From: Candidatus Heimdallarchaeota archaeon
GTDB taxonomy: Archaea; Asgardarchaeota; Heimdallarchaeia; Hodarchaeales; Hodarchaeaceae
NCBI GenBank assembly: GCA_048881705.1
Contig: JBHLSH010000097.1
Coordinates: forward strand, 1 to 11,197
Direction of reading: 5' to 3'
Length of the DNA: 11,197 nt
How positions within the stretch are numbered: the first letter of the stretch is position 1; the number at the start of each line of letters is the position of its first letter. The notes beneath the pieces were generated by a model. It was given only the letters and a program-made list of their open reading frames with translations, was not told the origin of the DNA and made no database searches. Below are positions 1 through 11,197 of this stretch, piece by piece. The position numbers and the translations under genes are program-made.

Positions 1-42
1 TATTCCGGAAGTATCCCGTTGCGATAGTGCCCCCTTATAGCT

Positions 43-52
43 TTTTAAACCA
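43..52 (+). promoter_or_regulatory. candidate TATA-like box upstream of the beta-helix gene
   Basis: TTTTAAACCA lies ~40 nt before the ATG at 94. The same 10-mer lies at 2269..2278, ~57 nt before the start at 2336. Position and composition fit an archaeal TATA box; no transcript evidence. Confidence 0.3.
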
Positions 53-93
53 ATATAACCCATTCTCAGGGGAAAAATCCTTAGGGTAGGAAC

Positions 94-1311
94 ATGAAAC
101 GCTGGCAATCTATTATTATTCCGATCTTCTCAGTTTTGGTTATGGCACATATTCTATGGGACGGACAACATTTCCTTCTGCCCATTGAACGGGAGGTTTT
201 GGTTAGAACCAATTTCAAGAGTCCTACTGCTCCTAATGTCCCTGATCAGATCTATACTCAACATGACCGTATCAATATCGTCGGTGACAAGGATCTGAAA
301 AATTCGTTTCCAGGTGGGGGGACGTTAAGTGACCCTATTCGGATTGAAGGATTCAACATCACTGCAGCGGCTGAGGATTTGATTTCCATTAGTGGAACTT
401 CGTCCTATTTCCGCATCGCAAATAACCTACTTAACGGGGATAATGGGTTGGGGAATGGGATTTCTCTCTATAATGTGACGAACGGAGAAATTTATAACAA
501 TGTTATCTTTGGTAATAACCAAAACGGAATAAAACTATACGTTTCAAACAACAACAGCGTTCATAACAACATTCTCTATAAAAATGGTTTTGCTGAAATA
601 AATTTAGCCCGTTCTAATAACAATAATATCTCCGAAAACACGGTTTCAAAAAACACATTTGCAGCGGGAATTTATCTTGTCAAGGATAATTCAAACAACG
701 TTATCTCGAATAACACACTCTTTAATAACGGCGTTGGAATCAGATTCGAGTCAGAAGCAAATAGAAACGAAGTGATCCAGAATGACTTGTATGAGAATAG
801 AGTAGGAATCCATCTAGAGTTTGTTAGGGATATTTCAGTTAAACAGAATAGGATTAGAGACAACCTCGCAGGAATAAAAGTTACAAGCGGGGATGGATTT
901 AGGTTTTCACGAAACATTACTGTATCTAGAAATCTGATTTATCATAATCAGGGATATGGTATGATTTTGGAACGGTTTTCCAAAGATATCAGGATTTCAA
1001 GTAACGATTTTATTAAAAATAACCAGAACAAGAACTCTCAAGCATTTGATGGCGGGGAGAATAATACATTTGCCTATAATTACTGGGATGAATGGACGGA
1101 TCCCGATTATAATAAGGATGGCTTTGTAGATTTTCCTTACAATATTGACGGATCAACAAATAATCAGGATGGTTTTTCTTGGGCTTCCCCTCCATCTTAT
1201 AATACTGAGATACCCCTAGAACACACAATGGCCGCTTTAATTCTCTTGATTTTGATTCTTGGCGCGCTAGGATTCTCGATTCTTCAACAACAATATCGGT
1301 CATATGGGTAG
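94..1311 (+). CDS. NosD-like right-handed parallel beta-helix surface protein with N-terminal hydrophobic leader and C-terminal TM anchor
   Basis: 405 aa. About 8 tandem 22-29 aa Asn-rich repeats of the type GIxLxxxxNxxIxxNxxxxN. N-terminal motif HDRINI...GGGTLSDPIRIEG and C-terminal YNYWDEWTDPDYNKDGFVDFPYNIDG (DxNxDG-like), both typical of archaeal beta-helix proteins. Hydrophobic N-terminus and C-terminal helix ALILLILILGALGFSIL. Confidence 0.85.
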   Translation: MKRWQSIIIPIFSVLVMAHILWDGQHFLLPIEREVLVRTNFKSPTAPNVPDQIYTQHDRINIVGDKDLKNSFPGGGTLSDPIRIEGFNITAAAEDLISISGTSSYFRIANNLLNGDNGLGNGISLYNVTNGEIYNNVIFGNNQNGIKLYVSNNNSVHNNILYKNGFAEINLARSNNNNISENTVSKNTFAAGIYLVKDNSNNVISNNTLFNNGVGIRFESEANRNEVIQNDLYENRVGIHLEFVRDISVKQNRIRDNLAGIKVTSGDGFRFSRNITVSRNLIYHNQGYGMILERFSKDIRISSNDFIKNNQNKNSQAFDGGENNTFAYNYWDEWTDPDYNKDGFVDFPYNIDGSTNNQDGFSWASPPSYNTEIPLEHTMAALILLILILGALGFSILQQQYRSYG

Positions 1312-1337
1312 GACCGAGTAATACTAAAGGATCTTTA

Positions 1338-1421
1338 ATGTACAAACGTCAAGGGCTATCCCCAGTGTTTGTCATCGAGATGCCGGAGGATAAACGGCTG
1401 GAGAGGGACGCTGCATTCTGA
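1338..1421 (+). CDS. putative 27-aa small protein MYKRQGLSPVFVIEMPEDKRLERDAAF (repeat family A, copy 1)
   Basis: ATG at 1338, TGA at 1419-1421, below the ORF-track cutoff. 16 of the last 22 residues match the frame in the copy at 4895..4970, and 8 of those 16 use different synonymous codons. Confidence 0.45.
   Translation: MYKRQGLSPVFVIEMPEDKRLERDAAF
1347..1421 (+). repeat. dispersed repeat family A, copy 1
   Basis: cgtcaagggcta-tccccagtgtttgtcatcgagatgccggaggataaacggctggagagggacgctgcattctga aligns to 4895..4970 at 56/76 columns with one gap. Confidence 0.9.
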
Positions 1422-1606
1422 GATGACCTAATACGTCTTCAGATTGATTCTTGGTTGGTTCGAGCTTTACAGCTTCTTACAATGACTGGATAATTCATTT
1501 AAACTTAAGGAAACGAAAATTATTTTGCTAGGCACGAATTCTACGATGATCACATGTCAATGATTAAAGGGGATCGTCTACCCATCTTGACAAAACCAAT
1601 TTTGGG

Positions 1607-1906
1607 ATGAAAACCGTGTCAAATGAAAATAAAAACACCATTAGCATTTTTGTTCAACTTGAGGCCCCAGATTTTGATACTTGGTACCACGAGCACGATA
1701 TACATGCCGATCATCGTAAGAACTATGGGATCATAGATGGACCAGTCTATCGAGATATTAGCAACCCAAATTCAGCCTTGGTGCATCTCATGACTGATGA
1801 CCTTCCTAAAGCAAAAGAATGGTTTGGAACGGATTTATTTAAAGCTGGGACCAAGAGAGCCAAGGTATCGAGTAGGAAAATTTATATGGCTGAGAATCGT
1901 AAGTAA
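1607..1906 (+). CDS. small dimeric alpha/beta-barrel (ABM-like) hypothetical protein
   Basis: 99 aa. The pattern FVQLEAPDFDTW...GI...VYRDISNPNSALVHL..DD..KAKEWF resembles the small 'DFDxW...RDxxDPN...A..F' barrel proteins. Family assigned by motif recognition only. Confidence 0.65.
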   Translation: MKTVSNENKNTISIFVQLEAPDFDTWYHEHDIHADHRKNYGIIDGPVYRDISNPNSALVHLMTDDLPKAKEWFGTDLFKAGTKRAKVSSRKIYMAENRK

Positions 1907-2119
1907 TGGAAAACAGCCCCAGATAATAATCAGGATAGGTTTGTAGACCTTCCTTACCCCATTGATGGTATAGCAAACAATCAAGATTTTTCTGCTCGGA
2001 CTTCGTCCATGCAAGCTTCCGCTAGGGGCCTCCCAGACCAGATCCAAATCGCCTTGATTTTTCTGGTCTTGATTCTAGGTACCCTTGGCGTCTCAGTCTG
2101 GAAACAAAGACAAAGATGA
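1907..2119 (+). pseudogene. 5'-truncated remnant: diverged copy of the C-terminal ~70 codons of the beta-helix gene (94..1311)
   Basis: Translates WKTAPDNNQDRFVDLPYPIDGIANNQDF...IALIFLVLILGTLGVSVWKQRQR*. Identity to ORF 94..1311 is 17/25 over TDPD...NNQD and 11/15 over the TM helix. No start codon before the conserved block. Confidence 0.88.
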
Positions 2120-2178
2120 CACAACAAGGCGATAGAGATAATCTGAATTAATTTCTCATCAATCGTGAACTTTTAAAC

Positions 2179-2198
2179 CCTGATTTAAAACAATCAGG
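2179..2198. other. perfect 7-bp inverted repeat (CCTGATT-taaaac-AATCAGG)
   Basis: Seen directly, 9 nt upstream of repeat A copy 2. Function unknown. Confidence 0.5.
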
Positions 2199-2207
2199 CC
2201 ATAACAA

Positions 2208-2250
2208 CGTCAAAGGCTTGTCTTTGGTGTTTTTTATCCGGAGGTCGGAA
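2208..2250 (+). repeat. dispersed repeat family A, copy 2 (5' part only)
   Basis: First 15 nt (CGTCAAAGGCTTGTC) identical to the copy at 4895; 34/43 overall; similarity is lost after ...tcggaa. Reads VKGLSLVFFIRRSE. Confidence 0.8.
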
Positions 2251-2335
2251 AGAATTGATAACCTAAAGTTTTAAACCATAAATGCCTTTATCGTGGTATT
2301 GGAAGAACATCAAGAAATCCGTAGGATAGCGCACA

Positions 2336-3511
2336 TTGCCAATATTTACATCTGAAGTAACCTGGGCTGTCGTGATACGATTAGCAGTCTTGGTAGGCGA
2401 ACTTGCGCTAATCTACGTTGTCATAAGGAAATACTTGAGGTCAGACTATTCTCGGATTTTAATCATTTTACTCATAGCGTTAATTGCCAATCTTGTTTCC
2501 AATGGGTTGAGTTTCAGCGCCATATTTATTCCAGAACCGGATCGAGATTTATTCCATAATATCAGGACCTTGGATTTTCTAAGCACTATTCTCTCGCTTT
2601 ATTTTTTTCTCCTCATCTTTGAATTTTTTGAATATGAAACCTTACTCACTCAAGGACAGCTGATTGGAACTGTATTAACAACTGTTACAACTATCTTCAT
2701 CGTTTATACAATACCTCAAGCAAACTGGCTAATCAATGAACAAATGTACTTCCAAAGCCTCGATTCCCCTATCCTGGTTTTCTTAAACCTATTCGGTAGT
2801 ATATTAGGGGCTTTTGTGATAACGACTCTGCGTAGAGGTCTGAAGGACGTCTGGATTACTCAGAGAGAGCAAATAATTTCAATGATTGCAAGTGTTTGTA
2901 TAATATCGTTCATTCCTTTCCTGTTTTCATTATTACTACTCTTTTTCAGTGATCAAGTATTCCTAATTGCAGAACCATTATCAAGAGGAGCAATACTGGC
3001 AGGTTATATCATTTTAACAATTTCTTTTGGTGGAACAAATCATTACAGCCAATACAATCGACGAAAAGCAGATAAGGTTCTTGTGACAAACCTGAGCGGG
3101 ATCCCACTCTTTCATTACGATTTTAAAGAAAATGTTCATTACATAAATGAAACGCTATTTTCTGGAGCTGTAGTTGCAATTACAATGCTAATGTCAGAAT
3201 CCATTAAGTCTCCATCCCCTATTGCTGAGGTATTAATGAAAAACAAATATCGGTTGATGCTCGAAACACGGGAATCCTTTATTGCCTTGATCCTAACACC
3301 ACAAGCTAATCCCTACCTTAGAAATTCTATAGAACGATTTGCTCGAGCTTTCGATCAAAAGTTCACTTCCATTATAACGTCAGGGGAGGTCCTAGACCTT
3401 AATCTTTTTGTCAAATCAGGACTTGGGCTATTGTTTGAAAATTTCGGAATATCCACGGTTAAAGTTAAGAGAATGGCAGCAATATTAACATTTGAAGAAA
3501 CAATAACGTAA
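2336..3511 (+). CDS. 7-TM membrane protein with C-terminal longin-like cytoplasmic domain
   Basis: 391 aa, TTG start. Seven hydrophobic segments in the first ~235 aa. The soluble tail KVLVTNLSGIPLFHYDF...ETLFSGAVVAITMLMSE...IAEV...LMLE...FIALI...LRNSIERFARAFDQKF matches the longin-like pattern common in Asgard proteins. Confidence 0.72.
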   Translation: MPIFTSEVTWAVVIRLAVLVGELALIYVVIRKYLRSDYSRILIILLIALIANLVSNGLSFSAIFIPEPDRDLFHNIRTLDFLSTILSLYFFLLIFEFFEYETLLTQGQLIGTVLTTVTTIFIVYTIPQANWLINEQMYFQSLDSPILVFLNLFGSILGAFVITTLRRGLKDVWITQREQIISMIASVCIISFIPFLFSLLLLFFSDQVFLIAEPLSRGAILAGYIILTISFGGTNHYSQYNRRKADKVLVTNLSGIPLFHYDFKENVHYINETLFSGAVVAITMLMSESIKSPSPIAEVLMKNKYRLMLETRESFIALILTPQANPYLRNSIERFARAFDQKFTSIITSGEVLDLNLFVKSGLGLLFENFGISTVKVKRMAAILTFEETIT

Positions 3512-3579
3512 AATTGCGTGTCGTGGTATTTAGCAGGAATATGATTCGAACTTATTTCAGAGTAAACGGATCGAGTCAG

Positions 3580-4422
3580 ATGAAACAGATTAACTCAAAT
3601 ATCATGTATGGTACTGCCTGGAAAGAAGAAAAAACTGAACTATTAACCTTAAATGCACTGATGGCAGGATTTAACTCGATTGATACTGCTAATCAACGTA
3701 AACACTACAATGAAGAAGGGGTAGGAAACGCCATACGTGCTTTTATAAAAGCGAAAGGAATAGACCGAGACGAATTATTTATTCAAACGAAATTTACTTA
3801 CAAAGAAGGACAAGATCACCGTTTACCGTTTGATCCTGAAGCAAAGCCAACGACTCAAGTAAATCAATCGTTTAATAGTTCATTAGAACATCTACAGATC
3901 GATTACATTGACTCATACGTGTTACATGGGCCCTCAGCACGTTTTGGAATATCTGCCCTTGATTGGGAGGTCTGGACAACAATGGAAAAATTGATCTCGG
4001 AAGGAAGGGTTAACCATTTGGGTATAAGTAATGTGAATCCTGAACAGCTGGAGATTTTATGTGAAAAGGTAGAGATCAAACCGTCATTTGTCCAGAATCG
4101 CTGTTTTGCGAGACTTGGATGGGATAAGGAAATCAGGGAGATATGCAAAAAGAATAATGTCACTTATCAAGGATTCTCATTGTTAACCGCTAACAGAGAG
4201 GTCCTGACCCATCCCAGAGTACTACAGATGAGTAAAACAATGAATAGAACAATTCCTCAAATAATTTTTAGTTTCGCTCGGCTTATTGGCATTTTACCGT
4301 TAACAGGAACAACAAATCGAAAACATATGGAAGAAGACCTCGAAAGCGTGAATATAATGCTTACAAAAGAACAAATAGACTACCTTACGAATATTTCAAT
4401 TGGCAGATCCCTGGATTATTGA
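3580..4422 (+). CDS. aldo/keto reductase
   Basis: Motifs YGTAWK, GFNSIDTA..KHYNE, LFIQTKFT, SLEHLQIDYIDSYVLHGP, LGISNV, VQN and IPQI..LPLTGTT..HMEEDL. ATG 3580 is preferred over the track's TTG 3514 because homology begins there. Confidence 0.92.
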   Translation: MKQINSNIMYGTAWKEEKTELLTLNALMAGFNSIDTANQRKHYNEEGVGNAIRAFIKAKGIDRDELFIQTKFTYKEGQDHRLPFDPEAKPTTQVNQSFNSSLEHLQIDYIDSYVLHGPSARFGISALDWEVWTTMEKLISEGRVNHLGISNVNPEQLEILCEKVEIKPSFVQNRCFARLGWDKEIREICKKNNVTYQGFSLLTANREVLTHPRVLQMSKTMNRTIPQIIFSFARLIGILPLTGTTNRKHMEEDLESVNIMLTKEQIDYLTNISIGRSLDY

Positions 4423-4451
4423 AAATACCCTTTTTTCCTGGAACTTCGTTA

Positions 4452-4727
4452 TTAGAGATAACGTACATCAAAGACATGTTTTCTGGCTTTCCCATCTGGA
4501 TTTTGGAAGATAAACACCTGGAAAGGGATACGCATTCTAAAAACGCCATGCGATTCACTTGAATATAAACCTTGTAAGATGGGTACTGAAATAAACAGAC
4601 CAGAAATTAGTGAGGAGAGAATGAAAAGAATCCATCCTCTCTTAGTCAAATCCTCTGATTCGGCAATTTCTCTTAACACACCGCTTTGAAAAGTAAAAGT
4701 TCCTACAACTTGAGACAAGAAACTCAT
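4452..4727 (-). pseudogene. truncated Yip1-like membrane protein fragment
   Basis: N-terminus MSFLSQVVGTFTFQSGVLREIAESEDLTKRGWILFILSSLISG resembles the start of prokaryotic Yip1-domain proteins, but only one TM follows. The last ~29 codons largely read through the antisense of repeat A copy 3. Confidence 0.45.
4466..4540 (+). repeat. dispersed repeat family A, copy 3 (1-nt deletion near the 3' end)
   Basis: catcaaagacatgttttctggctttcccatctggattttggaagataaacacctggaaagggatac-gcattctaa gives 52/76 vs 4895..4970, and 29/37 vs copy 1 over the 3' half. Reads IKDMFSGFPIWILEDKHLERD[fs]AF*, ending in TAA where the other copies have TGA. Confidence 0.85.
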
Positions 4728-4894
4728 AAGAAAAACCTCGGTAAAGTACTTGGATTTCTTTACATGTTAGGTTACCATTTAGTCTTGATATTCCCTCATT
4801 TGGATTATTTAAGTTTTTTCATTATTTGATGTAATTAAATCGACAATTACGAAAATATTGTTCGCTATTTTCCAAACTAATTACCAAGCACGAC

Positions 4895-4970
4895 CGTCAA
4901 AGGCTTGTCCTCGGTCTTTTCGATCCAGATTTCAGAAGATCAACGACTGGAGCGCGACGCGGCGTTCTGA
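4895..4970 (+). repeat. dispersed repeat family A, copy 4
   Basis: cgtcaaaggcttgtcctcggtcttttcgatccagatttcagaagatcaacgactggagcgcgacgcggcgttctga reads VKGLSSVFSIQISEDQRLERDAAF*. In-frame TAA upstream at 4878-4880 and no ATG. Confidence 0.9.
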
Positions 4971-5211
4971 TGGAGAAGCGAGATGATATCCAAGGAACCA
5001 GATGATGGGAAATAAAACCGTCATGGCCTTGCTGGGCTATTAAAACGATTGATCAAAGCGAATTAGGTCCCCAATCCTAGATAAGAAAAAAAAGCGTTTT
5101 CATGACGATGATGATCTTCTGTTTTATATCCTGCTCCCCAAAAAAACGTTACACTCTCCGTTTTTCGATTTCTGCAGTAAAGATTTCTTATAAGAACGAA
5201 TTTCCCATGAG

Positions 5212-5628
5212 TTGAAAGATTTTATAGGAGATTTATTATTGGATTCTGACATTCACAAAAAAATTAAGGCGAAATTAACAATTTTTGTTGACGCTATGCG
5301 GACTAAAGATGTCGAAACCATGGTCAGCGTATTTGACGAAGATTCAATTGTGCTCGGAGGCACAAGTCAATCACCAATTGAAGCTCATGGTCACGATGAA
5401 ATAAAACAAGTAATGAGTCTTTTCATCAAGAATTTAATTGATGGAGATATATTTTCAAGCCATATTTTTCAGATAGGGGATGAAATTTACGAAATGGGAA
5501 CGAATCGTATGGTTGTTGAAAATGAAGGCCAACAAAGAGAGGTAAAAGGAAATTATGTGACCGTTTGGAAACAAAATGAAGGAGACTGGTTTGTCAAAAA
5601 AGATATGCTACCTCCTATGCCAGAGTAA
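5212..5628 (+). CDS. SnoaL/NTF2-like (DUF4440-type) protein
   Basis: 138 aa, TTG start (uncertain). Pattern FVDAMRTKDVETMVSVFDEDSIVL...GHDEIK...IYEMG...KGNYVTVWKQNEGDWFV. Confidence 0.8.
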   Translation: MKDFIGDLLLDSDIHKKIKAKLTIFVDAMRTKDVETMVSVFDEDSIVLGGTSQSPIEAHGHDEIKQVMSLFIKNLIDGDIFSSHIFQIGDEIYEMGTNRMVVENEGQQREVKGNYVTVWKQNEGDWFVKKDMLPPMPE

Positions 5629-5820
5629 GCATGATCTCTAAAACATTAACATTTTTCCGAAATAGGCCGGTTCCATTAATATTGATTCACATTAAGAACA
5701 CTAAACTATCCTTTTATCTATAGAGTATAACAAAACCTGAAAACCCCCCTAAATTATAAGACCCGAAATACTCATCTCTTACAATAGATAGACAACTCCA
5801 CAACGCATGTAGTGATTTAA

Positions 5821-7332
5821 ATGTCAACACTAAGCGATCTGTATAGAGAATTAGTTGAACAAACTAGTGAAAAACTCATCCTGCAGCAAATCAATTCAAT
5901 TTTGGCATGGGATCAACATACATATATGCCCCCCAAAGGTGTAATTCAACGCGCTAAGCAAAAAGCATTATTAGCTTCGTTGATACACAAAAGGCGAACA
6001 GATCCTAAAATAGGAAAGTTACTTCAAGCTTTACAAACCCATTCCGAAATCTCAACTTTAACCGAGGTTGAGAGAAGAAATATTGAGATTATCGATCGGG
6101 AATACCGTAGATATTCGAAAGTTCCAAGCGAATTAGCTGTCAAAATTGCCCAACAATCGCCTATTTCTATTCAAGCATGGGAAAACGCAAGACGAGAGAA
6201 AGAATATTCAATTCTAAAACCTGAAATGGATAAAATGTTAGAACTCGTAAAAGAAAGATGTCATTATATAAATTCTGATTTAAAGCCCATTGATGTTATA
6301 ATTGATGAATATGAACCAGGAGTCACAGCTGATTACTTATCCAGCCTTTTTACAACTTTAAAAGCAGGACTTATCCAACTACTAGAAAGAATTCATAGTT
6401 CACCGATCAAACCTGATCTTTCAATAGTCAACCGAGAGTGTACTTTAGAAATTCAAACAGAATTATCACACGCTGTTGCAAACGTAGTTCAGTACGATCT
6501 CGAAAGAGGACGAATAGACACTTCAGCCCATCCTTTTACGAATGGTTTATGGGACGATGTACGTATAACGACGAGATATGATCCTAATGACTTTTCTGAT
6601 TCTTTTTTCGCGGTAATGCACGAATCTGGGCATGCCTTATATAATCAAAATTTGAATAAGGGGTTGAAATATCAACAAGTGGGCTTACCGTGTTCTGGTG
6701 GGGTTCATGAATCACAGTCACGATTTATTGAAAACATAATTGGTCGAAGTCGAGAGTTCTGGCAGTATTATTTTCCTATATTCCAAATGCTGACCAAAGG
6801 AATATATGATGACGTAACTCTGGAAGAATTTGTTTTAGCCATAAATGAGGTTAAACCATCAAAAATCCGAGTTAAAGCCGATGAAGTAACATATTCATTA
6901 CATGTTATACTTCGATTTGAGATAGAAAGAGATCTTCTTGAAGGGAAAATTTCAACAGTTGATCTCCCAGATATATGGAATGCCAAATACAAAGAATACC
7001 TTGGAATCGATTTTGAAGATGATTCTGAAGGTGTAATGCAAGATATTCATTGGCCTGCAGGAGGATTTGGTGCTTTCTATTCTTACGCGCTTGGAAATAT
7101 GTACAGTGCACAGATTTTACACACAATGAAAAAACAAATTCCTAACTATAAAGAGATTATAGAAAAGGGAGATATAAAAACACCGATCGATTGGTTGAGC
7201 GAATATGTGCATCAAAAATCGAATTTGTATGATCCTCTTACGCTGATAGAACAAATCACAGGAGAACCGCTTGATCCCAAGTATTACCTCCAATATTTGG
7301 ATGAAAAATACACCGACTTATACCAATTATAG
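5821..7332 (+). CDS. M32 family metallocarboxypeptidase
   Basis: 503 aa. WDQ.TYMP, HPF, DVRITTRY, HESGH (HEXXH), HESQS, IRVKADEVTYSLH..RFEIE and QDIHW motifs. Confidence 0.96.
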   Translation: MSTLSDLYRELVEQTSEKLILQQINSILAWDQHTYMPPKGVIQRAKQKALLASLIHKRRTDPKIGKLLQALQTHSEISTLTEVERRNIEIIDREYRRYSKVPSELAVKIAQQSPISIQAWENARREKEYSILKPEMDKMLELVKERCHYINSDLKPIDVIIDEYEPGVTADYLSSLFTTLKAGLIQLLERIHSSPIKPDLSIVNRECTLEIQTELSHAVANVVQYDLERGRIDTSAHPFTNGLWDDVRITTRYDPNDFSDSFFAVMHESGHALYNQNLNKGLKYQQVGLPCSGGVHESQSRFIENIIGRSREFWQYYFPIFQMLTKGIYDDVTLEEFVLAINEVKPSKIRVKADEVTYSLHVILRFEIERDLLEGKISTVDLPDIWNAKYKEYLGIDFEDDSEGVMQDIHWPAGGFGAFYSYALGNMYSAQILHTMKKQIPNYKEIIEKGDIKTPIDWLSEYVHQKSNLYDPLTLIEQITGEPLDPKYYLQYLDEKYTDLYQL

Positions 7333-7465
7333 AAGTGAACTGGATGTCCCTCCGTTTAAATGATTTTGTGATTGATCTGTGTCGTTTTTCCTGGTCCTTT
7401 AGGAAGATCGGGTTATTATCTCAGATGCAAACAGAACATTGGTTCAACCTGATTTCAAAACGGAC

Positions 7466-7497
7466 AAGGAAATCGGGCAAATCATTTCGATAACCCC
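7466..7497. repeat. dispersed repeat family B, copy 1
   Basis: AAGGAAATCGGGCAAATCATTTCGATAACCCC, 28/32 identical to 10907..10938. Confidence 0.85.
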
Positions 7498-7568
7498 TTG
7501 ATCGTCATTTGCGCTCTAGTCCCTTCGAAATTCGTTTTCGAATACGAAATCGCTGATACAGTTCCAAC

Positions 7569-8498
7569 TTAAGACTGAAAGTCTTCAGGATTTATCCCGC
7601 AGGTAACCTCTTGATTTTCAATTTGATATGCGTATGCCATACGAGGGGTATTAAACGCCAACCCAATTCCAGAAGAGGTTAACACAATTATCCCGCCCAA
7701 TCCGTTTACTTTAATATCCAAATCACGGATTGTCTGACTAGCTGCCTTTTGGGTTGAGGAGCCCGCTTTGATATATTGGATGCATGTATTTGTAGCCAAT
7801 ATTCGGATTAAATCTTCACCGTACCCTGTTGCTGCAGCTCCTCCAATATTTTTTTCCACGTATGCGCCGGAACCCCATAAAGGAGTATCTCCAACACGAC
7901 CTGCGCGTTTATATGGAGTACCTCCAGTCGAGAGGGCCACGCAGAAACTACCGGTTTGATCGAAACAGACACATCCTACCGTTCCGTGACCCTCTGGTTT
8001 GCCTTGTCTCCTAAAGGCATCTTTAGATCGATAAACCTGTTTCTCCCTTATTTCATGGTATCTCTCCAACTCTCGACCAATCAAAAGATCTTGGGGTTGT
8101 ACTTCAGGAAATCCCATTTCCCGAGCAAAAAGGTTAGCTCCTTTCCCTACTAACATGATATGATCAGTTTTTTCCATAACGAGGCGAGCAACCTGAACAG
8201 GGTTATTGATATTCTGAATTGCTGCGACAGAGCCAATTTTATATTCATCTGTTGCGATTATGGCATCCATTTCCACTTCAGCAATTTGATTGACAAATGA
8301 GCCCATGCCTGCGTCAAAAATGGGATTTTTTTCCATAAGTGTGATAGCATGTTCGGCCGCATTGAGAGCCGTTCCCTCGCTGTCCTCCAAAATTTCACTT
8401 GCTTCAAGGCATGCTTTTCTCACTCCTTTTAAATGCTCTTCTACCAGATTATCTGGAATATTCCACGCACCTCCGTGAACTATTACGCCATATCTCAT
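7569..8498 (-). CDS. iaaA: isoaspartyl peptidase / plant-type L-asparaginase (Ntn hydrolase)
   Basis: 309 aa. IVHGGA, FDAG.GS, EMDA, INNPV..AR.VMEKTDH, autocleavage site G|TVG, STGG, GRVGDTP and TGYGE motifs. Confidence 0.95.
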   Translation of the reverse strand: MRYGVIVHGGAWNIPDNLVEEHLKGVRKACLEASEILEDSEGTALNAAEHAITLMEKNPIFDAGMGSFVNQIAEVEMDAIIATDEYKIGSVAAIQNINNPVQVARLVMEKTDHIMLVGKGANLFAREMGFPEVQPQDLLIGRELERYHEIREKQVYRSKDAFRRQGKPEGHGTVGCVCFDQTGSFCVALSTGGTPYKRAGRVGDTPLWGSGAYVEKNIGGAAATGYGEDLIRILATNTCIQYIKAGSSTQKAASQTIRDLDIKVNGLGGIIVLTSSGIGLAFNTPRMAYAYQIENQEVTCGINPEDFQS

Positions 8499-8678
8499 TC
8501 AATCACACCATATTGACCTAATGAATTTTCAAATTTGACGTTCCTTCTGGAATTGGCCTTCTATGGTTCTCAGCCCTTGACTGTTTTTAGAAAACGGAGG
8601 AAGGCCTCGGGATTCTTTCCCTGAAACTCGGATATCGAAAATTGGGAAAGGAGGGATCACAAGATGGGAACCCCTTAG

Positions 8679-8717
8679 TTAGATTTCCGTAAAGCTGTCA
8701 ACTGTCTGGTAATCCAA
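8679..8717 (-). pseudogene. 13-codon remnant: diverged copy of the 3' end of the M42 peptidase gene
   Basis: Reads LDYQTVDSFTEI* against LDQETVDKFTEI* at 9662..9700: 9/12 aa and 30/39 nt, with three synonymous third-position changes (F, T, E). Starts 11 nt after the methyltransferase stop. Confidence 0.8.
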
Positions 8718-8728
8718 TCATTCGTTGC

Positions 8729-9421
8729 TTATTTCTGACATAAATATGCAGTATAATGGCTAAGTACATTTGTGCGGCCTCTGGATCGAACATCATGTCT
8801 GTTGAAATCAAAATACTCGATAATTTCCAAACCGCATTCTTTGAGGGAGGGGATTAGCTCAAATTTTGCAAATTCAATGGATAATAGGTAGCCTCCGTCA
8901 GAAAGGCTGTTCACAATATTCTCAATAGCTCGGAGTAGATTTTCTTGTTCTGCTCTCTTTTTTCCTTGCTTTCCTTTTTTTATATTAATGAAAATTCTCT
9001 GGCAAAAAGCTAAACCAATATCTCTTGGCAAATTGCTTCCTGTAACAATATCACCCCGAATGAAACTTGGAAGACGATTATCAGCCATCAATTGACACAA
9101 ATCGATTGCCGTTTTTTCTCCTATCCTGAGTTTATTCATCAAGTTATTTGAGCAATAATTGCATAAATGGTTTTCTAATTTTCGAATTTCATCCAAGGAA
9201 TATTGAAAATCTCCAGAAAATTTATCTAATTCAATGCAAATCGATTTATCTAATTCTAATGAGAGCGCAAAAGTAGTAATCCCAGAGCCGCACCCAAAAT
9301 CACAAATTCTTATCTTTTCAGGTTTCAATCCAAATCTTTGCATTATCTTTCTTATATCTTCACGAATTAGATGCGTATATTTGATGTACTTACGAATCCT
9401 TATATCAGGTCCAGAGTTCAT
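8729..9421 (-). CDS. class I SAM-dependent methyltransferase
   Basis: 230 aa. Motif I ICDFGCGSG, acidic residue after beta2 (CIELD), RGD, and a late LSDGGYLLSIE motif. Substrate not inferable. Confidence 0.8.
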   Translation of the reverse strand: MNSGPDIRIRKYIKYTHLIREDIRKIMQRFGLKPEKIRICDFGCGSGITTFALSLELDKSICIELDKFSGDFQYSLDEIRKLENHLCNYCSNNLMNKLRIGEKTAIDLCQLMADNRLPSFIRGDIVTGSNLPRDIGLAFCQRIFINIKKGKQGKKRAEQENLLRAIENIVNSLSDGGYLLSIEFAKFELIPSLKECGLEIIEYFDFNRHDVRSRGRTNVLSHYTAYLCQK

Positions 9422-9661
9422 TGGATTACTCTACATTCCTCTCTAGGCTTTTGCCAAACATCAAATTATGAGAACATGGAATAGTTTCTTTATCAATTAA
9501 GAGGATTCCTATGCATCGCTAGGTACCACGCTTTACAAAGATCCTTGCATGGAATTTCGAATTTCTGCCTTCTTCAGTAGAATGCCCGTAGACAATAAAT
9601 ATGAGAAAGGGTCAGCCTTCTGATAGGAAAGCAAAAATCAGTTGATTGTAAGCCCCTAAAT

Positions 9662-10786
9662 TTAGATCTCTGTGAACTTGTCAACTGTTTCTTGATCCAA
9701 CCTTTTTAGAATTTCAATTATTAGAATAATTGCCTTATTAACGTCAGCTAAATCTAAGATTCCATTGTGAGAATGAATATGGCGTGTCGGAACTCCCAAA
9801 ACTATGGATGGACAACCAGAGCCCGTTATGTGAATTACTCCTGCATCAGTGCCTCCACCCATCACGACTGAGGCTTGATAATCAATTCCTATTTCTTTGG
9901 CAACATCAATCACAAAATGACGAAATCGAGGATTTGGAATCATCGTGGCGTCTCCTGCAAGTATCGATACTCCTTTTGACATCTCCGCGGGAGCTTTCAG
10001 TTTTTCGACCCCCGGGACATCACTCGAAATGTCCACTTCTAAGGCAATTCCTATATCGGGATTTATCGTTTGAGCTGCTGTTCGTGCGCCTCGTAATCCT
10101 ATTTCTTCCTGGACGGTTGCGACCCCAAAAATCTGATTCGGGTGTGAAATATTCCCTTCCTTAATGCTTCTTATTACTTCCGCTGCGATAAATGCTCCGA
10201 TTCTGTCATCAAATGCTTTTCCAACAGCCAGAGTTGCTTTTCTCTCTTTTTCTTTTCCGTTGTCATCTTTCTCAATCTGAATTCGTTCCAATAATTCAAA
10301 TTTTGAATCAGGCGTAATTGGATCACCTATTTGAATTCCCAGATTCTCGATTTCCTTTTTGCTTTTGCAACCTACATCGATGAACATTTTATCTTTTGTC
10401 AAAACTTTTTTCCTCACTTCAGGATCAAGAACATGGGGAGGAGGGGCAGTAATTATTCCACGGTAGGTTTTCCCGTTTCTATTTCGAACTAACACCCTTT
10501 GAGTGAGCAAGGATTGATCCCACCATCCTCCTATTTGGTGAAAGGTCAAGTATCCCAGATCATTTATCCCCGTGACCATCATTCCGATTTCATCTATATG
10601 GCCTGCAAGCATAATTTTTGGACCGATGCTCCCAATTTTGAAAATCAAGGAACCTGTTTTATCTTTGAACACTTCATCGGAAAATGTGCTTACATATTCC
10701 TTAATAATTCTTGATACTTCAATTTCATGCCCTGAAGGGCCAAATGCGTTGCTCAACTTCTCTAAAAAAGGTATTTCAATGTCCAT
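9662..10786 (-). CDS. M42 family (TET/FrvX-like) metalloaminopeptidase
   Basis: 374 aa. GPSGHE, MLAGHIDEIG, KAFDDRIG, VQEEIGLRGA, ALEVD, GGTDAG and PTRHIHS metal-ligand motifs. Confidence 0.96.
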   Translation of the reverse strand: MDIEIPFLEKLSNAFGPSGHEIEVSRIIKEYVSTFSDEVFKDKTGSLIFKIGSIGPKIMLAGHIDEIGMMVTGINDLGYLTFHQIGGWWDQSLLTQRVLVRNRNGKTYRGIITAPPPHVLDPEVRKKVLTKDKMFIDVGCKSKKEIENLGIQIGDPITPDSKFELLERIQIEKDDNGKEKERKATLAVGKAFDDRIGAFIAAEVIRSIKEGNISHPNQIFGVATVQEEIGLRGARTAAQTINPDIGIALEVDISSDVPGVEKLKAPAEMSKGVSILAGDATMIPNPRFRHFVIDVAKEIGIDYQASVVMGGGTDAGVIHITGSGCPSIVLGVPTRHIHSHNGILDLADVNKAIILIIEILKRLDQETVDKFTEI

Positions 10787-10906
10787 CTGTTTCTTTCTCC
10801 AGCATACGAATCCTATTGAAGATGGAAGTCAGAGAAAGGTGTAAAAGAAAAGGATTGTGGTAGATTGGCAGGATCAGAATATTATTAAGTTCTTATTCAG
10901 TACAAG

Positions 10907-10938
10907 AAGGAAATCGAACAAATCATTTCGATAGCACC
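10907..10938. repeat. dispersed repeat family B, copy 2
   Basis: AAGGAAATCGAACAAATCATTTCGATAGCACC, containing the perfect inverted repeat ATCGAA-N8-TTCGAT (10913..10932) and followed by TTTATA. Confidence 0.85.
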
Positions 10939-11027
10939 TTTATAGCCAATTGTAGAGAAAGAAACCCAGGCCAAAATTCCATAAAGTAATAAATACCACG
11001 ACTGATGATATGTAGGGTGAGCAGATA

Positions 11028-11197
11028 ATGTCACCAAGCCCAACAACCGAGAATGAAATATTAATGCACCAAAGAGTCGTCATGAAGCGTCGTCAGCTCT
11101 GGAAAAGACTAATCAATTCTGATTTTCGACCCGAATGGTTTGCAAGCAGAATTAAACCACATATGTGGGCTATTGACGAAATTTTCCGGCATATGCT
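11028..11197 (+). CDS. partial ORF (runs off the window), possibly DinB-like
   Basis: Not in the supplied track. ATG 11028 follows a GGTGA Shine-Dalgarno-like motif (11016..11020). Open to the window end: MSPSPTTENEILMHQRVVMKRRQLWKRLINSDFRPEWFASRIKPHMWAIDEIFRHM. WAIDEIFRHM resembles the DinB 'WSxxEixxH' motif. Confidence 0.55.
   Translation, partial: MSPSPTTENEILMHQRVVMKRRQLWKRLINSDFRPEWFASRIKPHMWAIDEIFRHM

Follow-up and report, generated by a model that had tools for sequence, protein, structure and literature searches.

Behind an M42 aminopeptidase gene in the window (the whole 11,197-nt stretch of DNA analysed here), a methyltransferase-like gene is followed by a second, diverged copy of the M42 gene's last codons. 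Judged from sequence comparison, this locus is best read as a clean single insertion event of the Campbell-like kind, and for it and for similar loci elsewhere in the genome we favour, at a probability of roughly 0.5, homology-guided, Campbell-type insertion of cassettes that would carry a copy of their target gene's tail. The first-pass annotation had proposed recurrent capture in the order gene, passenger and displaced tail at two places in the window; the idea stands for the M42/methyltransferase locus and falls for the beta-helix/barrel locus.

The source genome (G000) is a 155-contig MAG, 91% complete with an estimated contamination of 7.5%, and an independent assembly of a sister species (G001) served as the reference for polarising events. 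Domains in the window were called from Pfam hits for its 10 largest ORFs, and this search of the 11 kb revealed no integrase or IS ends. Presence in the genus was searched in 22 genomes, comprising G000 and 21 congeners. The parts of the M42 locus are as follows:

7569–8498 (−), asparaginase-family gene (Pfam PF01112), by synteny the gene natively downstream of M42 in G001
8647–8717 (−), displaced M42 end, 84% identical over 77 nt to the end and flank of M42 in G001, with the subparts putative foreign left arm 8706–8717 (12 nt), core 8697–8705, native last 6 codons and stop 8679–8696, and native 3′ flank 8647–8678
8706–9679 (−), inserted foreign DNA, 974 nt, absent from G001
8729–9421 (−), passenger gene, class I SAM-dependent methyltransferase-like, 230 aa (Methyltransf_23 match weak, below the cut-off)
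9616–9679 (−), foreign end of M42 by identity to G001, comprising the last ~6 codons and stop (9662–9679) and the 3′ flank (9616–9661)
9680–9688 (−), crossover core ACAGTTGAC in the gene copy, from a three-way alignment
9662–10786 (−), M42 aminopeptidase gene (Pfam PF05343)

The 974-nt insert is composed of the replacement M42 end and its flank, a 194-nt upstream region, the methyltransferase gene, 11 nt and a foreign left arm whose 12 nt are too few to be called foreign by themselves; its GC content is 0.35 versus 0.41 for the genome. G001 lacks window positions 8509–9615, and there M42 directly abuts the sequence that follows the remnant in G000, the two genomes being collinear on both flanks of the site at 83–91% nucleotide identity. 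The polarity of the event is that of an insertion. The empty site, together with the absence of the methyltransferase from the 21 other genomes of the genus, bears out the earlier suggestion that this gene was captured with a foreign tail. Four homologues of the methyltransferase were found (37–62% identity); neither of the two with readable context adjoins M42, and there is no flank similarity between the window gene and the L020 copy. Searches for a donor, a circle or a free cassette found none, and pattern scans for the foreign M42 tail or the predicted junction were empty.

The M42 remnant (8717–8679, minus strand, 13 codons) starts 11 nt past the methyltransferase stop. It reads LDYQTVDSFTEI and stop versus LDQETVDKFTEI and stop at the M42 end, with 9/12 residues identical and the stops aligned; in nucleotides the two tails share 33/45 positions, and the similarity extends beyond the stop. 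None of the opposite-strand controls, downstream or upstream, reached 31/45 across ~3,000 tails, and this remnant can be taken as real. Identity of M42 to G001 is ~90% along the gene, drops to 75% and then to ~50% from ~9705 downward, the diverged part being the last ~30 nt of the gene plus the 3′ flank. To the left of ACAGTTGAC, the copy on the gene is of native type, at 85% identity to G001. To the right (~57 nt), the remnant is 86% identical to G001 versus 71% for the current M42 tail, which is what capture had been predicted to leave: of the two tails, the remnant is the nearer to that of the relative. In the current tail the residues are DKFTEI; G001 and the remnant have DSFTEI, and the S is kept in four more congeners (DSFTQI or ESFTQI). 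On these alignments the M42 tails are reciprocal chimeras around a 9-nt core, the gene native on the left and foreign on the right, the remnant foreign on the left and native on the right.

The same reciprocal-chimera signature appears independently at locus C18, a nitroreductase/SBP gene with an empty site in G001 and the crossover core GGATGCAAA. Relative to G001, the C18 gene copy is 85–96% identical left of GGATGCAAA and unalignable right of it, and the remnant is 68% identical on the left (with in-frame stops) and 85% on the right. M42 and C18 are the only two events datable against the sister genome. In both, the exchange points on the two tail copies coincide within ~10–20 nt, and the crossovers lie inside the last 12–40 nt of the gene, a position to be expected if just the tail came in with the incoming DNA. 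Both junctions are homologous and in register at either locus. Homology-facilitated illegitimate recombination, invoked earlier, likewise adds foreign genes beside a homologous anchor, but it pairs one homologous with one illegitimate junction, whereas the distal junction at M42 and C18 is an in-register join of the foreign tail arm to the native tail; it fits poorly.

How common is this arrangement? In a genome-wide scan of G000, ~3,000 gene tails, from genes called by an ORF heuristic, were each compared with 5 kb of flank. Orphan 3′ tails lay downstream on the same strand at ~12 loci, versus 2 upstream and 1 on the opposite strand, an excess that the first-pass annotation had led one to expect, and the stop was in register at ~10 of the ~12. 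The gene, cargo and tail pattern was seen again in G001. Direct repeats from the target gene's 3′ end flank the units at M42, C18, the smc tails and the C62 tails, and in the C62 array common cassettes are ordered differently in G000 and G001. The C56, C5, C41 and C25 loci are old or were reworked by deletion; therefore, the mode of origin is not shown by them.

The second candidate capture in the window involves a beta-helix gene and lies in an array of smc tails:

94–1311 (+), gene for a beta-helix/NosD surface protein anchored in the membrane at its C terminus (Pfam PF13229/PF05048)
1340–1421 (+), 'repeat A', an smc-tail copy (last 27 codons and stop) whose translation ends EDKRLERDAAF and stop, as does smc in G001 and G000
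1426–2250 (+), barrel cassette: 180 nt, barrel ORF, tail of a beta-helix paralogue, spacer and worn smc tail
1607–1906 (+), passenger gene, 99-aa ABM/'cyclase'-like alpha+beta barrel protein (Atlas model, pTM 0.79)
1907–2119 (+), beta-helix C-terminal remnant, 70 codons and stop (dockerin-like motif and TM anchor)
2120–2250 (+), spacer with a short hairpin (CCTGATT...AATCAGG), then a degenerate smc tail at 2208–2250
4466–4540 (+), degenerate, frameshifted smc-tail copy behind an aldo-keto reductase gene
4886–4970 (+), well-kept smc-tail copy before the SnoaL/M32 segment, 88% identical in amino acids to the smc end

Here too the remnant is genuine: it matches beta-helix residues 335–402 at 46% identity (E 6e-12) and starts directly after the barrel TAA in the same frame. 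Capture on the beta-helix tail, however, is contradicted by the tail itself. The beta-helix product is 88% identical in amino acids to its G001 orthologue, and the tail remains 85–97% identical past the stop and onward through the smc-tail copy (82–88%) to ~1420, with no chimerism or drop in identity relative to the sister genome. The remnant with its 3′ flank is 82% identical in nucleotides to C23 2124–2424, from a paralogue in the smc array, versus 73% to the neighbouring beta-helix gene; in amino acids it is 67% identical to the C23 paralogue tail and 63% to that of C49, and the remnant and 2120–2250 together are collinear with C23 2124–2424 in the nucleotide alignment. By these similarities the remnant derives from a paralogue and not from the neighbouring gene. 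Its dN/dS is 0.47, versus 0.25 between the two intact paralogues.

The barrel cassette is anchored on the smc tail rather than on that of the beta-helix gene. 'Repeat A', earlier noticed for ending at a stop, is the end of smc, and homology between G000 and G001 ceases at ~1420, right at the stop codon of this copy. Window positions 1420–2255 have no counterpart at the G001 site, where the slot holds an unrelated ~410 nt. A further break, at 4496, falls inside the degenerate copy at 4466–4540, and the SnoaL/M32 segment is missing at the corresponding site in G001. The smc-tail repeats have sharp common ends on both sides. The beta-helix gene is itself a cassette of this array, and the barrel unit, which has smc-tail copies at its two ends, is best read as another, with the beta-helix remnant a relic within it.

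Campbell-type insertion-duplication is the single crossover of a circle with a gene fragment, known as a suicide-plasmid tool of the laboratory and as a sporadic event. It yields a restored gene, the insert and a 5′-truncated duplicate, the two copies being reciprocal chimeras, and in both datable events (2/2) the flanking copies are reciprocal chimeras with the same exchange point. We found no account of it serving as a recurring mode of gene capture in nature with diverged ~100-nt arms. Under such a mechanism, accessory genes would travel as small cassettes of 1–4 ordinary genes, each bearing a diverged ~40–110-nt copy of one particular host gene's 3′ end. The cassette, most likely circular, would undergo one reciprocal recombination with the resident end of the gene; the host gene would keep its native body and take its last codons and stop from the cassette, the cargo would come next, and the resident end would be displaced behind the cargo, fused to the cassette's left arm. 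Repeated insertion at one gene would build tail stacks such as those that follow smc and a gene for a Zn-ribbon membrane protein, and recombination between tails may excise, delete or reorder cassettes. We infer that a circular intermediate is involved and that host homologous or microhomology recombination, not a dedicated site-specific enzyme, does the work. Identity of the arms to the resident tail is just ~70–85%, a low value for RadA-type recombination, and the sharp ends of the smc-tail repeats would also suit a site-specific enzyme.

An alternative is that the units are integrase-less cis-mobilisable elements, for which a recombinase encoded elsewhere would use the gene end as attB and the cassette tail as attP. 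The layout is the attL/attR arrangement left by elements that enter a gene at its 3′ end and restore that end, repeat boundaries in the smc array are of the expected sharp and common kind, and exchange fell at short identical 9-nt cores. A candidate enzyme exists: the single PF00589 match in G000, on another contig, is an XerA-type protein of unusual length (418 aa) with an N-terminal extension, which passes the cut-off of the archaeal XerA model and stays below those of integron-integrase models. The other candidate is an integrase carried by a virus or element that was not assembled, and the recombinase might be unassembled because of the incompleteness and contamination of the genome. We nevertheless consider this explanation unlikely. 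A single recombinase would need to recognise a large number of unrelated sites: no k-mer is common to the 12 target tails beyond chance, the M42 and C18 cores are unrelated to each other, and the smc-tail copies (n = 9) have neither hairpin nor covariation nor a conserved fold, their consensus fold of −7 kcal/mol containing 0 compensatory pairs. Apart from XerA, no candidate for a cognate integrase was found in or beside any scanned cassette or in the 91%-complete genome. The scanned cargo (Pfam; the C62 array cargo lay outside the scan) comprised SBP_bac_5, cyclase, TPR/CN-hydrolase, TPR, ParA-like and MFS proteins or had no match, and held no integrase, transposase or homing nuclease.

ICEs, IMEs and integrase-less CIMEs accrete at gene 3′ ends, e.g., at fda in Streptococcus thermophilus, as tandem stacks behind an intact gene with direct repeats copying its 3′ end, some members being cargo only (review PMC5704250). 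There, one dedicated tyrosine integrase serves one att site, whereas in G000 ~12 unrelated gene ends are occupied by units of 1–4 ordinary genes with diverged repeats of 40–110 nt, XerA being the only integrase found. The Dehalococcoides ssrA islands are likewise tandem, bounded by target 3′-end repeats and different between close strains, but there one tmRNA is the sole target, the repeats measure ~20 bp and the islands encode serine recombinases (PMC3146451). Integrons/CALINs and tycheposon islands resemble the present units as arrays of small promoter-poor cassettes, or as island stacks marked by partial target copies (bioRxiv 10.1101/2020.12.28.424599); here, neither IntI nor attI nor a folded attC came to light, the targets are the ends of protein genes instead of tRNAs, and there is no element integrase. 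An integron/CALIN identity for the smc array was rejected, the repeats being smc coding ends without a conserved hairpin and no IntI-type integrase lying beside them.

Somewhat less probable still is that the whole block of gene end, cargo and remnant was copied from a related chromosome by double crossover or gene conversion, following DNA transfer or the fusion of cells and with a break in the gene end as a possible trigger. Such copying yields equally reciprocal-looking chimeras, and the foreign M42 end is orthologue-like (FTEI and stop). WHO elements at yeast FBA1 follow this logic: each arrival swaps the gene's 3′ end, the old end moves downstream, and stacks of gene, cargo and old 3′ end build up (PMC7282813). 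At M42 and C18, too, the host 3′ end has been replaced and the old one displaced downstream. The WHO cargo, however, is the homing endonuclease itself (PMC7282813), whereas many genes are targeted here and Pfam and NCBIfam searches found no LAGLIDADG, HNH, GIY-YIG or intein domain in the scanned cargo, a novel nuclease fold being possible. Moreover, the left crossover could have used the whole gene, yet the exchange points fall in the same ~10–20 nt of tail in 2/2 events, and block copying merely shifts the question of origin to the donor.

Erosion of tandem paralogues or local duplications by deletion, with no capture process, is improbable as a general account. The beta-helix family has at least 15 paralogues, of which the smc array holds two, and the remnant at 1907–2119 matches a paralogue's tail, not the neighbour's; deletions do occur in such slots (an 89-nt stub of the passenger gene remains at C5 in G001), and true tandem paralogues are common in G000 (about 70 pairs). 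Under erosion, however, heads and middles should be left as often as tails, and on either side of the gene alike, without a downstream bias and a stop mostly in register. Neither a second full-length M42 nor an M42 tail remnant behind M42 is present in seven relatives, the empty sites are exact, and a chimeric end on the retained gene is unexpected; at M42 and C18, empty sites and chimeric tails refute it. Metagenomic misassembly or strain mixing is very improbable: the fragmented, partly contaminated MAG and its repeats could invite breaks or misjoins, but the tail copies differ by ~25% and are not collapsible, the pattern recurs in the independent G001 assembly, and both flanks are collinear with it.

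Many genes in Asgard archaea are of bacterial origin, and their route of entry is poorly known. If Campbell-type insertion of tail-bearing cassettes is true, the addition of 1–4 ordinary genes at a time behind many different genes, with no enzyme encoded by the element, would offer a simple means of building an accessory genome, and the displaced tail would be a readable scar by which acquisitions could be located and dated in any assembly. Annotators would then have to treat short ORF-like tails that follow genes as recombination scars and not as genes. A wider claim, which we advance only tentatively, is that Hodarchaeales-type Asgard archaea own a general gene-capture system without its own recombinase, in which any gene's last ~100 nt may serve as a docking site and cassettes with a worn copy of the site are inserted, excised and reshuffled by host recombination, so that integron-like arrays arise downstream of smc and of other genes. 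The Asgard mobile elements described in the literature are large, carry an integrase and mostly target tRNAs (PMC8813620, PMC11529989).

The barrel ORF has no Pfam or NCBIfam match, was not found in the 21 congeners, and retrieved only itself among 5.8 billion proteins. The clusters nearest to its Atlas structure model are ~90-aa bacterial cyclase-family, DUF3764 and ABM proteins.

The 11.2-kb window, a complete contig of a 3.96-Mb MAG (G000) in 155 contigs, was compared with the genome of a sister species (G001). The two are collinear at 83-91% nucleotide identity except for three stretches that are missing from G001: 1420-2255, 4497-7568 and 8509-9615.

Genes and smc-tail copies in the window
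94-1311, plus strand: beta-helix/NosD protein
1340-1421: smc-tail copy
1607-1906, plus strand: barrel ORF, 99 aa
2208-2250: smc-tail copy
2336-3511, plus strand: membrane protein, 391 aa
3514-4422, plus strand: aldo-keto reductase
4466-4540: smc-tail copy
4886-4970: smc-tail copy
5212-5628, plus strand: SnoaL-like protein
5821-7332, plus strand: M32 carboxypeptidase
7569-8498, minus strand: asparaginase-family protein
8729-9421, minus strand: methyltransferase-like protein
9662-10786, minus strand: M42 aminopeptidase

The first-pass annotation had proposed that the methyltransferase and the barrel ORF were each captured together with a foreign 3' end of the neighboring gene, the original end being left downstream as a remnant. 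For M42, the comparisons bear this out. The remnant (8717-8679, minus strand) begins 11 nt past the methyltransferase stop and translates as LDYQTVDSFTEI plus stop, the end of M42 being LDQETVDKFTEI plus stop. Gene tail and remnant are identical at 33 of 45 nt, with likeness extending beyond the stop codon, and the match is not due to chance, because none of the opposite-strand controls (~3,000 gene tails, each compared with 5 kb of flanking DNA) attained 31 of 45. The predicted empty site was found in G001, where M42 directly abuts the sequence lying after the remnant in G000. The methyltransferase was not detected in any of the 21 other genomes of the genus searched, its few homologues elsewhere (37-62% identity) occur in other contexts, and the GC content of the insert is 0.35 versus 0.41 for the genome. 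In neither of the two homologue contexts inspected (locus L020 and a 32-kb ENA contig) does the gene adjoin M42, and the L020 locus contained no tail duplicates and no flank similarity.

M42 is ~90% identical to its G001 counterpart over its length, 75% in the final ~45 nt and ~50% further on. In a three-way alignment, the switch falls at a 9-nt core, ACAGTTGAC, which occupies 9680-9688 in the gene and 8697-8705 in the remnant. To the left of this core, the gene copy has the native sequence, while the tail-like stretch of the remnant is just 12 nt long and unlike both native versions; right of it, the remnant is nearer to the tail of the relative than the current tail is (86% vs 71% identity to G001), as capture predicts. 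The ending DSFTEI is shared by G001 and the remnant, its S also occurs in four further congeners (DSFTQI or ESFTQI), and DKFTEI is confined in that comparison to the current G000 M42 tail. The gene is thus native on the left and foreign on the right, and the remnant foreign on the left and native on the right. Such reciprocal chimeras result when the resident end recombines once, reciprocally, with a diverged version of itself, here one that arrived with the methyltransferase. Searches for the donor of the foreign tail with the degenerate patterns DYQTVDKFTEI and TVDKFTEI plus stop gave no matches in genome_contigs and metagenome_contigs, and seven relatives contained no M42 tail remnants 3' of M42.

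A second, independent event with the signature of M42 is present on contig C18, detected in the genome-wide scan described below. Here, a nitroreductase gene is followed by an opposite-strand solute-binding-protein gene and then by a tail remnant of 43 codons, interrupted by two in-frame stops, and G001 has an empty site. Around the core, GGATGCAAA, the gene copy shares 85-96% identity with G001 on the left but cannot be aligned with it on the right, the final three codons and stop being new; the remnant is 68% identical to G001 left of the core and 85% right of it. Decay was ruled out as the cause of this contrast within the remnant, because the ill-matching left part would have had less time for change than the well-matching right. 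In M42 and C18, the events polarized against the sister genome (n=2), the exchange points of gene and remnant fall within ~10-20 nt of each other, inside the final 12-40 nt of the gene, which argues that the incoming DNA held the gene tail alone. These coincident points are better explained by one crossover with a circle, or by site-specific exchange, than by two crossovers with a donor of long homology; homology-facilitated illegitimate recombination, raised in the first-pass annotation, likewise fits them less well.

Another question is how widespread displaced tails are in the genome. As gene proxies, ~3,300 long ORFs (heuristic calls) were used; the last and first 80 residues of each protein were searched against the genome, and the last and first 45 nt of each gene against 5 kb per side and strand, with full-length tandem paralogues removed prior to counting. 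The expected excess was observed: orphan C-terminal tails were found at ~12 loci downstream on the same strand versus 2 upstream and 1 on the opposite strand, an asymmetry measured within the single draft genome G000.

Genes with orphan tails
smc
M42
beta-helix
nitroreductase (C18)
226-aa protein (C25)
aldo-keto reductase (C41)
DUF362 (C5)
Arf-like GTPase (C56)
Zn-ribbon membrane protein (C62), at least six stacked tails
1,291-aa protein (C62)
513-aa protein (C90)
MZB-domain protein (C127)

For gene heads, the 45-nt test revealed 0 orphans downstream and 1 upstream, and the 80-residue search added a few candidates upstream and downstream, including at least one that is a paralogue. The stop codon is in register in ~10 of the 12 remnants. 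Between gene and remnant lie one to four cargo genes on either strand (SBP_bac_5, cyclase, TPR/CN-hydrolase, TPR, ParA-like, MFS or unknown); no integrase, transposase or homing nuclease was present among the scanned cargo, taken from outside the C62 array, and no k-mer is common to the 12 target tails beyond chance. Two candidates were left uncounted: C4 represents tandem paralogues, and the "upstream" tail match of the C41 TPR/CN-hydrolase gene is a tandem paralogue cut by the contig end.

The C41, C25, C56, C5 and C62 comparisons with G001 show that gain, loss and reshuffling are ongoing in the slots that separate genes from their displaced tails. At C41 and C25, gene, cargo and remnant also occur in G001. 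At C56 (L045 2270-7500), the Arf-like GTPase gene is followed by 4.3 kb of cargo (four genes: TPR, two unknown and ParA-like) and a 39-codon tail remnant (79% aa), and in the G001 counterpart (C3, L050) the gene and the orthologous remnant are ~95 nt apart, with the cargo absent. At C5, most of the cargo gene is lost in G001, and this difference is a deletion, since G001 retains the first 89 nt. The C62 array (L046 3000-10200) consists of a 193-aa Zn-ribbon membrane-protein gene and at least six displaced copies of its last 16-32 codons (ending in SQPEVEQLYTQK plus stop); G001 has an array of this kind on C31 (L072), in which the cassettes common to both species are ordered differently relative to the tails. 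C127 has no counterpart in G001. On C90 (419-2391; L048), the 513-aa gene is followed, after 174 nt and with no cargo, by a frameshifted 83-codon duplicate of its 3' end; the gene is only 78% identical to G001 at the nucleotide level, the flank 93-95%. C90 was not accepted as a polarized event, as the remnant does not clearly lie nearer to the tail of G001 than the present G000 tail does (74.5% vs ~78%).

The dispersed repeat A of the first-pass annotation turned out to be the last 27 codons of smc plus the stop codon. The smc gene is located on C23 in G000, together with four tail copies, and at the beginning of locus L011 in G001, where at least six copies were found in the fetched locus (the smc end itself, four more and one partial). 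In the window, the array extends over at least 5 kb. The repeat had been said to terminate at a stop, and every copy indeed has a common start base and ends at the stop codon. An attC-like site was rejected, the copies having no conserved fold and no compensatory changes.

The beta-helix remnant also exists (1907-2119; 70 codons plus stop, in-frame and immediately following the TAA that ends the 99-aa ORF) and matches beta-helix residues 335-402 (46% identity, E 6e-12). The remainder of the capture scheme did not hold for this gene: its tail is not chimeric, and the remnant is nearer to a paralogue. The tail is 85-97% identical to G001 through the stop and 82-88% through the next smc-tail copy, up to ~1420. 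The remnant shares 82% nt and 67% aa with the tail of the C23 paralogue and 63% aa with the C49 paralogue, versus 73% nt and 46% aa with the neighboring beta-helix gene; similarity to C23 continues for ~95 nt beyond the remnant stop, across a small hairpin, until an smc-tail copy begins. The dN/dS value is 0.47 between the remnant and C23 and 0.25 between the two intact paralogues, and the remnant fits a young, unconstrained relic. The segment in which G000 and G001 differ starts where one smc-tail copy stops (~1421) and extends to the worn copy at 2208-2250; the barrel unit is therefore one cassette of the smc array, with the remnant as a relic within. No relative of the barrel ORF was detected by sequence search, but it is a credible gene: its Atlas model has pTM 0.79, with ~90-aa bacterial "cyclase-family", DUF3764 and ABM proteins as the nearest clusters. 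Translational read-through of the barrel TAA into the remnant was rejected: the barrel protein lacks a signal sequence, and relaxed constraint is suggested by the remnant dN/dS.

In the best-supported model, a tail-bearing cassette would insert through one reciprocal crossover at a gene end, and later tail-to-tail recombination could result in cassette excision, loss and reordering. We favor host recombination guided by homology or microhomology, with a probability of roughly 0.5, because the gene ends are many and unrelated, the cores differ, no common motif or fold exists and the scanned cargo has no recombinase. A site-specific enzyme acting in trans, favored by the sharply delimited repeats and by how little the arms match, seems unlikely. 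The sole Phage_integrase-family (tyrosine recombinase) gene found in the genome (C16 37593-38849, minus strand; L064 4594-5850) is XerA-type (NCBIfam NF040815, 260 bits; 418 aa, with a ~200-aa N-terminal extension), and two serine-recombinase matches lie on tiny contigs. Less likely again is that the whole block was converted from a donor chromosome, as with WHO elements but with no nuclease. Erosion of paralogues is improbable as a general explanation, being plausible for the beta-helix relic alone, and misassembly is very improbable.

The same architecture is seen in elements that integrate into the 3' ends of genes, in the integrase-less CIMEs stacked at streptococcal fda (PMC5704250), the Dehalococcoides ssrA islands (PMC3146451) and the WHO clusters at yeast FBA1 (PMC7282813). 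Unlike in those systems, many unrelated genes are targeted within one genome, the cargo is small and ordinary, the repeats differ in length and divergence, and an element-encoded enzyme is absent. The Asgard mobile elements described to date are large and integrase-bearing, with tRNAs or short motifs as their targets (PMC8813620, PMC11529989). Aloposons and the elements described from Atabeyarchaeia, as tRNA or short-motif integrators with their own integrases, were dismissed as equivalents of the G000 cassettes. A limited literature search revealed no description of such a displaced-tail pattern in archaea.

Several minor features of the window were also recorded. The protein encoded at 2336-3511 (plus strand) is multi-pass with a soluble C-terminal domain and no match in a Pfam search; its orthologue is kept in G001 (87% aa), and the gene is translationally close-packed with the aldo-keto reductase gene. 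The stretch 4497-7568, missing at the G001 site, comprises a Yip1-like gene stump, an smc-tail copy and the SnoaL-like and M32 carboxypeptidase genes; its left break point is inside a worn smc tail and its right one coincides with the stop of the asparaginase gene, which is convergent, and the G001 counterpart is ~950 nt long, containing part of an smc tail and, on the minus strand, an ORF of 157 aa. The 91-aa ORF at 4452-4727 (minus strand), with a Yip1-like N-terminus and one TM helix, reads on antisense through a degenerate copy of the smc tail; it probably represents the stump of a truncated gene within a cassette. Finally, a 46-nt repeat with the palindromic core GAAATCG..CAAATCATTTCGATA, of which no further copies were found elsewhere in the genome, occurs in two copies (83% identical), one between convergent gene ends (7466-7511) and the other ahead of M42, within the divergent promoter region (10907-10952).

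Follow-up and report, generated by a model that had tools for sequence, protein, structure and literature searches.

Small modules that carry no integrase, are bounded by a recurring site and rely on a host recombinase acting in trans are exemplified by Xer-dependent elements, i.e., the IMEX elements and the pdif modules of Acinetobacter plasmids. A different kind of scar is left by the e14 element of E. coli K-12, which is flanked by the icd / icdC pair (Hill et al., 1989, as described in PMC13626634). According to that description, e14 occupies the 3′ end of a housekeeping gene and supplies a substitute end that has mostly synonymous differences and leaves the gene intact; the original C-terminal fragment is found as a pseudogene at the far side, and recombination between the copies removes the insert (PMC13626634). 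A survey of Thaumarchaeota described elements integrated in the 3′-distal parts of archaeal protein genes, with re-use of one site for arrays (PMC6563490). These are proviruses, casposons, and integrative-conjugative elements that encode their own integrase or casposase and are generally described as having short att sites or target duplications (PMC6563490).

Here we analyze a stretch of 11,197 nt (the window; contig JBHLSH010000097.1, below C97) from a Candidatus Heimdallarchaeota archaeon of the order Hodarchaeales (assembly GCA_048881705.1, below G000). The window contains several copies of an intergenic repeat, each of which is a displaced 3′ end of smc comprising the last 26 codons and the stop (~84 nt). 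Approximately 10 full or half copies of this segment lie on the same strand across ~19 kb downstream of smc. Very probably they are recombination scars of gene blocks spliced into the smc end. The kind of scar is already known, both from e14 in icd and from archaeal elements in gene 3′ ends; the integrase-less, multi-cassette form is unusual. Whereas e14, a prophage-like element of 15 kb, encodes an integrase and gives one relic, the smc array has about 10 stacked relics, no recombinase and, in its smc-near part, inserts of 0.35–2.8 kb. Like the thaumarchaeal elements, it occurs in an archaeon, at a protein gene's 3′ end, with direct repeats in the role of att sites and with re-use of the site, but its repeat is 84 nt long, reaches the stop codon and, in the smc-near part, bounds blocks of 0–2 ordinary metabolic, surface, or toxin-antitoxin genes (PMC6563490). 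The array is also integron-like, being a one-directional series of short cassettes with a recurring ~80-nt element, in which the newest, strain-specific cassettes are nearest to the anchor and the older, shared ones farther away. Unlike in an integron, no IntI is adjacent, smc heads the array, there is no attC-type hairpin, and the repeat is coding sequence of the anchor gene. By analogy, the cassettes may be likened to Xer-dependent modules, as small integrase-less units bounded by a recurring site; no dif-like 11-6-11 site was established in the relic, where the best imperfect inverted repeat has 7/11 symmetric arms, within the estimated chance level.

The source of the repeat is a 1200-aa ORF on contig C23 (9374..5772, minus strand), which terminates in the repeat peptide (…LYGCTNVKGLSSVFSIQMSEDKRLERDATF, then the stop); a search for such a long ORF had been suggested in the first-pass annotation. 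The product is identified as SMC by the Pfam domain SMC_N (1.4e-45) and by a match to Pyrococcus SMC head structures (E=2e-40), the alignment of which extends into the repeat peptide. The match to the SMC hinge (PF06470) is below threshold (E 2.8e-4, 21.7 bits vs. the 22.5-bit cut-off). Close database homologs from the same genus carry the source name “chromosome segregation protein SMC.” Thus, the repeat equals the end of an intact upstream gene on the same strand. Of the earlier proposal that the copies are 3′-end relics of a formerly mobile gene, the relic part holds and the mobile-gene part does not, as the source is the chromosomal housekeeping gene smc. An origin from a transposase tail is ruled out, the source gene being the intact smc directly upstream on the adjoining contig.

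The four plus-strand copies reported earlier for the window were recovered by an nhmmer profile search of the whole 3.96-Mb genome, which placed them at 1338–1421, 2200–2264 (left half only), 4457–4540, and 4886–4970 (E 3e-21 to 9e-6); a repeat finder gave pairwise identities of 65–79%. The repeat is real, but it is not dispersed as had been thought: its genome-wide matches are confined to the neighboring contigs C23, C97, and C40, and it therefore forms one local array. Every full copy has a fixed left boundary at (T)GTACAAACGTC and a right boundary at the TGA or TAA stop. The earlier observation that homology ends at the stop is correct in general, but a few pairs share ~16–19 nt beyond it. 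Copy 1 (1338..1421, plus strand; nhmmer E=2.6e-21) is full length with a 1-nt deletion and can be aligned to the true smc end at C23 5856–5772. As had been noted, it forms an ATG-started ORF of 27 aa, the remaining window copies lacking a start or being frameshifted, and the stops of the three full window copies are indeed TGA, TAA, and TGA. Copy 2 (2200..2250, plus strand; E=8.7e-6) consists of the left half alone and stops after ...GGAGGTCGGAAAG; homology between G000 and its nearest relative, G001, restarts 5 nt past it, and the half-length is also seen in the partial-copy alignment. Copy 3 (4457..4540, plus strand; E=2.9e-18), with a 1-nt deletion and the TAA stop, is the most decayed of the full copies. 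Copy 4 (4886..4970, plus strand; E=2.1e-22) retains an intact reading frame, and the G000–G001 alignment shows no orthologous copy in G001. The distal copies are short and weak; for the one at C40 2026–2070 (genome-wide E=0.33), the chief support comes from an orthologue in G001 and from a breakpoint located where the copy ends.

The copies have diverged under purifying selection. The codon-position bias seen in the first-pass annotation is genuine: over the last 19 codons, the differences between copies 1 and 4 at codon positions 1/2/3 number 5/1/9, in agreement with the earlier 6/2/12 over the whole length. Between copy 4 and the working smc end there are 14 synonymous and four non-synonymous codon changes, distributed over codon positions as 3/1/14 (binomial p=1.4e-4), with NG86 dN of 0.07 and a saturated dS of 2.4. 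Summed over all relics, the differences from the working end are 37/19/80 (p=1e-9), a sum that is not independent across relics. Calculation of dN/dS, proposed earlier, gave 0.03–0.33 for the copies against the working smc end, which shows solely that both compared copies were once functional, not which is ancestral. As the differences from the working end are mainly synonymous, the copies were once working smc ends, and the bias stems from this former service rather than from present-day translation.

The contigs are ordered as reverse-complemented C23, the window (C97), and C40. Positions 1..111 of the window (plus strand) overlap the reverse-complemented end of C23 over 111 nt with one mismatch. 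This overlap connects the window with smc and three more relics, all on C23; the second overlap comprises 124 nt with four mismatches. The three-contig order is collinear with a single 150-kb contig of G001. Both joins lie within the variable array, which accounts for the assembly breaking at this locus. In the smc-near part, each copy borders a block of 0–2 genes. The first cassette gene in the window (94..1311, plus strand), situated between the relic at C23 238–154 and copy 1, encodes a 405-aa right-handed beta-helix protein (NosD-like; Pfam Beta_helix 1e-20, NosD 1e-19), and G001 has a gene 88% identical to it at the same array position. The next cassette (1422..2199, plus strand) is specific to G000, with 410 unrelated nt at the corresponding position of G001; it contains a 99-aa ORF (1607–1906) and a stump of a NosD-like gene tail (1907–2119), and window positions 1913–2214 match part of an 831-aa NosD-like cassette on C23, namely its tail, spacer, and relic start, at 82% identity. 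The cassette at 2251..4456 (plus strand), encoding a 391-aa membrane protein (2336–3511) and an aldo/keto reductase (3514–4422; Pfam Aldo_ket_red 4.5e-31), is common to both genomes, with 85% nucleotide identity across 2241 nt and relics at both edges. Between copies 3 and 4 lies an “empty” cassette of 345 nt (4541..4885, plus strand), specific to G000 and unaligned to G001, in which no convincing gene was found, the sole ORF being one of 91 aa on the minus strand with no Pfam match. A scan of ORFs of at least 60 aa for protein families detected no integrase, transposase, or other recombinase in the array of either genome. The sole PF00589 tyrosine recombinase of each genome is located elsewhere (C16 in G000, C5 in G001), and two small serine recombinases are encoded in G000 as well, again on other contigs.

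Among 20 congeners, extra copies within 20 kb downstream of smc occur only in the nearest one, G001 (seven copies); only the true smc end is present in 17/19 other congeners whose contigs cover the full 20 kb, and three congener contigs end 1–2 kb past smc. The array varies between the two sister genomes at the copies. The distal blocks are shared by G000 and G001, while the smc-proximal cassettes are strain-specific and entirely different. Edges of homology blocks fall at the smc stop, inside relics (9192 and 13785 in the source genome's own coordinates, in which 13785 is window position 4496, where homology block C stops in the middle of copy 3), at relic ends (own 10708 and C40 2070), and just past a half relic (own 11545). 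The orthologous relics at own 9165 and G001 4706 are mosaic, with a diverged left third and a near-identical right part. A conserved gene of 281–298 aa directly follows smc in 8/8 congeners examined. Its G000 homologue is on contig C25 with no relic nearby; hence, the array does not represent a clean insertion between smc and this gene, and since its far end does not restore the ancestral neighbor, a rearrangement must also be assumed. A search for free or circular cassette forms and for a third strain with the array found none.

A parallel case is provided by the M42 peptidase gene in the same window. Here, a replacement for the gene end came in with the insert, and the ancestral end was displaced. 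The working 3′ end (9662..9705, minus strand) is a diverged copy that arrived with a single-gene insert (8723..9661, minus strand) containing a methyltransferase-like ORF (8729–9421; Pfam Methyltransf_23 2.5e-5, under the curated cut-off). Behind the insert is the displaced ancestral end (8679..8722, minus strand), i.e., the last ~13 codons and the stop, designated repeat D4 and 75% identical to 9662–9705. The insert is absent from G001, which has an empty site: the M42 and asparaginase genes are adjacent, ~126 nt apart, and 983 nt are missing. Over the last 29 nt of the gene, the working G000 end differs from that of G001 at 5/29 positions, whereas the relic matches it at 28/29; the relic with its flank is 48/52 identical to the working M42 end of G001, and the match runs past the stop. 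The icd/e14 pattern is thus reproduced, and the sister genome shows the site unoccupied. The direction from ancestral to imported is established for M42 only; at smc, both G000 and G001 carry arrays. A genome-wide scan of 2981 ORF ends detected additional stop-aligned, short-frame displaced ends, located downstream in the same orientation at C25, C62, and C90, against 0–1 matches on the opposite strand at identical thresholds.

In the smc-near part, DNA blocks of 0–2 genes would have repeatedly recombined into the ~84-nt smc-end segment or into a copy of it that had been displaced before. Each arriving block would have contained its own version of the segment, so that smc was still complete after the crossover, and the previous end would have been pushed downstream, where it was no longer translated and slowly decayed. 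Each copy, or at least its right half, would then be a former working smc end of this or a donor lineage. We infer the recombination route, preferring, at slightly less than even confidence, single-crossover homologous recombination of circular cassette DNA. Excision between a pair of copies in related genomes would give rise to such circles, and all copies would owe their common left boundary to a single founding event. Appreciably less probable is a route catalyzed in trans by a site-specific recombinase, e.g., the single host tyrosine recombinase.

The main competitor is repeated internal tandem or segmental duplication of an smc-tail unit, which often included a NosD-like gene tail, by unequal crossing-over or slippage, with no foreign DNA and no end replacement, the intervening genes having arrived or diverged later. 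Some of the structure is indeed simple duplication, since the unit “NosD-like tail, spacer, and relic start” occurs three times (pairs at window 1102–1187 and 1919–2004, and at own 6977–7277 and 11202–11503, the latter 82% identical); moreover, NosD-like paralogs fill three cassettes, and an array without a recombinase gene would suit such an origin. However, neutral decay of the duplicates predicts that changes are spread evenly over codon positions, in conflict with the 14 synonymous and four non-synonymous changes and the saturated dS of copy 4. Nor does it agree with the genes between copies, which are mostly unrelated (a PIN-like toxin pair, TPR, the membrane protein, and the aldo/keto reductase), with the wholly different proximal cassettes of the two genomes, or with the M42 case, where the working end is the foreign one. 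We therefore consider duplication as the sole source of the array unlikely.

Two further readings, each very improbable, give the repeat a function of its own. The first-pass annotation had offered an unannotated multicopy small-protein family; such a family of ~25 aa, or C-terminal extensions of upstream genes, selected on ...EDxRLERDAAF would be compatible with the ATG-started ORF of copy 1 and the low dN/dS of several copies, but the latter is accounted for by earlier service as the smc end. An in-frame start is present in only one of ~10 copies; copies 2 and 3 and those on C40 are truncated or frameshifted, and several are half-length. The G001 orthologue of copy 1 (L033 6170–6253) lacks the frame-restoring 1-nt deletion, and its ATG opens an out-of-frame ORF of 18 codons; hence, the copy-1 ORF is not conserved and is accidental. 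In the SMC ATPase head, the peptide forms the last strand region, and it is not expected to fold alone. Overall, the small-protein proposal is not supported. The location of the copies 36–91 nt behind same-strand stops resembles that of an attC site or a terminator and could point to a structured non-coding element, i.e., an attC-like hairpin, terminator, or small RNA, reused between genes. Yet single-stranded folding of either strand gives no improvement over shuffled sequences (z −1.1 to +1.0), the RNAalifold consensus is only −6.6 kcal/mol with a covariation term of −1.3, Rfam gave no match at E<=1 in window positions 1–5400, and the repeat is demonstrably smc coding sequence.

A strong coding signature and low dN/dS thus need not mean that an intergenic repeat is a gene; it may instead be the fossil of a neighboring gene end, and comparison with nearby genes and adjoining contigs should precede the calling of a small protein. 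On the recombination-scar reading, the region behind an essential chromosome-organization gene is a hot spot of gene turnover in Hodarchaeales-type Asgard archaea, marked by about ten stacked relics, strain-specific cassettes next to smc, and signs of ends imported from diverged lineages. Tentatively, the last 84 nt of smc may serve this lineage as the anchor of an integrase-free, integron-like system of gene capture. Short cassettes that each contain this coding segment would pass between related species and accumulate behind smc through recombination within the segment, and capture of this type would likewise take place at M42 and at the C25, C62, and C90 loci. If general, this would be a concrete, sequence-traceable route for piecemeal gene acquisition, bearing on how Asgard genomes grew, and 3′-end-anchored capture would be a general means by which the closest archaeal relatives of eukaryotes gain genes.

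The repeat is the last 26 codons plus the stop of smc. A 1200-aa ORF on the flanking contig C23 (9374..5772, minus strand), which reads …SGGEKALTALAF…FYILDEIDAALD…QFLVISHRDILMAWADRLYGCTNVKGLSSVFSIQMSEDKRLERDATF*, has a copy of the repeat as its true end (C23 5856–5772). Pfam assigns it to SMC (SMC_N, 1.4e-45; the hinge match is below threshold), it matches the solved Pyrococcus SMC head domains at E=2e-40 with an alignment extending into the repeat peptide (…VISHRDILMAWADRLYGCTNVKGLSSVFSIQMSED vs. …VITLRDVMMANADKIIGVSMRDGVSKVVSLSLEKA), and its close same-genus database homologs carry the name chromosome segregation protein SMC (Candidatus Hodarchaeales). Taken together, these observations therefore identify the repeat as the 3′ end of smc, a long ORF ending in the repeat peptide, for which the first-pass annotation had proposed a check. 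Its reading of the copies as 3′-end relics holds as to their kind; the parent, taken there for a formerly mobile gene, is smc, and the tail of a transposase or an IS is thereby ruled out.

A DNA profile of the copies, run against the whole 3.96-Mb assembly, located the four plus-strand copies where they had been placed, namely, at 1338–1421 (copy 1), 2200–2264 (copy 2, left half only), 4457–4540 (copy 3), and 4886–4970 (copy 4) of the window. The similarity reported for them was reproduced by a repeat finder (65–79% identity), and copy 1 is indeed an ATG-started 27-aa ORF, while the remaining copies are not. The repeat had been described as dispersed, which it is not: outside the window, the profile matches only C23, with four minus-strand hits in its initial 5.9 kb, and contig C40, at its start. 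The common start of every copy in the source genome and in its closest relative, the sister genome G001, is (T)GTACAAACGTC (codons C-T-N-V), and the end is the stop.

Both flanking contigs join the window. The end of the reverse complement of C23 coincides with the window start over 111 nt (window 1–111) with one mismatch, and the window end (11074–11197) with the start of C40 over 124 nt with four mismatches; the same order is found on one 150-kb contig of G001, and the alignment crosses both joins. Such imperfect overlaps at both ends suggest that the assembly broke inside the variable array because the sampled population contained strain variants. In the joined sequence (joined coordinate = window coordinate + 9289), relics of the smc end lie at 4427 (full), 7272 (with an internal deletion), 9165 (full), 10628 (copy 1), 11492 (half-copy 2), 13749 (copy 3), and 14176 (copy 4), followed by decayed left halves at C40 514 and C40 2026. 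The intervals contain, in the order from smc, a DUF5615 PIN-like gene with a small partner ORF; an 831-aa NosD-like beta-helix protein; a 547-aa TPR protein; a 405-aa NosD-like protein, in the window; a 99-aa ORF with a NosD-like tail stump; a 391-aa membrane protein and an aldo/keto reductase; an empty stretch of 345 nt; and, finally, a longer stretch with DUF4440, M32, asparaginase, a methyltransferase-like gene, M42, and DinB-like genes. Cassettes, i.e., the blocks between neighboring relics, measure 0.35–2.8 kb in the smc-near part of the array, and their GC content (0.33–0.42 vs. 0.41 for the genome) is uninformative. The NosD-like C-terminal part with its membrane anchor occurs three times (window 1907–2119, a gene stump without a body; window 1102–1311; C23 2221–2400), and each occurrence is followed by a spacer and then by an smc relic. 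The 391-aa multi-pass membrane protein (window 2336–3511) has no Pfam match and is 87% conserved in the same cassette of G001. A second intergenic direct repeat of 46 nt (window 7466–7511 and 10907–10952, 83% identical) adjoins the asparaginase and M42 genes and is unrelated to the smc relic.

In a comparison of 20 same-genus genomes covering up to 20 kb downstream of smc, extra copies of the smc end were observed only in G001 (four full and three partial), whose SMC C-terminus is 93% identical to that of the source genome. The true smc end stands alone in 17 of the 19 other congeners, those with contigs covering the full 20 kb; three contigs end 1–2 kb past smc. In all eight congeners examined for this feature, a conserved gene of 281–298 aa comes next after smc, at a distance of no more than a few tens of nucleotides; it has no Pfam match, and the name ScpA was therefore not adopted for it. 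Its counterpart in the source genome lies on contig C25 (20635–21426), behind a divergent aminotransferase-like gene and with no relic nearby; a rearrangement has therefore also split smc from its old neighbor. A protein-database search with the SMC C-terminus for further strains of this clade yielded, above 86% identity, only the genome's own cluster. An exact search of metagenomes with CGGAGGAYAAACGGCTGGAG gave 16 single matches in unrelated samples, which were discarded as chance, as their agreement with the profile went no further than the pattern itself and at most a few adjacent bases. In a different species of the genus, G012, an orphan copy of that species' own smc 3′ end, 149 nt long and frameshifted, is present (G012:C2:273023–273139, minus strand); it is 72% identical and ends at the stop. 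It is situated far from smc, flanked by an M24 peptidase gene and a rhodanese/TusA gene in ordinary chromosomal surroundings, and its left boundary is unlike that of the relics in the source genome and G001.

Homology between the source genome and G001 breaks at the smc ends. The breaks fall at the smc stop (joined coordinate 3630; 978 in L033, the G001 array locus), inside a relic (9192; 4734), at a relic end (10708; 6251), 5 nt past half-copy 2 (11545; 6663), inside copy 3 (13785; 8903), and at the end of a half relic (C40 2070; L033 14389), after which the source genome is longer by 1.1 kb. The smc-nearest cassettes, three in the source genome vs. two in G001, are unrelated in content, those of G001 encoding a methyltransferase, a YdjM-like protein, and others; the distal cassettes are common to both, with 84–88% protein identity. 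The orthologous relics at 9165 and at 4706 of G001 are mosaic, as their left ~30 nt are strongly different and the right part with the downstream flank is almost identical, the pattern that results from a crossover inside the repeat.

The third-position bias noted earlier between copies 1 and 4 recurs over the last 19 codons (5/1/9 differences at positions 1/2/3), and nine full relics compared with their own genome's working smc end give 37/19/80 when summed, the relics not being independent. Copy 4 alone gives 3/1/14 (p=1.4e-4; NG86 dN 0.07, dS 2.4), and dN/dS is 0.03–0.05 for three G001 relics. Simple copying followed by drift would alter all positions evenly; the divergence therefore arose when each of the two sequences was working as an smc end, whether in separate lineages or at separate times, and little has altered in the displaced copy since then. 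The ORF of copy 1 is an accident: the loss of 1 nt puts an ATG further upstream in frame with smc. In G001 the orthologous relic lacks this deletion, so that the ATG opens only an 18-codon out-of-frame ORF. The small-protein family proposed earlier is refuted. Silent cassettes for pilS-like variation of the SMC tail were discounted, as the peptides encoded by the copies are nearly identical, and so was a DGR template/variable repeat, as the differences track codon position; no reverse transcriptase was found among the array ORFs scanned against Pfam.

The peptidase gene M42 in the window is a second case of a displaced end. Its last 44 nt (9662–9705, minus strand) are repeated at 8679–8722 (repeat D4); the 983 nt between the two ends are missing from G001, and the insert (8723–9661) contains only a methyltransferase-like ORF. 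The displaced copy with its flank equals the working M42 end of G001 at 48 of 52 positions, the agreement running past the stop, whereas the working end in the source genome is the diverged one, with five differences in the last 29 nt (DKFTEI* vs. ancestral DSFTEI*). This comparison shows that the insert supplied a substitute gene end, displacing the ancestral one. M42 synteny is not conserved in other congeners, which therefore could not serve as an outgroup for the distal array. A scan of the last 60 nt of 2981 ORFs of the source genome against 6 kb of flank revealed, once tandem paralogs are set aside, more stop-aligned, short-frame, same-strand downstream copies: on C25 (gene 31777–32457, minus; relic 30605–30664), C62 (gene 9563–10144, minus; relic 4013–4072), and C90 (gene 419–1960, plus; relic 2332–2391). 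Opposite-strand controls at equal thresholds gave 0–1 matches. In these three candidate cases, the last 55–110 nt are copied, diverged, and located 0.4–5.5 kb downstream, with mostly conservative codon changes. In C90 the homology also extends upstream (with a 1-nt offset) and beyond the stop, so this case may be a plain local duplication.

We prefer homologous exchange as the mechanism: cassette DNA in circular form, with a single copy of the 84-nt segment, would insert and excise by single crossover, the constant left boundary being inherited from a single founding event. Such recombination fits the crossover positions, which vary around the repeat middle, the half-copies, and the different synonymous make-up of the imported ends. 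Site-specific recombination at a core within the segment, by a recombinase supplied in trans, would also fit the data and would account for why the boundary is sharp and why the pattern recurs at the ends of other genes, yet the segment offers no convincing symmetric core; the best symmetric 11-7-11 candidate for a dif-like site in the relic has arms matching at 7/11 positions, approximately chance by our rough estimate over the positions tried. No integrase or transposase was found among the ORFs of either array or of C40. Whole-genome searches with PF00589 and PF00239 gave distant loci only, with a single tyrosine recombinase outside the array in the source genome (C16:37677–38165) and likewise in G001 and, in the source genome, two small serine recombinases on small contigs.

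Internal duplication of array units contributes as well, since the unit of NosD-like tail, spacer, and relic is present three times, but it leaves unexplained the synonymous divergence, the unrelated cassette contents, and the M42 result. The results do not support a structured DNA or RNA element, an attC-like hairpin included: three copies folded as DNA, in either strand, do no better than shuffles, RNAalifold on 11 copies is weak, and Rfam gives no match.

Archaeal integrated elements are known both to insert in the 3′-distal part of protein genes and to build up arrays by using a single site repeatedly (PMC6563490), and the pair of substitute end and pseudo-end is classical for e14 in icd of E. 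coli (PMC13626634), which the M42 case resembles in its insert-borne substitute end and displaced ancestral end. What differs here is scale and content: about ten relics are stacked behind smc, with cassettes of 0.35–2.8 kb in the smc-near part and no recombinase gene in either array, in an Asgard host. That an integrase-free capture platform is general in this lineage is a tentative and rather doubtful suggestion. What the analysis shows is that displaced smc ends mark the junctions of variable DNA blocks, and recombination has occurred within them.
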